Origin: a bacterium
GTDB lineage: Bacteria; Planctomycetota; SKW154; DAOVDS01
Assembly: GCA_030669415.1 (NCBI GenBank)
Contig: DAOVDS010000001.1
Coordinates: forward strand, 1 to 50,590
Reading direction: 5' to 3'
DNA length: 50,590 nucleotides
Part shown: positions 1-50,590 of the stretch, in pieces
How positions within the stretch are numbered: position 1 is the first letter of the stretch
How the letters are laid out: every line of letters begins with the position of its first letter
Position numbers and translations under genes: made by a program
The notes under the pieces: model-generated
The model's input: only the letters and a program-made list of their open reading frames with translations
What the model was told of the DNA's origin: nothing
The model's database searches: none

Positions 1-125
1 GGCGCGTGTTATGGAAAACTTGTTTGTATTGAAGACAAAGAAGATAGGGGGATAAGAAGGAGAGGAGATAAGGAGATAACGAATTGTCCTGTCTTGGGAA
101 AAGTAATATCCCCATATCTGGACAA

Positions 126-467
126 TCTCCATATCTCCCTTGTTACACAACTTCTGCTGACTCGATAGGAGCATTGTCAGAAATGGCGCGAATTTTACAA
201 AGAAAGGGCACGAATTTTACAAATCGGCCCGGCAGGCCAAGACAAGTTAGGGAAAACTCGGAACCCGGCACTCTTACGCAAGGTGCTGATTGACATGAAG
301 TTAAGCAACTGCCGGAAACCCGTCTGTCGCCGTAACCGGGGAAAAGAGTCTTTGACAATTTGTATTTTTTCTTGCGAGGTTGACGTGTGCAAAAGCTGTT
401 CTTTGGGAAGAGGCAAAAGGAGAATATCTCCCTCTCTCCCTGGTCTCCATATCTCCCTTGTTACACA
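126..467 (+). repeat. Pair of identical 24-nt direct repeats (126-149 and 444-467: tctccatatctcccttgttacaca) upstream of the ClpP-like gene
   Basis: Exact match read in the sequence. Related TATCTCC motifs occur at 62-85 (opposite strand), about 113-119 and about 424-431. cgaattttacaaa occurs twice (189-201, 211-223). Confidence 0.8.
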
Positions 468-501
468 TGTGCCCGGCGCCGGAAGCTGGTATTCTTGGAG
501 C

Positions 502-530
502 TTGCATGAGGACGGGCGAGTTTCTATAAT
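502..530 (+). promoter_or_regulatory. Candidate sigma70 promoter: TTGCAT, 17 nt, TATAAT
   Basis: -35 at 502-507 and -10 at 525-530. The -10 overlaps the ATG at 529, so either the real start is the in-frame ATG at 547 or the match is fortuitous. Confidence 0.3.
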
Positions 531-1146
531 GGCGCGCGGGAAGGAGATGGCCTGCTTGGACGAGAAAACGAGAAACTTTTACCTGTCACGCGGAATCGTG
601 CTTCTCGGTGACATTCTCGGCAAGGCTGAGGCGATAGAAGTGCTGGCGAGGATTGAGTACCTTTCCCAACGCCGGCCCGGACGGGAGGTGAGGCTGCTTA
701 TCAATTCGCCCGGGGGCGTGGCGAAATACTCGCTGGCGATATACGACGAGCTCAGGAACCTCTCCGTCCCTGTCGCAACGGGCTGTGCGGGCATGGCGGA
801 CGGGGCCGCGGCCGTGCTCCTTGCGGCCGGAACGAAGGGCCGCCGGGGCGCGCTGGCGCACGCGGTGATTCACGTAACTGATGTATGGAGCGCGTCGGAC
901 GGCCAGCCGACGCCGGAGCAGTTTGAAGGAATTGAAAAACTCCGGGAGCGTTTCGTGGAGATATGGGCGGGCTGCACAGGCCGGACCGGGGAGGTCGTCC
1001 GCCACTGGATGAGTTCGCAGAAGAGGTTCAGCGCCGACGATGCGCTTCAGGCTGGCATAATAGATTTCGTGGTTCCCGAAGAGGAGAGAGACGGGGGGCA
1101 GGAAGATGGCTATGTTCTTAGACTGTTTCGAGCCCGCGAAGATTGA
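529..1146 (+). CDS. ClpP/ClpR-family protease-like protein, predicted catalytically inactive
   Basis: LLINSPGGV, LLAAGTKGRR and VIHV blocks align with ClpP. The GQAASMG Ser position reads GMADGAA (no Ser), and the Asp position reads K. The 283 start in the ORF track is probably too far upstream; ATG 529 or 547 is more likely. Confidence 0.7.
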   Translation: MARGKEMACLDEKTRNFYLSRGIVLLGDILGKAEAIEVLARIEYLSQRRPGREVRLLINSPGGVAKYSLAIYDELRNLSVPVATGCAGMADGAAAVLLAAGTKGRRGALAHAVIHVTDVWSASDGQPTPEQFEGIEKLRERFVEIWAGCTGRTGEVVRHWMSSQKRFSADDALQAGIIDFVVPEEERDGGQEDGYVLRLFRARED

Positions 1147-1777
1147 CACATGGGTGCGCCGCGGCGTAATCTCGGGCGTCACAACCAACCCGGCGTTGAT
1201 ATCGCACGAGAAAGCACCCTTCAGCATGAAGGAGCGGATAGACAAAATCTGCAAACTGGTAAACGGGCCGGTGGCTGTCGAGGTTACGGCCCGGGAGCAT
1301 GAATCGATAGTGGCGCAGGCGCGGGAGTTCCACTCCTGGAACCCGGGCCAGATTGTAATCAAGGTGCCGGTGGACATGACCGGCTACGCGGTCATATCGG
1401 AGCTTGAGCGCAAGTACTCGATTCCTACCATGGCGACCTGTATCATGACCTTCACCCAGGGCTACGGGGCGGCGCTGGCCGGCGCGCACTACCTTGCGCT
1501 GTTCTGGGGACGGATGAAGGAAGCCGGGATTTCGCCGGAAGAGGCGGTTATGCTGCTGCTTGAGAGAATCGAGCGGGAGAAGCTTCGGAGTAGGATTCTT
1601 GCGGCCTCGCTGCGCGGGGGGCACCACGTATTCGAGGCTCTGGCCGCGGGTGCGCACATTGTGACAGTATCGCCGCGAACGCTGGAGCAGGTTCTCGCGC
1701 ACCCGAAGACGGATGAGGCGATTGCGGAGTTTGCGGAAGACTGGCGCTGCGCGCGTGAGCGCGGGTTAATGGGATAA
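1106..1777 (+). CDS. tal: Short transaldolase / fructose-6-phosphate aldolase family protein
   Basis: GVTTNPALI motif and IVIKVP (Schiff-base Lys). About 220 aa, typical of the TalC/Fsa subfamily. Confidence 0.85.
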   Translation: MAMFLDCFEPAKIDTWVRRGVISGVTTNPALISHEKAPFSMKERIDKICKLVNGPVAVEVTAREHESIVAQAREFHSWNPGQIVIKVPVDMTGYAVISELERKYSIPTMATCIMTFTQGYGAALAGAHYLALFWGRMKEAGISPEEAVMLLLERIEREKLRSRILAASLRGGHHVFEALAAGAHIVTVSPRTLEQVLAHPKTDEAIAEFAEDWRCARERGLMG

Positions 1778-1784
1778 GCACAAA

Positions 1785-1806
1785 GGGCCGGCGTGAAGGC
1801 CGGCCC
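1785..1806. terminator. Hairpin between the convergent tal and gcvH genes
   Basis: gggccggc (1785-1792), gtgaag loop, gccggccc (1799-1806): a perfect 8-bp GC stem followed by cctgttcttt. Confidence 0.5.
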
Positions 1807-1836
1807 CCTGTTCTTTGACAAACTGTCTGGAGATGG

Positions 1837-2289
1837 TTAGTCTCCTTCGCCTCCTCCGCCGGCTTTGAGCTCTTCGGACTTCTTGATTTCGGCTTCGAGC
1901 CAGGTTTTGACTGCGTCGCCCTGCATCAGCTTTGCGATGTCGGCGTCGAGGTTGCCGGGCTCAATAACAACGATCCAGCCTCCGCCGTACGGGTCTTTGT
2001 TGATGAGCGTGGAGTCGTTTTCGAGCTCCTCGTTGATCTCGACAATCTCACCGGAGACCGGGGCAACGAGCTTGCCAATCCACTTCGCGGACTGGATTTT
2101 GCCGCATACCTCGCCGGCCTCGACATCATCGCCCTCGAACGGGAGGTCAACGTAGACGATGTCGCCGCTGGTGCCCTGGAACATGTCGTTCATGCCTACC
2201 CTGGCCTTGCCATCCTCGACCTTGACCCAAGCGTGGTCAGTGTGATAGTAAAGCTCGTCCGGCATGTTGTAGCCGCCTATTTCCGCCAT
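1837..2289 (-). CDS. gcvH: Glycine-cleavage H-type lipoyl carrier protein
   Basis: YYHTDHAWVKVEDG...GKIQSAKWIGKLVAPVSGEI (lipoyl-Lys context). ATG at 2289 is preceded by GGAGGAAAGGAG. It is the last gene of the flx/hdr operon. Confidence 0.85.
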   Translation of the reverse strand: MAEIGGYNMPDELYYHTDHAWVKVEDGKARVGMNDMFQGTSGDIVYVDLPFEGDDVEAGEVCGKIQSAKWIGKLVAPVSGEIVEINEELENDSTLINKDPYGGGWIVVIEPGNLDADIAKLMQGDAVKTWLEAEIKKSEELKAGGGGEGD

Positions 2290-2346
2290 ACTTCTTCTCC
2301 TTTCCTCCAAAACGGGCTGGAATCTTAGTTCCTGCACAATGCCATG

Positions 2347-3303
2347 TCAATACTCTTTCGGCATATTCTGCAACTCGGCGAGGGTGAACACGGGTCCATC
2401 CTTGCAGACGTATTTCGAGCCTATGTTGCAGCGGCCGCACTTGCCTATGCCGCATTTCATGCGCATCTCAAGCGAGTTAACGATTCTGTCAGGGGGGAAG
2501 CCGAGCCTGGTCAGGACAGGCAGGGTGAACTTGATCATGATGGGCGGTCCGCAAACTATGGCCCACGAGTTTTCGGAACTGGGCGCGGCCGCTTCGACCA
2601 TCTGCGGCACAAACGCGGTGAAGGTGGAGACGCCTTCGGGCATCTTGGTCTCACCGGGGCTTTTGAGGTTGACGGGTACCCAGCCTTGGGCGGCAGCCTC
2701 TTCTATGGGGCCGTCGGGGCCGAACTTCCAGTCGATGCACTGGTAGAGGTTGATGTCGTCGCGCTTGGCCCACTCGGCGAGCTCGTCTCGGTAGAGGAGG
2801 AGGTTCGGGTTTCTCGCGCCGTAGACTACTTCTATGTTGGCGTAGTCGCCGCGGTGCGACGGGTCGAGCAGCCAGACGATGTAGGCGCGAAGGGTGGTGA
2901 AGGCGAAGCCGCCGCCGATAATGACGATGTTGTCGCCCTTCATTTTCTCGTAGGGGTACCAGTTGCCCATGGGCCCTCGCACGCCCATTGTGTCGCCTTC
3001 CTGCATCTGGTGGAGCTTGCGCGTCACGAGGCCCACCTTGTTGACGGTGAAACGCAGAAACCCTTTTTCCGTCGGCGAGGATGCGATGCCGATGGGTGAT
3101 TCACCCTTGCCGAGTATGGACAATTCGGCGAACTGGCCCGGCTCATACTTGAATGCTTCTTCATCTTCCTTGTCGAGGAAGACGAGGTCGAAGGTCTTGA
3201 GCATGTTGTCTTCAGTTTCGACCCTGGCCCTGTCGATTCGCACGGGATAAGGCACGTAAGGGTTGCCCGCCTTCCCGACCTGAGCTGCCGCAGTCTTTTC
3301 CAC
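2347..3303 (-). CDS. FlxA/AsrB/HydG-like FAD/NAD(P)-binding oxidoreductase with a C-terminal 2Fe-2S site
   Basis: IVIIGGGFAF dinucleotide fold and C-terminal CGIGKCGRCNIG...C (PyrK/AsrB-type cluster). Confidence 0.8.
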   Translation of the reverse strand: MEKTAAAQVGKAGNPYVPYPVRIDRARVETEDNMLKTFDLVFLDKEDEEAFKYEPGQFAELSILGKGESPIGIASSPTEKGFLRFTVNKVGLVTRKLHQMQEGDTMGVRGPMGNWYPYEKMKGDNIVIIGGGFAFTTLRAYIVWLLDPSHRGDYANIEVVYGARNPNLLLYRDELAEWAKRDDINLYQCIDWKFGPDGPIEEAAAQGWVPVNLKSPGETKMPEGVSTFTAFVPQMVEAAAPSSENSWAIVCGPPIMIKFTLPVLTRLGFPPDRIVNSLEMRMKCGIGKCGRCNIGSKYVCKDGPVFTLAELQNMPKEY

Positions 3304-3309
3304 GCTGTG

Positions 3310-4350
3310 CTACGTTCCTTCCTGAACTTTCCGGGCCTGCATGACCTTGCCCAGCACCTCTCTGATATCGATGTTGACAGGGCAGTTGGCAATGCAGCGC
3401 CCGCACCCCACGCAGGCGGTGCAGCCGAAATTCTCGACATAGTAGTTGAACTTGTGCTGCAGCCTCTGGCGCCAGCGCTGGCCCTGCTGCGAGCGGGGAT
3501 TGTGTCCGGAGCCGTGGAGGGTGAAGAGTGGGAACATGCACGAGTCCCAGTTGCGCACCCTCTGACCGCTTGATTTCACAACTTCATCCTGGATATCGAA
3601 GCAGTGGCAGGTGGGGCACAGATAGGTGCACGCGCCGCAGCCGAGGCAGGATTGAGCAATCTCGGCCCAGATGGGGTGCTCGAAGATGTCCTTGAGCTTC
3701 TCGGGCATTCCGGCAAGCTCGACCTTCGAGGAGATTCTTTTCTCAGCCTCGGCAGCGATGGATTCCTTCTGCTTGAGGCCCTCTTTGCCTGCATCGGGCA
3801 GGTCGGCAACGGCCTTTTCACCCTTGCCGGTGAGGGGCTCAAGTAGCAGCTTGTCCCCGAGGTCTGTCATAAACACGTCAGCCCCGTCGGTGCTGAACGG
3901 GCCGCAGTCCAGCGATGTACAGAAACAGGTTTGACACGGGCTATTGCAGCCGAGCGCGAAAACGGTGGATGCGTCGCGCTTGGCTTTGTAGTAGGGGTCA
4001 ACAAACTCGTCGTTATCGAAGAGCTTGTCGAGAATGGTGAAGGACTTCGCGTCGCAAGGCCTGAGGGCGAAGAGAGCGCGCGGCTTCCTGTCGAACTCGG
4101 TATCCCCGAGCTCAAAGCCGTCGCCCTTGCGCTTGTAGTCGTACATGCGCTCGGTCTGCGGGAAGAAGGCGGCCTTGGGCGTGTTGCGGGTGTTGGCGAA
4201 GTCGAATGTGACGCTCTCACCCTCGCGGGGCGCGGCAAAGAGCACCATCCCGTCGCGCTGAACGGGCGCCAGTACAAGTGCCTGCTGCGCGAGCTTTGCG
4301 AGGAATTCGCCTACTTTCGACTTGTCCAGCAGTTTTTCTCCACTCGCCAC
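3310..4350 (-). CDS. FlxB/AsrA/HydB-like iron-sulfur subunit
   Basis: Cys clusters CLGCGACTYLCPTCHCFD and CVGCGRCIANCP; position between the flxA-like and flxC-like genes. Confidence 0.7.
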   Translation of the reverse strand: MASGEKLLDKSKVGEFLAKLAQQALVLAPVQRDGMVLFAAPREGESVTFDFANTRNTPKAAFFPQTERMYDYKRKGDGFELGDTEFDRKPRALFALRPCDAKSFTILDKLFDNDEFVDPYYKAKRDASTVFALGCNSPCQTCFCTSLDCGPFSTDGADVFMTDLGDKLLLEPLTGKGEKAVADLPDAGKEGLKQKESIAAEAEKRISSKVELAGMPEKLKDIFEHPIWAEIAQSCLGCGACTYLCPTCHCFDIQDEVVKSSGQRVRNWDSCMFPLFTLHGSGHNPRSQQGQRWRQRLQHKFNYYVENFGCTACVGCGRCIANCPVNIDIREVLGKVMQARKVQEGT

Positions 4351-4392
4351 CTAACACTCCCATTGTTCAAACGCGCTGCGCTGAAACCAGCG

Positions 4393-5343
4393 TCAGATAA
4401 CCTGTTCCATCTGGTCTTCCTCGGCAAAGGTATTCAGCGGCGGCAGTTCCTCAATATCCATACCCACCTCGTGCCCGAAGCGGTCTTTGACGCTCTTTTC
4501 GAGCCTCGAGAGGAGACGCCGGATGTCTATGTTCATGGGGCACGCGCTGACGCACGCGCCGCAGTCGCTGCAGCGCCCCGCGAGATGATAACAGCGCACA
4601 ATCTGGAAAATATCGAGAGCTGTCTGCTCCTGGCCGGTCTCAATCCAGCGGGGCTGCCAGTTCTCGACGAAGCATGTCGGGCAATAGCACATGGGGCATG
4701 CCTCACGGCAGGCATAGCACCTGATGCAGCGAGAGGCTTCGTTCTCGAACTCGGCCCAGCGCTGCTGGGCTGGTTTTTTTTCGTCTTCTTCAAGCTGCGC
4801 GTAGCGAGCGGGGTTGGGCACGTCCTCAACCGGCTCGGCCGCCATCACGTCGTGGATTACGGGGTTGTGGTGCTCGCAGACAGCGCAGTTGGCGCGCAGG
4901 ATGTCTGCAATCTTGAGCTCCTCTGTGCCAGCCGGGGTTTCGACTTTGAGTGAGCCGTCGCCGACGCTGCACGAGAGAATCCTGCCGGGGTCGGGAAGGC
5001 GGGTTCTGTCAACAACGCCAACGCAGGGGACGCCGATTATGTATAGGTCATCCCTCTGTCCCTGACCTTCCTTGAGCAGTGCGACAATGGAGCGGCTGTC
5101 GCAGCCCTTGGCGCAGATACCGACTTTCTTCCCGGTGAAATCCTTGAGGTAGCGTGCGAGGTTGTTTTCCGCGAAGGGCCCCCACACCAGTTTCCCGGTA
5201 TCCTCCGGCTTTGTGACAAAGACTGGTACGTAGCGCCCGGGCAGTGTTCCCTCGCCGAAGCCTATGACCACTTCGACCCTGCCCGACTCGAGCGCATCCC
5301 TGGCCAGCTCTCTTATCTTCTTCGCTGTATCTTCGTAGGCCAC
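4393..5343 (-). CDS. FlxC-like iron-sulfur subunit
   Basis: CIRCYACREACPMCYCPTC and CSDCGACVSACP motifs; operon context. Confidence 0.65.
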   Translation of the reverse strand: MAYEDTAKKIRELARDALESGRVEVVIGFGEGTLPGRYVPVFVTKPEDTGKLVWGPFAENNLARYLKDFTGKKVGICAKGCDSRSIVALLKEGQGQRDDLYIIGVPCVGVVDRTRLPDPGRILSCSVGDGSLKVETPAGTEELKIADILRANCAVCEHHNPVIHDVMAAEPVEDVPNPARYAQLEEDEKKPAQQRWAEFENEASRCIRCYACREACPMCYCPTCFVENWQPRWIETGQEQTALDIFQIVRCYHLAGRCSDCGACVSACPMNIDIRRLLSRLEKSVKDRFGHEVGMDIEELPPLNTFAEEDQMEQVI

Positions 5344-5395
5344 CTAACTACCTCACCGGACTCAAGTAGTCTTTTTGCAACTTCCATTAGTGTGC

Positions 5396-5626
5396 TCATT
5401 TCGATTCCGCATCTGTAAGCACAGAGTCTAAACTCTTGTTTGCGCGAAGCAGCCATCCGGCCTCTCGCAGTAGTATTTCCGTGAGCCGCGCGGACTCCTC
5501 TATGCTCATCTTTCTCAGTTTCCGTTCCTCTTCTCTTGTAATATCCTTATACCCTTCAAAAGGCGCTTTCCCAATAAAACGCCCTGAACTCTTTGCAGGA
5601 GCCCTGTTTTTTTTTCTGTTTACCAA
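5396..5626 (-). CDS. Small basic hypothetical protein (76 aa)
   Basis: TTG start with GGAG 7 nt upstream. No recognisable motif. Sits inside the operon next to a 178-nt structured spacer. Confidence 0.35.
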   Translation of the reverse strand: MVNRKKNRAPAKSSGRFIGKAPFEGYKDITREEERKLRKMSIEESARLTEILLREAGWLLRANKSLDSVLTDAESK

Positions 5627-5804
5627 CTACTACTCCGTCACTATTGAAATTGTAGGTTTATGTCTAACTGACTCCTATGAAACACAGAACATTCAACACC
5701 TGATTTTATTACACGGCGGACAAGTCCACCGGCTAACTACCCGCGCCCTGAAGGACGCGGCTTACATCAACCCCGCGTCAGAGACGCGTGGCTTCTTCTG
5801 CACA

Positions 5805-6260
5805 CTATGTTGTAAGTCCTGCCGCCAAACATTTATAAGATTTCACGAGTCGGCGTGCAGGCCCCAGCGCCCTGACCTTGTCGATAGTAGCGTTGACGAT
5901 TTTGACAAATCTCTCAGCCTCGGCGGAAGAGAGCCATGCGAAATTCGCCCTGCCCTCTTCAATCCCAAGCGATTCAAGGAGGTCTTTAAGGACGACAAAC
6001 TTGCGCCGCGCCAGCAGGTTGCCCACGCTGTAGTGGCACTCGCCGGGATGGCAGCCCGCAACGACTACCCCATCGGCACCACGCTGGAGCGCGCGAAGGA
6101 TAAACATGGGGTTAACCCTGCTGGTGCAGGGCACTCTTATGATTCTCACATTGGGCGGATACTGGAACCTTGACACGCCTGCCAGGTCGGCTGCGGCGAA
6201 CCCTCACCACTGGCACAGGAAGGCGACAACCTTCGGCTCCCAATTTTTGTTCTCTTCCAT
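5805..6260 (-). CDS. mvhD: MvhD/FlxD-like 2Fe-2S protein with in-frame UGA (selenocysteine) at codon 19
   Basis: ATG 6260 (GAGAGG upstream) reads MEENKNWEPKVVAFLCQW-TGA(6204-6206)[26 protein letters not shown]...GCHPGECHY. The paralog has Cys here (FCCNWCSY). The ORF track only shows the part after the TGA. Confidence 0.8.
6176..6198 (-). promoter_or_regulatory. Weak candidate SECIS-like stem-loop downstream of the mvhD (5805-6260) UGA
   Basis: CGCC-G-CAG-CCGAC-CUG-GCA-GGCG, starting 5 nt after the UGA. An interrupted stem only. Confidence 0.25.
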
Positions 6261-6289
6261 GTATATTCCGGCCTCTCACCTATGAGTTT

Positions 6290-6697
6290 CTACTCAATCG
6301 GCGCTACTTCCTCAGTTTCCAGGAAGAATTCATGGTTTTTCTCGTCAAAAATAATCAGGAACTTCTCGAAGAAGTCTTTTCTTCCAAGGATATTCATTCT
6401 GGCGGTATATTGCCTTGAGAAGCCTATATCACAGGGGAATTCCTGCTCGGCAACTGCCACGGTCAGTCTATGTACATATGCCCGAATCAGTCCCCCTACG
6501 CCTCCAAGCAAGACAGGCTCGCCCTCCTCAATTTTCAGTCCTAACGTATGGGCAACTTCCTCCCGAAATATTGAAACTGTTGCGCCGGAGTCCAACAGCG
6601 CGACATTCTGGTGCCCGCGCTTACCTGTTTTGACCTCCAGTGGAGCCAAAGGGAAGAATTTGCCCCACCTCAGAGTATAGCCGTACACTCGTTTCAT
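6290..6697 (-). CDS. Retropepsin-like (clan AA) aspartyl protease
   Basis: ALLDSGATVSIF active-site motif. About 135 aa, single-lobe size. Overlaps the upstream small gene by 4 nt. Confidence 0.7.
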   Translation of the reverse strand: MKRVYGYTLRWGKFFPLAPLEVKTGKRGHQNVALLDSGATVSIFREEVAHTLGLKIEEGEPVLLGGVGGLIRAYVHRLTVAVAEQEFPCDIGFSRQYTARMNILGRKDFFEKFLIIFDEKNHEFFLETEEVAPIE

Positions 6698-6924
6698 AGG
6701 ACTAAGAACCCCTCGTCCCTACGAGGAACGCAAAATGTCCACGGATGTTCCTCGCCCTTGGCTTTTGCCTGCTTCATTGCAGATTCCAGATTCTCGTCAG
6801 CGCCGAGCAGTCCCTTTTCAGGGGTAAAAGCAATCCATTTCCCTTCATTCGCTTCCAGTACATCCTGATGGGCCGATATCCACTCAAGCACTTCTGCGTT
6901 TTCGCCTTTTTTTACTTCTTCCAT
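6694..6924 (-). CDS. Small protein resembling the DUF5678-type partner of retropepsin-like proteases
   Basis: 76 aa with GKWIAF...KAKGEEHPWTFCVP pattern. Translationally coupled to the protease gene. The family assignment is from memory. Confidence 0.5.
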   Translation of the reverse strand: MEEVKKGENAEVLEWISAHQDVLEANEGKWIAFTPEKGLLGADENLESAMKQAKAKGEEHPWTFCVPRRDEGFLVL

Positions 6925-6935
6925 TTCGGGTACTC

Positions 6936-9900
6936 CTACAACGCTTCTATGAGCGACACTATCTGGGCGTTGGTAAAGCCTTTCATATCAATCGCGTTTG
7001 ACCGGCAGGATGCCGCGCAGATACCGCAGCCCTTGCAGAGCGCGCCGGTGACTTCAGCGTATCGGCTGGTCACGCCGCGGCGCGTCACCTCGACCACCTT
7101 CACTGCCGAGTAGGGGCAGACGCTCTCACACATGCCGCATGCGGAGCACAGTGCGGTGTTGACCTGCGAAATAGTACCCTCCGCCTTGATTTCGTCGAGC
7201 GTAAGCACGGTGCAGGCGCGCGAGACGGCCGCATTGGCCTGCACGATTGATTCCTCGACAAACTTGGGGAAATGGCACAGGCCTGCCATGAAGACGCCAT
7301 CCGTGGTGAAGTCAACGGGCCGGAGCTTCATGTGCGCCTCAAGATAGAAGCTCTCGGCGTTGGTGTCTATCTTGAGCATCTGGGCGAGTGATTTCGTATC
7401 TTCCTGCGGCACAGTGGCGACTGAGAGCACGAGGTAATCTGCAGGTATGCTGATGTCCTGGCCGATGAGCCTGTCAAGGACCCGCACGTAGGGCTTCCCA
7501 TCGCGCTCTTCGACGACGGGCGGGTTCTCCGGCTCGTAGGTGGTGAAGATGACGCCCTTTTCGCGCGCCTCTTTGTATGCCAGCTCTCTCATGCCGTAAG
7601 TGCGAATGTCGCGGTAGAGGACATAGATGTTCGCGCCGGGATTGAGCTCCTTGAGCTTGAGTGCGTTCTTGACCGCCTGCGTGCAGCAGAAGCGCGAGCA
7701 GTAAGGCCGCTCGTCGCAGCGGGAGCCGACGCATTGAATCATAACGACGTTCTTTGCCGCCGTTACGTCCTTATCACCGTCGGCGAGCCTGTTCTCGAAT
7801 TCGGACTGGGTGAGCACGCGTTCGTTTTTGCCGTAGAGGTACTCGGTGGGCTTGTATTCGAGTCCGCCGGTGCACACAATCACTACGCCGTGCTCGTACT
7901 CTTCCTCGCCCGCTGGCGTTTCGAGCAGTGTCTTGTAGTTTCCTATGTAGCCTTCGATGTTCTTTATGCTGGTGGAGGTAAAGAGCTTGAGGTTGGGCTG
8001 CGCCTTCACCTGCGCGATAGTCTCTTCAAGCAGCTTCTGCGGGTCTTCGCCCGAGAGGGTGAAGCGGATATGTCGCAGGTGTCCGCCCAGCTCTTCCTCG
8101 CGCTCGACCAGCGCGACCTCGAAGCCCTGCTGCGCGATTCCGAGCGCGGCGGTCATTCCGGCGATTCCGCCGCCAATGACGAGCGCCTTCTTGGTGAGCG
8201 GAAATGTCAGGCGCTCAAGCGGCTCAAGCAGGTAGGCCTTGTTTACGGACATGGCGATTAGCTCTTTGGCCTTCTCCGTGGCGACATCAGGGAGGGCCGC
8301 ATGAACCCAGGAGCACTGGTCGCGGATATTGGCCATCTCGAACAGGTAGCGGTTGAGCCCGCTTGCGGCGCAGGTTTCCTGGAAGAGCGGCTCGTGCGTT
8401 CTCGGCGTGCAGCTTGCCACCACGACGCGGTTGATGCCCTGCTCCTTTATGACTTCCTTCATCTTCTCCTGCGTATCCTGCGAGCAGGTGAACAGGTTGC
8501 GCTCCACGTAAGTCACGTTGGGCAGCGTTTTGGCGAACTCTTCGAGTGCTTCCATGTCGAGCACGCCGGCGATGTTGATTCCACAGTGGCAGAGAAAGAC
8601 GCCGATACGCGGGCCTTCGGCCGCGATGTCTTTCTCCTTTACGGGCTCCGGTATGGTAATTTCCTTGCCGCGCTCGCCGGCGAGATAGCGGGAGGCAAGC
8701 GCCGCGGCCCCGGAGGACTGGGTAACAGTTTCGGGTATGTCCTTTGGTCCCTGGAAGGTCCCGATTACGTACACACCGTCCCGGGTGGTTGAGAGGGGGG
8801 TGAACTCTCCCGTCTTTGCGAAGCCGAACTGGTCGAGCTCAATTGCGCAGACTTCGGCGAGTTTTGCCGCCTCGATGGGGGTTGAGAGGCCGGCCGAGAG
8901 GACGACCATCTCGTACTGGCCTGTCTTGAGCTCGCCTTCTTCAGTTTCGTACTTGATAAACAGGTTGCGGGTAGCGGGGTCTTCTTCGATGTTCGAGACG
9001 CGGGAGCGAACGAACTTCACGCCCGACTTCTCCTTGGCACGCTCGACGTACTTGTCGAAGTCCTTGCCAAAGGAGCGGAGGTCCATGTAGAAGATGGTGC
9101 AGTCGAGGCCGTGGACGTGGTCCTTGGCGATGACTGCTTCCTTGGTGGCATACATGCAGCAGGCGCTTGAGCAGTAGTCCTTCCCTACCCGGCTGTCACG
9201 CGAGCCGACGCACTGGACGAAAGCCAGGGATTTGGGCTCTTCGCCATCAGAGGGTCGCAGAATCAGCCCGCGATAGGGCCCGCCGGCAGCGAGGATGCGC
9301 TCGAACTCGAGCGCGTTGACGACGTTCGGGAAGCGCGCCCAGCCGAGTTCGGGCTTGAGCGAGCAGTCGAAGAGTTCGGAGCCTGCCGCGAGGATAACAG
9401 CCCCCACGTTGAGCTTCTCGACGCGCTCGGCCTGCTCGTAGTTTACGGCATCGGCCTTGCAGAGCTCGAAGCAGAGTCCGCAGCCGACGCACACGTCCTT
9501 GTCAATGGCGAATATCCTCGGCACCGCCTGTTCGTAATCCACGCGGATAGCGGGCCCGACACACATATCAAGGTTGAAGACGCTGAGCGCCTCGACGGGG
9601 CAGTGCTCGGCACACACGCCGCAGCCGGTGCACTTGTCAGGGTCAACGTACTGCGGCCGGTAGGCGATAGTGACTTTGAAGTTTCCCTTCTTGCCCTCTA
9701 CTTTGCGGACATCGGCGTTCATCAGGAGTTCGACGTTCGGGTGCCTTCCCGAGGCAACCAGCTTGGGCGAGATAATTCACATTGCGCAGTCGTTTGTCGG
9801 GAAGGTCTTGTCAAGCTGGCTCATCATGCCGCCGATGCAGGGCTTTCGGTCAAGCAGGTAGACCTTGAAGCCGGAATCACCGAGGTCAAGAGCCGCCTGC

Positions 9901-9968
9901 ATGCCGCCTATGCCGCCGCCGACGACGAGGACTGACCCGACCTTTCGCCCGTTACCTTTTTTCGCCAA
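6936..9968 (-). CDS. hdrA: Heterodisulfide reductase subunit A-like flavoprotein (tandem HdrA modules) with in-frame UGA (selenocysteine) at codon 64
   Basis: ORFs 9777..9968 and 6936..9722 share a frame. The join reads [11 protein letters not shown](9777-9779)[18 protein letters not shown], which is the HdrA DCxMC(I/L)xPK motif. Two GGGIxGMxAAL Rossmann motifs, two CVGSR...CC motifs and several 4Fe-4S CxxCxxCxxxCP sites. Confidence 0.9.
9740..9759 (-). promoter_or_regulatory. Candidate bacterial SECIS hairpin for hdrA
   Basis: GGU(U)GCC-UCGGGAA-GGCACC, 17 nt after the UGA. Same stem architecture and bulged U as the E. coli fdhF SECIS GGU(U)GCA-GGUC-UGCACC. Confidence 0.5.
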
Positions 9969-10000
9969 TTTCTCAGACCTCGCGCTGCAGAATCTATCAG

Positions 10001-10768
10001 CTACACCAGTGCAGTATACAGCGGGCTGGTATCTCTTACTTCCTTAACATCCACGATGTTTCGCCCGCGAAGAATTGTCACCATTCGGAGTACCTCGGCC
10101 GGGTCAAGCCCCAGCTCCGGCGCCATCTCCCTGACTGAGCGGGGCTCCTTGCGCGTCAGGTTGACAATGCGAGCTTTGACGTACTCGTCCCTGACAGTTG
10201 TCTCAAGAAGCTCCTTGAAGGTCTCCTTGGGGTACTCCTCGCCGAACACGTTGGTGTCGGTTTCGAGACTGTACTGCTTGCCGACAAGCCAGCGCAGGCG
10301 TTCGCTGCAGGAGCCGTCGCGTGCTGCCCTCAGGTTTTCCTCGAGTTTTTCGCCGGTTGTCCCTTCGGAGCCCAGCGGGCCGAGTGCTCGCACAGCCTCG
10401 ATCGTCTCGGTTACCACGTCCACGAAGCGCTGGGCCTCGGCCGAGGAGCACCATTCGAGCCGGAACCGCTCAGGCGAGACGCCCGCAAGCTCCAGCAGCC
10501 GCTTTATGACAGGCTCCCGTCGAAGCGCATGGTAGTTGCCACTAACATAGTGGCAGTCGCCGAGGTGTCACCCGAGGACCATGACGGCATCGATGCCGAG
10601 GAGAAAAGCCTCGAAAACGAGCCGCGTGTCAATCCTGCCGGAGCACATGACCCGGATATCCCGGACGTTTGTTGGGTACTGGAGGCGCGAGACTCCCGCC
10701 AGGTCTGCGCTGGCATACGAGCACCAGTTGCAGCAGAACGCGAGTATCCTGGGCTCGAAATCCGCCAT
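10001..10768 (-). CDS. mvhD: MvhD-like 2Fe-2S protein with in-frame UGA (selenocysteine) at codon 67 and a roughly 130-aa C-terminal extension
   Basis: ORFs 10568..10768 and 10001..10423 share a frame. The join reads [11 protein letters not shown](10568-10570)[17 protein letters not shown], which is the conserved GCHxGDCHY motif with Sec in place of the first Cys. AGGAG lies upstream of ATG 10768. Confidence 0.85.
10537..10555 (-). promoter_or_regulatory. Candidate SECIS hairpin for mvhD (10001-10768)
   Basis: UGCCACU-AUGUU-AGUGGCA: a perfect 7-bp stem starting 12 nt after the UGA. Confidence 0.45.
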
Positions 10769-10840
10769 CAGTCACTCCTGTGAAGCCCTTGTTTGGACAG
10801 TTGGGTGCCCGGCGCTCCGGGTTCTCGTTAGAGATGCGGG

Positions 10841-10869
10841 ATGGTAGAGTCGGCCCCTGAATCTGTCAA
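10841..10869 (-). promoter_or_regulatory. Candidate promoter for the mvhD-hdrA-flx operon
   Basis: On the minus strand: TTGACA (10869-10864), 17 nt, TACCAT (10846-10841). Confidence 0.35.
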
Positions 10870-11081
10870 GGATAAATTGCAAAATATCACCGGACTGCAA
10901 GTTAGCCGGTGGGCTTGCCCGCCGAGTGATTAACAACACGGCGAGGTGCCGCAGGATTCTGAAGGGGCCAGTCACCGACCCCCCCGGGGCTTCGTAAGTT
11001 CAAGGCTCCTGTAACCCGGCACGCAGAGATTACCTACAAAACTGTCGCGGACACGCTAACTGATGTTTTTGGAGTTTTTGA

Positions 11082-11110
11082 TTGACAAGGTTTTGCCCCC
11101 TTCTTATAGT
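11082..11110 (+). promoter_or_regulatory. Sigma70-type promoter for hdrCB
   Basis: TTGACA (11082-11087), 17 nt, TATAGT (11105-11110). AGGAGG lies 7 nt before the TTG start at 11170. Confidence 0.6.
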
Positions 11111-11169
11111 TTGCAATCTACTGAAAACGTGAGGAGCCTCAGACAACACGCTTTTTTAGGAGGTGCGTC

Positions 11170-11691
11170 TTGAGTCCCGAAACCGCCGCTCAAGGCGAGA
11201 TTGTGGTTACGGATCTCGACCCGAACTTCAAGTACGAAGTCGCCGAGCTGCCGGGAGGCGAAAACCTGCGTTACTGCTTCACCTGCGGCACGTGTACGGC
11301 TTCCTGTCCCATTCGCGAGGTCAACGAGATATTCAACCCTCGCAAGATAATCCGCATGATTGTCCTGGGCATGAAGGAGAGGGTGCTAAAGAGTGAATTC
11401 ATGTGGCTCTGCACGGGGTGCTACTCGTGCCAGGAGCGCTGCCCGCAGGATGTGAAAATAACGGACCTGATGAACGCGCTGAAGAACTACGCGGTCAAGC
11501 ACGGGGTTGTCCACCCGGGCGTTGCCGCGCAGGCCGAGCCGATTTACAACGACGGGCGCATCTACGCAATCGAGGATTTCGACAACAAGAAGCGCGAGAA
11601 ACTGGGGCTGCCCCGCGTCAAGCCCAGGACCGAGGATGCGTCCAAGATATTCGAAGTTACGGGTCTGGACAAGATAGTCAAGAAAGGGTAA
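11170..11691 (+). CDS. hdrC: Heterodisulfide reductase subunit C
   Basis: CFTCGTCTASCP and CTGCYSCQERCP motifs; immediately followed by hdrB. Confidence 0.85.
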   Translation: MSPETAAQGEIVVTDLDPNFKYEVAELPGGENLRYCFTCGTCTASCPIREVNEIFNPRKIIRMIVLGMKERVLKSEFMWLCTGCYSCQERCPQDVKITDLMNALKNYAVKHGVVHPGVAAQAEPIYNDGRIYAIEDFDNKKREKLGLPRVKPRTEDASKIFEVTGLDKIVKKG

Positions 11692-11696
11692 CCGAG

Positions 11697-12584
11697 ATGG
11701 CTGACAACAAGTATCTGCTGTTTCTGGGATGCACAATACCCGCCAGGGCCAGGAACTACGAGCTTTCCAGCCGCGCGATAGCCGCGAAGCTCGGCATCGA
11801 GTTTGTAGAGGAGGACGAGTTCTTCTGCTGCGGCTTCCCCGTCAAGAACGCGGACTGGATGGCCTGCGCACTCATGGCTGCGCGCAACATCGCCATTGCG
11901 GAGCAGAAGGGCCTGGACATCTGCTGCCTGTGCTCAGCCTGCACGGGTGTTATGGCCGAAGTCAACGAGCACCTCAAGCACGACGAGAAGCTGCGCGAGG
12001 AAGTCAACGAGAAGCTCGCCAAAATCAACCCCAGCTACAAGGTCGAGGGCAAGCTCGCGGTCAAGCACTTCGCGCGAATCCTCTTCGAGGACGTGGGCGT
12101 CGAGAAGATAAAAGAGCTCGCCGCCAAGCCGCTCGAGATGCTCAGAATCGCACCGCACTACGGCTGCCACTACCTCAAGCCTTCGGACGTCCACAAGTGG
12201 GACAACGTCGAAGACCCTCAGACGCTCGATGAAATTATCACTGCCTGCGGCGCCGAGTCGGTCGAGTACACCGACAAGAAGTTCTGCTGCGGCGGCGCCC
12301 TGCTCGCTTACGACCAGGATACCGCCCTCGCCGTGGGAAACCACAAGCTCGAAATCGTGAAAGACGCGGGCGTGGACGCAATCACCCTCATCTGCCCCTT
12401 CTGCGCCGTAATGTACGATGACAACCAGCGCACGATAGAAGCCAAGTTCGAGAAGGAGTACAAGCTGCCCGTGCTCTACCTGCCACAGGTTATCGGCCTG
12501 TCCATGGGTATCCCGGCCAAGGAGCTCGGCATGCAGTTCAACAAGGTCAAGACCAAGGATCTCCTCGCCAAGGTCGAAGCATAA
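11697..12584 (+). CDS. hdrB: Heterodisulfide reductase subunit B (two CCG domains)
   Basis: FFCCGFP and KFCCGGALL CCG motifs. ATG 11697 lies 5 nt after the hdrC stop. The longer ORF from 11403 is an overlap artefact. Confidence 0.9.
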   Translation: MADNKYLLFLGCTIPARARNYELSSRAIAAKLGIEFVEEDEFFCCGFPVKNADWMACALMAARNIAIAEQKGLDICCLCSACTGVMAEVNEHLKHDEKLREEVNEKLAKINPSYKVEGKLAVKHFARILFEDVGVEKIKELAAKPLEMLRIAPHYGCHYLKPSDVHKWDNVEDPQTLDEIITACGAESVEYTDKKFCCGGALLAYDQDTALAVGNHKLEIVKDAGVDAITLICPFCAVMYDDNQRTIEAKFEKEYKLPVLYLPQVIGLSMGIPAKELGMQFNKVKTKDLLAKVEA

Positions 12585-12602
12585 CATCCCAATATAAAAA
12601 CA

Positions 12603-12639
12603 CGGGTCCTGGTACCACCACCGGGGCCCGCTTTATTTC
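12603..12639 (+). terminator. Rho-independent terminator candidate after hdrB
   Basis: cgggtcc...ggggcccg stem (7 bp including one G-U pair) followed by ctttatttc. Confidence 0.5.
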
Positions 12640-12671
12640 ACCAACGGCTCTGGTCTTTCGCCAGGCGAATC

Positions 12672-14354
12672 TCACGGTATCAGGAAGATATCCTTGAACT
12701 TCACGGACTTGAAAAGCTGCTGTCCTATCCCCACGTAACCGGCGCGCGAAGGCGACGCTTTCGCCGGCACCGGTATTGTCACCGCGTTCCTGCCATCCAA
12801 CGCTATCTTTATTTTGCCCTTACCAGGCTTGTCGTGTTCGTACTCGACCCGCATCACGTACCATTTTCCGGGCACCCAGGACGGGCCGGATGACACTGTC
12901 TCCGTCAGCATATCCGCCTGGCCCGCTGTCGCTCTCGGCCGGAACATCCTGGCCCCGTTGCTTGTCGCATCGTTGTTGAGTGCAATGTATATCGAATCTG
13001 TTCCGCCGTAAGGCGCCTTCTGCGCCCAGAGAGTCAAATAAAGCGTGGACCTGGGCACATCTGCAGCCGCAGACGGAGCCTTGTCACCCGTACGTTCCAA
13101 CTGGAAGCTGAACTGGAACTTGAACGACCCGCTCGTTTGCACCCCGGTCCATATTGCCCGGCTCGTCGCCTTCTCGTTCTGAAGTACCTCTATGCACCCA
13201 CCCCTGGCGGAACCATTCAAACCCGTCACCGACTGCCACGCCGACATGTCACTCCCATCGAAAATCCTTTGCCACGGCAGAAATCCCCCAAGCAGGGACT
13301 CGGCTTTCGAAAGGGCCGCTTCCACTCGCCTGCTCCTGTGTGTCATTTCAGAAAGCGCCAGGAGAGCATATTCGAGATCAGATTTCTTTTTCTTCCGCAC
13401 AGCTTCCTCGGCCAGCTTGCATACCTCCTCCTGCGCCGCCTTACTCTTCTTGAAATATTCTTTCAAACCGCCTGACGCCTTGCTGACTCGTTTTATTGTC
13501 TCTTCTGCATTTACGCATGACTGTGCCTGTACGGGAAATAATAAGTAAGTCAGTCCCTGTGTCAGAATTTCTTCCGTCTGCTTCTCCTTCTCCGCTATCT
13601 CGCACAACAGAGAATAAGCTTCCGCCGCGTTATAGTCCACCTCTAGTGCAGCCCGGCACGTTATACGGGCCTCCCCTACCTTTCCCTTTCTTAACAACCT
13701 GCGCGCTTCAGATAGAAGACTATGCGCTTTGTCCTTTACCTTAAAGAAACCGATTTCGGGTTTTTTTAGAAGACGCGCTTTCTCTCCTATCTTCTTCGAT
13801 AGCGCTTCAGTCTTCTCATTCATTTCTTTCTTATCTCCTGCAACAGCGATTATTTTCAGGAATACGAAGCTTGCCTCCACTGATCTGCCCTGTCGCAGAA
13901 ACTTCTCACATATATTGTTAACGGAAACAATATATCCTTCGGCTGCCTTATCCACGCCCCATCGTATTTTCATAAGTTCACTCAGCTTCTTTTTTGACTT
14001 CCTAAGAAGGCTCGCATCTCGCCCGCTGAGCTTTCCATCCACCACTTCCTTCATCTTGAGCGCTTTGACGAGCATTTCGTACGCTTCTGCAAACCTGTCC
14101 GATTCGGCCTTCATTTTCTCGCATACAATGATTCTTAAACGCGCAATCCCCACGCTCGAAGGATGATTCTTCTGCCCCTCCTTCAGGATAAAATCAGCTT
14201 CTTCAAGCTTCCCCGATTTGATCTTTACGGTAGCTTCTTCTATCACTTCCTTCTCCGTCTGCGCCAACATCTCGCCTGCCAGTATTGAAACGAAGACAGC
14301 TATTAGCACAAATGCGGCAATTATCTTGCGTGTTATTCTGCCTGTATCCATCAT
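12672..14354 (-). CDS. Membrane-anchored helical-repeat protein with a C-terminal DUF1080-like (LamG/jelly-roll) domain
   Basis: N-terminal TM (IIAAFVLIAVFVSILAG), TPR-like helical region, C-terminal WQRIFDGSDMSAWQ... pattern. Confidence 0.55.
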   Translation of the reverse strand: MMDTGRITRKIIAAFVLIAVFVSILAGEMLAQTEKEVIEEATVKIKSGKLEEADFILKEGQKNHPSSVGIARLRIIVCEKMKAESDRFAEAYEMLVKALKMKEVVDGKLSGRDASLLRKSKKKLSELMKIRWGVDKAAEGYIVSVNNICEKFLRQGRSVEASFVFLKIIAVAGDKKEMNEKTEALSKKIGEKARLLKKPEIGFFKVKDKAHSLLSEARRLLRKGKVGEARITCRAALEVDYNAAEAYSLLCEIAEKEKQTEEILTQGLTYLLFPVQAQSCVNAEETIKRVSKASGGLKEYFKKSKAAQEEVCKLAEEAVRKKKKSDLEYALLALSEMTHRSRRVEAALSKAESLLGGFLPWQRIFDGSDMSAWQSVTGLNGSARGGCIEVLQNEKATSRAIWTGVQTSGSFKFQFSFQLERTGDKAPSAAADVPRSTLYLTLWAQKAPYGGTDSIYIALNNDATSNGARMFRPRATAGQADMLTETVSSGPSWVPGKWYVMRVEYEHDKPGKGKIKIALDGRNAVTIPVPAKASPSRAGYVGIGQQLFKSVKFKDIFLIP

Positions 14355-14573
14355 CTCTTCGTTCCTTCCGCTCGACTCATTTGCTATTGAGCCACGCTTT
14401 ACATCTTATATACGCTTTATCATATTGTCAACACTTATAAGAACAACCGCATTTTCTTGCCTTCTCCCGTTCACAGTATTCGACACTTATGTCACCATCT
14501 GGAAAGTTTCGTCATGAGTCTTTACTGTATAGAGATCTCATTTTACAGATAACTCCTGAGAGATGTTTCAATG

Positions 14574-14732
14574 TTGACACCAGGACGGGAGTAAGGATAG
14601 ACTATTATCGGGAAGTTCAGCCGGGTGAATGTCGGTATGAATGAAGGCACCAAAACATGTCCTTTCCGTGCAGAGCTCGTACCGCTCAGGGCAATCAAGT
14701 GCCGCTACTGCGGTGAATTCCTGGACGGCTCG
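14574..14732 (+). pseudogene. Degenerate copy A of the promoter and zinc-ribbon 5' end of the 19420 gene family
   Basis: TTGACA (14574-14579), 18 nt, TAGACT (14598-14603). ATG 14637 reads MNEGTKTCPFRAELVPLRAIKCRYCGEFLDGS. 14688-14732 matches 19464-19508 at 43/45 nt. The first CxxC is broken (CPFR) and there is no TM or pilin part. Confidence 0.6.
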
Positions 14733-14763
14733 AGTCCGCTTGCGCACAGACCAACGGGCACGA

Positions 14764-15435
14764 CTACTTATCACCGCCCTCTTTCTTTTTCTCGCCTGTC
14801 ATCTCTTCCCACGGGATAACAGTCTGTTCCTTTGAAGCGGCCGGCCACGCGGGTCTTTCTATTATCGGGTAGTATTCCCAGATATATTTTTCTGCTTCCT
14901 TGTACCGCTTGTCCTTCTGATTGAACTTGCCGGCGATTTTGCCAGAGGGCCTGTCAAGCTTGTAGACTGTCTTTCCCTCTTTCCCGTGGTCGAACTCCAC
15001 ATAAACCACTTTCTTATCGACGTATTTGACATGAGCTTCGCGGTAGCGGTCGCTGACTATTCTATTAGGCGCTTTGTCTATGTACCTTTTCCAGACGACC
15101 TTTTCGGAACCATCCGGCAGGATTCGCATCCCGTAAACCTGAATAGCTTTAACCATATCCTTGCCGTTAGTCGTAACAGGATACTCCCTGAAGACGCGAA
15201 CCTGAACTGCCGATGGAGAGAAATGCTTGAAGAAGTCATTCGAGTCTTTCAGGCGCTCGACAAGCGCCGGGTTCTTCTCATGCAGGAAAGACAGCGCATC
15301 AGAAATACTCTCTCCTGTCTGACTTGATTCATTGCTGTTCTCCGGGTTTCCCCTGCCTGTAATGCTGCACCCTGAGACTACCGATACTACGAATACGAGC
15401 ACTAAGAACCCGTGGAAATAATTATCAATATACAT
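14764..15435 (-). CDS. Hypothetical lipoprotein
   Basis: ATG 15435 with GGGAGG upstream. Signal peptide with lipobox VVSGC. No recognisable domain. Confidence 0.5.
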   Translation of the reverse strand: MYIDNYFHGFLVLVFVVSVVSGCSITGRGNPENSNESSQTGESISDALSFLHEKNPALVERLKDSNDFFKHFSPSAVQVRVFREYPVTTNGKDMVKAIQVYGMRILPDGSEKVVWKRYIDKAPNRIVSDRYREAHVKYVDKKVVYVEFDHGKEGKTVYKLDRPSGKIAGKFNQKDKRYKEAEKYIWEYYPIIERPAWPAASKEQTVIPWEEMTGEKKKEGGDK

Positions 15436-15463
15436 TGGCGTGCCTCCCAAAAATGGAAACGGA

Positions 15464-16747
15464 TTATTCCTCAAAGTCAGGAAGTTCTTCGGGATCTTTG
15501 GGCAAATTGGCGTCTCCTGTCAATGTCGTTGGCCCCGCAATCTTGACTCTTCGTTTAGACGCGTCCTGGTGTTTTTCCTGAACCTTATATTTCGTCACGG
15601 TCAGTTTCTTGGCACTTATGCTGAAGTCATATTGAGTTTCAACAAATGTGCTACCCTCCATTTGAACCCCGCCCGGTCCAGGATATGTTTCATCGATCGC
15701 CTCGGGATTCTCTGTAATGGATACTATCGGGTCGGGCAAACTATTAGTCGGCCCCGGGTTGAGAGCAGTCTCGCTTAGTTGTCCATTCTCGTATAGGCAT
15801 TTTGCAATCCAGTAGCCCGTTTCAGCACCCTTGTCCCATTTGCCATTTTCAGGGTTGTTGTCTTGGTAGACAAGTTTCGCCCAGTAGTCAGCATGACCAT
15901 GGTTGAACGGATTCCTTGATATCACCCAGACCTCGATTCGCCATTTGTCTTTGAACTTCAGGGCTTCCTTTTGATCTAGTAACCAATCTTTAATGGGCTG
16001 TGGATTGGTGCCAATTGTCTTAGGCCCGCCAATGTCTTTAGTCCTATTGCCGTTGGTCAGATTCCCAGAGCTTTTGCCCTGTATGAAATATAGTATCGGG
16101 TACGGAACCACATCCGCAAGCCATTCCGTGAGAACGCAGTTAGCATATTCAAAAAGGTAAGCCGTGTCTACAATCGGCGGTACGCACAGGCCTGAAATCT
16201 GAGTCTTTACTGGCTGGGCCGGACCATGGGCATAGCCCGAGGTGGCAAACCAACTGAAATCGTAGCCCAGATAACTCGCAGGTATGCGAAGAGACAAGGT
16301 TTCAGAAAGCTCGAAAGGGGCACTTCTGCCGAGTTCCTGGAAGTCCGGCGTAATAACAATGCCTTCATAAACTATGACATCTCCCACGATGACCGAGGTG
16401 CAGATTATCGCATCACTTACCCCGTCTCTGTCCTTGTCTATGTAGACCTGGAAGCCCAGAGAATTGCCATATTGCAGGAAAGCTTGTCCTATGTTGCCTT
16501 CCGTCTCAAACCGGAATTCCCAGGTGTCAGTTGCCTCCTCGTATCTGCGTGAGACCTTTCTCAAGTCCGCAGCAGGTACAAATTCGTATTCTGAAAGCTC
16601 TATGTCGTAGTAGTCCAGATACCAGTCACCCGGAAAGCTAAAGTCGTTTGCCAAATCAGTGATTTCCTTTTTCTTACAGCCAGAGACCAGAAAGCTGGCT
16701 GCAAGAACAAGCAACAATGCACCAATCACCCCGTAACGACCAGACAT
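15464..16747 (-). CDS. Hypothetical lipoprotein (427 aa)
   Basis: MSGRYGVIGALLLVLAASFLVSGC lipobox. No recognisable domain. Confidence 0.55.
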   Translation of the reverse strand: MSGRYGVIGALLLVLAASFLVSGCKKKEITDLANDFSFPGDWYLDYYDIELSEYEFVPAADLRKVSRRYEEATDTWEFRFETEGNIGQAFLQYGNSLGFQVYIDKDRDGVSDAIICTSVIVGDVIVYEGIVITPDFQELGRSAPFELSETLSLRIPASYLGYDFSWFATSGYAHGPAQPVKTQISGLCVPPIVDTAYLFEYANCVLTEWLADVVPYPILYFIQGKSSGNLTNGNRTKDIGGPKTIGTNPQPIKDWLLDQKEALKFKDKWRIEVWVISRNPFNHGHADYWAKLVYQDNNPENGKWDKGAETGYWIAKCLYENGQLSETALNPGPTNSLPDPIVSITENPEAIDETYPGPGGVQMEGSTFVETQYDFSISAKKLTVTKYKVQEKHQDASKRRVKIAGPTTLTGDANLPKDPEELPDFEE

Positions 16748-16963
16748 CTTCTCCTCCTCTCATTCGAGAAACCTTCAGCATGAAGAATATAAAGATACAA
16801 GCATCATCGTGCATTGTCAATATCTATTCCGTTCTTTTTTGTGGGGTTCCGGGGGCAATGCGGATTATCTGTCGCAAGCCTTGTTCGTACGGTGGTAGAT
16901 TTTTTCGAAATCCATGCCCGCGACCTGCATTTTACCACGCTTTTCAGTGAGGTGCTCCCTATA

Positions 16964-16998
16964 TTTTCCGTCCCGATGAACGGGGCGGCTTTGAAATT
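16964..16998 (+). repeat. Solo REP-like hairpin of the same family as the RAYT-flanking REPs
   Basis: ttttccgtcccg-atgaa-cggggcggctttgaaatt, compared with tttttccccaccg-ataaa-cggtggggctttggaatt at 41036-41072. Confidence 0.55.
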
Positions 16999-17034
16999 AT
17001 CCCCAATCTGTGTATATCTGCGAAATCTGTGGTT

Positions 17035-17156
17035 CCTTTCTGTGTTGACACAAAACCCGCTAAGAGAGTAGACTACACCTCGGCAATCCTTCTGCAGGCC
17101 GATGTGGTGAAAGGAATCGTCCGATGAATGGCGAGGACATGAAAAAATGCCGCTAA
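17035..17156 (+). repeat. Copy B of the promoter and first 10 codons of the 19420 gene (truncated by TAA)
   Basis: 17035-17081 is identical to 19321-19367 (TTGACA, 18 nt, TAGACT). A 20-nt unrelated block follows. 17102-17150 then matches 19388-19436 with 3 mismatches. Reads MNGEDMKKCR then stop. Confidence 0.85.
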
Positions 17157-17237
17157 CCACCTCTCACGAATGGGAATATTCGAATGTTACAGCGCAAGGC
17201 TTCAAAATGAGGGACAAGGTACTGGAGCATTAGTGCA

Positions 17238-17423
17238 ATGAGAAGAGTTCACATTCTGGTGGTTGTACTTGTCGCTGGTGTTGCAGTTATCGGGTGCTAC
17301 TGCCTCTGGGCAAGCAGACCCCCGTCAGTTGGCGTAGAGAAAGGAACTGCTTGGACTCCCAGTCAGCCTCAACAGCGCGACAGCAGGGAAGTAAAGCTGA
17401 GGGACGAATATTCTGAAGAGTAG
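17238..17423 (+). CDS. Small membrane protein (61 aa), hypothetical
   Basis: One hydrophobic helix. Lies downstream of promoter copy B. Confidence 0.3.
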   Translation: MRRVHILVVVLVAGVAVIGCYCLWASRPPSVGVEKGTAWTPSQPQQRDSREVKLRDEYSEE

Positions 17424-17436
17424 GAGGTAAGTTGTC

Positions 17437-18195
17437 ATGTTTAGAGTTAGATTTGTTCTTGCGCTCATGGCGGCGGTTGCTGCTGCAGGGTTGGTCAAGT
17501 GTGCTCACGGTGGCGGGGGAGCCGACTTTGTCCCTAGCCTGACTGTGGGGGATAAATGGAAAGTCAAAGTAAGCTATATCGGGCATGATCCGGGAATTAC
17601 ACCTCGACCAGGGCGTCTCCCAGACAGTGAAGAGACGGACACTGTAGAGTACGAGGTCGTTAAGGATAAGGAAGTTACCGACGCAGAGGGAGCGACTGTC
17701 GCCGCTTATGTAATTCGCGTACCGTACGGAACTACTACGAGTTATTGGGAACTTGTCGTCAGAAAGGACACGTTCACGCTTGTAAGGTGGTACAGCGTAA
17801 ACCACGAAGGCAAGAAACACTCAGTACATGATAACAAACCTTCAGAGGCTACTTTCACATCCACTGTCCAGGAAGGGCGATGGAATTCCACCGCATGGAT
17901 TGACTTTCCCCGCTTCCCGGAAGAGGCAAAAAACGAAACGAGGAAGCTGAAATTCCACAGGACCGCCATGGATGGTGAGCCAGGCTACAAGGTGACACAA
18001 GAGACCAAGTTCACCGGCAATGTGATGGAGATAACCATCACAGCGAAATACAAGAATAAGAGGCAGAGGAAGGTTTACATCAAGTGGGAGAAAGGGAAGA
18101 AGTGGTGGAGCGAGTCCGCCAAGTGGGAGCTTGACAAGGATGGCAAGGAGGTCAAGTACTCCCGCCACACGGCAAAGCTGGTAGAAACCCCGTAG
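17437..18195 (+). CDS. Secreted hypothetical protein (252 aa)
   Basis: Signal-peptide-like N-terminus MFRVRFVLALMAAVAAAGLVKC. Lys-rich. No motif recognised. Confidence 0.5.
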   Translation: MFRVRFVLALMAAVAAAGLVKCAHGGGGADFVPSLTVGDKWKVKVSYIGHDPGITPRPGRLPDSEETDTVEYEVVKDKEVTDAEGATVAAYVIRVPYGTTTSYWELVVRKDTFTLVRWYSVNHEGKKHSVHDNKPSEATFTSTVQEGRWNSTAWIDFPRFPEEAKNETRKLKFHRTAMDGEPGYKVTQETKFTGNVMEITITAKYKNKRQRKVYIKWEKGKKWWSESAKWELDKDGKEVKYSRHTAKLVETP

Positions 18196-18279
18196 GCGCT
18201 CCACGGTACACCCGGGGCTTTTTACGTTTTCATAGACCGGTGGCTGCTGGCTGCTATCCCTCTCATTGTCGTTGAAGCT

Positions 18280-18549
18280 GTGGTTGGCTATCTCATATTC
18301 CTCGTCCCCACTGAGAGAATCTATCGGTTCTTCCTGATGGGGCTTTGCGCGTGGCTTTGGGGTTTGCTAATGCTCAGTTTCTGCTGTTTTGCCGCAGCGT
18401 TGGCGTCTGCCATCCTGGGTGGAGGATATTATAAGTTCCGCTATCCCGGTCTATTCACAACCTGGGTAGTGATATTCTTCGTCATTCCACCCGCTGTTTT
18501 CGCAGCTATCGCGATAAAGCAGTTCCTGAGAAACAGGAAGGGTTCATGA
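18280..18549 (+). CDS. Small multi-TM membrane protein, hypothetical
   Basis: Three hydrophobic segments in 89 aa. Confidence 0.4.
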   Translation: MVGYLIFLVPTERIYRFFLMGLCAWLWGLLMLSFCCFAAALASAILGGGYYKFRYPGLFTTWVVIFFVIPPAVFAAIAIKQFLRNRKGS

Positions 18550-18641
18550 GAAGCAGTGACTCTTCGGAGCATCTTTCCGCTTGACTGCTGCTCTTGGTTG
18601 TTGTATACCAACCCCCGGCAATCCTTACGAAGAGGAAAACG

Positions 18642-18923
18642 ATGACTGTCGAAGAAATCAGAAGCAAGATTCTGCCTATCCTTGAGAAATATGATGTCAG
18701 CAGGGCATCTCTGTTCGGCTCTTTCGTCAGAGGCGAGGAAAACGCACAGAGTGACATAGACCTGCTGGTTGAGTTTGCGGGTGAGAAAAGCCTCCTCGAC
18801 CTTGCGGGACTCAAGATAGAATTGGAGGACATTCTCGGCAGGACTGTAGATGTTTTGACCTACAAGTCTCTGCATCCCCTTCTCAAGGATTCAATACTGC
18901 GCGAACAGAAAGCCCTTCTATGA
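18642..18923 (+). CDS. mntA: MntA-type minimal nucleotidyltransferase (antitoxin of a HepT/MntA module)
   Basis: [22 protein letters not shown] (GS...DxD) motif. ATG 18642 follows GAAGAGGA. Confidence 0.85.
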
Positions 18924-19264
18924 GCAAAGATGCTGTAGTCTTTATCAAGCATATACTCGAGTGCATAGACCTGCTTGAACAATATACCAGAGGCAAGAAG
19001 AAGACCGATTTTCTTCACTCAACCCAGTTGCAGGATGCTGTCATACGAAGGATTGAGATTATCGGCGAAGCCGCCAAGAATATCCCGCTGGAGGTAAAAG
19101 AGAAGTACCCCGACATTCCCTGGAAACGCATTGCCGGCATGAGAGATATACTCGTCCACAATTACTTCGGTGTTGACATGGAAGTAACGTGGGCAGTCTG
19201 CAGCACTGAACTGGGCAAACTCAAGAAACAGATTCTAAGAGTCAAGGAAGACCTGAGCGCTTAG
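18920..19264 (+). CDS. hepT: HepT-type HEPN (DUF86) toxin
   Basis: [12 protein letters not shown] (Rx4HxY) motif. ATGA overlap with mntA. Confidence 0.85.
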
Positions 19265-19320
19265 GCCGGTTCACGAAACACGTCAAATCACACTGCAGGC
19301 ACCATACCGGAGATGGCGGC

Positions 19321-19419
19321 GCAAACATGGCCTTTCTGTGTTGACACAAAACCCGCTAAGAGAGTAGACTACACCTCAGTAGTTCTATAGTAAGCTAATG
19401 TGGTGAAAGGAATCGTCTG
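19321..19419 (+). promoter_or_regulatory. Copy C: promoter and leader of the zinc-ribbon/pilin-like gene array
   Basis: TTGACA (19331-19336), 18 nt, TAGACT (19355-19360). GAAAGGAA RBS before ATG 19420. Confidence 0.6.
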
Positions 19420-20031
19420 ATGAATGGCGAAGACATGAAGAAATGCCCCTACTGCGCCGAGATGGTGCCCGCCAGGGCAATCAAGTGCCGCTACTGCGGC
19501 GAGTTCCTGGACGGCTCGCAACAACAGCCCTACGCGTCGGCGCCAGTACAGCAGCCGCCACCCAACAAGCTGTCCACCTGCCTGATACTCGTGATTGTGG
19601 CTGTTGGGGCAATCCCGTTTATCGCCATAGTGGCTGCGATTGCGATACCCAACATGCTCTCGTCGAGGCGCAGTGTAAAAGAGGCGTTTGTGGAGTCCAT
19701 GTGCACAGACGTAGCCTCGGCCCAGGAAGCCTACTACCTGGAGAACAGCAGGTATGGCACACTAAAGGAACTCGCAGATAAAGTGCTGATAATGCCGAGC
19801 CTCGGGAGCGGGAGCATACACGAGTATCGCTTCGAGCTTGAGGTCAGCCCGGACGGGCAGGACTGGTCGATGGTGGCCTGGCCGGTGAATCCGAGGCCCT
19901 CCACGGAAAGCTATTACATTGACACAACCGGTGAGCTGCGAACCGAGAGTTACACAAGCCATTCCGACGAAAAGGCGGGACCTGACAGCCCGCCGATTAT
20001 GGACTGGGACAGCTCAGACTGGGATGATTGA
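19420..20031 (+). CDS. Protein with zinc ribbon, one TM helix and a pilin-like domain; paralog 1
   Basis: CPYC-x10-CRYC, then the helix IVAAIAIPNMLSSRR, then a GspG/pilin-like alpha-beta region. No G/FTLIE prepilin cleavage site. Confidence 0.7.
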   Translation: MNGEDMKKCPYCAEMVPARAIKCRYCGEFLDGSQQQPYASAPVQQPPPNKLSTCLILVIVAVGAIPFIAIVAAIAIPNMLSSRRSVKEAFVESMCTDVASAQEAYYLENSRYGTLKELADKVLIMPSLGSGSIHEYRFELEVSPDGQDWSMVAWPVNPRPSTESYYIDTTGELRTESYTSHSDEKAGPDSPPIMDWDSSDWDD

Positions 20032-20075
20032 GGCGGCGCCGTTGTGTCAAGACACCGCGGCAAGAGGAAGCATGA

Positions 20076-20705
20076 ATGATTGAGCCCCTGCAGCCCCAGC
20101 GCCAGCCCGGCAAGAGGGTGCGAAGGTCGCAGTACGTCAAGAGATGCCACGCGTGCCGCGAGAAAGTCCCGGCTGATGCGAGGAAGTGCCGCCACTGCGG
20201 CGAGCTGCTCGACAAGAGGAGAAGAACGGCCGTACTTCCGCCCAAGAAGCCCCTGTCAACATGCGTAATACTGCTGATTGTCGCGGTAGCTGTTGTACCG
20301 TTCATTGCAATCGTGGCGGCAATCGCCATACCCAACCTGCTGGCGTCGAAAAAGACTGTCAACGAAGTCGCGGCTGTCAGCACGTTGAGAACCCTCTCGT
20401 TCGCCCAGGAAGTCTTTGTCACCAAGTACAGTAGATACGGAAGCTTCGATGAGCTGCAGGGAATGGGCGTTATTGACATGTCACTGGCGCAGGCGACGAC
20501 TCCCGAGCGGGCGAAGTCGGGGTACTGTTACGCGCTGAAAGCTGGTGAAGACGCCTGGTCGTGTACAGCCGTGCCGGCCGTTCCCGGTACGACGGGCCGC
20601 AAGAGCTACTACATTGACCAGTCAGGCGTTATCCGCTCTTCGATAATGACAAGCAGCTATGACGAGCCGGCTGACGAAAACAGTTTTCCATCCGGCGGGT
20701 GGTAG
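20076..20705 (+). CDS. Protein with zinc ribbon, one TM helix and a pilin-like domain; paralog 2
   Basis: CHAC-x10-CRHC, IVAAIAIPNLLASKK, C-terminal SYYIDQSGVIR. Confidence 0.7.
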   Translation: MIEPLQPQRQPGKRVRRSQYVKRCHACREKVPADARKCRHCGELLDKRRRTAVLPPKKPLSTCVILLIVAVAVVPFIAIVAAIAIPNLLASKKTVNEVAAVSTLRTLSFAQEVFVTKYSRYGSFDELQGMGVIDMSLAQATTPERAKSGYCYALKAGEDAWSCTAVPAVPGTTGRKSYYIDQSGVIRSSIMTSSYDEPADENSFPSGGW

Positions 20706-20731
20706 CATGTCGTACCAGAGGGAGACAGGTT

Positions 20732-21367
20732 ATGAACGAGTTTGATGGAAACCAGGCCCAGCCACAAGGACAAACAGGTGGGTTGCGCCCGATGAAGCAG
20801 TGCCCCTTCTGCGCCGAGGAAATACTTGACGACGCCGTGAAGTGCCGTTACTGCGGTGAGTTCCTGGCACAAGGCAGGCCGAGAGGCTATCCGCCCCCGC
20901 CACCACAGGGGGGCATGCCCGGCTGGGTAATCGTACTGATTGTCGGGGCTGTTGCCGGTCCTGTGGTTATTGCAATCATAGCGATAATCGCGGCGATTGC
21001 GATACCCAACCTCCTCGAATCGAAGACAGCGGCCAACGAAACCTCAGCGATAGCCACCTGCTACGAATTCTGCTCTGCCGAAGAACTGTATGCCGCCAAG
21101 TACGGCAAGTATGGAACTGTTGAGCAACTCAGGGATGCTGACCTGATAGACGAGCGACTCGCAGGCGGTATCAAGAGTGAGTACCATTTCAGCCTGACAG
21201 TTGGAGAGGATGGGCAAACCTGGTCAATGACCGCCGTACCGGGGGCGCCGGGTATGGGAGGCAGGAGGAGTTTCTACACAGACCAGACAGGTGTCGTACG
21301 CCATAGAAGATACACCAGCAGAAACGACCCGCCGGCCGACGGCAGCAGCACACCGTTAGGAGAGTGA
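20732..21367 (+). CDS. Protein with zinc ribbon, one TM helix and a pilin-like domain; paralog 3
   Basis: ATG 20732 follows GAGGGAG. CPFC-x10-CRYC, IIAAIAIPNLLESK, C-terminal SFYTDQTGVVR. Confidence 0.7.
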   Translation: MNEFDGNQAQPQGQTGGLRPMKQCPFCAEEILDDAVKCRYCGEFLAQGRPRGYPPPPPQGGMPGWVIVLIVGAVAGPVVIAIIAIIAAIAIPNLLESKTAANETSAIATCYEFCSAEELYAAKYGKYGTVEQLRDADLIDERLAGGIKSEYHFSLTVGEDGQTWSMTAVPGAPGMGGRRSFYTDQTGVVRHRRYTSRNDPPADGSSTPLGE

Positions 21368-22093
21368 GGGCGAACTGCCCGCGCTTTCAGCAGCTTTGCG
21401 TGACTTTCGATACCGGTGGTCGAGGTACTTGAAGACAAGGAACAACGTTAGCATGGTGCCGAGTGCGCCGGTAAGCAGCCAGGAGTGATAGCGGCCCGTC
21501 CATTTCACATCGCCGAAGGGATGGAATCCTTCGAGGTAATACCACTTGGCGACAAACGTGAGGAACCAGAACCCATCCTTGCAGACACGCTTGAAAGAGT
21601 GGTTGCGAATGCCTGCCTCGAAACTCAGTCTCAGCGAGAACCCCCCGTTGCGGATACCACTGAGGAGGGAAGGCACGAGTTTTCGCCTTACGCGCCCGGT
21701 GTATTCCCGGAACCTGTCGCCGTGAATCTTTTCGAGTTCTTCTTCCTCAAATCGTATCTTGCGGTAGTACAGCGGCACGCTGATGACGAAAAAGGCGACC
21801 GCAAGAACGATTGCGTGAACCTGCCAGCCCGTGGCAAGGCAGAATCCGAGCCCGGAGACGAGCATGCTGAAATAGGCGGGGTGGCGGCAGAAGGCGTAGG
21901 GGCCGCGCGTCGTAAGCTTGTCGCGCTTCACAAGCACACCATAGCTCAAAATCAGTACAAGGCTGCCCGCTGCTATCGCTACGACGCCGGCGACAAGCAG
22001 CTCCGGCACGGGTATCGCGACAAAGAAGAATACTATCACCGCAATCCTGCGGATTCTAAGCGGCAGGTTTCGACCGGATTTCCATATTTTCAT
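21356..22093 (-). CDS. ICMT/PEMT-family membrane methyltransferase
   Basis: GPYAFCRHPAYFSMLV motif and multiple TM helices. Confidence 0.7.
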   Translation of the reverse strand: MKIWKSGRNLPLRIRRIAVIVFFFVAIPVPELLVAGVVAIAAGSLVLILSYGVLVKRDKLTTRGPYAFCRHPAYFSMLVSGLGFCLATGWQVHAIVLAVAFFVISVPLYYRKIRFEEEELEKIHGDRFREYTGRVRRKLVPSLLSGIRNGGFSLRLSFEAGIRNHSFKRVCKDGFWFLTFVAKWYYLEGFHPFGDVKWTGRYHSWLLTGALGTMLTLFLVFKYLDHRYRKSRKAAESAGSSPSLS

Positions 22094-22134
22094 GCCGGGA
22101 TAGTATCCGGGAAGACATACAGTTTCAATAGTCT

Positions 22135-22962
22135 CTAAATCCTGATTGGCACGGTTGTCCTCTTGCGGCCTGAGTATGTGCTGACTTCTGTGAGGCCCGC
22201 GGCATCTGCCGCCTCGAGCGCCGCACCGAAGTCGCAGCCGACTTTGCCGGGGCTGTGGGCATCGGAGCCGAACGTCACCAGCTTCCCGCCGAGTTGATGG
22301 TAGAGCTTGAGGACACCGAGGCTGGGAAATATCTCGTCCGCCTGCTTGCGAAGCCCCGCCGTGTTGATTTCAAGCGCGGTGTCGCGGGTGATTGCCTCGG
22401 CAAGCACCTTGCCGATTGCGTCTTCGTACAGAGTCCAGTCGAAGGGGCCGTAGAGCGGGACGTACCCGCGCTTGGGCACGTCAAGGTGGGCGATAATATC
22501 GAACAGACCCGTCTGCGCCATCAGAAACATCTCATTGAAGTAGTCGTCCCACACTTCACGCTGGGGACGTTCTTCAAATATCGCCGTTCTCAGGAGGATG
22601 TCGCCTTCAAGATAGTGTACTGCGCCTATTACGTAGTCAAACTCATGTGTTTGAATGTAGTGCTCGATACCGGCAATGACACCGGAACGGAAATCTACTT
22701 CAACTCCCATTTTCACTATTAGCTTTCCGGCGTACCGTTCGCGCACACTTTCGATTCCGCGCCGGTAGCGCTCATAATCGAGGGTGCCGTAAGCGTCATC
22801 CGAGGCGTCGATACCAACGTGCTCGGAGAAACCGAGCTCCTTAATACCATGGTCAATTGCGGCCAGGCAGAAATCACTTAGCGTGCCTCTGCCGTCGAAG
22901 CTGAGGTCCGTGTGGACGTGGTAGTCGCAGAGGTAGCACCCGGCAGACAGCTCCGAAGTCAA
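22135..22962 (-). CDS. PHP-family histidinol-phosphatase (HisJ/HisK type)
   Basis: N-terminal CDYHVHTDLSFDG, later HxD/H motifs. About 275 aa. Confidence 0.8.
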   Translation of the reverse strand: MTSELSAGCYLCDYHVHTDLSFDGRGTLSDFCLAAIDHGIKELGFSEHVGIDASDDAYGTLDYERYRRGIESVRERYAGKLIVKMGVEVDFRSGVIAGIEHYIQTHEFDYVIGAVHYLEGDILLRTAIFEERPQREVWDDYFNEMFLMAQTGLFDIIAHLDVPKRGYVPLYGPFDWTLYEDAIGKVLAEAITRDTALEINTAGLRKQADEIFPSLGVLKLYHQLGGKLVTFGSDAHSPGKVGCDFGAALEAADAAGLTEVSTYSGRKRTTVPIRI

Positions 22963-24161
22963 TCTTCAACCCCCGCAATTGCAAGCACTGTAAGCGCGAG
23001 CCACTTCATGCCCGTGGTTAGAGAACTTAGCTTGACAAACTCCTCGAGAGTGTGGCACCTCCCGCCGTGGTAGATGCCGAAGGATATCGACGGGATGGCG
23101 CGCGAAAGAGGCAGCGCTGCGTCGGTGGAGGATGCAGCGAGTTTGACTTCGAGGCCAAGCTGCTGCGCGGCGCCGAGTGCTGTCGAGACAAGCGGGTGCT
23201 CAGGCGCTATCACTGCCGCAGGCCTGTCACCGATAAGCTCTGCGACGACATCGACATCCTCCTTGCGGGCCGCCTGAACAATCCTGAGGAAAGACTGCTC
23301 AAGCGCTTCAAGAGATTCGCGCTCAAGAGAACGAAGGTCAATCTCAGCCTCGCAACTCTGGGCAATCGCGTTTACGGAGGTGCCGCCGCGGATAGTGCCC
23401 ACGTTGTAGCTGGTCCTGGGTTCTGAGGGCACCTCGAGCGCGGCGAGCGCAGTGATAATCCGCGCCATCTCGTGGACTGCGCTGGGGGTGCCGAACTGCC
23501 CCCAGGAATGCCCGCCGGGGCATCTCACGCGAAGCACGTAGCGCCGGATGGCCAGAGAGCGATTCGCAACCGTTGATGCGCCGCCATCGACAGCTATCAT
23601 GGCAGACAGGCTCTCGCCGAGCGAGTCAAGCACTTCGGAAATGCCTGCAAGATTGCCGTTTCCCTCCTCGCAAACTGTTCCGCAGAAAGCGATGTTGCGG
23701 ACGGGGAAGATACTCAGTTCTCGAAACAGCCTCGCCATCTCAACGATAGCAGCCACGTTCGTAGCGTTGTCACCAGTCCCTGGTCCGTACAGGATGTCCT
23801 TTTCTATGCGAGTGGTGAGGTCTGTGCCGTGCGGGAATACGTGGTCAATATGAGCCGCAAGAAGAAGAGTGTCTTTTACACCTCTTGCCTGCGTGTAACC
23901 GAGAACGCTGCCCTTTGATAAAGAATGGATGTCATTTAGCCCTGACCCGGCAAAGGCTTCTTTAATGTATTCGGTCCGCTTTTTTTCATTGAAGGTGGGC
24001 GCGGGTATTTCGGCAATCTCGCGGATTCGCTCAATCAGGCCGTCCCGCGACTGGTCAATCTTCTCAAACAGCCGCGTCAGGAGCGCTCCATGTTTGCCTG
24101 CGAATTCAGCAACATGGTTTTCGCCATTTGCCTCTGACCTGGCCTGACTGTTTTCGCTCAT
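22959..24161 (-). CDS. M20-family metallopeptidase / deacylase
   Basis: LLLAAHIDHVFP, ...GTGDN..., CEEGNGNL blocks typical of the M20 ArgE/DapE/PepT family. Confidence 0.8.
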   Translation of the reverse strand: MSENSQARSEANGENHVAEFAGKHGALLTRLFEKIDQSRDGLIERIREIAEIPAPTFNEKKRTEYIKEAFAGSGLNDIHSLSKGSVLGYTQARGVKDTLLLAAHIDHVFPHGTDLTTRIEKDILYGPGTGDNATNVAAIVEMARLFRELSIFPVRNIAFCGTVCEEGNGNLAGISEVLDSLGESLSAMIAVDGGASTVANRSLAIRRYVLRVRCPGGHSWGQFGTPSAVHEMARIITALAALEVPSEPRTSYNVGTIRGGTSVNAIAQSCEAEIDLRSLERESLEALEQSFLRIVQAARKEDVDVVAELIGDRPAAVIAPEHPLVSTALGAAQQLGLEVKLAASSTDAALPLSRAIPSISFGIYHGGRCHTLEEFVKLSSLTTGMKWLALTVLAIAGVED

Positions 24162-24166
24162 AGCTG

Positions 24167-25768
24167 CTATTTATCCCTGTTCTTCTCGTACCACTGCTGC
24201 CACTTCGCGTAATTGTCCCCAAAATCGTCTTCGGTTATACTCTCCAAGGCCGCAGTGATTCGAAGAGGCTGGTCTTCTATATTTAACCATTCCAGCGTTT
24301 CGATAAGTGGCGCAATAGCTCTCTTGTCTCGCATTTCTCCTAAGGCCTCAACCGCTTCCAATGCGGACGAGCCGTAATGCTTAAGAGCCTTAATGAGAGG
24401 TGCTACCGTCTCTTTATGCTTGAGTTTTCGCAGAGCCTGTACTACCAATAACGGCACTTCGCTCTCTTCCAGAATCTCTGCAAGAAGTTGTACGGCTCGG
24501 CTGTCTCCTGATTCTCCCAGAACATATATGGCGTTGAGCCGAACACTGGTCTGCTTGTCCGACAAGCCCTCAACCATGAATTTGAACGCCTCGTTATCAC
24601 CGGCGAGTTTGAACACTCCAAGCGCGCCGCCTATTTGAACCTCTTTGTCTGTATCGTCTTTCCAGACTTTTCTGAGCGTTCCGACAGCGCTCTTGTCAGC
24701 GATGTCACATAGCGCCAATGTTACTCGGAACCGGACTTCACTGTTTTTATCTTTAAGCGTATCAATTAGAGGCTTGACCGCTTTTCTATCGCCAATCTCA
24801 CCAAGTGCCGATATTGCCCAGCGGCGCACTTCTTTATCCTTTAATATCTCAACAAGTGAATCAACCGCTGCAGATTCGCCTATATTCCCCAAAGCGCTTG
24901 CTGCTGTGCAACGAACATCCTTATCTTTGTCTTTTAATGCTTCGACAAGAGGTTCGACAACTTCTTTCTCGGCTATCATGCCCAGTGTCCACGCGGCAAA
25001 GCTGCGGACATCCGAATCAGAATCTTTCAAAGCTTTACCAAGATAGACAATTGCTGGCTTGCCTATTCGCACCAATGATTCTGCTATCTTCTCACGCACG
25101 TTTGCCCTTTGCTTCTCATGCCATTCAGTCACATTCTCTTTCGTTAACGCGCCGACTGGTGCCTCATCTTTGAATGCTTGAACCAATGCTTCAATTACCT
25201 CTTTATCATCTATTCCACCCAGTACATCAGCGGCAACATGACGGATTTCCCTATCCTTGTCCTTCAGCATTTTGAGCAGGAACTCAAGGGCTTGTTCATC
25301 TCTGTTTGTGTACACCAATGCGAAGGCAGCGCTGAGCTGAACTCTCTTGTCCTCATCATGCTTCATTAGTTTCGCCAGAGGTTCAACCGCCTTCTCATCG
25401 CCTATTCTGGCCAACGCCCCTGATGCACAGACTCGAACGTCCACATCCTTGTCTTTCAACCCGTCAATCAGGAAAGCAAGGGCTTTGTCGTCTTCTGTCA
25501 ATCCGACTAATGCACAAGCCGCGAATATCTGGAGAGGTTTGTAACTGTCTTCTTTCCACAAACCCTTAAGCGGCTCTATCGCTCTCTTATCCCCTGTTTT
25601 CGCCAATAACATTGCCACATTCCAGCGGACACCGACATCTTCATGCTGCATCGCGTCTATCAACTGCTGCACGTAGTCATCTTCGGCTGCACTGCAGCCC
25701 AACAAGAATGACATTATCACGAGTGCAGCAGGTACTATTTTTCTCATACCTTGACCTCCGATGACCAT
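24167..25768 (-). CDS. HEAT-repeat (PBS-lyase type) lipoprotein
   Basis: More than 10 repeats of the (D/E)xxVRxxAAxALGxIGDxxA(V/I)ExL pattern. Lipobox LLGC. Probable start at MRKIVP (25747). Confidence 0.7.
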   Translation of the reverse strand: MVIGGQGMRKIVPAALVIMSFLLGCSAAEDDYVQQLIDAMQHEDVGVRWNVAMLLAKTGDKRAIEPLKGLWKEDSYKPLQIFAACALVGLTEDDKALAFLIDGLKDKDVDVRVCASGALARIGDEKAVEPLAKLMKHDEDKRVQLSAAFALVYTNRDEQALEFLLKMLKDKDREIRHVAADVLGGIDDKEVIEALVQAFKDEAPVGALTKENVTEWHEKQRANVREKIAESLVRIGKPAIVYLGKALKDSDSDVRSFAAWTLGMIAEKEVVEPLVEALKDKDKDVRCTAASALGNIGESAAVDSLVEILKDKEVRRWAISALGEIGDRKAVKPLIDTLKDKNSEVRFRVTLALCDIADKSAVGTLRKVWKDDTDKEVQIGGALGVFKLAGDNEAFKFMVEGLSDKQTSVRLNAIYVLGESGDSRAVQLLAEILEESEVPLLVVQALRKLKHKETVAPLIKALKHYGSSALEAVEALGEMRDKRAIAPLIETLEWLNIEDQPLRITAALESITEDDFGDNYAKWQQWYEKNRDK

Positions 25769-25891
25769 AACATTCTATTATGATGTGCGAGTAAAAACAA
25801 GGTTCCAGTTCGCCCCGTGTGCAAGACGTTTGTTGGTGAAAAGTCCGCCAGAAGGTCTTTCTCCACTGCCCGCCGTGACAGACGTAGTACA

Positions 25892-26006
25892 GCAGTCAAC
25901 ACGGCGAACAAGTTCGCCGGCTAAATACCCCCGCCGTGAACGGCGGGGCTTGGGAAATTACATTCCGCGTTGCAGTCAACGCGGCGAACAAGTTCGCCGG
26001 CTAAAT
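25892..26006. repeat. REP-like hairpin (25929-25948) flanked by a 35-nt direct duplication (25892-25926 / 25972-26006)
   Basis: ccccgccg-tgaa-cggcgggg followed by cttgggaaatt. The duplicated unit gcagtcaacRcggcgaacaagttcgccggctaaat includes the aminotransferase stop codon and its ggcgaac..gttcgcc hairpin. Confidence 0.75.
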
Positions 26007-27221
26007 GCCCGCTGAGGCGAGGAACTGTTCGAGGCGGTTGAGCCCTTCTTCCAGGTCGTCCATGCCCGTGGCGTAGGACAGGCGGATGTAGTTCTCGGCG
26101 CCGAAGCCAATGCCGGGCACCACAGCGACGTGCTTCTGTTCGAGAAGAGTTGTGGCAAATTCAATCGAGCCGGTAACTTTCGCATCGCCGAAGGTCTTGT
26201 CCATGAAGCCGGCAACTGATAAGAAGAGGAAGAAGGCGCCGCCGGGCATGAAGCAGGAAAGGCCGTCAATGGAGTTTATTCGCTTGACAGTGAAGTCGCG
26301 CCTCTTGCGGAATTCTTCGGTACGCTCTGCAATGATTTCGTCGCCGGAGGAAAGCGCGACGAGAGCCGCCTTCTGGGTGATGGAGTTCACCCCCGAGGTG
26401 CTCTGGCTCTGGATTTTGGTCATCGCTTTGATAATGTCCTTCGGGCCTGCCCCGAAGCCGATTCGCCAGCCTGTCATGGCGTAGGTCTTGGAGAGGCTGT
26501 TTACGAGCACTGTGAGCGCCTTCATCTCTTCCGAAATCTGGGCGATGGATACGTGCGGCTCGGGGTTGTAGCGCAGCTTGTCGTAGACCTCGTCGCTTAT
26601 GATGTGGATACCGTGTTTGACGAATACCTGCGCAAGCGCCTCAATTTCCTCGCGGGAGTAGACTGTTCCCGTCGGGTTCTGGGGCGAATTCATAATAAAC
26701 ACTTTCGTATTGGGTGTAAGTGCCTCCTCGACCTGTGCGGCAGTGACGCGGAATTCGTTTTCCTCGCTGCCCTGCACAATCACCGGCTTCGCATCCGCAA
26801 GGACTACCATCTCAGGATATGAGACCCAGTACGGCGACGGGATAATCACCTCGTCCCCGTTCTGCGCGAGGGTCTGCAGGGCGTTATAGATTGACTGTTT
26901 CCCGCCGTTTGTCACAATTACCTGGTCGGGCGAGTAGTCGAGCTGGTTGTCTTTGTGGATTCGGGCGGCTATCGCCTCGCGAAGCTCGAGAATCCCGCCT
27001 GCCGCCGTGTAGCGGGTGAAATTCTCTTCGAGCGCCGCGACAGCCCCGGCCTTGATGTAGTCAGCCGTGTTGAAATCAGGCTCACCCGCCCCGAAGTCGA
27101 ATATCTTCACACCCCTGGCCTTGAGCTCGCGGACCTTCGCTATGACCGCGAGAGTCATCGAAGGCTTGACTGCCCTGACACGTTCCGTTAGCATCTCTGT
27201 GCACCTTTCTTTGAGTACCAA
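26001..27221 (-). CDS. Class I PLP-dependent (aspartate-type) aminotransferase
   Basis: NSLSKTYAMTGWRIGF (PLP Lys) and NPTG motifs. Start possibly MLTERV at 27194. Confidence 0.9.
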   Translation of the reverse strand: MVLKERCTEMLTERVRAVKPSMTLAVIAKVRELKARGVKIFDFGAGEPDFNTADYIKAGAVAALEENFTRYTAAGGILELREAIAARIHKDNQLDYSPDQVIVTNGGKQSIYNALQTLAQNGDEVIIPSPYWVSYPEMVVLADAKPVIVQGSEENEFRVTAAQVEEALTPNTKVFIMNSPQNPTGTVYSREEIEALAQVFVKHGIHIISDEVYDKLRYNPEPHVSIAQISEEMKALTVLVNSLSKTYAMTGWRIGFGAGPKDIIKAMTKIQSQSTSGVNSITQKAALVALSSGDEIIAERTEEFRKRRDFTVKRINSIDGLSCFMPGGAFFLFLSVAGFMDKTFGDAKVTGSIEFATTLLEQKHVAVVPGIGFGAENYIRLSYATGMDDLEEGLNRLEQFLASAGI

Positions 27222-27253
27222 GTCCCCTGGTGGTATTGGGTTTTACCGAGCCC

Positions 27254-27640
27254 CTAACGCTTGACTATGCCACCCATCTCCCTGAGGAAGTATTTCACGT
27301 TGCCTATCGCCGCGTCCACTACGGAGCGGTTAACAGCCGAGAAGTCACGCTCATTGACATACTGGCAGAGGTCCATCATGGTGCGGAAGGCGTTGAATGA
27401 GCTCGCCGAGAGGCGGCCATCCTTGACAAAGCCCAGAACGAGGAAGAGCAGGCTCTCATTCCTCAAAGCCTCGTTGCCGGCGGCGATGAGCGCCGCTTCG
27501 GCAGCCTGCCTGGCTGCGCGAAGAGCCATCGCAACCGCGCCGGAGGGCGTGCCGTTCTTCAGGAGAAGCTCCGCATCCGCGAGAGCCTGGTAGCTCTGCT
27601 GCAGGCGATGCTTGGCAAGGGCGGTCTCATTGTAGGTCAT
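27254..27640 (-). CDS. HEPN-domain protein
   Basis: 128-aa helical protein paired with, and overlapping, an upstream nucleotidyltransferase-like gene. No clear Rx4-6H motif. Confidence 0.55.
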   Translation of the reverse strand: MTYNETALAKHRLQQSYQALADAELLLKNGTPSGAVAMALRAARQAAEAALIAAGNEALRNESLLFLVLGFVKDGRLSASSFNAFRTMMDLCQYVNERDFSAVNRSVVDAAIGNVKYFLREMGGIVKR

Positions 27641-27962
27641 ATTCGAGTCCTTCGGCCATGAAGGCCGCGAGTGCAGGCAGGTTCTTTCGTGTATTGAAGT
27701 CCTCGGTGCTGTATGCCTGGACAGAGAAGATTATCTCATGCTTGATGCTGGCGTTGCCGGCGAGTTCCCATATCCTGAATGTCTCGCGGGTAGCAAGCTC
27801 ATCCGCGACGAGCAGCACCTCGATATCCGCCATCGGGTCTGCCCCGGCCCTCGGGTTGGCGACCCGCGCGACGGCGTGTTTCAGGCGGTCGCTCAGGAGC
27901 GCCATGACCTCGGCAATGAACTGGCTCACCTTCTCCTGAGTTTCGGGATGAATCTCGGACAT
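27627..27962 (-). CDS. Nucleotidyltransferase-like partner of the HEPN protein
   Basis: Start ATG 27962 (MSEIHPE). DIEVLLVAD acidic strand. Gene order MNT then HEPN, as in the first pair. Confidence 0.55.
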   Translation of the reverse strand: MSEIHPETQEKVSQFIAEVMALLSDRLKHAVARVANPRAGADPMADIEVLLVADELATRETFRIWELAGNASIKHEIIFSVQAYSTEDFNTRKNLPALAAFMAEGLEYDLQ

Positions 27963-28060
27963 TTCTGAACTCCGGCAAAGAACAGTTAACGCCCGCAAGC
28001 GAAACGAATGCAAGAATTATAGCCACAGAGGCGCCAAGAGCACGGAGAAAAAACGAAAGT

Positions 28061-28080
28061 GGCACAAAAAAACAGGTGCC
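28061..28080 (-). terminator. Weak terminator candidate after atpC
   Basis: Minus strand GGCAC-CUGUUUUUUU-GUGCC followed by ACUUUCGUUUUUU. Confidence 0.35.
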
Positions 28081-28101
28081 CTCTATCAAGGGCCAAGAAG
28101 C

Positions 28102-28518
28102 TCAGTCCTTGTCAGCGACTCTGAGCCTGAGAAGCGCACGCCGCAGGGAGGCACCGGCGCTTTCCAGGTCGGGGCTTTCGCCCAGCCTTTTGAGCATTTC
28201 TTCCGCCTTTAGCTTGGCGGCCATGGCGCGCTCGATATCAATATCCTCCGCGCGCTCCGCCGCGTCGGCAAGAACGGTAACTGTATCGTCCTCCACTCTC
28301 AGGAAACCCGCGTGCAGGGCGATTGCCTCCTTCTTGGTGCCGTGGCGGGTGCTGAGGATGCCAATCTCAAGCGGCGTCATGAACGCGATGTGCTTTGGCA
28401 GGATGGTGAACTCGCCGCCGCTGCCCAGCCCGGTGACCGAGTCCGCCTCCCCCTCATACACCTTGCGCTCGACTGTCAGTATGACGAGTCTCAGTTTCTT
28501 GCTGTCGGGCCCTGCCAT
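28102..28518 (-). CDS. atpC: F1 ATP synthase epsilon subunit
   Basis: LRLVILTVERKVYEGEADSV...FTILPKHIAFMTPL pattern. ATG 28518. The upstream part of ORF 28102..29109 is an artefact. Confidence 0.9.
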   Translation of the reverse strand: MAGPDSKKLRLVILTVERKVYEGEADSVTGLGSGGEFTILPKHIAFMTPLEIGILSTRHGTKKEAIALHAGFLRVEDDTVTVLADAAERAEDIDIERAMAAKLKAEEMLKRLGESPDLESAGASLRRALLRLRVADKD

Positions 28519-28642
28519 GACTAACCCCTGCGCGGCTATTCCTTCGTACCTTCCTAACGCTACTTTGTCATCTTTTTCCCTCTCCCCTGGGGGGAGAGGG
28601 CGCAGGTAAACACGCGCAACAAGCTGCGCGGCTAACGAGGTG

Positions 28643-31011
<2,369 letters not shown>

Positions 31012-31025
31012 AACTCACCTCAACA

Positions 31026-32567
31026 CTATTTCTTCTCAACCGGCTTGCGACCCATCTTGTCGAAAAACACCGACTGCTTGAACTCCCTTATGGCCGTCTT
31101 GAGCTTCTGGTCAATCTCCGCCGTCAGCTCGCCTTTGACTCTGAGTTCCTCAAGCAGCTCAGCGCGGTTCTTGCGCAGCCACTCGAGCATGTTCACCTCA
31201 AACAGCCTGATATCCTCAATGCGAACGTCATCAAGCAGGCCCTGCGTCCCGGCGTAGACTACGGCAATTTGCTCGTTTACAGGCACCGGCACGTACACAT
31301 CCTGCTTGAGCAGCTCGACAAGGCGCTGGCCTCTTGCGAGCAGGGCCTGCGCGGCCGCGTCAAGGTCTGAACCGAACTGCGCGAACGATTCAAGCTCCCG
31401 GAACTGGGCGAGGTCAATGCGCAGGGAGCCGGCGACCTTTTTCATCGCCTTGTTCTGCGCCTTGCCGCCCACGCGGGATACCGAGATGCCGACGTTCATG
31501 GCGGGTCGGACGCCCTGGTAGAACAGGTTGCCTTCCAAGTATATCTGGCCGTCGGTTATGGAGATGACGTTTGTCGGGATGTACGCGGCGACGTTGCCGG
31601 CCTTCGTCTCAATTACCGGCAGGGCTGTGAGGCTTCCACCTCCCTTCTCTTCGTTGAGCTTGACGGCCCGCTCGAGCAGCCTTGAGTGCAGGTAGAAGAT
31701 GTCGCCGGGGTAGGCCTCGCGCCCGGGTGGACGCCGCAGAAGAAGCGAAATCTCACGATAGGCGACCGCGTGCTTGGAGAGGTCGTCGTAGCAGACAAGG
31801 ACATCCCTGCCCTGCTCCATGAAATACTCGCCTATGGCGCAGCCGGCATAGGGCGCGATATACTGGAGTGACACCGGCACTGACGCGTCGGCCGAGACGA
31901 TGATTGTGTATTTGAGTGCCCCGTATTCCTCAAAGGTCTTCACAACTCTTGCCACGCTCGAGCGCTTCTGCCCGATTGCAACGTAGATGCAGATGACATC
32001 CTGGTCGTGCTGGTTGAGGATGGTGTCAAGAAGGATGGCGGTTTTCCCCGTCTGGCGGTCCCCGATAATGAGCTCGCGCTGTCCGCGCCCTATGGGCGTC
32101 ATGGCATCTATCGCCTTGATACCGGTCTGGAGCGGCACGTTGACAGGCTCGCGCCAGACGACGCCGGGCGCCACCCGCTCAATGACGCGGCTCTCCTGAA
32201 CGCCCACTTCTCCCCGGCCATCGAGGGGATTGCCCAGCGGGTCGACAATCCGGCCTATGAAGCCATCGCCTGCGGGGATTTCGAGGATACGGCCCGTGCG
32301 CCGCACAGTGTCGCCCTCCTTGATGCCTACATCCTCGCCCATAATCACGACGCCGACGGAGTCCTCCTCGAGGTTGAGCGCCAGTCCCCGGACGCCGTTG
32401 GGGAACTCGACAAGCTCGCCCGCCATGCACGCCGACAGGCCGTAGACACGTGCGATGCTGTCGCCGACATAGACAACCTTGCCAGTCTCAGCAACGTCCG
32501 TAACCTCGCCGAATGCCTCGATGCGCTCTCTGATAACTGAGCTGATCTCTTCCGGTCTTATCTTCAT
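31026..32567 (-). CDS. atpA: F1 ATP synthase alpha subunit
   Basis: GDRQTGKT Walker A and overall conservation. Confidence 0.95.
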
Positions 32568-32606
32568 TTCGGTTCCTCAAACAGCTTAGAAACACGCGCT
32601 GCCCAT

Positions 32607-33143
32607 TCAGGCTGAAATGGACTCTTTCAGTTTCCGAAGCTTCATCTTCATGCTCCCGTCAACCACCTTATCGCCTATTCTGATTCGCGCCCCTGCAATC
32701 AGGTCCTTGTCAATCCTGATTTCGAGAATTATCTTCTTGCCGAGCTTGCGCTTCAGAATCGAGCTCAGGTCGTTCTTGTCTTCCTCGGTCAGGTCGAAAG
32801 GCGTTTCCACAATGACGGTTGTCTCGCCGAGCGCCGCACGTGCAAGCTGAGTGAACTCCTCGAACACGCGCTTCAGGAGCTTTATCCTGTTCTTCTCGGC
32901 GAGGACGCGCAGGAATGACGCGAGTTTCCTGCTCGCGTCAAAACGCGCTGTCATATCCCCGATCATTGCGACCTTGCGCTCAATAGTGATGCCTGGGTTC
33001 TTCCAGAACTCGATAACTTCTCCCCTTGTGAGGGGCCCCACAACAGCACGGAACTCGTCAAAGAGCGCTCTGAGCTCGCCCTCATCGGCCGCCGCCGCGA
33101 CGAGCGACTTCGCGTAACGCCTTGCGACAATCGAATCCTGCAA
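32607..33143 (-). CDS. atpH: F1 ATP synthase delta (OSCP) subunit
   Basis: IVARRYAKSLV N-terminus; position between b and alpha. Confidence 0.8.
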   Translation of the reverse strand: MQDSIVARRYAKSLVAAAADEGELRALFDEFRAVVGPLTRGEVIEFWKNPGITIERKVAMIGDMTARFDASRKLASFLRVLAEKNRIKLLKRVFEEFTQLARAALGETTVIVETPFDLTEEDKNDLSSILKRKLGKKIILEIRIDKDLIAGARIRIGDKVVDGSMKMKLRKLKESISA

Positions 33144-33158
33144 CTGGCCGACTCCTTC

Positions 33159-34148
33159 TCAGACCTCTTCGGTCTCGAGATTCCTCAGAAAATCGTCTAT
33201 CAGCTTCCTGTGGACTTCCTGGTCCACTTCTTTGGCAAGTATCTGGGCCGCGATTTCGACCGAGATGCCGCCTATCTCCGTTCTCAGGTCAAGCTTCGCC
33301 TCCTTCAGCGCGGACTCGATCTGGACCTTGGCATCTTCGCTGAGTCTCCTGGCCTCCTCGCGCGCGTGGCCGATAATCCTGCTCTTCTGGGCGTCGCCCT
33401 CGCGCACCTTCTCCTGGCGCATTCGGTTGGCCTCGGACCTCGCGTTCGCCAGCGCCTGCTCATAGCGCTCCTTGAGCTTCTGGGCATCCTCGCGGCTGGC
33501 TGATGCCAGTTCGATGTCCTTGCGGATGGAAGCCGCCCTGTCGTCGAGCATCTTGGTTATCGGCCCCCACAGCAGGCCGTAGAGAAGCGCGGCGAGCACG
33601 AAGAAGTTGAGGATGACAAACCCCATTGTCGCATTGATGCCGATAATCTGACCGTGCCCCTGAACGGGGATTTCAGTCTTGCCCGCGACCCCGTACCTGG
33701 TCAGCAGCTCAATCTGCATGAGGCCGAGCTCGACCTTCTTGTCGAGCACCACCTTCCCGTCTGGCGCCTTTATCTGGGCCGCGGCAATGTATCGTTTCTT
33801 GGCGAAGCTCCGCGCCTTCGAGGCAGGTCCCGCTTCTGCACCAAGGATTTTCTCTGTCCCATCCTCGATTCTTTTCTTCACGTCGCGGGGCCTCAACTGG
33901 ACAACCCTGTAGCGTCCACTGTTGCTATCAGTCTGTATGATTTCAATCTCGACAAAGTCCTTGCAGAACTCTTCCAGCGCAACTTCGTTACCCGGGTCAG
34001 GCAGCCGGAGATTTTCAATAGTTTTAAAAGCCGGAACTGAAACAAGCCCGTGCTTGACTACCGACTGGTAGAAGAACACGGCCAGGAAAATCACGTAGCC
34101 CAGCCCAAGCGCCAGGAGAAGCAGTTTCGATCCTTTTGCGAGAACCAT
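33159..34148 (-). CDS. atpF: Fo ATP synthase b subunit with a roughly 160-aa N-terminal extension carrying an extra TM helix
   Basis: The C-terminal half (FVILNFFVLAALLYGLLWGPITKMLDDRAASIRKDIE...) is a canonical b subunit. ATG 34148 lies 8 nt after GGAG. The TTG at 34169 in the ORF track lies inside the repeat element. Confidence 0.8.
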   Translation of the reverse strand: MVLAKGSKLLLLALGLGYVIFLAVFFYQSVVKHGLVSVPAFKTIENLRLPDPGNEVALEEFCKDFVEIEIIQTDSNSGRYRVVQLRPRDVKKRIEDGTEKILGAEAGPASKARSFAKKRYIAAAQIKAPDGKVVLDKKVELGLMQIELLTRYGVAGKTEIPVQGHGQIIGINATMGFVILNFFVLAALLYGLLWGPITKMLDDRAASIRKDIELASASREDAQKLKERYEQALANARSEANRMRQEKVREGDAQKSRIIGHAREEARRLSEDAKVQIESALKEAKLDLRTEIGGISVEIAAQILAKEVDQEVHRKLIDDFLRNLETEEV

Positions 34149-34223
34149 GTGAAAATCTCCGATTTTCAAGTAAGTAGAGCAGTAGATAGTTGTGAGGAGA
34201 TTTTCACTGCTCTACTGTTCTAC
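34149..34223 (-). ncRNA. Copy 1 of a 75-nt structured intergenic element; the start codon follows immediately
   Basis: 73/75 identical to 37903-37977, in the same orientation relative to the downstream gene. Contains a 10-bp hairpin gtagagcagt/actgctctac and the hairpin gaaaatc-gga-gattttc with GGAG in the loop. Function unknown. Confidence 0.6.
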
Positions 34224-34244
34224 CATCTACTCTCCTGTCCCGCT

Positions 34245-34496
34245 CTACTGCACGACGAATATCATTATGAGGGCAATGACGAGCGAGTATATTCCAGTAG
34301 TCTCCGAGACTGCCTGCCCGATAAGCATGGTCCTGGTAAGAAGGCCTGCTTGCTCGGGTCGCTTGGAGATACCTTCGCACGCCCTGCCGGCGGCATAGCC
34401 CTCGCCGATGCCGGGGCCGATAGCGCCGAACCCCATGGCGATTCCTGCACCCAGAAGCGCCGCCGCCCTGATTATGTCAGCTCCTTCAATAGCCAT
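34245..34496 (-). CDS. atpE: Fo ATP synthase c subunit (single hairpin, 83 aa) with a Na+-type two-carboxylate motif
   Basis: GPGIGEG in helix 1 and AVSETTGIYS in helix 2 (E, T, T and Y at the positions of the Na+ site). Confidence 0.9.
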   Translation of the reverse strand: MAIEGADIIRAAALLGAGIAMGFGAIGPGIGEGYAAGRACEGISKRPEQAGLLTRTMLIGQAVSETTGIYSLVIALIMIFVVQ

Positions 34497-34574
34497 TACA
34501 ATCTCCTCCTCTCGAATCTAAACCTACTTTGTTAACACTGGCGCAGCAGCATCAAGAATGACACGTAACTATGG

Positions 34575-35073
34575 AAATACGAAATTCTAAATCCGAAATC
34601 CGAAACAAATCCGAAATCCGAAACATCATTCGCTTTTGCGCAATATAGCGCCGAATATCTTTGTCAATTCGCTGCTTTCTCCAATTAGCCGTTTCTGTTC
34701 TTTCTCCAGTTGCACGTCATTACCAATATTTATTAATCGGAGCCAATAATGGGTTTCCTTCGCTTCCTTACGAGAAATCTTGACATGCATGAGGAAATCT
34801 TTCTTTCCAAGTGACTCATTTGCCTCAATGTAGTTGGCGCCAACTGAACCTGAGCTCCGTACAAGTTGTTTTATGTCTTCAATATTTGATATCGTTCTTG
34901 GCAATATACTCACAAAAGCGCGCATTTCCTTCGCAAACTTGAAAGTCCGTTCCTCCAAATCGTACTGTTTTGGCTTTCCAGCCTTGCTCATTCAAGGTCC
35001 TTTCGTTTGCTTGCGTCACTCCGTTTCGTGCTTCGGAATTAGAATTTGTTTCGGATTTCATGCTTCGGATTTA
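34575..35073. repeat. Imperfect inverted simple repeats built from AAATCCGAA units (34575-34625 / 35022-35073) bracketing the four-helix-bundle gene
   Basis: ctaaatccgaa..atccgaaacaaat on the left matches the reverse complement of atttgtttcggat..ttcggatttag on the right. Confidence 0.7.
34626..34991 (-). CDS. Four-helix-bundle protein (23S rRNA intervening-sequence protein family)
   Basis: SGSVGANYIEANES...RKEAKETHYWLRL signature. Confidence 0.85.
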   Translation of the reverse strand: MSKAGKPKQYDLEERTFKFAKEMRAFVSILPRTISNIEDIKQLVRSSGSVGANYIEANESLGKKDFLMHVKISRKEAKETHYWLRLINIGNDVQLEKEQKRLIGESSELTKIFGAILRKSE

Positions 35074-35086
35074 GTGCTTCCTCCAG

Positions 35087-35572
35087 TCACACTACGAATA
35101 TCAGTATCAGCGCAACCACAAGCGAATAGACCGCGGTAGTCTGGCTGACCGCCTGGCCTATCAGCATTACCTGCGTCAGCATTGGCCCGCGAATGGGGTT
35201 TCGGCCTATTCCCTGCGATGCCTCTCCGCCGGCAAGGCCCGCGCCCACGCCCGGGCCCAGCGCCCCTACCCCCATGGCGAACCCCGCGCCAAGCAGGGCA
35301 GCGGCCTTGACAATGCCCGCATCCGTGAAATCAACGCCAAAGATAAGAATGAACGCCACGACGAGCGCGAAAATCCCGGAGGTCTCCGCAATCGCCTGCC
35401 CGATAAGCATGTTCTTTATCACGGCATCCGCTGCGCCCGGCTGCCTGTAGAGTGCCATGTTGGCCTTGCCCGCGGTGTAGCCTTCGCCCACGCCTGCACC
35501 GATGGCGCCCATGCCCATGGCAATCCCCGCGCCCATGTAGGCGGCAACCTGTGCTACTGAAGGGTCCGGCAC
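35087..35572 (-). CDS. atpE: Duplicated (four-helix, 161 aa) Fo c subunit, c1 type; only the first hairpin retains the ion-binding Glu
   Basis: GTG 35572 follows GAGGAG. Hairpin 1 has GAGVGEG...QAIAETSGIF. Hairpin 2 has GPGVGAG...QAVSQTTAVYS (Glu replaced by Gln). The upstream part of ORF 35087..35947 overlaps atpB and is rejected. Confidence 0.85.
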   Translation of the reverse strand: MPDPSVAQVAAYMGAGIAMGMGAIGAGVGEGYTAGKANMALYRQPGAADAVIKNMLIGQAIAETSGIFALVVAFILIFGVDFTDAGIVKAAALLGAGFAMGVGALGPGVGAGLAGGEASQGIGRNPIRGPMLTQVMLIGQAVSQTTAVYSLVVALILIFVV

Positions 35573-35574
35573 CT

Positions 35575-36405
35575 CTACTCCTCGGAAAGTGCCACTGACA
35601 GATACGACAGCCACAACATCGTAAACACGAATGCCTGTATGGTGCCTGCGAAAAGCCCGAAGAAGAAGCTCAGGCCGACAGGCATCACCAGGCTTTTTAT
35701 CAGAAACGAGATAATGACGATTATCACGGCGCCGCCGAAGATATTGCCGAAGAGACGAAAAGATGTGTTGATTACCTCGACAAAGCGTCCTATGAGGTTG
35801 AGCGGCGCCATGAACCATAAGGGTTTGAAGTAGTCCTTTATGTAGCCCAGAAGCCCCTTCTTCTTGAGCTGGGCGATATGCGCAATCAGCGCCATGGCTA
35901 TTGCCAGCCCCATGGTCGTGTTCATGTCGCGGGTAGGCTCGTGCCACGGCTGAATGATAAAACCCGCATCGCGCCGGCCGTTGCGGTTCGAGTCCATCGC
36001 CGGGGTGAAAACGTCATCCACATCGTAGATGTCGTTCCCGTTGACATCCACGTACTGCTCGCCTCCCGCCTCGAGGTGCTTCGCCCCCACAATTTGTGGA
36101 AAAGGCACGACACCGATTATGTTCGAGAAGAGAATGAAGAAGAAGAGCGTGGCAATCAACGGGAAGAACTTCTTGGCCTGCTTCTTGCCCAGAGCCTGCT
36201 CGACAATGTCGTAGAAGAAGACTGTCGCCGATTCCGCAAACGCCTGGAAGCGGCCGGGCACGCGGCGCAGGCGGCGCGTGACAAGTACCGCGCCCAGAAC
36301 CATGAGCAGGCTGACCAGCACGCTCATGTAGATGGTGGTCAGGTTGAAGGCCATGCCCCAGATTTCAACCGGCATGTTCGGGTTTATCTGGTCGCTTATT
36401 CCCAC
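35575..36405 (-). CDS. atpB: Fo ATP synthase a subunit
   Basis: SFRLFGNIFGG (essential Arg) and multiple TM helices. Confidence 0.9.
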   Translation of the reverse strand: MGISDQINPNMPVEIWGMAFNLTTIYMSVLVSLLMVLGAVLVTRRLRRVPGRFQAFAESATVFFYDIVEQALGKKQAKKFFPLIATLFFFILFSNIIGVVPFPQIVGAKHLEAGGEQYVDVNGNDIYDVDDVFTPAMDSNRNGRRDAGFIIQPWHEPTRDMNTTMGLAIAMALIAHIAQLKKKGLLGYIKDYFKPLWFMAPLNLIGRFVEVINTSFRLFGNIFGGAVIIVIISFLIKSLVMPVGLSFFFGLFAGTIQAFVFTMLWLSYLSVALSEE

Positions 36406-36824
36406 GTTTCCTGACCCTTGGCGCGGCCGCGAAGTCCCGCAACGACCTGCCCGCCGATGATGACCGCATTAACAAGGAATACGCCGATTACAGTTGTAAC
36501 AGGCGAAAAGGCAGCGCTTGCGATGCTCACCGCGATTACTGCACCGGTAAGGCCGTACCTTATGAAGAACGACCGCAAGTAGTGACCGGCTCTGCCTGAA
36601 GGGCTGCGCGCGAATCTCTTCAGCTCCAGTATCAGAAGCCGCCAGCGCAGCATGCTGAAAACCGACCCGAGGCAGAATCCGGCGAAAAGCTCCGGCTTGC
36701 TGTGATGCGTTGTCGCGAAGACCGCCACCGCGCCCACCGCCGCGAGCGCGGCTGAGTAGACCATCACTTTCCTGCTGTATTTGTCGAAGTCGTCTTTCTC
36801 CACTTGCCCCACCGCCGCGCTCAC
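36396..36824 (-). CDS. atpI: ATP synthase protein I
   Basis: Small 4-TM protein directly upstream of atpB. Confidence 0.6.
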   Translation of the reverse strand: MSAAVGQVEKDDFDKYSRKVMVYSAALAAVGAVAVFATTHHSKPELFAGFCLGSVFSMLRWRLLILELKRFARSPSGRAGHYLRSFFIRYGLTGAVIAVSIASAAFSPVTTVIGVFLVNAVIIGGQVVAGLRGRAKGQETWE

Positions 36825-37072
36825 TCCTCAATAGTCTTCATTATGGACCTGTAAGCCTGGAAGCCTCCGACTACGACACCCAGAAGTATCCCCGCAATGA
36901 GAAAAACCGGTGAAGTGGAAAGCCACCTGTCTACAAAATACCCGGCGAAGCCGCATACCCCCACCGCAGCCACCATGGTTAGACCCAGCCCGGTTACCAG
37001 CGCAAGAGCACCGTAAATGCGGCTTCTTTCCTCTTTGTCGCCAATCATGCCTGTGAGCCTCGGCACCCACAC
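36821..37072 (-). CDS. AtpZ/AtpR-like small membrane protein
   Basis: Two TM helices, GYFVDRWL motif, first gene of the atp operon. The start could be ATG 37048. Confidence 0.55.
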   Translation of the reverse strand: MWVPRLTGMIGDKEERSRIYGALALVTGLGLTMVAAVGVCGFAGYFVDRWLSTSPVFLIAGILLGVVVGGFQAYRSIMKTIEE

Positions 37073-37128
37073 CGGGCCGCGCCGCGCCTGCCGTAAACGT
37101 ACACACCAGGGGCCAATATAAGGCGCTA

Positions 37129-37157
37129 ACTATAACTTCACGCCATTTCCAAGTCAA
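37129..37157 (-). promoter_or_regulatory. Sigma70-type promoter for the atp operon
   Basis: Minus strand TTGACT (37157-37152), 17 nt, TATAGT (37134-37129). Confidence 0.55.
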
Positions 37158-37197
37158 GCATATTTTTCTCGAAGCGGTTCCGGGGCTTTCGCCCCGG

Positions 37198-37265
37198 TGT
37201 TACGGGTTACGGGTTGCGGGTTCCGGGAATCAAAACTCGTAACTCGTAACTCGCAACCCGAAACC
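37198..37265. repeat. Palindrome of heptamer repeats (gttacgg/gttgcgg facing ctcgtaa/ctcgcaa) with no gene inside
   Basis: gttacgggttacgggttgcgggtt ... aactcgtaactcgtaactcgcaaccc. Preceded by the hairpin ccggggc-tttc-gccccgg (37180-37197). Confidence 0.65.
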
Positions 37266-37285
37266 TGTCTCCGTGTGTTTTGGCC

Positions 37286-37313
37286 TTGACTCGCCTGCCA
37301 GGCACCGTATAAT
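37286..37313 (+). promoter_or_regulatory. Sigma70-type promoter for the nuoE-like gene
   Basis: TTGACT (37286-37291), 16 nt, TATAAT (37308-37313). AGAGAGGAGG RBS before ATG 37354. Confidence 0.6.
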
Positions 37314-37353
37314 CGCCAATCTTCCACTTCACGCAGAGAGGAGGCCCAACAAC

Positions 37354-37914
37354 ATGGCTGGCAAATCCGCCGCGCTTGCACAACCCGACCTGTCAGGCCT
37401 GGGTGGACTGCTCGACTCCCTGGCTCCGGAACCCGCAACCCCCGTGAACAGCATCCTGATACCTGTCCTTCAGGCAGTCCAGGAGCGCTACGGCTGGCTG
37501 CCTCGTGAGGCGCTGGAACGAGTGAGCCGCAGGTTCCGAATACCATTGTCACGCATTTATGGTGTAGTTACTTTCTATGCCCAGTTCTACCTCGAGCCGC
37601 GCGGGAAACACACCGTGCGGGTCTGTCGCGGGACTGCCTGCCACGTGCGGGGGGCGTCATCAGTCCTCTCGACGGTCGAGCAGGTACTCGGCGTGGCCGA
37701 CGGAGAAACCACCCCGGACCTGCTTTTTTCCATCGAGACTGTGGCATGCCTGGGAACCTGCTTCCTCGCTCCCGTAATGATGATTGACGAGAACTACTAC
37801 GGTAAGCTCGACGCCGCCAAAGTCCGAAAGGTGTTCAAGGAATACAAGAAAGGCCAACGCGCAAGGAAAGAGCCGGCGGGCAGGAAGAAATATAGTAGAA
37901 CAGTAGAACAGTAG
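37354..37914 (+). CDS. NuoE/FdsG/HoxE-like 2Fe-2S subunit
   Basis: VCRGTACHVRG...VACLGTCFLAPVMMID (four-Cys thioredoxin-like ferredoxin). The last 3 codons and the TAG stop (37903-37914) overlap the repeat element copy 2; the repeated gtagaacag-type units continue upstream. Confidence 0.85.
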   Translation: MAGKSAALAQPDLSGLGGLLDSLAPEPATPVNSILIPVLQAVQERYGWLPREALERVSRRFRIPLSRIYGVVTFYAQFYLEPRGKHTVRVCRGTACHVRGASSVLSTVEQVLGVADGETTPDLLFSIETVACLGTCFLAPVMMIDENYYGKLDAAKVRKVFKEYKKGQRARKEPAGRKKYSRTVEQ

Positions 37915-37977
37915 AGCAGTGAAAATCTTCTCACAACCATCTACTGCTCTACTTACTTGAAAATCGGAGATTTTCAC
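37903..37977 (+). ncRNA. Copy 2 of the 75-nt structured intergenic element
   Basis: Two substitutions relative to copy 1, both in the loop of the 10-bp hairpin. Followed by GTG 37978 and a 6-codon uORF ending in a GTGA overlap with the 37995 start. Confidence 0.6.
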
Positions 37978-37994
37978 GTGGGGGCGCACACAAA

Positions 37995-39353
37995 GTGAGA
38001 AGGATTCCGTCACACAAAGAACTTGAAGCTCTTCAGAAAGAACTCCAGGATAAACACGACCCGGACAGGACAAGGATTCTCGTGTGTCACACCGGCTGCA
38101 AGGCCATGGGCGCGGACCAGTTGCTGGCAGCTTTCAAGGAAGGAGTCGCCTCAGCCGGACTCCAGGAGGAAGTCGAGGTTGTTGAGACAGGCTGCCACGG
38201 ATGTTGCGCCGGTGCGCCCGTTATAGCCATCGAGCCGCAAGGCATCGTCTACCACAGCGTACAACCTGAGAACGTGGCGGAAGTTATCGAGAAGACCATA
38301 AAGAACGGCGAGTGCGTGGACTCCCTCGCCGCCGAGTCCGTGGACGACAAGCCCGTCTTCAAGCGTGAAGAGATTCCCTTCTACCGGCAGCAGCAGAAAA
38401 TCGTCCTGCGCAACTGCGGCAGGATTGACCCCACCAACTGGGAGCATTACCTCGCGCGTGACGGCTACAGCGCGCTCGCCAAGGCACTTGCCGGCCTTAC
38501 GCCCAAACAGGTCATTGACGAGGTGCTCCAGTCCGGCCTGCGAGGCCGCGGAGGCGCAGGCTTCCCCACGGGCAGAAAATGGCAGTTCGCGCGCAATGCG
38601 AAGGGCTCGCCCAAGTACATAATCTGCAACGCGGACGAAGGTGACCCCGGCGCATTCATGGACCGGAGCATCCTCGAAGGCGACCCGCACTCCGTCATTG
38701 AGGGAATGATAATAGGCGCCTTCGCAATCGGCGCGCAGAAAGGCTTCATCTACGTGCGGGCCGAGTACCCGATTGCAGTCAGGCACGCTCACAAGGCGCT
38801 CGACCAGGCACGCGCGCTCGGAATGCTCGGAGAGAACATCCTCGGCAGCAGTTTCGATTTCGAGATAGAGGTGCGCGAGGGCGCAGGCGCGTTCGTCTGC
38901 GGCGAAGAGACAGCCCTTATCGGCTCCATTGAAGGCAAGCGCGGCAAGGGTAAGTTCCATGCGCTCAAATACACCGAGTCCGCCGAGCTGCCTGACAAGG
39001 ACTACCCAATGCTGCTTACCACAGGCAGGCTGCTCTACCATTTCCACACAGGCACCATGACCCGAAGGGTCGAGTCACTCGAAGCCATCTCCCCCGAGCC
39101 GTTTGTAGAAGTCAACGCCGAGGATGCGAAAAAGCTCGGCATAGCCGATGGCGAGCTAATTCAGCTCCGCTCCCGCAGAGGTCAGACACAGGCAAAGGCG
39201 CTTATAGGCTCAATGGTGGACCGCGGCATCCTCTTCATGCCTTTCCACTTCAAGGAAGCCGCTGTCAACCTGCTGACAAATGACGCGCTTGACCCGGTTG
39301 CGAAAATCCCCGAGTTCAAAGTCTGCGCAGTCGCCATTGAGAAGGTGTCCTAA
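37995..39353 (+). CDS. Chimeric ORF: NuoF/FdsB-like N-terminus (aa 1 to about 317) fused in frame to the C-terminal molybdopterin-dinucleotide-binding domain of a formate dehydrogenase alpha subunit
   Basis: RGRGGAGFPTGRKW, CNADEGDPGAF and GAGAFVCGEETALIGSIEGKRG are followed directly by KDYPMLLTTGRLLYHFHTGTMTRR...FMPFHFKEAAVNLLTNDALDPVAKIPEFKVCAV. The NuoF 4Fe-4S domain and almost all of FdhA are missing. Likely a deletion remnant. Confidence 0.75.
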   Translation: MRRIPSHKELEALQKELQDKHDPDRTRILVCHTGCKAMGADQLLAAFKEGVASAGLQEEVEVVETGCHGCCAGAPVIAIEPQGIVYHSVQPENVAEVIEKTIKNGECVDSLAAESVDDKPVFKREEIPFYRQQQKIVLRNCGRIDPTNWEHYLARDGYSALAKALAGLTPKQVIDEVLQSGLRGRGGAGFPTGRKWQFARNAKGSPKYIICNADEGDPGAFMDRSILEGDPHSVIEGMIIGAFAIGAQKGFIYVRAEYPIAVRHAHKALDQARALGMLGENILGSSFDFEIEVREGAGAFVCGEETALIGSIEGKRGKGKFHALKYTESAELPDKDYPMLLTTGRLLYHFHTGTMTRRVESLEAISPEPFVEVNAEDAKKLGIADGELIQLRSRRGQTQAKALIGSMVDRGILFMPFHFKEAAVNLLTNDALDPVAKIPEFKVCAVAIEKVS

Positions 39354-39980
39354 GTGGACCTCGTCATACTCGCAGGCGGCAGAAGCCGCAGGATGGGAAG
39401 CGCAAAAGCGCTTCTTGATTTCAACCGGACAAGTCTCATCGAAACCGTTATCGCCCGTATCCGCCACCTCTTCGACAATGTGATTATTGCATGCGCTGCA
39501 GGCAACAGCTTCCCCCATATTGACGCAACTGAAGTGAAAGATATCTATCCCGACTCAGGCTCGCTCGGCGGGCTGCACGCCGGGCTCTCGGCCGCTAACT
39601 CCGACAGAATCTTTGCACTCGCATGCGACATGCCGTTTGTCAACCCTCAGCTCGTCAGCATGCTTATTGGGCGCAGTTCCGATTGTGATGCAGTTGTGCC
39701 AAGAACGGCGGCGGAAAGCGCCCATAACGACAAGCCCGGCACAATGTATTTCGAACCCCTGCACGCCGTCTATTCAAAAACGTGCCTGCCACACATGGAG
39801 CAGCTTCTCGGAAGCGGCAACCTGAAAATTCTGGATTTTTTCGACAGGGTGAATGTGGACTTCGTAGACACCGGCGAGATACAGGCCGTTGATTCCCAAA
39901 TGCTGTCCTTCTTCAATATCAACACACCTGAAGATTTCGAGCGCGCAAAAGAACTGCTGGCGAAAGAGCGCGGCGGATGA
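39354..39980 (+). CDS. mobA: Molybdenum cofactor guanylyltransferase
   Basis: VILAGGRSRRMG motif. GTG start abuts the upstream stop. Confidence 0.85.
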   Translation: MDLVILAGGRSRRMGSAKALLDFNRTSLIETVIARIRHLFDNVIIACAAGNSFPHIDATEVKDIYPDSGSLGGLHAGLSAANSDRIFALACDMPFVNPQLVSMLIGRSSDCDAVVPRTAAESAHNDKPGTMYFEPLHAVYSKTCLPHMEQLLGSGNLKILDFFDRVNVDFVDTGEIQAVDSQMLSFFNINTPEDFERAKELLAKERGG

Positions 39981-40897
39981 GCAGCATTACACGAAAACTC
40001 ATCGTCGCATTCGACACCGCCGCCGTGGCCACGGTACGCATCTTTCTTACCTCGCTGCCGCGCGACATGGCGCGCTTCGCCGGCTCTGTCTTCGGGGCTA
40101 TGGCCCTCTTCGTATCCCCCGGGAGAAGAAAACGAGCGCTCGAAAACCTGCGAAAAGTCATGCCACACCTCACCCGCAAGCAGCGCAGCAGTATCTGCCG
40201 CCAGTGCTTCATCCAGTTCGGCGCAGGCTTCGCCGAAGTCTACCATCTGCAGCGCAGGAAGGGCTCGTACCTGCGCCGCTTCGTATCGATAGACGGGCTG
40301 CACCACCTGCGCGACGCACTCGCAAGAGGCAAAGGCGCAATTATCGTGGGCAGCCACCTGAGCAGCTTCCCCATAGGCATGCTCGCACTCGCAAACGAGA
40401 ACTTTCCGGTGGCAGTCGTCGTACGCCAGGCGGATAACGATACGGTCGAACGGATGAACAACGACATCCGCCGCAACTACGGCCTCCACTGGATATACGT
40501 CAAGCCCCGGCAGGAAGCGGCGCGCAACTGCATGAAATGGCTGCGCCAAGGCAAGATTCTCTGGATTCAGGTGGACCAGCGAAGCCGCACCGGCATCGTC
40601 GCGCAGTTCCTCGGCCATCTCTGCCAGGTCGCACCCGGCGCCGCACTCTTCGCCCAGCGAACTGGCTGTCCCGTCCTTCCCGCAGTGATAGTCAGGAACA
40701 GCAGCTCTCGCTACCGCGTCAGTATTGGCGAGGAAATCCCGGTTGTGAATACCGGCGACAGGCAGTCCGACCTGCGCGTCAACATGGAGAGATTCCTCCA
40801 GGCCTTCGCTCCCCATATCCTTGAGCACCCCGGCCAGTGGACCTGGTTCCACAAGATGTGGAAAGTCCGCCCGGAAGCACTCACCATCGAACCTTGA
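39977..40897 (+). CDS. LpxL/HtrB-family (lysophospholipid/lipid A) acyltransferase
   Basis: Family-typical length and the GAIIVGSHLSSFP / RQADN / QVDQR blocks. Confidence 0.7.
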   Translation: MSSITRKLIVAFDTAAVATVRIFLTSLPRDMARFAGSVFGAMALFVSPGRRKRALENLRKVMPHLTRKQRSSICRQCFIQFGAGFAEVYHLQRRKGSYLRRFVSIDGLHHLRDALARGKGAIIVGSHLSSFPIGMLALANENFPVAVVVRQADNDTVERMNNDIRRNYGLHWIYVKPRQEAARNCMKWLRQGKILWIQVDQRSRTGIVAQFLGHLCQVAPGAALFAQRTGCPVLPAVIVRNSSSRYRVSIGEEIPVVNTGDRQSDLRVNMERFLQAFAPHILEHPGQWTWFHKMWKVRPEALTIEP

Positions 40898-40957
40898 CAA
40901 CGCTACCTTCGACAGATAGACTGCGAGAACCAACTTTGTCGAGGCAGACAACTGAAA

Positions 40958-41070
40958 TTCCAAAGCCGCGGTCTTCATGGCTGCGGAAAGATTGAGTTTT
41001 TCCCCACCGATAAACGGGTGGGGCTTTGGAATCGGGTTTTTCCCCACCGATAAACGGTGGGGCTTTGGAA
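40958..41070 (+). repeat. REP-like compound hairpin unit (40958-41031) plus a half unit (41036-41070) upstream of the RAYT gene
   Basis: The ends ttccaaagcc...ggctttggaa are complementary. Internal hairpins are ccgcgg..ccgcgg and ccccacc-gataaac-ggtgggg. Confidence 0.8.
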
Positions 41071-41097
41071 TTATTGTTGCAATGGGGAATTTGCCGT

Positions 41098-41610
41098 ATG
41101 GCGTTTTTGATAACCTGGACGACACACAATTCGTGGCTTCCGGGCGACCCGCGCGGGTTCAGGAGCTACAAAGGCAAGGACTATGTACCGCCGCCTGCGC
41201 GCTACACCGAGAATGGGTCAGAATGCTATGACCCTGAGCGGTTTGAAGGGCTACATGAGTTCCATTCGCCCAAGAATTGTGTAAGATTGAATCAGGAGCA
41301 GCGTCAAGTAGTGGCCGATATTCTTGCTGATACGATAAGTGAGATGTGTCCCGGCCGGTTGGCTTTCTGCGTTGGCGAAACCCATGTACACGTATTGGCT
41401 GAGCTCGGCGGGCGGGTAACTGTTTCCCGATTCTGCAACTTCGCTAAAGGACGCAGCGCGAGGAAACTGATTGCACTTGGTCACAGTGGCAAGGTCTGGG
41501 CCAGAAGATACCACGCGCGGCATATAGACTCCTCGGCGTGGGATAGCGCTAAACAATATGTATCGAAGCACAACACCGGCAGAGAAGTAATTCGCGAGAC
41601 CAATACCTGA
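41098..41610 (+). CDS. REP-associated tyrosine transposase (IS200/IS605-like Y1 HUH enzyme)
   Basis: ITWTTHNSWLPGDPRGF N-terminus, HVHVL (HUH) and a C-terminal YVSKHN Tyr. Flanked by REP units. Confidence 0.8.
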   Translation: MAFLITWTTHNSWLPGDPRGFRSYKGKDYVPPPARYTENGSECYDPERFEGLHEFHSPKNCVRLNQEQRQVVADILADTISEMCPGRLAFCVGETHVHVLAELGGRVTVSRFCNFAKGRSARKLIALGHSGKVWARRYHARHIDSSAWDSAKQYVSKHNTGREVIRETNT

Positions 41611-41612
41611 CA

Positions 41613-41685
41613 TTCCAAAGCCGCGGTCTTCATGGCCGCGGAAAGATGAAGTTTTTCCCCACCGATAAACGGCGGGGCTTTGGAA
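41613..41685 (+). repeat. REP-like compound hairpin unit downstream of the RAYT gene
   Basis: Near-identical to 40958-41031 and in the same orientation. Confidence 0.8.
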
Positions 41686-41716
41686 TTGCCTGGAAGAACA
41701 GAAAGGCGCATGTGAA

Positions 41717-42193
41717 ATGAGAGTCGGAATAGGATTTGACATTCACCGGATGGTTCCCGGAAAAAAGCTCCTCCTCGGCGGTGTCGAGATGCCCCACACC
41801 CACGGTCCGCTGGCGCACTCCGACGGCGATGTCCTGCTGCACGCGCTTGTTGACGCAATCCTCGGCGCGGCCGCGCTGGGCGACATCGGTGAGATGTTCC
41901 CCGACACCGACCCCAGGTACAAGGATGCCGACAGCGCCACCTTCGTCGAGCAGGCCCTGCGCGAAGTTCGTGCCAAGGGATTCGAGGTCGTTTCAGTCGA
42001 TTCAATCGTCATGGCGGAGCAGCCGAAGATTGCGCCTCATAAAGAATCTATTTGCCTAAAAATAGCTTCTATGCTATCCTTGGAACCCGGTTGCGTCAGC
42101 GTCAAGGGCAAGTCTTTTGAAGGCATGGGCGAGATAGGGCGCGGTGAGGCAATCGCGGCCCAGGTGGTTGCTGTTCTTCGTGAAAGCTCGTAG
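41717..42193 (+). CDS. ispF: 2-C-methyl-D-erythritol 2,4-cyclodiphosphate synthase
   Basis: RVGIGFDIHR...HSDGDVLLHAL...GDIGEMFPDTDP motifs. Confidence 0.9.
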   Translation: MRVGIGFDIHRMVPGKKLLLGGVEMPHTHGPLAHSDGDVLLHALVDAILGAAALGDIGEMFPDTDPRYKDADSATFVEQALREVRAKGFEVVSVDSIVMAEQPKIAPHKESICLKIASMLSLEPGCVSVKGKSFEGMGEIGRGEAIAAQVVAVLRESS

Positions 42194-42228
42194 CGCCCTG
42201 TCACTGCTGTCTGCCCAGGAGGGTTTGA

Positions 42229-43797
42229 TTGGCTTATCTGGAAGTCAGGATTCCAAACACTCCGACCGATACGGTTCCCATTCGCAAGGGCGTAGTGACG
42301 GTCGGCAGAGCGCCCCAGAATGACTTCATCATGAAGGATAAGCTCTCCTCGCGGCTGCATTTCAAGATTGTCAAGACCGCGTTCGGACACAAGGTGGTTG
42401 ACCTGGGCTCGTCCAACGGCACATTCATCAATAACCGCAAGGTCAACAAGGAACAGGCGCTCAAGGATGGTGATGTCGTAAAGATTGGCAATACCCAGCT
42501 TATCTACCGCGTCGAGCCCGTGGGCGCCATGGTCGGCATGGGCGAGTCGGAGGTGTTCGCAACCCAGATAGTCAAGAGCGCGCAGGAGGTAAGCGCGGCC
42601 ATGGGCACGACAGGCGGCCTTGAGGCGGCACGCAAGTTCAAGACGGCGCGCCTCAGCCAGAACCTCTACATCCTCTATCGCATAGGCAAGATGCTCAACT
42701 CCACCCGCGACACCCAGGAGCTCCTGCACACAGCCATGGATTTAATTTTCAAGGTCTTGAAGGCCGACCGCGGCCTCCTCATGCTTGTGGACCAGAAAAC
42801 CGGAAAGCTGAGTCCGAAAGTCTCGCGCTCGAGGACCGGCACTGTCGCGGAAATAGAAGTCTCCTCCACCATCTCCACCAAGGTAATAGATGAGAAAGTC
42901 TCCATCCTGACCTCCGACGCAACCACCGACCCGCGATTCTCCGACGGCAGGTCTATCGCGCTGCAGAACATAAGAAGCGCACTCTGCGTCCCTCTCTGGG
43001 AGGAGGGGCAGCAGGTGCGCGGCATAATCTACATTGACAACACGCACGAGCCCAATGTCTTCGGTGAACCCGACCTCGACCTCCTCACTGCGGTGGCCAA
43101 CCAGATAGCGGTCGCGCTCATAAAGGAAGAGCTCAACGAGAAGATTCGCAAGGAAGCGGTTATTCGCTCGAGTCTCGAGCGCTATAACTCCCGCCAGGTG
43201 GTAGACCAGATAATAAAGCAGATAGAGGGCGGCGGGCACGTCGCTATCGAGATGAAGGAGACCACCGCAAGTGCCCTCTTCGCCGACCTGCAGAATTTCA
43301 CACCACTCTGCGAAAGGCTGCGCCCGCACGATGTCGCGGAACTGCTCTCCACCTACTTCGACCACATGGCAAAGGTAATCTTCGCAAACAAGGGCATGAT
43401 TAACAAGTACGTCGGTGATGCGGTACTCGCGGTGTTCGGCGTCTTCTCCGCCGATGACGGCGCCGACAACGCCACCAAGGCAGCCATTCAGATGGTGAAA
43501 GCCCTTCTGCAGCTCAAGAAGAGTGACCCCAGGTTCAAGGACTTCAATGTCCGCATAGGCGTGAACACCGGCGTCATGGTCTGCGGGAACATAGGCCCGC
43601 TGGAAAGAATCGAGTATACTGTCCTGGGCGACCCCGTCAATGTCGCATCGAGACTTCAGTCGCTCGCCGAGCCCAACTCCACGCTGATAGGCGAGAACAC
43701 CTTCGAGAACCTCAAGACGAAGGTCCAGGCGGTATGCCTCGGTCAGACCGCACTCAAGGGCAAGCAGCAGAAGATAAAAGTCTACAAAGTCTGTTAA
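42229..43797 (+). CDS. Class III adenylate/guanylate cyclase with N-terminal FHA and GAF domains
   Basis: FHA (VGRAPQND...GSSNGTFINNRKV), a GAF region, and a cyclase core (FADLQNFT...KYVGDAVLAVFG...GDPVNVASRL). Confidence 0.85.
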   Translation: MAYLEVRIPNTPTDTVPIRKGVVTVGRAPQNDFIMKDKLSSRLHFKIVKTAFGHKVVDLGSSNGTFINNRKVNKEQALKDGDVVKIGNTQLIYRVEPVGAMVGMGESEVFATQIVKSAQEVSAAMGTTGGLEAARKFKTARLSQNLYILYRIGKMLNSTRDTQELLHTAMDLIFKVLKADRGLLMLVDQKTGKLSPKVSRSRTGTVAEIEVSSTISTKVIDEKVSILTSDATTDPRFSDGRSIALQNIRSALCVPLWEEGQQVRGIIYIDNTHEPNVFGEPDLDLLTAVANQIAVALIKEELNEKIRKEAVIRSSLERYNSRQVVDQIIKQIEGGGHVAIEMKETTASALFADLQNFTPLCERLRPHDVAELLSTYFDHMAKVIFANKGMINKYVGDAVLAVFGVFSADDGADNATKAAIQMVKALLQLKKSDPRFKDFNVRIGVNTGVMVCGNIGPLERIEYTVLGDPVNVASRLQSLAEPNSTLIGENTFENLKTKVQAVCLGQTALKGKQQKIKVYKVC

Positions 43798-43835
43798 CCC
43801 TGCCAAGGAACATCCTTCTTGTTCTGCACGTCTGC

Positions 43836-43864
43836 TTGACAAATAACGTTCCGTGAGGTATATT
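43836..43864 (+). promoter_or_regulatory. Sigma70-type promoter for the 43.9-48.7 kb operon
   Basis: TTGACA (43836-43841), 17 nt, TATATT (43859-43864). Confidence 0.55.
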
Positions 43865-43890
43865 TGTTCATGTTCGATGGGGGGCGGATC

Positions 43891-44265
43891 ATGTCTTTCA
43901 AGGATTGGCGCGTAGTAGTTCTGGCGGTACTCGTTTTTGGCGCGAGTTTGTCGCTTGTTGCCTACTGGGTGTCATCCGGAACTTCAAACCATCGGGCCGG
44001 CCACACGCAAGCTCAACCTGAGTCGCGGTCACTGAAACAAGACCTGCACGAGATCACACATTCCGAAGAAAACAGGCAACTTCTTGATTCCGTTCGGGAA
44101 GGCACACCCCGGTTAGAGCCGGACGACGTTAGGGTATTGAAGGATGCTGAAGTCATATCAGCGGAAGAAGCGCGCTTATTGGAAGAGATCGAGAAAGACA
44201 ATGTGCTATCAGACGAAAAGAAACCGATGAAGAGCAAAGAGTTAAGGGACAAGGGGGGACAGTAG
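43891..44265 (+). CDS. Small membrane-anchored hypothetical protein
   Basis: ATG 43891 (MSFKDW) lies downstream of the promoter. One TM, then an acidic coiled region. The 43864 start overlaps the -10. Confidence 0.45.
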   Translation: MSFKDWRVVVLAVLVFGASLSLVAYWVSSGTSNHRAGHTQAQPESRSLKQDLHEITHSEENRQLLDSVREGTPRLEPDDVRVLKDAEVISAEEARLLEEIEKDNVLSDEKKPMKSKELRDKGGQ

Positions 44266-44266
44266 T

Positions 44267-47200
44267 ATGAAAAGGGCTGGTTTGTTTGCGCTGTTGATGG
44301 CTGTTGCTTTGTTCTGCGTGGGCGACGCATTTGGTGGAGGCAAAGGGAGCTATTGCGGTCGGCCGAAAGTATGGATAGAGATTAGCCCACCCGAGCAAGA
44401 AACTTACGTCCAGGGTGAGGAAACTCACTTCAATATCTACGTCCAGAGCAATCGTCCTGATTGGTGGCTGAAACGCTATCTGAAGGATGCTCAGATGGAA
44501 GGCTCTTTCCCCGATACGGAAGCGGCTGTTGAGCTTGAGAAGGTCTCGAACGTAGAGTACGCTTTCGATACGGGCTCCCTAAGCAAGGTTGGCACAAATA
44601 CCCTTTCAGTGACCCTATGCAAAGTGAATTTGCACCTGATAGACTCGCTCGAAAATATCAAGGCGTGCTTGGAAGCCAAGATTGACTACTACCGCGGGCT
44701 GCTTGAAGGTGATACCCCTCCTCACTTGAGGAAATTGCTGGAAAAGCTGGTCGGCCTCTACGAGCGGATTATTGGGCGTATAGAAGACAGGATTGCAGCG
44801 GTCAACAAGAGACCAATTGCTTCTGCTGAGGTGAGTTTCGAGGTCACAGCAGATACCACTCCTCCTGAGATGGTTCATGTGTATCCACCCAATGAATCTC
44901 TGGATGCACCCATTTTCACGGATATAGTCTGGGAATTCTCCGAGCCCCTTGCCCCGGAGACAGTCAATTTCAATACTGTACGGGTTACGGTCCTGGATAT
45001 AACAGGTGAAACCTGGATTCCCATACCGGTCCAGGGAGAGTTGAGACTCGAGAATGATGGCAGGAAAATAGTCTTTGCGCCGGTGGAGGATTTGGCACTG
45101 GGCACAATAATTCAATGGACACTCTCATCGGTAGATATAGGTGACGATGTTTTTGTCCTGAGCAAATCAATTGAGATTATCCCTTTCCCTTCTCAAATAA
45201 CAGATCTCTACGGGAACGCACTTGTTGGCAAAACAGCCTGCTGGTTCCAGACAGGCACCACCGCCACGGCCTGGGTTGACCCCAATCGGGCAGCAGTAAG
45301 CGCGAAATACGACTACGCTGACAAAAAGACGGGCAAGAAAAATTGGGTTGTTTCTCCTCAGATGAACGAGTTAAATTTGAATGCACATCTGATACCTAAA
45401 CTGAAGGGTGATGAAAAAGCGACGTGCAAGTGGGAGAAGAAGACTGGAGATTTGCAGTTCAAGTCGTTTAAAGACAAGAAGGCGAAGTGGGCTGACAGCT
45501 ATACTCAAACAGGTAAAGCCAAGGACTTTGCTATGGGTGTAGCCAAAGACGACAAAACACTTACGACCGTTTCAGAGGCCTATGTTAGAGTGAAGAAGCC
45601 TGAAAAGAAGGATTTGCCAAAAGGGAAATTCGTCGGCAAGATGTCATTCCAGAAAGGGATTAAGGGCGTTACTGAAGTATTCAATATCTACAGTCTTGAA
45701 GCGAAAATCGTTCTCCTAAAAGCAGAGGAAAAATCCTTCAATCGTTTTGATTTGACGTTGGGCATAGAAGTAAAACACGTGCCCGAACCAGTTGAAGCGG
45801 GCAAGGCAACACTGGTGAACTGTCAATGGAAGGACAAGGATGGTAAGCCAATAGTAGGCCAGACGGCTGCAACCTGTCAACTGAGAAACACTCAGCTACC
45901 ACTTGAAGTCGCGTTCGAGGGCAAATATTCATCTGGAGAAATGGACAATAAGGAGCCCTGTTTATTTCATTGCAAGGACACGGTGGGGTGCGATAATGCT
46001 TGGGAAATCCTTGCATCCCGTCTGCGAATTCGTCCCACCAGAGATGACATAACAGATGACTACGGCGACGGAACTGGCGACCAGGTAATCCGGGTATACA
46101 TAAAGGACCCGGAAAGTCAATATCCGCGCCGCGAGCCCGACTCGTGGGGCAAAACCAGATGGAAGTACCAGGAAAAGGACCAGATAGTACACATAGAAGT
46201 GCAAGCAGAGACACTTCTCGAAGGTGAGCAGCCGCAATATGGCCCGTTGAGGGACACGGAAATATACCTGCGTGTTGTAGACCCTCCTGATTATGCACCT
46301 TATGCGAAAGCAGGCTGGTGGCTGGGAAATGCGGACTATAATGATAACGGTGATAATGACCGCCATAGCGGGCGTGACCCTGTTATTAACTACGACAAGG
46401 ATTGGGATAAGCGAGACTACCCTCTGGGCACATTCGAGGTCTGGGAAGGTAACAAGGAAAAGAAGGTGAGGAAGGGAATAAAGGTTATTGAATGGGAACC
46501 GCGGAAGAAGAAACAGAACGCGGTGTATATAAGGATGAAGACTGACAATGAGGGAAAAGTGAAGATTGACCTGAGGATAACTGACCATTTGGGAGGCGAC
46601 AACTACTACGTGATTGCATCGTTTTACCCGATAAAGCTGCCTGCAAAGTTTAATTACCGCTCACTAACACGGGGCAAGCAACGCACGGGCTGCCTGACCG
46701 CTTGGAAACGCCTGCTTTACCACAACTACGGGATGAAAGGTGACCCCAATGACCCGGAAGAGAAAGACAAGGAGTACTGGTTGAACAACAAGAAAAAAAT
46801 AGCTAAGTACTTCAAACCTGCCTACGTGGAAATGGTCCCAGTCAAGAAATCCGCGTTGGACTATGTGGCAAAACTACCGAATGACTTGCATACCTGGGTT
46901 AGGAACAACCTCGGAGCAGTCGCGGCTGTGAATACATGTAGGTATTGCTTTGCATTCGATGTTCAAGGGCGTGGCGAAACAGAATCTGGCATATGTGTGA
47001 CCCCACTGCCTAAAACGGCCTTCACATGGTACGGTTATATCAAGACAATCGAAGTGCCGCCTAACCCGGCAGACTCCAACACTGCCGAGTTTCACGCATT
47101 TCACGAGCTTATCCATTGTTTCCAGCAGGAGAGTGACCCCAATATAATGAAGGGTGCCGAAGTTCCCGCTGTAAGGAAGCACTACCAATTTGACAAATTT

Positions 47201-47362
47201 GGGCACGACCCTGCAACAAGAAACGGTATTGATGGCAAACCTGCAACAATGAGAGCTTCCAACGGCCAGACCGGACTGTGCCTCAAACACCTTGAAGCGT
47301 TGAGGAGGCAAAGGTATGACTTCTTCCAGAAGTGGTTTCAGGAAAGAGACAAGAAGAAATAG
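44267..47362 (+). CDS. Large secreted hypothetical protein (1031 aa) with an SbsA/Big_5-like Ig domain and a C-terminal HEXXH motif
   Basis: Signal peptide MKRAGLFALLMAVALFCVGDAFG. TTPPEMVHVYPPNESLDAP...VNFNTVRVTV (Ig-like). FHELIH encoded at 47102-47116. Confidence 0.55.
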   Translation: MKRAGLFALLMAVALFCVGDAFGGGKGSYCGRPKVWIEISPPEQETYVQGEETHFNIYVQSNRPDWWLKRYLKDAQMEGSFPDTEAAVELEKVSNVEYAFDTGSLSKVGTNTLSVTLCKVNLHLIDSLENIKACLEAKIDYYRGLLEGDTPPHLRKLLEKLVGLYERIIGRIEDRIAAVNKRPIASAEVSFEVTADTTPPEMVHVYPPNESLDAPIFTDIVWEFSEPLAPETVNFNTVRVTVLDITGETWIPIPVQGELRLENDGRKIVFAPVEDLALGTIIQWTLSSVDIGDDVFVLSKSIEIIPFPSQITDLYGNALVGKTACWFQTGTTATAWVDPNRAAVSAKYDYADKKTGKKNWVVSPQMNELNLNAHLIPKLKGDEKATCKWEKKTGDLQFKSFKDKKAKWADSYTQTGKAKDFAMGVAKDDKTLTTVSEAYVRVKKPEKKDLPKGKFVGKMSFQKGIKGVTEVFNIYSLEAKIVLLKAEEKSFNRFDLTLGIEVKHVPEPVEAGKATLVNCQWKDKDGKPIVGQTAATCQLRNTQLPLEVAFEGKYSSGEMDNKEPCLFHCKDTVGCDNAWEILASRLRIRPTRDDITDDYGDGTGDQVIRVYIKDPESQYPRREPDSWGKTRWKYQEKDQIVHIEVQAETLLEGEQPQYGPLRDTEIYLRVVDPPDYAPYAKAGWWLGNADYNDNGDNDRHSGRDPVINYDKDWDKRDYPLGTFEVWEGNKEKKVRKGIKVIEWEPRKKKQNAVYIRMKTDNEGKVKIDLRITDHLGGDNYYVIASFYPIKLPAKFNYRSLTRGKQRTGCLTAWKRLLYHNYGMKGDPNDPEEKDKEYWLNNKKKIAKYFKPAYVEMVPVKKSALDYVAKLPNDLHTWVRNNLGAVAAVNTCRYCFAFDVQGRGETESGICVTPLPKTAFTWYGYIKTIEVPPNPADSNTAEFHAFHELIHCFQQESDPNIMKGAEVPAVRKHYQFDKFGHDPATRNGIDGKPATMRASNGQTGLCLKHLEALRRQRYDFFQKWFQERDKKK

Positions 47363-48662
47363 GTTAGTCGGCGCCTTGTCGTTTACAGGGTTCCTACTTC
47401 TTGCGTTTCTGTTTTGGCAGAGCAACGCTTTGTGCCAGGAACCGAAACTGAAGCTTACCGTGAGTATCCCCAAGCAGAAGTATCTGGAATTCGAGGCAGT
47501 GCCTGTAACTATCCGACTTACCAATCATTCATCCTGCGCTGTAGCACTCAGAGAGGAATGCTTCGACATTTACAAGAAAATGGACCTGCAATGGAAGCCT
47601 GAAAAGGGCAAGATATGGCATTGTACTGGAGGTGCAGACGAAAAACCAAATGGTTCTGACGTCTTGTCAGGAGTACCCGTGATAATACCTGCGGGTTTTT
47701 TCGAGGAATTTACTGTTGGTGTATATAGGCATGAATTAGGTATTGGCAAACACAAGTTTCGTGTTGTTCTGACATGTGAGCGAGACAAAGAGGATTCTGA
47801 ATCAGGGTTTGAGGATGCTGCAGCCGCGGTGGGTGCCGTGTCTTGGTATGGCAAACTGACCAGCCAAACAGTTGAGTTCACAATTGTGGAACCGGAAAGG
47901 CGGGAAGACAGGGAGATAGTGGAACTGGTACATAAGAAAGTGGCAGAGGAACGGGCAGAGTCAGACAATTGGCGAGGGTTTCAGCACCATCTCTGTGGTC
48001 TGCGGAAGTTTCTGAAAGAGAACTTCCCCAGTCATCCTCTCTTTGATTACCAGTTGTGGCGTGAGAACTGGGGGCTGAACGACTCAGGCATGGAGGGAAG
48101 GTTCTGGCACCCTGAATCCCGCCTGGAGCAATTGAGCGACTTTGACTCATTCGTTAAGCGGGTTGATGAGGTAGAACGAAATCGGCGTGGGGAGCAGGAG
48201 TTTGGGCCTATAGTTGAAGACCTGCTCTGGAAAAAGGTGGCAGTTCTGCTGGTTACTGACCCCAAGAAGGGTGAGGCATTGAAGGCTCGCCTCATGGCGG
48301 AAAAACCTAACTGCATTTTCTACGTCAGGCTAAATGAATCAAAGAGCCTGAATAACTTGATTGATGCGAGAAGGCATACCGGCATAGAAGAAAGTGAAGA
48401 AGCAGAAGGCGATACGTCCGCGCCGGAGGAGACAGAAAATACTGCGCCAACAACGGGCCAGAAGCCGAATTACGGCAGGCCCGGCGTTTCCAAAGAGAGA
48501 CGCGCAACCTCTGCGGGCGTGCCCCATAATGATACACCGTTTAACAAGGAGCCCAGTTCAATTAGCGATAACTCAGCGTGGCTTATGTGGCTTGGCCTTG
48601 GCGTCGTTGGAGTAGTGCTTGTTCTTGTAATAATTCTCCTTGTCCGAAAAGGCAGACCATAG
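47316..48662 (+). CDS. Hypothetical protein with an N-terminal signal/anchor and a C-terminal TM anchor
   Basis: Hydrophobic N-terminus, no known motif, C-terminal WLMWLGLGVVGVVLVLVIILLV. The start is uncertain (overlaps the upstream gene by 47 nt). Confidence 0.45.
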   Translation: MTSSRSGFRKETRRNRLVGALSFTGFLLLAFLFWQSNALCQEPKLKLTVSIPKQKYLEFEAVPVTIRLTNHSSCAVALREECFDIYKKMDLQWKPEKGKIWHCTGGADEKPNGSDVLSGVPVIIPAGFFEEFTVGVYRHELGIGKHKFRVVLTCERDKEDSESGFEDAAAAVGAVSWYGKLTSQTVEFTIVEPERREDREIVELVHKKVAEERAESDNWRGFQHHLCGLRKFLKENFPSHPLFDYQLWRENWGLNDSGMEGRFWHPESRLEQLSDFDSFVKRVDEVERNRRGEQEFGPIVEDLLWKKVAVLLVTDPKKGEALKARLMAEKPNCIFYVRLNESKSLNNLIDARRHTGIEESEEAEGDTSAPEETENTAPTTGQKPNYGRPGVSKERRATSAGVPHNDTPFNKEPSSISDNSAWLMWLGLGVVGVVLVLVIILLVRKGRP

Positions 48663-48671
48663 CTCCCAGCG

Positions 48672-48690
48672 CTTTCGCCTTTGGCGAAAG
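48672..48690. terminator. Hairpin between convergent genes
   Basis: ctttcgcc-ttt-ggcgaaag: an 8-bp stem. Confidence 0.45.
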
Positions 48691-48764
48691 TTCACCGAAG
48701 TTCCGCCGAGTGAATAGTGCGTGTTTCTGGTAACGGAAAACAGGGCATAGACTGGATGTATTGG

Positions 48765-49745
48765 CTATATCCTCTGCTTCGGCCGCCGCAGCGTTCTTGC
48801 CGGCCGCGCAAGCCGGGTGACCTCGCCCGCCTTGAAAATGTCTCGCGCCTGAGCGACTGTCCCGGTAACAACAAAGAACTTCTCAACACCGAACAGCCGA
48901 ATCGTACTGGTCAGTCTCACGTTTGGGCCTGCGAGAGCCACGCAGCATTCTCCGTAATTCTCCTGCCAGATGCGAGAGGCGCCCACAAGCACCCCAAGAG
49001 CCGGCGAGTTCGCATAGGTAACCCCGGACACGTCGATAATCAGGTGCCGCGCCCCACGCCGCCCCGCCTGGCGAAGAACCCACGAAAGGTACTCCGCCTC
49101 CCTCTGCTGCACATAGCCGGTGAGCGTGACTATCGCGGTCCTCGGCTTCGATGGCACCAGCTTGACCCTCGCCTCCAAGTTGAGCTTCTCTTTCTCGCGC
49201 CCCTTCTTGGCGCCCGGCCAGCCGCTCAGACCAAGGTTGTACTCGGCCTCTTCCAGGCTCCCGAATATCTCAAACAGCGGCGAAAGCCCCAGCGTCTTGA
49301 TCTTGTCAAGCACCACGTGGCCCCTGAGCACCAGAGCGCAGGCCAGCGCGTACTCCATGGGCTCGCGCTCCCTCGCAAAAAGAAGCAGCGACGCAAGAGG
49401 CGTCGAGTCGATTTGCGTGACTCCCGTCAGGTCGAGAATAACCACCTCGACCGGCCTGCGATTGAGCGGCGCAAGCAGGCGCCTCAGTATGCGGCCATCC
49501 TTGTTGGCCATAGGCCCGCTGAATCGGAGTATAACGCAGGATGCCCCTTTGCCCTTGACCTCGGCCTCGACCTCGAACGAATCCAGGCCCACAGCCTCCA
49601 ATTCACGGGTAATCTCGTCAGCCTCAGACGGTTCTGACTGTTCTGCTCCGGGTGGTATTGCCATTGCCGCACTCGCCTTTATCTGCAGCCCCTGCTGCTC
49701 ACCTGTTGCTGTCCTTCCCCGCCTCACCCTCTTTCGCCGCGTCAC
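48765..49745 (-). CDS. Tandem STAS-domain protein (anti-sigma-factor-antagonist-like)
   Basis: Two STAS-like modules (ILDLTGVTQIDSTPLASLL and IIDVSGVTYANSPALGVLV). The start may be ATG 49664. Confidence 0.65.
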   Translation of the reverse strand: MTRRKRVRRGRTATGEQQGLQIKASAAMAIPPGAEQSEPSEADEITRELEAVGLDSFEVEAEVKGKGASCVILRFSGPMANKDGRILRRLLAPLNRRPVEVVILDLTGVTQIDSTPLASLLLFAREREPMEYALACALVLRGHVVLDKIKTLGLSPLFEIFGSLEEAEYNLGLSGWPGAKKGREKEKLNLEARVKLVPSKPRTAIVTLTGYVQQREAEYLSWVLRQAGRRGARHLIIDVSGVTYANSPALGVLVGASRIWQENYGECCVALAGPNVRLTSTIRLFGVEKFFVVTGTVAQARDIFKAGEVTRLARPARTLRRPKQRI

Positions 49746-50250
49746 CGCCAGCCTTTTCCATGAAACCCCGCAGCTTCTTTGCGCTCACGGGAGAAACTTC
49801 CACAAACTTCAGCGCAAGGCGCAGGTCCTCGGCCATGTCGAGCCTTGTAACCTCGGCCAGAACCGACACCCCCTTGAGCTGGCCTTCGGTTACTATCAGC
49901 GATATGGAGAAAGGCTCCAATGGCAGCGTGTTGTGACTGCTTTCAATGTCGCCAATCAGGGCGCTCCCTTCGGAGATATTCGTTATCAGCGCCGTGCCGG
50001 TGTCGTACACATCCCCGTTGCCCAGAATCATGTCGAACTCGCTCTTCAGATTGAGGTCAGCCCGCTCGAACCGCCTTGAGTGCGTGTGCCGCAGGCGCGC
50101 GAAGTCGTATCCCAGCTCACCCGCCGCCTCAAGCACGCGCGCAATTGTCTTGCGGCTCACAAAATCACTTGCGCGCCCGTTGAGTATCTTCGACACAGTT
50201 GACCTGTCCAGGCCGACCTTCTTCGCAATCATCTCCTGAGTTACAGACAT
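49699..50250 (-). CDS. LacI-type HTH fused to a PilZ domain
   Basis: N-terminal MIAKKVGLDRSTVSKILNG HTH. RRFER (RxxxR) followed 27 aa later by NISEGSA (D/NxSxxG-like). Confidence 0.6.
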   Translation of the reverse strand: MSVTQEMIAKKVGLDRSTVSKILNGRASDFVSRKTIARVLEAAGELGYDFARLRHTHSRRFERADLNLKSEFDMILGNGDVYDTGTALITNISEGSALIGDIESSHNTLPLEPFSISLIVTEGQLKGVSVLAEVTRLDMAEDLRLALKFVEVSPVSAKKLRGFMEKAGGDAAKEGEAGKDSNR

Positions 50251-50290
50251 GGACCTTCTCCATACATGTCATTGTTTCAAGCCCCTCTTA

Positions 50291-50320
50291 CACATGTGAA
50301 CACACTTGATTGCACATGTG
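50291..50320. promoter_or_regulatory. Two CACATGTG palindromes (50291-50298, 50313-50320) upstream of the HTH-PilZ gene; candidate operators
   Basis: Exact 8-bp palindromes 40-70 nt upstream of ATG 50250. Further ACATGT cores at 50264-50269 and 50476-50481. Confidence 0.4.
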
Positions 50321-50409
50321 CTGACCCTCCAATGAAATATACACCGCGCAGACAACTTGTCAAGCGATATTTCGCCCCCCACTGCAAAACTCTTCTTTCT
50401 TTTTCCTAT

Positions 50410-50460
50410 CCCGGCTATTTCATGAGTGTTCGGCGGTTGTGTACTCATGAAATAGCCGGG
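50410..50460. repeat. Perfect 18-bp inverted repeat with a 15-nt spacer
   Basis: cccggctatttcatgagt (50410-50427) / actcatgaaatagccggg (50443-50460). Confidence 0.8.
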
Positions 50461-50590
50461 CTATACCTGCCTGACACATGTCCACCAAGTTGACGCCACC
50501 TGCCAACCTGCGTTGGCACTTTCGCTTCTCCTTCTCAATCGGCACTTTCGCTGCCGTCGAATCTGCTCGCCATAACCTCCTTTACCAAAT

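Follow-up and report, generated by a model that had tools for sequence, protein, structure and literature searches.

A probable selenocysteine codon with an in-gene, bacterial-type SECIS in the second MvhD gene of an Hdr/Flx-like cluster

Gene content of the cluster

The window (the entire 50,590 nt stretch analysed) carries a cluster of redox genes in the conserved order HdrB-like (divergent), mvhD1, hdrA, mvhD2, 4Fe-4S, Fer4_22, FAD/NAD(P) and GcvH-like. The genes and features referred to in the text are as follows.

nt 11403–12584 (+): HdrB-like protein with two CCG domains, divergent (TIGR03288, 284 bits, below cut-off; PF02754, two matches)
nt 10001–10768 (−): mvhD1, long-form MvhD with an FlpD domain and a C-terminal extension of about 120 aa, first gene of the cluster (Pfam)
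nt 10568–10570 (−): UGA codon 67 of mvhD1 (G-U-H-L-G-D-C-H), at the second canonical Sec site of the family (homolog census)
nt 10537–10555 (−): hairpin of mvhD1, UGCCACUA-UGU-UAGUGGCA, 12 nt 3' of the UGA
nt 6936–9968 (−): hdrA, fused double HdrA with two FAD/TrxR-like units and ferredoxin domains, 1010 codons, TTG start at 9968 (Pfam)
nt 9777–9779 (−): UGA codon 64 of hdrA (D-C-A-M-U), at the classical HdrA Sec site (ortholog comparison)
nt 5805–6260 (−): mvhD2 (FlxD-like MvhD/FlpD), CDS of 151 codons plus TAG, with predicted read-through of one UGA (translation, Pfam, PDB match)
nt 6204–6206 (−): UGA codon 19 of mvhD2, proposed selenocysteine (C16-Q-W-U19, CxxU motif; homolog census and match to contigs of four runs)
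nt 6166–6188 (−): SECIS-like hairpin of mvhD2, 9 bp stem GACCUGGCA / UGUC-A-AGGUU with one bulge (6171) and apical loop GGCG (6179–6176)
nt 6159–6188 (−): suppressed synonymous change in codons 25–34 of mvhD2, a putative SECIS footprint (five codon-invariant columns)
nt 6174–6176 (−): false start GTG (Val29) of mvhD2, giving a truncated protein of 114–123 aa; orthologs P0047 and P0117 are called here
nt 4393–5343 (−): 4Fe-4S protein of a FlxC/FlxB/FlxA-like electron-input module (Pfam and synteny)
nt 3310–4350 (−): Fer4_22 (4Fe-4S) protein of the same module (Pfam and synteny)
nt 2347–3303 (−): FAD/NAD(P)-binding protein with a DHODB-type 2Fe-2S domain, of the same module (Pfam and synteny)
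nt 1837–2337 (−): GcvH-like lipoyl-carrier protein, last gene of the cluster (PF01597, 119 bits)

Each of the three redox adaptor genes of the operon (mvhD1, hdrA and mvhD2) contains one UGA, at a conserved Cys position. Among the orthologous loci (numbered L001 onwards; origins are given below), the synteny of the three downstream genes (nt 2347–5343) is kept in L005, L006, L007, L085, L086 and L093, the GcvH-like gene at the cluster end is kept in L005 and L006, and the divergent HdrB-like gene is also found in L005. Lipoyl carriers accompany Hdr-like complexes in the sHdr systems of sulfur oxidisers.

The frame of mvhD2 opens at ATG 6260, the sole possible start because stop codons sit a few codons upstream, and reads MEENKNWEPKVVAFLCQW, then TGA (nt 6206–6204) and later AGCHPGECHY, ending at TAG (nt 5807–5805). 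With the TGA read as Cys, its translation matches PF02662 (FlpD) with 172.2 bits against a cut-off of 22.3, over the complete profile (1–123 of 123; residues 11–133), and aligns with MvhD of the HdrABC-MvhAGD complex (PDB 5ODC, chain D; E=1.3e-45). Since the latter alignment spans residues 6–136, the homology runs across the UGA. MvhD2 is predicted to be a full-length, 151-residue protein of MvhD/FlxD type, a likely [2Fe-2S] adaptor if it binds the cluster as expected.

In a six-frame motif scan of the window, two genes of MvhD type and no others came up, and the coordinates and motifs originally given for both were correct on re-reading the sequence. The other paralog, mvhD1, extends from ATG 10768 to TAG 10001 and has FCCNWCSY at the first motif, where the UGA of mvhD2 replaces the last Cys of C-x-x-C as originally described, and VLG-TGA-HLGDCHY at the second. 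Automated gene calling had been expected to cut both genes, and does so: window paralog 1 corresponds to the 140-aa protein P0123, while the mvhD2 orthologs P0047 and P0117 begin at the internal GTG. In the list of ORFs, mvhD2 appears as a 123-aa frame from GTG 6176 (nt 5805–6176), the product of which lacks the first beta-strand and the invariant Cys16, both of which align with solved MvhD structures. For hdrA, the call is a 928-aa fragment that begins at nt 9722.

Conservation of the UGA at codon 19

Homologs were taken from 164 loci, of which 4 were found by exact look-up of truncated orthologous proteins, 80 came from species-representative genomes and 80 from metagenomes. Both 80-locus sets were fetched by peptide patterns, one of which, RFQYPPNV, touches the hairpin only in its final few bases and otherwise covers the adjoining 3' flank. 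A tblastn census of these loci and the window gave 180 MvhD-type genes. In window (paralog-2) numbering, the Cys framework of the family is C16, C/U19, C45, C/U70 and C75, and 178 of the 180 genes have Cys or TGA at every one of these positions; the two exceptions are a distant paralog with Ser at site 19 and a short match that does not reach these positions. The states in MvhD2 are C, U, C, C and C.

Codon 19 is TGC or TGT in 164 of the genes, TGA in 14, TCG in one (the distant paralog) and TAA or TAG in none. Alignment of Cys codons in 164 of 180 genes with TGA in 14 is far beyond chance. Every gene with at least 70% identity to mvhD2 has TGA at this codon, a clade comprising the window, L001–L004, L005, L006, L007, L085–L088 and L093, as does the divergent second paralog of L007, while the next-closest MvhD genes (at most 65% identity) all have Cys. 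The TGA genes stem from independent assemblies: JGI metagenome contigs (L001–L004, L085–L088), MAGs (L005–L007) and L093. L005 and L006 are labelled Planctomycetota and L007 Cloacimonadota.

The 18 codons on the 5' side of the UGA evolve as coding sequence. They are in frame and conserved in 13 further TGA genes (WEPKxVAFLCQW), and over all pairs synonymous and non-synonymous differences number 201 and 165 upstream of the UGA, compared with 2657 and 1328 downstream. This bears directly on the reading adopted by the gene callers (ORF 5805–6176; P0047, P0117), in which the TGA is a genuine stop and the product is either the 123-aa protein from GTG 6176 or that of a decaying pseudogene. Such a product would be without the invariant Cys16 and the first beta-strand, the conservation of the 18 upstream codons across 13 further genes would have no explanation, and decay would not keep one stop codon and a constrained hairpin (see below) at 70–90% protein identity, nor does any homolog carry TAA or TAG at codon 19. 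In keeping with a stop, selA, selB, selD and tRNA-Sec were not found in the 50.6-kb window (a tRNA scan gave no match at all; about 39 of 47 long ORFs scanned). On balance, a genuine stop or pseudogene is most unlikely.

A sequencing or assembly error of TGA for TGC/TGT has nothing in its favour beyond the prior chance of any single-base error, and its probability is negligible. Across nt 5857–7000, contigs independently assembled from four marine-sediment metagenome runs show zero differences, so that the read error envisaged as a possible objection in the original prediction did not materialise, and the same TGA recurs in 13 other genes of independent assemblies.

A SECIS-like hairpin downstream of the UGA

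The apical loop of the mvhD2 hairpin begins 24 nt 3' of the UGA, a distance that is fixed among Sec-type genes. The consensus in these genes is 5'-GACCUGGCA-GGNG-UGUC(N)AGGUU-3', with 96.7% of cells paired, and the same hairpin is returned unguided by RNAalifold. All nine pairs are formed by 9 of 11 distinct Sec-type sequences but by none of 148 distinct Cys-type homologs, the best of which reach a maximum of 8 pairs (3 genes). The Cys-type homologs mostly encode the same peptide, DLAG(V)SR, with unconstrained codon choice.

A second line of evidence comes from synonymous sites. Among the 11 Sec-type CDSs there are 59 degenerate columns with an invariant amino acid, of which five use a single codon, and all five fall within codons 25–34 (hypergeometric P=5e-5; Mann-Whitney P=2e-4). 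The third positions that do vary within these codons include the middle of the loop (GGN, N30) and the bulged base of a Ser codon (N36), and three Ala codons just 5' of the hairpin vary freely. According to the bSECIS model, the apical loop has 3–9 nt with a G in its first two positions, the stem has 4–16 bp and the distance from UGA to loop is 16–37 nt (PMC13188914). The mvhD2 hairpin, with its 4-nt GGNG loop, 9 bp stem with one bulge, and 24 nt spacing, agrees with this model.

Other tests of the structure were negative or uninformative. No stem pair has changed on both sides, giving no covariation support; the stem is invariant save for C22->U, which keeps a wobble pair, and a frozen stem of this kind says nothing against the structure. 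Single-sequence minimum free energy (MFE) gave the region no advantage in stability over shuffled controls (z=+1.25), the hairpin is not singled out in nt 6140–6206 or nt 6120–6230, where z-scores are positive, and the free energy of the +12 to +48 segment does not separate Sec-type from Cys-type genes (P=0.23). As MFE was uninformative, thermodynamic stability was dropped as evidence and comparative constraint used in its place. It was the comparison between genes that proved decisive. An Rfam scan of the window gave no match, and a lower SECIS stem enclosing the UGA was sought, but none is conserved.

A hairpin could in principle stimulate read-through generally, and the insertion of Sec is itself a deduction, so the UGA might instead be read without selenium, by a near-cognate tRNA (Trp or Cys) or under a reassigned code, with the hairpin as a mere stimulator. 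The second of these is ruled out: of 35 further long ORFs in the window, 12 end in TGA, as does hdrA in ortholog L001, and the genetic code is therefore not reassigned. Selenium-free read-through as a whole is very unlikely, given also that Sec is already known at codon 19 in this family, that the hairpin fits the SelB-type bSECIS model in both its G-rich apical loop and its spacing, and that three such sites occur in one operon, all at conserved Cys positions.

The original identification of this TGA as a Sec codon is upheld by the clade-wide TGA, the Cys found elsewhere, the coding 5' end, the agreement of the hairpin with the SECIS model and the constraint on synonymous sites. Very probably, mvhD2 is a full-length gene in which UGA codon 19 is decoded as selenocysteine by way of an in-gene bacterial SECIS, Sec insertion being the deduced step. 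The bacterial-type SECIS within the CDS (nt 6188–6166) would direct this decoding, and SelB carrying Sec-tRNA(Sec) presumably binds the hairpin. As both the protein family and the exact position are already known to carry Sec, the result amounts to a correction of annotation and not to a discovery.

UGA codons of mvhD1 and hdrA

The UGA of mvhD1 corresponds to site 70 in paralog-2 numbering, where TGA is present in 9 genes of the set, including those of the cultured Desulfofundulus thermobenzoicus and of MAGs of Syntrophobacter, Armatimonadota and Thermodesulfobacteriota. In all nine a hairpin lies 12 nt 3' of the UGA, with the stem UGCCACUA-UGU-UAGUGGCA in six and another stem in three. The UGA of paralog 1 is thus at the other conserved Cys, the first of GCHxGDCH, as had been claimed, and the gene has a hairpin of its own. 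Homologs of mvhD1 with about 255 aa are very common, and many have winged-helix/HTH Pfam matches. In hdrA, codon 64 is TGA in L005, L006, L007, L085 and L086 and Cys in 104 other genes. Both mvhD1 (TGA 10570–10568) and hdrA (TGA 9779–9777) are likewise candidates for Sec.

No gene in the 180-gene set has TGA at both MvhD sites. L005 has the same pattern as the window, with U70 in paralog 1 and U19 in paralog 2, L006 combines Cys70 with U19, and L007 has U19 in both paralogs. The differing Sec/Cys states of these three loci show recent switching.

Relationship to known selenoproteins and Hdr complexes

The FrhD/MvhD/VhuD family is known to carry the motif CxxU and up to 2 Sec (PMC13188914, a 2026 review). 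In bacteria, 19 Sec-FrhD/MvhD genes were counted in 2006, with conversions in both directions, Sec to Cys and Cys to Sec (PMC1794560), and four Sec-MvhD genes occur in Desulfobacterium autotrophicum (PMC2702500). Knowledge of the family is unchanged by the present case, since Sec-MvhD/FrhD, the CxxU site and the frequent exchange of Sec and Cys have been in the literature from 1997–2006 onwards. Members of the clade with at least 70% identity to mvhD2 are without selenoprotein annotation in the databases searched, where they appear as truncated calls only.

A passage in PMC4989117, citing Wilting 1997, gives archaeal VhuD two distinct Sec positions, 50 codons apart. MvhD sites 19 and 70 of the window are 51 codons apart, and in Cys-form homologs the only pair with a VhuD-like spacing is the equivalent of these sites (Cys17/Cys68 in P0263). 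The six PDB VhuD/MvhD sequences and the Methanococcus/Methanopyrus matches that were retrieved have Cys at all Sec positions, and so the match to the archaeal sites is based on the published spacing. By this measure the two MvhD sites of the window match the two Sec positions of VhuD, and the paralogs appear to use, one each, both of the positions that VhuD carries together. VhuD (subunit D of the F420-non-reducing hydrogenase of Methanococcales/Methanopyrus) belongs to the same Pfam family, PF02662, and has the same conserved Cys framework as the window MvhDs. It differs in having both Sec in one polypeptide served by one archaeal SECIS in the 3'-UTR, whereas in the window there would be one Sec per paralog, each with its own in-frame bacterial SECIS, and the cluster has no MvhA/MvhG genes.

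The original prediction regarded the paralog pair with different Sec sites as a natural experiment. The split between paralogs is real, but the positions are not new, as they match those of VhuD and the CxxU motif; the arrangement is a tidy example that would not surprise a specialist.

A close parallel to MvhD2 is BamF of the class II benzoyl-CoA reductase of Geobacter metallireducens, in which Sec19 adjoins the [2Fe-2S] cluster (bioRxiv 10.64898/2026.04.10.717634). BamF is an MvhD-type [2Fe-2S] adaptor on a fused double HdrA (BamE), and the window MvhD2 similarly has a proposed Sec at residue 19 in a CxxU motif; the window HdrA is, like BamE, a fused double unit, and it has a CxxU site. The residue number and the motif suggest that Sec19 of BamF is equivalent to site 19. 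In overall architecture, BamF is a long form (more than 100 additional aa, winged helix) and resembles window paralog 1 rather than paralog 2, although a search with paralog 1 as query for a homolog named BamF found none so named. The cluster is not a class II benzoyl-CoA reductase locus (BamB-I): about 39 window ORFs were scanned, and neither BamB/C tungsten AOR-type nor BamGHI genes were present. In their place, Flx-like genes follow in the operon.

In Desulfovibrio vulgaris, FlxABCD-HdrABC acts as an NADH dehydrogenase/heterodisulfide reductase (Ramos et al. 2015, cited through PMC4759654), and Desulfotomaculum reducens has a locus similar to this type. In both clusters, the gene for an MvhD homolog has as neighbours those for two FeS proteins, a FAD/NAD(P)-binding protein and HdrA; in the window, MvhD2 holds the position of FlxD. 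The window cluster differs in its reversed order (hdrA-D-C-B-A), its fused-dimer HdrA, the second, long MvhD and the GcvH-like gene at the end; its HdrB-like gene is divergent, a separate HdrC is not recognised and the other domain types are present. The assignment to Flx is a prediction from domain content. Syntrophobacter fumaroxidans and Desulfobacterium autotrophicum provide a further likeness, as they have multiple Sec-MvhD paralogs beside Sec-HdrA genes and show recurrent Sec/Cys interconversion (PMC1794560, PMC2702500). Unlike these deltaproteobacterial Sec-MvhDs, the window genes have a host that apparently belongs to Planctomycetota, L005 and L006 being the closest MAGs.

Proposed function of the paralogs

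The domains encoded in the cluster are those of an NAD(P)H-linked, flavin-based electron-bifurcating complex of the Flx-Hdr type. In such a complex MvhD2 would, judging by homology, relay electrons between an Flx-like module that oxidises NAD(P)H and the flavin of HdrA at which bifurcation occurs. Its partners would presumably include HdrA, to which it is linked by the observed genomic adjacency of mvhD2 and hdrA.

The best lead for the role of Sec19 is that of a redox-active selenol adjoining the cluster, as proposed for Sec19 of BamF. The near-cluster selenol of BamF type is a proposed switch between one- and two-electron chemistry, and its counterpart in methanogen MvhD, a Cys, is described as forming a disulfide in the vicinity of the [2Fe-2S] cluster; a selenenylsulfide intermediate was also suggested (bioRxiv 10.64898/2026.04.10.717634). 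This has a bearing on the original description of the Sec in the two paralogs as replacing different cluster-ligand Cys residues. That the Cys residues differ is borne out; the label of ligand is unproven for site 19, where the sole structural statement found is that of a disulfide near the cluster. No list of [2Fe-2S] ligands for MvhD was found in reviews. If site 19 is not a ligand, then positions 16, 45, 70 and 75 would be the ligands and the Sec of paralog 1 would be one of them.

A more speculative possibility, regarded as doubtful, is that the two Sec sites are chemically non-equivalent, site 70 of paralog 1 providing a true selenolate ligand and site 19 of paralog 2 a free redox-active selenol. 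Taken jointly with this, and just as tentatively, the fused double HdrA might bind two MvhD adaptors, each differently tuned by selenium. The step at which selenium acts in HdrA-type bifurcation is called unresolved in structural papers of 2026, and if the sites were indeed non-equivalent the operon would be a natural paired test of selenium's role. With each canonical Sec site of VhuD assigned to its own adaptor within a single complex, the system could help to separate the role of a selenium ligand from that of a near-cluster selenol, and the value of that comparison hinges on the structural facts of cluster ligation.

For annotation, the consequences are more immediate. All three redox genes of the operon are mis-called in public data, paralog 1 as a 140-aa fragment and the orthologs of paralog 2 as 114-aa proteins. 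As a result, metabolic reconstructions of these marine-sediment bacteria would miss an intact Flx/Hdr-type bifurcating module and under-count selenoproteins.

Inserted ORFs, repeats and a possible strain-specific rearrangement around mvhD2

Two small ORFs separate hdrA from mvhD2 (nt 6290–6924, minus strand), one of 76 aa with a weak DUF5678 match and one of 135 aa that is retropepsin-like (Asp_protease_2, DSGA motif). They are absent from all 12 of 12 orthologous loci, where mvhD2 follows hdrA after about 10–90 nt, and the insertion is seen in the contigs of all four sequencing runs.

A REP-like palindromic repeat, ACACGGCGGACAAGTCCACCGGCTAA, occurs at nt 5704–5742, 25892–25930 and 25972–26010, with an inverted copy at nt 10900–10933. 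Assembler word depth over nt 5700–5790 is about 10–100 times that of flanking sequence in four runs, indicating that the repeat is a high-copy element. The copies at nt 5705–5738 and 10900–10933 have opposite orientations and flank the mvhD1-hdrA-mvhD2 block. In runs X1, X2 and X4, contigs end at nt 5857, and an alternative 3' end at this point would encode the ortholog-like ...LGPAKRMVMSL*. Because of these breaks, the MvhD2 tail RRLVKSYKCLAAGLTT, together with the spacer of 460 nt that carries the repeat and precedes the next gene, gives the impression of a strain-specific rearrangement.

Unlinked to the cluster, a single ORF (nt 37995–39353, plus strand) combines thioredoxin-like 2Fe-2S, partial NuoF-type FMN and C-terminal FdhA-type molybdopterin-binding domains. 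It looks like a fusion/deletion that has lost most of a formate-dehydrogenase-like catalytic subunit.

Follow-up and report, generated by a model that had tools for sequence, protein, structure and literature searches.

A fused-dimer hdrA gene with an in-frame UGA codon, probably read as selenocysteine, and its fdhF-like hairpin

One frame across a UGA codon

Two neighboring open reading frames on the reverse strand of a metagenomic contig raise the question of whether they encode two proteins or a single one. The contig, which was analyzed over its whole length of 50.6 kb (hereafter the window), carries an upstream ORF of 63 aa with a TTG start (9777..9968) and a downstream ORF of 928 aa in the same frame (6936..9722). 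According to the original prediction, the two are separated by a single TGA, and the translation from 9968 to 6936 agrees with this, running over 1010 codons with one internal stop, the UGA of codon 64 (9779-9777). The recoded hdrA coding sequence (6936..9968) would start at TTG (9968-9966), preceded by GAGG at 9981-9978, a combination also found in the related locus L001, and ends with TAG (6938-6936). At the recoded site the translation reads D60-C61-A-M-U64, in which the proposed selenocysteine (Sec) is the C-x-x-U partner of Cys61 (codon at 9788-9786). Judging from the sequence, UGA-64 is very probably decoded as Sec and not as a stop.

In Pfam, the hdrA product carries two Rossmann/FAD modules (aa 12-51 and 594-636) as well as Fer4 domains (107-171 and 935-995). 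A phmmer search of the PDB matched it to HdrA 5ODC_A (E=6.5e-193; thioredoxin-reductase/FAD domain with inserted ferredoxin) over three collinear segments, in which aa 14-365 correspond to HdrA residues 147-498, 451-607 to 2-158, and 828-1009 to 471-648. The layout defined as type II, or fused-dimer, HdrA (PMC12054007) is present: a single chain contains two thioredoxin-reductase modules, which flank the HdrA N-terminal domain. On this sequence evidence, 6936..9968 encodes a complete HdrA of the fused-dimer kind ("type II", BamE-like), and the tandem HdrA of 1010 aa that had been predicted is recovered with its two Rossmann modules and three HdrA segments. The HdrA and HdrA2 models of NCBIfam gave the strongest matches, yet these stay below the equivalog cut-offs, as is expected from the rearranged architecture.

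Across the TGA, the joined product is collinear with the solved HdrA. The Sec had been placed at the Cys of the HdrA DCxxC block, and the alignment sets the UGA, ungapped, on the second Cys of this block (Cys197 of 5ODC_A). The UGA column is Cys in all 52 of the full-length Cys-type homologs aligned, and the C61 column is likewise invariant. The further claim that only the first module carries Sec holds as such, but it is not a special feature, since the second thioredoxin-reductase module is devoid of the CxxC motif in the whole family (alignments with 5ODC_A and the 52 homologs).

Could the TGA be a sequencing or assembly error for TGC or TGT? The contig is metagenomic, and paralogous hdrA reads share the conserved motif, which appears in Logan contigs as a depth bump at 9776-9822. 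However, the base calls at 9777-9779 give TGA in the Logan contigs of all four marine-sediment metagenome runs checked, with no variant and no alternative letter at word depths of ~5-31, and TGA occupies the same codon in seven other distinct orthologs from unrelated samples. The chance of such an error is close to negligible.

The TGA and the hairpin described below are kept in eight distinct sequences, namely the window, L001, L002/3, L164, L165, L166, L167, and L168/9. Protein identity among these Sec-type orthologs is 60-84%, and the samples are independent metagenomes. If the TGA were a true stop, the locus would be either a pseudogene or the source of two polypeptides, an N-terminal one of 63 aa and one of 928 aa for which translation starts anew at ATG 9722. 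Gene callers do annotate every relative as split, and this ATG lies 18 codons past the TGA. Nevertheless, the 18 codons in between encode a conserved HdrA block, no Shine-Dalgarno sequence precedes ATG 9722, and the split would part the GxGxxG FAD-binding beta-alpha-beta unit from the remaining Rossmann fold. When relatives were examined for separately translated pieces, as the original prediction had suggested, the downstream Met was found not to be conserved (Thr in L166, Val in L168). Unlike in a pseudogene, the TGA is retained across divergent orthologs with purifying selection on both sides. A true stop is highly improbable on this evidence. Since TGA terminates 10 of the 27 confident genes in the window, UGA is not reassigned. 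A search for RNA-seq runs that contain the locus gave none.

The hairpin downstream of codon 64

A SECIS-like hairpin, GGUUGCCUCGGGAAGGCACC (9759-9740, reverse strand), starts 17 nt past the A of the UGA and lies inside the ORF, covering nt 21-40 as counted from the U of the UGA. It is composed of a 5' arm GGU(U)GCCU (9759-9752) with a bulged U at 9756, an apical loop CGGGA (9751-9747, nt 29-33), and a 3' arm AGGCACC (9746-9740), giving 7 bp in addition to the bulge and the 5-nt loop. An fdhF-like bulged-U hairpin 17 nt 3' of the TGA had been foreseen, and it is found there, with selection visible in the orthologs. Of the structure originally drawn, with 3+3 bp and a 7-nt loop, the stem and the bulge stand, but comparison adds a fourth upper pair. 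As this U-A pair covaries with G-C, the structure is one of 7 bp with a 5-nt loop. The hairpin is part of the minimum free energy (MFE) fold, and RNAalifold on the orthologs independently gives the same structure. An alternative register of the lower stem, obtained as the MFE of the window sequence only and having a U.C mismatch in place of a bulge, was rejected because covariation and RNAalifold favor the bulged-U register.

Taken as a single sequence, the hairpin shows no excess of stability over chance (fold z-score +0.26), and its stability is not significant under synonymous-codon resampling either (P=0.10-0.25); all 7 pairs arise in 1.6% of synonymous resamplings. The hairpin not being significant from its own sequence, the argument rests on the comparison of orthologs. 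Pairing is maintained in 98% of the cells of the ortholog hairpins versus 29-52% in slid controls, and two compensatory pairs (G-C<->U-A) occur among the eight distinct sequences, one at each end of the stem. Third-codon positions are invariant at 5 of 7 sites in the hairpin versus 0 of 13 in the flanks (Fisher p=0.0014). Despite being a synonymous site, the bulged U (alignment column 36) does not vary in any of the 8 sequences, and the loop occurs as the variant CGGGU in L165-L167. In the sister Cys forms, the peptide KLVAAGRH is retained through other codons, and the hairpin is lost. The median folding energy is -10.0 kcal/mol for the Sec forms versus -5.7 kcal/mol for the Cys forms; some Cys-type homologs form hairpins just as strong over this part of the peptide. 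By these sequence comparisons, the hairpin is under selection as an RNA structure. An Rfam search of the whole window at the gathering threshold, and of 9680-10620 at E<=10, returned no SECIS family and only chance-level matches; this blank is uninformative, as a SECIS at this site need not belong to a curated family.

The reference for comparison is the E. coli fdhF SECIS, whose minihelix GGUUGCAGGUCUGCACC is found as a 100% match inside fdhF in 5419 of 5426 E. coli genomes. The predicted resemblance in stem and bulged U is exact for the arms, GGU(U)GC and GCACC being identical and the bulged U present in both, and it extends to a G in the apical loop and to a common codon register (xxG GUU GCx ... 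CAC C). It does not extend to loop and spacing: the fdhF loop is GGUC (G23/U24), whereas that of the window is CGGGA, devoid of U, and the spacing is 11 nt in fdhF versus 17 nt in the window, that is, 6 nt further. The window hairpin also has one more base pair. Given these differences in loop and spacing, the element may be taken as fdhF-like in its working, but not as the same element. A ribosome arriving at the UGA would meet a hairpin that, 17 nt downstream, recruits SelB-GTP-Sec-tRNA(Sec) as the fdhF SECIS does in E. coli, and the product would be one 1010-aa fused-dimer HdrA.

A second UGA, the operon, and the clade

Directly upstream of hdrA, a long mvhD/flpD-like gene (10001..10768, reverse strand; 255 codons with a C-terminal winged-helix-like tail) contains an in-frame UGA as well, at codon 67 (10568..10570) in the context VLG-U-HLGDCHY. 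The joined product covers the whole of PF02662 (FlpD) through the UGA (aa 8-130, E=1.5e-49), and it also matches VhuD in NCBIfam. Folding gives a hairpin, UGCCACUA-UGU-UAGUGGCA (10537..10555, reverse strand), 12 nt past this UGA. In the fetched loci, the UGA column of the motif G-[C/U]-H-x-G-D-C-H-Y has the codon TGY in 173 of the 191 matches, whereas 17 have TGA. The split into 66 aa and a downstream ORF recurs in L001-L003, and the hairpin is also found in Sec forms of Bacillota (L034, L039). The nearest Cys-type relative is L164 (GCHPGDCHY), in which the hairpin is degraded. For HdrA as well as for the MvhD that accompanies it, Sec forms have close relatives with Cys, which provides natural material for comparison.

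On the same strand, Pfam and NCBIfam identify a second mvhD/flpD of the Cys type (5805-6176), an FrhB-like Fe-S protein (4393-5343), a ShyB/AsrA-like Fe-S subunit (3310-4350), a ShyC/AsrB-like FAD/NAD(P)-binding subunit (2347-3303), and gcvH (1837-2337), which make up the rest of the operon (1837..6176). Together, these genes probably encode a Flx-like NAD(P)H module. The gene order is kept in L001-L003, L164, L170, and L171. Divergently oriented on the forward strand are hdrC (11170-11691; NCBIfam TIGR03290, E=1.7e-36) and hdrB (ORF 11403-12584, with HdrB homology from ~aa 100; NCBIfam TIGR03288, E=8.5e-85; Pfam CCG domain). The HdrA enzyme would be encoded with a Sec-bearing long MvhD adaptor, an NAD(P)H-oxidizing Flx-like module, and divergent HdrCB, a gene set suggestive of an NAD(P)H-linked complex that performs flavin-based electron bifurcation, its host being an uncultured bacterium of marine sediment.

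ARAGORN identified no tRNA-Sec in the 50.6-kb window or in 27 related loci, and Pfam and NCBIfam gave no SelA, SelB, or SelD among ~45 window ORFs, including nearly all of those with >=300 aa that are not obviously antisense. That Sec machinery was not found in the window is in keeping with a read-through of UGA-64 independent of selenium, in which a near-cognate tRNA or a mischarged tRNA(Sec) would deliver Cys, Trp, or Ser and the hairpin would act as a generic stimulator; Cys is functional at position 64 in most homologs. Against this stand the SelB-type bulged U and the G-rich apical loop, as in fdhF, and the fact that two neighboring genes put UGA exactly on the redox Cys of catalogued selenoprotein families (PMC13188914). 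In addition, TGA is retained in the clade although a Cys codon is one mutation away. We give this possibility a very small probability, and Sec insertion at UGA-64 is the preferred reading.

Truncated hdrA calls form at least 14 clusters (90% identity), which in the tree make up one clade, sister to a Cys clade. The calls are consistently split into an ORF of 57-63 aa and one of 925-948 aa. Sec-type tandem HdrA also occurs elsewhere, both in this 14-cluster clade and in Desulfobacterales-type forms. A locus search of genomes and metagenomes returned, among the matches listed, mostly Cys forms at <=59% identity, and the best named matches are Planctomycetota MAGs (HdrA 62%, AtpD 76%). Tentatively, and with more doubt than confidence, these sequences may represent a deep, not-yet-described clade of Sec fused-dimer (type II, BamE-like) HdrA, comprising at least 14 clusters at 60-84% identity. 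Its hosts would be uncultured bacteria of sediments and cold seeps that do not belong to the classical Sec-rich groups and may be related to Planctomycetota. Such a clade would be consistently mis-annotated and would have its own fdhF-like SECIS design, together with a long MvhD adaptor that has Sec in some members and Cys in others. If this were true, it would provide a natural Sec/Cys series to probe the CxxC/U pair in HdrA-type electron bifurcation, and if the host phylum were new for Sec use, the known range of the Sec-decoding trait would be extended.

Comparison with known systems

Sec-HdrA and Sec-MvhD are long-established selenoprotein families, to which the window adds a probable member. 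Both families are catalogued (PMC1794560, PMC13188914, PMC2702500), HdrA with the motif CxxU (PMC13188914), and the attribution of Sec-HdrA to methanococci and some deltaproteobacteria in the original prediction agrees with the literature (PMC13518236, PMC1794560, PMC2702500). Since Sec-HdrA is well known and routinely split by gene callers, the finding is mainly an annotation correction, and the current understanding of Sec decoding and of Hdr enzymes is unchanged. The correction concerns an energy-metabolism operon in which gene callers split two genes into two pieces each, both in the window and in all relatives that were found. Because of these split calls, the N-terminal part of HdrA, which is key to FAD binding, is missing from protein catalogues and from the metabolism reconstructed for sediment MAGs. 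Also added is a fused-dimer HdrA with a probable Cys-Sec pair at the site to which recent structures assign a (selenyl)sulfide relay, between the bifurcating flavin and an Fe-S cluster.

In the proposed product, the first thioredoxin-reductase module would hold FAD and the C61-x-x-U64 pair, with a presumed redox role, and the second would be without such a pair. The homologs of the C61/U64 pair would be Cys194/Sec197 in methanococcal HdrA and, in BamE, the Cys59-Cys62 disulfide. In M. maripaludis HdrA, Sec197 forms a selenylsulfide (PMC13518236). BamE of Geobacter metallireducens is described as an HdrA dimer fused into one chain, with the bifurcating FAD and, next to a [4Fe-4S] cluster, the Cys59-Cys62 pair in its N-terminal TrxR module (bioRxiv 10.64898/2026.04.10.717634). 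Located between the bifurcating flavin and the [4Fe-4S] cluster, the pair has been proposed as a (selenyl)sulfide electron relay (PMC13518236; bioRxiv 10.64898/2026.04.10.717634), a role which is left open in the structure papers on M. maripaludis Hdr-Vhu-Fwd and Geobacter BCRII.

The Sec-HdrA of Methanococcales (Sec197 in M. maripaludis; PMC13518236) has its Sec at the identical position, as C-x-x-U in the FAD-binding thioredoxin-reductase domain, and its gene is partnered with an MvhD/VhuD selenoprotein. The methanococcal protein is a single-module, dimerizing HdrA, whereas two modules are fused in one chain in the window. In archaea, SECIS elements are located outside the coding region. The recoding hairpin of the window, in contrast, lies inside the ORF, as in bacteria.

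By the description in the preprint, the BamE/BamF pair of class II benzoyl-CoA reductase resembles the window pair, a 255-aa Sec MvhD and a 1010-aa fused HdrA; in BamF, an MvhD of extra length is combined with a winged helix and Sec (bioRxiv 10.64898/2026.04.10.717634). BamE has Cys instead of Sec at the pair, while BamF carries its Sec at residue 19, compared with 67 in the window MvhD. Instead of the BamB/C tungsten subunits and BamGHI, the window has a Flx-like module and HdrBC. The BamE chain was not among the PDB matches to the hdrA product.

NADH-linked FlxABCD-HdrABC complexes of sulfate reducers were reportedly described by Ramos et al. in 2015. The likeness is one of gene content and comprises a FlxD resembling MvhD, a pair of Fe-S subunits, a subunit that binds FAD/NAD(P), and HdrA/B/C. 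The window differs in its fused-dimer HdrA with probable Sec, in the extra long MvhD and gcvH, and in the divergent hdrCB.

The Sec-HdrA and Sec-FrhD(MvhD) families of Deltaproteobacteria and Firmicutes (Zhang et al. 2006, PMC1794560; D. autotrophicum, PMC2702500) share with the window the UGA at the Cys of CxxC, a bacterial SECIS directly downstream, and the co-location of hdrA and mvhD, and the 2006 study already mentions selenoprotein genes of the fused hdrA-hdrA kind (PMC1794560). The Desulfobacterales-type tandem forms differ in the element itself, which reads CUGGUCG-AGGU-CGGCCGG there and GGU(U)GCCN-CGGGN-NGGCACC in the window clade.

The interrupted hdrA frame and its product

On the minus strand, hdrA is listed as two ORFs, one of 63 aa with a TTG start (9968..9777) and one of 928 aa (9722..6936). 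As originally predicted, they share a frame and are separated by a single TGA: the translation of 9968..6936 comprises 1010 codons with one internal stop (TGA, 9779-9777). The TTG start, with GAGG nine nt ahead, is also found in the closest relative, L001. The base calls at 9777-9779 hold in contigs of four marine-sediment metagenome runs, with no alternative letter. A search for RNA-seq runs containing the locus found none. Since TGA terminates 10 of the 27 confidently identified genes of the window, UGA is not reassigned in this organism. In all four runs, word depth rises 2- to 10-fold at 9776-9822, the stretch coding for the conserved motif, and short foreign contigs terminate there; many co-occurring hdrA paralogs or populations thus have a near-identical 30-40-nt motif, which is likely to act as an assembler breakpoint.

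A domain search of the product, with Cys placed at the stop, revealed two FAD/Rossmann modules (aa 12-51 and 594-636) and three ferredoxin-type regions. Among solved structures, the product aligns with Methanothermococcus thermolithotrophicus HdrA (5ODC_A, E=6.5e-193) in three collinear pieces: aa 14-365 with HdrA aa 147-498 (thioredoxin-reductase domain with inserted ferredoxin), aa 451-607 with aa 2-158 (N-terminal cluster domain), and aa 828-1009 with aa 471-648 (end of the second reductase domain and C-terminal ferredoxin). Judged by this predicted architecture of ~1000 aa, which is common to >8000 homologs, the protein is a "type II" HdrA.[PMC12054007] The first alignment block has no gaps, so that U64 (the UGA codon), C61 and K276 correspond exactly to Cys197, Cys194 and Lys409. 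The UGA therefore falls on a conserved HdrA cysteine, as had been proposed, and the columns of C61 and C64 are invariant in 52 aligned full-length homologs. In M. maripaludis HdrA, residue 197 is selenocysteine (Sec), which cryo-EM shows bridged to a Cys between cluster A3 and FAD.[PMC13518236] The Cys59-Cys62 disulfide of BamE, homologous to the C61/U64 pair, lies 3.4 Å from a [4Fe-4S] cluster and 13 Å from the bifurcating FAD.[bioRxiv 10.64898/2026.04.10.717634] The restriction of Sec to the first module is real but nothing special: across the 52 homologs, other residues replace the Cys motif in the second module, making this a design of the whole family.

Among the best 120 of the >8000 homologs, 14 gene calls are shortened to 925-966 aa. 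All 14 fall into one clade, whose sister is a Cys clade with a Planctomycetota MAG. DNA was compared for eight distinct members (the window, L001, L002=L003, L164, L165, L166, L167 and L168=L169; 60-84% protein identity; samples from NCBI, JGI, ENA and Logan), all of which have TGA at the U64 codon and an upstream 55-63-aa "ORF" carrying the GxGxxG motif. A second tandem Sec-HdrA group (a Desulfobacterales MAG, L018, plus the metagenome loci L122, L123, L127 and L129) has another hairpin, CUGGUCG-AGGU-CGGCCGG, in the same place. Relatives also contain extra hdrA paralogs with the same TGA split (L165 at 1995-3311, 55 aa + 377 aa; L018 at ~268; the contig of homolog P0013), which points to several Sec-HdrAs per single genome in this group.

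The SECIS-like hairpin

Counted from the U of UGA, the hairpin spans nt 21-40 (9759-9740), with the pairs G21-C40, G22-C39, U23-A38, G25-C37, C26-G36, C27-G35 and U28-A34, a bulged U24 and the apical loop CGGGA. Its single-sequence stability is unremarkable (fold z-score +0.26), an equally stable fold arises in 10-25% of synonymous-codon resampling trials, and all seven pairs in 1.6%. No Rfam family matches the region. RNAalifold independently predicted the bulged-U hairpin on the alignment of the eight Sec orthologs, in which 98% of pair cells are canonical versus 29-52% with partners slid by 1-3 columns. At either end of the stem the terminal pair has undergone a compensatory G-C<->U-A change, one of them joining a Ser->Ala replacement with a synonymous AGG->CGG. 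Third-codon positions are invariant at 5/7 sites in the hairpin, including the bulged U and one loop G, versus 0/13 in the flanks (Fisher p=0.0014). In the two sister Cys forms, other codons spell the same peptide, KLVAAGRH, and the hairpin has decayed. Median folds are -10.0 kcal/mol for Sec and -5.7 kcal/mol for Cys forms (176 distinct sequences; MWU p=1e-6, a statistic that ignores phylogeny). Some Cys forms fold as strongly as Sec forms, so the peptide itself predisposes the region to hairpins. Taken together, we regard the comparative evidence for this predicted element as decisive.

Several Cys-type tandem HdrAs (e.g., L006, L145, L133) have hairpins of at least SECIS stability, down to -16.9 kcal/mol, in the KLVxxGRH-coding stretch, nt 16-50 past the Cys codon. 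They could be relics of SECIS elements, or the peptide may impose a predisposition that makes Cys->Sec conversion easier.

The E. coli fdhF SECIS (UGACACGGCCCAUCGGUUGCAGGUCUGCACC...) has a 100% match within fdhF in 5419 of the 5426 E. coli genomes compared. The proposed likeness extends to the arms GGU(U)GC/GCACC, the bulged U and the codon register, whereas the window hairpin has one pair more, a 5-nt loop without the U of the fdhF loop, and a spacing of 17 rather than 11 nt from the UGA. This combination suggests an element that would work like the fdhF SECIS without being a copy of it.

The partner gene and the operon

Directly upstream of hdrA lies an mvhD/flpD-like gene of 255 codons (10768..10001, minus strand), itself interrupted by an in-frame TGA (10570-10568) in the context VLG-U-HLGDCHY. 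The joined product matches PF02662 end to end (E=1.5e-49) and comprises a complete FlpD domain and a C-terminal winged-helix-like tail. At the U column, 173 of 191 motif matches in the fetched loci have TGY and 17 TGA. An 8-bp hairpin 12 nt past this UGA (10537-10555, minus strand) recurs in Sec forms from Bacillota and is degraded in L164, whose ortholog is of the Cys type. That adjacent genes each have, independently, a UGA in place of a redox Cys and a hairpin is a strong argument for Sec decoding in this organism; selA, selB, selD and tRNA-Sec were found neither in the 50.6-kb window, which is the entire contig, nor in related loci. A lipid A acyltransferase and an F-type ATPase mark the host as bacterial. 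Members of the Sec-HdrA clade differ in their long MvhD: the window and L001-L003 have the Sec type, L164-L167 the Cys type, implying that the partner was converted between Sec and Cys while HdrA kept its Sec.

Downstream of hdrA follow a second, Cys-type mvhD, an FrhB-like protein, ShyB/AsrA-like and ShyC/AsrB-like (FAD/NAD(P)) subunits and gcvH, with hdrC-hdrB divergent from the operon. The same order is seen in L001-L003 and L164, which are Sec-type relatives, and in L170 and L171, the Cys-type sisters. The operon resembles Flx-Hdr NADH-linked bifurcating systems. Compared with the syntenic L001/L002 operon, the window has two extra segments: ~0.7 kb between hdrA and the second mvhD (~6258-6968), with a DUF5678 ORF (6694-6924) and a retropepsin-like aspartyl-protease ORF (6290-6697), and ~0.5 kb between the second mvhD and the frhB-like gene (~5356-5840). 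Elsewhere, mobA is preceded by a 452-aa ORF (37995-39353, plus strand) in which a NuoE-like 2Fe-2S domain and a truncated NuoF FMN domain are joined to an entire Molydop_binding domain, the one that forms the C-terminus of formate-dehydrogenase-type enzymes. The ORF appears to be what an in-frame deletion left of an NAD-linked formate dehydrogenase operon; the junction is unchanged in contigs of two runs that span it.

Relation to known systems

The operon resembles the BamF-BamE pair of the Geobacter class II benzoyl-CoA reductase: the description of BamE as a "fused HdrA dimer" fits the window HdrA, and BamF is a long MvhD adaptor like the 255-aa product. By 2006, FrhD/MvhD and HdrA were the third and fourth most populous bacterial selenoprotein families, and fused hdrA-hdrA genes were already among the selenoprotein genes.[PMC1794560] D. 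autotrophicum alone has several such selenoproteins,[PMC2702500] both families are listed with CxxU motifs in a 2026 review,[PMC13188914] and gene callers are known to split hdrA wrongly at Sec codons.[PMC12054007] The Sec call for the hdrA UGA is thus well supported, and it adds to a kind of selenoprotein already on record. The added value is modest: the SECIS design is distinct, type II HdrA has a deep Sec clade, and its partner MvhD toggles between Sec and Cys.

Follow-up and report, generated by a model that had tools for sequence, protein, structure and literature searches.

In methanogens, MvhD and VhuD are the [2Fe-2S] subunits that link the Mvh or Vhu hydrogenase, Fdh or Elp to HdrA. 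An NADH dehydrogenase/heterodisulfide reductase of Desulfovibrio, FlxABCD-HdrABC, was reportedly described by Ramos et al. in 2015. Bacterial SECIS elements, such as those of E. coli fdhF and fdnG, are stem-loops bound by SelB that lie immediately 3' of the UGA, with an apical loop 16-37 nt from the UGA and a G in the loop.

MvhD/VhuD is listed among the selenoprotein families of prokaryotes, with at most two selenocysteine (Sec) residues (PMC13188914), and Desulfobacterium autotrophicum possesses four Sec-mvhD genes (PMC2702500). A longer form of the subunit is BamF, an MvhD adaptor of the class II benzoyl-CoA reductase of Geobacter metallireducens, which exceeds the usual length by more than 100 aa and carries a winged helix-turn-helix (wHTH) that contacts BamI (bioRxiv 10.64898/2026.04.10.717634). 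According to the same preprint, BamF connects the HydBC-like module BamGHI with BamE (a fused dimer of HdrA), is a selenoprotein with Sec19 at the CxxU position, and consists of 'two Rossmann-fold domains plus wHTH'. Our literature search found no link between MvhD and a winged helix beyond this April 2026 preprint.

Here we describe mvhD-L, a gene for a long-form MvhD with an in-frame UGA, within a 50,590-nt stretch of DNA that was analysed as a whole (the window). The window encodes the alpha and beta subunits of an F-type ATP synthase, which identifies the organism as a bacterium; it comes from marine sediment, and the best named matches of its AtpD, only about 76% identical, are spread over mixed phyla. 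We estimate at about 75% the probability that mvhD-L specifies a Sec-containing MvhD relay in which a hairpin downstream of the UGA serves as SECIS and the C-terminal tail as a protein-docking adaptor. As MvhD/VhuD is already listed as a selenoprotein family, the occurrence of Sec in such a protein is not new as a phenomenon.

Gene structure and genomic context

An earlier note, made from the sequence alone, had proposed that ORFs 10568..10768 and 10001..10423 share a frame, that the TGA at 10568-10570 is their only interruption and that the merged protein has 255 aa. Translation agrees on all three counts: the minus-strand frame 10768..10001 comprises 255 codons and contains a single internal stop, TGA 10570..10568 at codon 67, with the next start candidate 3' of it (GTG 10423) a further 48 codons on. 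This frame is one gene for one protein, not two genes. Gene callers split mvhD-L into fragments of 66 aa and 140-170 aa, as they do the genes of relatives deposited in public assemblies, and merging such fragments gives back a complete Fe-S subunit.

Two other accounts of the TGA were considered and rejected. Assembly error was ruled out because the TGA and the hairpin recur, with zero variants, in contigs of four independent metagenome runs from marine sediment. Reinitiation at GTG 10423 was ruled out because codons 68-115 are conserved in frame and contain no start codon.

Reading across the stop, PF02662 (FlpD/MvhD) matches aa 8-130 with 167.5 bits (cutoff 22.3; E 1.5e-49), and the NCBIfam VhuD model scores 126.6 bits, under its 215-bit 'exception' cutoff. 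MvhD chains of the PDB align without gaps over aa 1-136 (E 1e-44 to 1e-46), and in this sequence alignment the numbering of mvhD-L is that of M. marburgensis MvhD. Residues C13, C16, C42, U/C67 and C72, together with H68 and D71, are invariant in the domain. The product thus resembles MvhD/VhuD of known structure (5ODC_D, 8RVU_F, 7BKB_F, 9SW2_D) in its five invariant Cys positions, in H68 and D71, and in the adjoining hdrA. It differs in being about 120 aa longer, with a linker and winged helix found in no solved MvhD, in being bacterial with no adjacent MvhAG hydrogenase gene, unlike methanogen MvhD, and in the placement of Sec at the G-U-H position, whereas a review names the CxxU position for MvhD.

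The features of the locus are collected in Table 1. The operon runs in the order mvhD-L, hdrA, a small aspartyl-protease-like ORF, the short mvhD (mvhD-S), FlxC-, FlxB- and FlxA-like genes and a GcvH-like gene. Beginning 32 nt downstream of mvhD-L, an adjacency also seen in relatives, hdrA encodes a protein with two GxGxxG FAD motifs that is collinear with the HdrA genes of about 1000 aa beside long MvhD in those relatives. That an anaerobic bacterium combines an MvhD-type subunit with genes for HdrABC and for FlxABC-like proteins recalls flx-hdr of Desulfovibrio. However, the FlxD equivalent of the window is the short MvhD at 5805..6260, while mvhD-L is an additional long paralog absent from classical flx-hdr.

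Table 1. Features of the mvhD-L locus, in coordinates of the window.
Feature	Position	Strand	Remarks
mvhD-L, long-form MvhD, 255 codons	10001..10768	-	ATG 10768, TAG 10003..10001, one UGA read through
AGGAG ribosome-binding site	10775..10779	-	6 nt 5' of the mvhD-L ATG; read from sequence
Sigma-70-like promoter match TTGACA-17-TACCAT	10841..10869	-	divergent intergenic region shared with hdrCB; consensus match only
MvhD/FlpD [2Fe-2S] alpha/beta domain, aa 8-130	10379..10747	-	Pfam and invariant residues
UGA codon 67, very likely read as selenocysteine	10568..10570	-	aligns with invariant Cys67 of G-C-H-x-G-D-C-H-Y
SECIS-like hairpin, stem-loop 10555..10537 in a 29-nt block	10530..10558	-	overlaps codons D71-Y79
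Helical linker, aa ~133-195	10184..10372	-	conserved ERLRWLVGK and NVFGE; no structural match
Winged helix-turn-helix, aa ~196-255	10004..10183	-	end of long helix, H212-219, H223-235, beta-wing 239-253
Double-length HdrA, 1010 aa, two FAD-binding halves	6936..9968	-	Sec at codon 64, TGA 9779..9777
Second, short MvhD, FlxD-like, 151 aa	5805..6260	-	Sec19 in CxxU, TGA 6206..6204
FlxC-, FlxB- and FlxA-like Fe-S / NAD(P)-binding subunits	2347..5343	-	same operon; candidate electron-input module
hdrC	11170..11691	+	divergent from mvhD-L
hdrB, CCG domains	11688..12584	+	divergent from mvhD-L

Among informative genome loci, about 34 of 37 place the long MvhD directly 3' of a double HdrA and follow it with a second redox module. 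This module is a double HdrA with a short MvhD (21 loci), a set of BamGHI-like genes, or an HdrL/GltD-like protein. Unlike most relatives, the clade of the window, to which locus L003 also belongs, has no upstream HdrA.

Probable decoding of UGA-67 as selenocysteine

The earlier reading of the UGA as Sec within GCHxGDCHY is very likely correct, to judge from comparison with homologs. Codon 67 falls in a column that is invariantly Cys in 116 full-length homologs; in the alignment of 117 sequences that includes the window, the columns of C13, C42, C67 and C72, and of the extra C16, are invariant apart from the U of the window at 67. The three closest relatives (L001-L003; 75-82% identity) have TGA at the same codon with the protein conserved on both sides, and they too are split by gene callers. 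Within codons 68-115, where no start codon occurs, orthologs differ by 16-20 synonymous versus 1-8 non-synonymous changes. Since change between the TGA and the next start is mostly synonymous, the stretch is translated, under purifying selection, in the mvhD-L frame.

The same codon recurs well outside this clade. A scan of one genome per species yielded G-TGA-H at codon 67 in 15 further genes from 14-15 species genomes, with carriers such as Desulforudis sp., Desulfogranum marinum DSM 2058, Desulfopila sp., a Desulfococcaceae bacterium, the Olavius Delta4 symbiont and a Dehalococcoidia MAG. The pattern G-TGA-CAY..GGNGAYTGYCAYTAY is present in 15 species-genome genes and, by a DNA-pattern scan, in at least 120 metagenome contigs; the 121 metagenome matches listed comprise 96 short-form genes, 17 long-form genes and eight cut by contig ends. 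Across phyla, TGA-67 gives way in homologs to Cys only, and within the window three genes of one operon contain a UGA at a known Sec position. Within the window we found no selA, selB, selC or selD gene and, with ARAGORN, no tRNA or tRNA-Sec, so that we infer Sec decoding rather than demonstrate it.

The hairpin downstream of the UGA

A hairpin, UGCCACU-AUGUU-AGUGGCA, occupies 10555..10537 and begins 12 nt 3' of the UGA. Its perfect 7-bp stem had been noticed earlier at this position and distance, and ViennaRNA lengthens it by one A-U pair to an 8-bp stem closed by a 3-nt loop, UGCCACUA-UGU-UAGUGGCA, whose apical UGU lies about 21 nt past the UGA. In its location inside the coding sequence, in the distances of stem and loop from the UGA, and in the G of its loop (UGU here, UGGAA in the other type described below), the element resembles the bacterial SECIS of fdhF and fdnG. 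It differs from the fdhF element in being a short perfect helix with no bulged U, and from both in lacking a match to a curated RNA family: at gathering thresholds, Rfam returned no match anywhere in the window. The hairpin is a candidate SelB site.

Across the window, perfect Watson-Crick stems within +10..+45 of a position attain at least 8 bp at 0.43% of positions and at least 7 bp at 1.1%. Among MvhD genes, a perfect stem of at least 7 bp in this interval is present in 19/19 TGA genes (the window, three close relatives and 15 genome genes) versus 9/85 Cys genes, and the two groups differ in stem length (Mann-Whitney, p = 4e-10) and in folding energy (p = 4e-9). The stem is also found in nearly all of the 121 metagenome TGA matches listed. 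Two hairpin types occupy the same location: the UGCCACUA-UGU-UAGUGGCA type is shared by the window clade and Desulforudis, while most other TGA genes have CAUUACC(U)-loop-(A)GGUAAUG, in which a compensatory change between ACCU/AGGU and ACCA/UGGU is seen. Codon choice follows the pairing, TGA alleles using almost exclusively CAT-TAC...GGT-AAT or CAC-TAT...GGC-AAC whereas Cys alleles use these codons freely.

A further indication comes from the four close orthologs, in which only 28.5% of third positions are invariant. Their longest nucleotide-invariant stretch is a run of 29 nt (10558..10530; the runner-up is 11 nt), which covers exactly the hairpin. Such an invariant block amid variable third positions is the signature of an RNA element within codons D71-Y79. 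That the hairpin behaves like a bacterial SECIS, being present in all TGA genes and mostly absent from Cys alleles, is supported by these sequence comparisons. Pairing of CAYUAY with GGYAAY right after G-UGA-CAY offers a simple diagnostic of Sec at MvhD codon 67.

Other explanations of the UGA and of the hairpin should be weighed against this reading. Were the UGA a genuine stop, the locus would hold a pseudogene or two genes, the one encoding a 66-aa N-terminal fragment and the other a 140-aa protein from GTG 10423. This is how gene callers treat the window gene and its relatives, and stand-alone tail ORFs of about 100-130 aa do exist in databases. Such a split would, however, halve the MvhD fold and forfeit C72 along with the conserved codons 68-115; it would also have to accommodate a TGA kept across phyla and exchanged only for Cys, as well as two more operon genes with TGA at known Sec positions, and we find it scarcely credible. 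The hairpin might alternatively be a by-product of the peptide C-H-Y-x-x-G-N, whose H-Y codons are by nature complementary in part to its G-N codons, or an element of ribosome pausing or mRNA stability, in which case another feature would have to account for reading through the UGA. Consistent with this, folding of the 66-nt segment reaches a z-score of only -1.45, no Rfam family is matched, and some of the Cys genes with stems of at least 7 bp are archaeal, archaea having no in-frame SECIS. Against this, all 19 TGA alleles compared have the stem and only about 11% of Cys alleles do; the skew towards CAT, TAC, GGT and AAT is strong only in TGA alleles, pairing is maintained at one distance from the UGA by two alternative stems with compensatory changes, and the 29-nt block is invariant. 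We therefore regard a hairpin unrelated to Sec decoding as very unlikely, and retain the reading of UGA-67 as a very likely Sec codon with its SECIS.

Predicted selenium sites at the electron-entry junction

Of the five invariant Cys positions of MvhD (13, 16, 42, 67 and 72), Cys16 is regarded as an 'additional' non-ligand Cys (PMC13580544), so that residue 67 is inferred by elimination to be one of the four [2Fe-2S] ligands. The neighbouring His68 and Asp71 adjoin an unknown ligand held by Cys202 and Cys205 of HdrA (PMC13580544). U64 of the window HdrA aligns with Cys205 of M. marburgensis HdrA and with the X (Sec) of 9sfi_A, the M. maripaludis HdrA, whose Sec is Sec197 (PMC13518236). U19 of the short MvhD, in turn, is the equivalent of MvhD Cys16 and occupies the same position as Sec19 of BamF. 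By these alignments the operon has all three of its predicted Sec residues at the [2Fe-2S]-to-flavin junction, the mechanism of which is described as unresolved (PMC13518236; PMC13580544; bioRxiv 10.64898/2026.04.10.717634). Three Sec residues around it would be a pointer to where selenium or thiol chemistry matters.

Fold and distribution of the C-terminal tail

Beyond the Pfam domain mvhD-L continues for about 120-125 aa (aa ~133-255), close to the roughly 130 aa that the earlier note had counted outside the MvhD fold. The same note had taken this tail for a winged-helix-type module foreign to canonical MvhD (130-140 aa), and structure prediction concurs. Pfam winged-HTH matches are sub-threshold only (MarR, HVO_A0114 and the DprA winged helix). 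AF2 models residues 126-255 of the window with confidence (pLDDT 87.4) as three short helices, a long helix, an HTH and a beta-hairpin wing, that is, a helical linker followed by a winged helix. For the full length we modelled the closest full-length Cys homolog (P0002), which gave one compact body (pLDDT 90.9, pTM 0.89). Foldseek relates the core to 5ODH_D, 8RVU_F and 7BKB_F over about 130 aa (TM 0.86-0.91 relative to target) and the last ~60 aa to the winged helices of ArsR/SmtB, HlyU and Zalpha (rmsd 1.1-1.8 A, with weak E values of 8.5e-3 or above). Neither a PDB sequence search nor Foldseek found a solved structure covering the tail, and the linker matched nothing.

The architecture is widespread. 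Thousands of database proteins of 250-262 aa cover 98-100% of the mvhD-L query at 45-53% identity, and bear only the names 'hydrogenase iron-sulfur subunit' or 'F420-reducing hydrogenase delta subunit/predicted transcriptional regulator'. In species genomes, long MvhD occurs in archaea (Promethearchaeota, Heimdallarchaeota, Bathyarchaeia, Thermoplasmata, Methanomassiliicoccus and Methanophagales) as well as in bacteria (Dehalococcoidia, Desulfobacterota and Syntrophorhabdus). With the tail by itself as query, 1.8 billion representatives yielded 168 proteins, and in these, tail-only ORFs aside, the module never occurs apart from MvhD. It is placed at the C-terminus of proteins of 243-262 aa and also occurs in fusions, namely HdrA-MvhD-tail (810 aa), ferredoxin-MvhD-tail and MvhD-tail-GltD-like. 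Some of the tail-only ORFs of about 100-130 aa may be fragments of Sec-split genes. To judge from these searches, the tail defines a very large and common 'long MvhD' family of about 255 aa and is not an oddity of mvhD-L. The suggestion that the tail might prove to be a separate gene in relatives thus holds at the margin only: the two parts are fused in the great majority and separate, or fused otherwise, in some, as at one Thermoplasmata locus (L021) where the tail has a frame of its own behind a short MvhD.

Relation to BamF

Our comparison with BamF draws on synteny-defined BamF-like proteins of two MAGs, L035 and L036. In L035 (Dehalococcoidales), genes for an AOR, a small ORF, a CCG protein, a 1033-aa HdrA and a 255-aa MvhD are followed by those for NuoE-like, NuoF-like and then 2Fe-2S/4Fe-4S proteins, which is the gene order of bamBCDEFGHI; L036 has the EFGHI part in common with it. 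Identity between the tails of mvhD-L and of the BamF-like proteins is low, and a profile is needed to detect the relationship: tblastn with the single mvhD-L tail did not reach BamF-like proteins, whereas a tail profile of the window family scores 36-45 bits over positions 3-113/126 on L035, L036, L040 and L052. As this match extends over nearly the full tail, it marks the mvhD-L tail as a BamF-type adaptor module. Among the matches listed, homologs of the L035 BamF-like protein at 75% identity or more are confined to the Dehalococcoidia.

Like BamF, mvhD-L is extended by more than 100 aa, the last part of which is a winged HTH, is predicted to be a selenoprotein and has a fused-dimer HdrA as its partner. 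Several differences should be kept in mind. The predicted Sec of mvhD-L is residue 67, with Cys at position 16/19, whereas that of BamF is Sec19; mvhD-L precedes the double HdrA while the BamF gene follows it; and the preprint describes two Rossmann-fold domains in BamF, whereas AF2 places a helical linker before the wHTH in the tail of mvhD-L. Unlike the bam cluster, the window has neither BamB (the tungsten AOR) nor the HydBC-like BamGHI. With FlxABC-like, GcvH-like and HdrBC genes in their stead, we do not file the operon as a class II benzoyl-CoA reductase. The tail indicates that an architecture so far known for one aromatic-degrading enzyme is common outside aromatic degradation, in bacteria and archaea of sediments.

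A winged helix may invite the view that the tail binds DNA and that mvhD-L, instead of or besides being an adaptor, is a redox-sensing regulator of the divergent hdrCB and mvhD-hdrA promoters, in which a [2Fe-2S] sensor would be joined to an ArsR-like wHTH. The ArsR/SmtB, HlyU and NolR repressors are its nearest folds, the weak Pfam matches are to winged helices of MarR, HVO_A0114 and DprA, JGI calls relatives a 'predicted transcriptional regulator', and the gene adjoins a divergent promoter region of 400 bp with sigma-70-like matches on both strands. On the other hand, the homologous tail of BamF is a protein-protein interface, and the module is found only joined to MvhD, sometimes inside large redox polypeptides, in a placement between redox genes that archaea and bacteria share irrespective of promoter context. 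No ArsR-type dimerisation helices were matched, the net charge of the wHTH as counted from sequence is only about +2, and the full-length homolog model forms a single compact body. A DNA-binding role is in our view unlikely, and a protein-docking adaptor is the preferred reading of the tail.

Proposed role of mvhD-L

On the comparative evidence, UGA-67 is very likely decoded as Sec under the direction of the downstream hairpin, a probable SECIS that is encoded within codons C72-N78 through constrained synonymous codon choice. Sec67 would then serve in place of one of the four MvhD residues that ligate the [2Fe-2S] cluster. The MvhD core may dock on the double HdrA and pass electrons towards the bifurcating FAD, while the tail, by homology and by the one structural precedent, would dock a protein rather than DNA. 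As in the contact of BamF with BamI, the tail could tether the [2Fe-2S] relay and a BamE-like double HdrA to a second redox module. Likely partners in the window are the double HdrA, HdrBC, the short MvhD and the FlxABC-like NAD(P)H module, the last of these, together with the short MvhD, being the obvious candidate for the tethered module.

More tentatively, and with the odds in our estimation against the full picture, long MvhD might mark widespread HdrA-based bifurcating supercomplexes in which the tail couples two redox modules and, in the lineage of the window, all three Sec residues line the junction, Sec67 as a cluster ligand. If so, the mvhD-L operon would lend itself naturally to testing the thiol/selenol relay step of HdrA-type bifurcation. 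The usual gene order around long MvhD is double HdrA, long MvhD, second double HdrA, short MvhD and Flx or HdrBC, an arrangement found in Asgard archaea, Bathyarchaeia, Thermoplasmata, Dehalococcoidia and Desulfobacterota.

Predicted selenoprotein genes of the operon

The operon that carries the long mvhD also encodes a double-length HdrA and a second, short MvhD (Table). A TGA stands in frame at codon 64 of hdrA (9779..9777, minus strand), followed about 20 nt 3' by a hairpin (about 9759..9739, minus strand). This codon aligns with the Sec of Methanococcus maripaludis HdrA (9sfi_A), and its counterpart in M. marburgensis HdrA is Cys205. In the short mvhD, TGA 6206..6204 (minus strand) predicts Sec19 within a classical CxxU motif (LCQW-U). 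The short mvhD would thus bring to three the selenoprotein genes within this single operon, together with hdrA and the long mvhD. In class II benzoyl-CoA reductase, BamE is likewise a double-length HdrA, and Sec19 of the MvhD adaptor BamF occupies the same position as that of the short MvhD. Several Desulfobacterales have predicted Sec in both MvhD genes, at positions which differ between the two.

Within the long mvhD, G>A population variants (plus strand) were noted at window positions 10583 and 10478, each in single runs. The former is synonymous (codon 62), and both leave the TGA and hairpin of this gene untouched. Stems of 10-12 bp persist at the SECIS position, just 3' of the codon corresponding to UGA, in a few MvhD genes which encode Cys, some of them archaeal. 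Such stems may be relics, left either by the conversion of Sec to Cys or by transfer between users and non-users of Sec.

Coordinates of features in the window and in comparison loci (L-numbers) from relatives
Feature	Location	Strand	Description
hdrA	window 6936..9968	-	1010 aa; two FAD-binding halves
135-aa ORF	window 6290..6697	-	weak retropepsin-like aspartyl-protease match; between hdrA and short mvhD
Short mvhD	window 5805..6260	-	second mvhD; FlxD-like; 151 aa
Short mvhD hairpin	window, about 6188..6166	-	
GcvH-like gene	window 1837..2337	-	glycine-cleavage H / lipoyl-carrier; last in operon
GcvH-like gene	L013 1232..1633		immediately upstream of hdrCB
GcvH-like gene	L028 1220..1609		
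Cys-encoding mvhD	L006 8912..9295		10-12-bp stem
Cys-encoding mvhD	L059 1221..1610		10-12-bp stem
Cys-encoding mvhD	L005 185..937		10-12-bp stem

Gene order and neighbouring genes

In loci L004, L006, L008, L010, L012, L016-L018, L020, L021, L025 and L027-L031, a double HdrA is followed by the long MvhD, a further double HdrA and the short MvhD, an order kept across Asgard archaea, Bathyarchaeia, Dehalococcoidia and Desulfobacterota. Such conservation implies a putative, uncharacterised complex with two HdrA. As hdrA and the short mvhD are nearly adjacent in relatives, the 135-aa ORF which separates them here looks, from this comparison, like an insertion. Lipoate-binding proteins accompany sulfur-oxidising Hdr-like systems and, by analogy, the GcvH-like protein might serve as a dithiol/disulfide substrate of HdrBC.

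In L021, a single Thermoplasmata MAG, the tail module is encoded on its own (12288..12617), 48 nt after a short MvhD (11851..12240) and in a different frame from it. The two may be split naturally, or a frameshift may have parted them.

Elsewhere in the window (37273..39980, plus strand), a NuoE-like ORF precedes a 452-aa ORF and a MobA-like gene. The NuoF-like (Complex1_51K) N-terminal part of the 452-aa ORF changes abruptly to the molybdopterin-dinucleotide-binding domain found at the C-terminus of a formate-dehydrogenase-type protein, which suggests that the ORF is what remains of a deletion and fusion, or else a chimera created in assembly.
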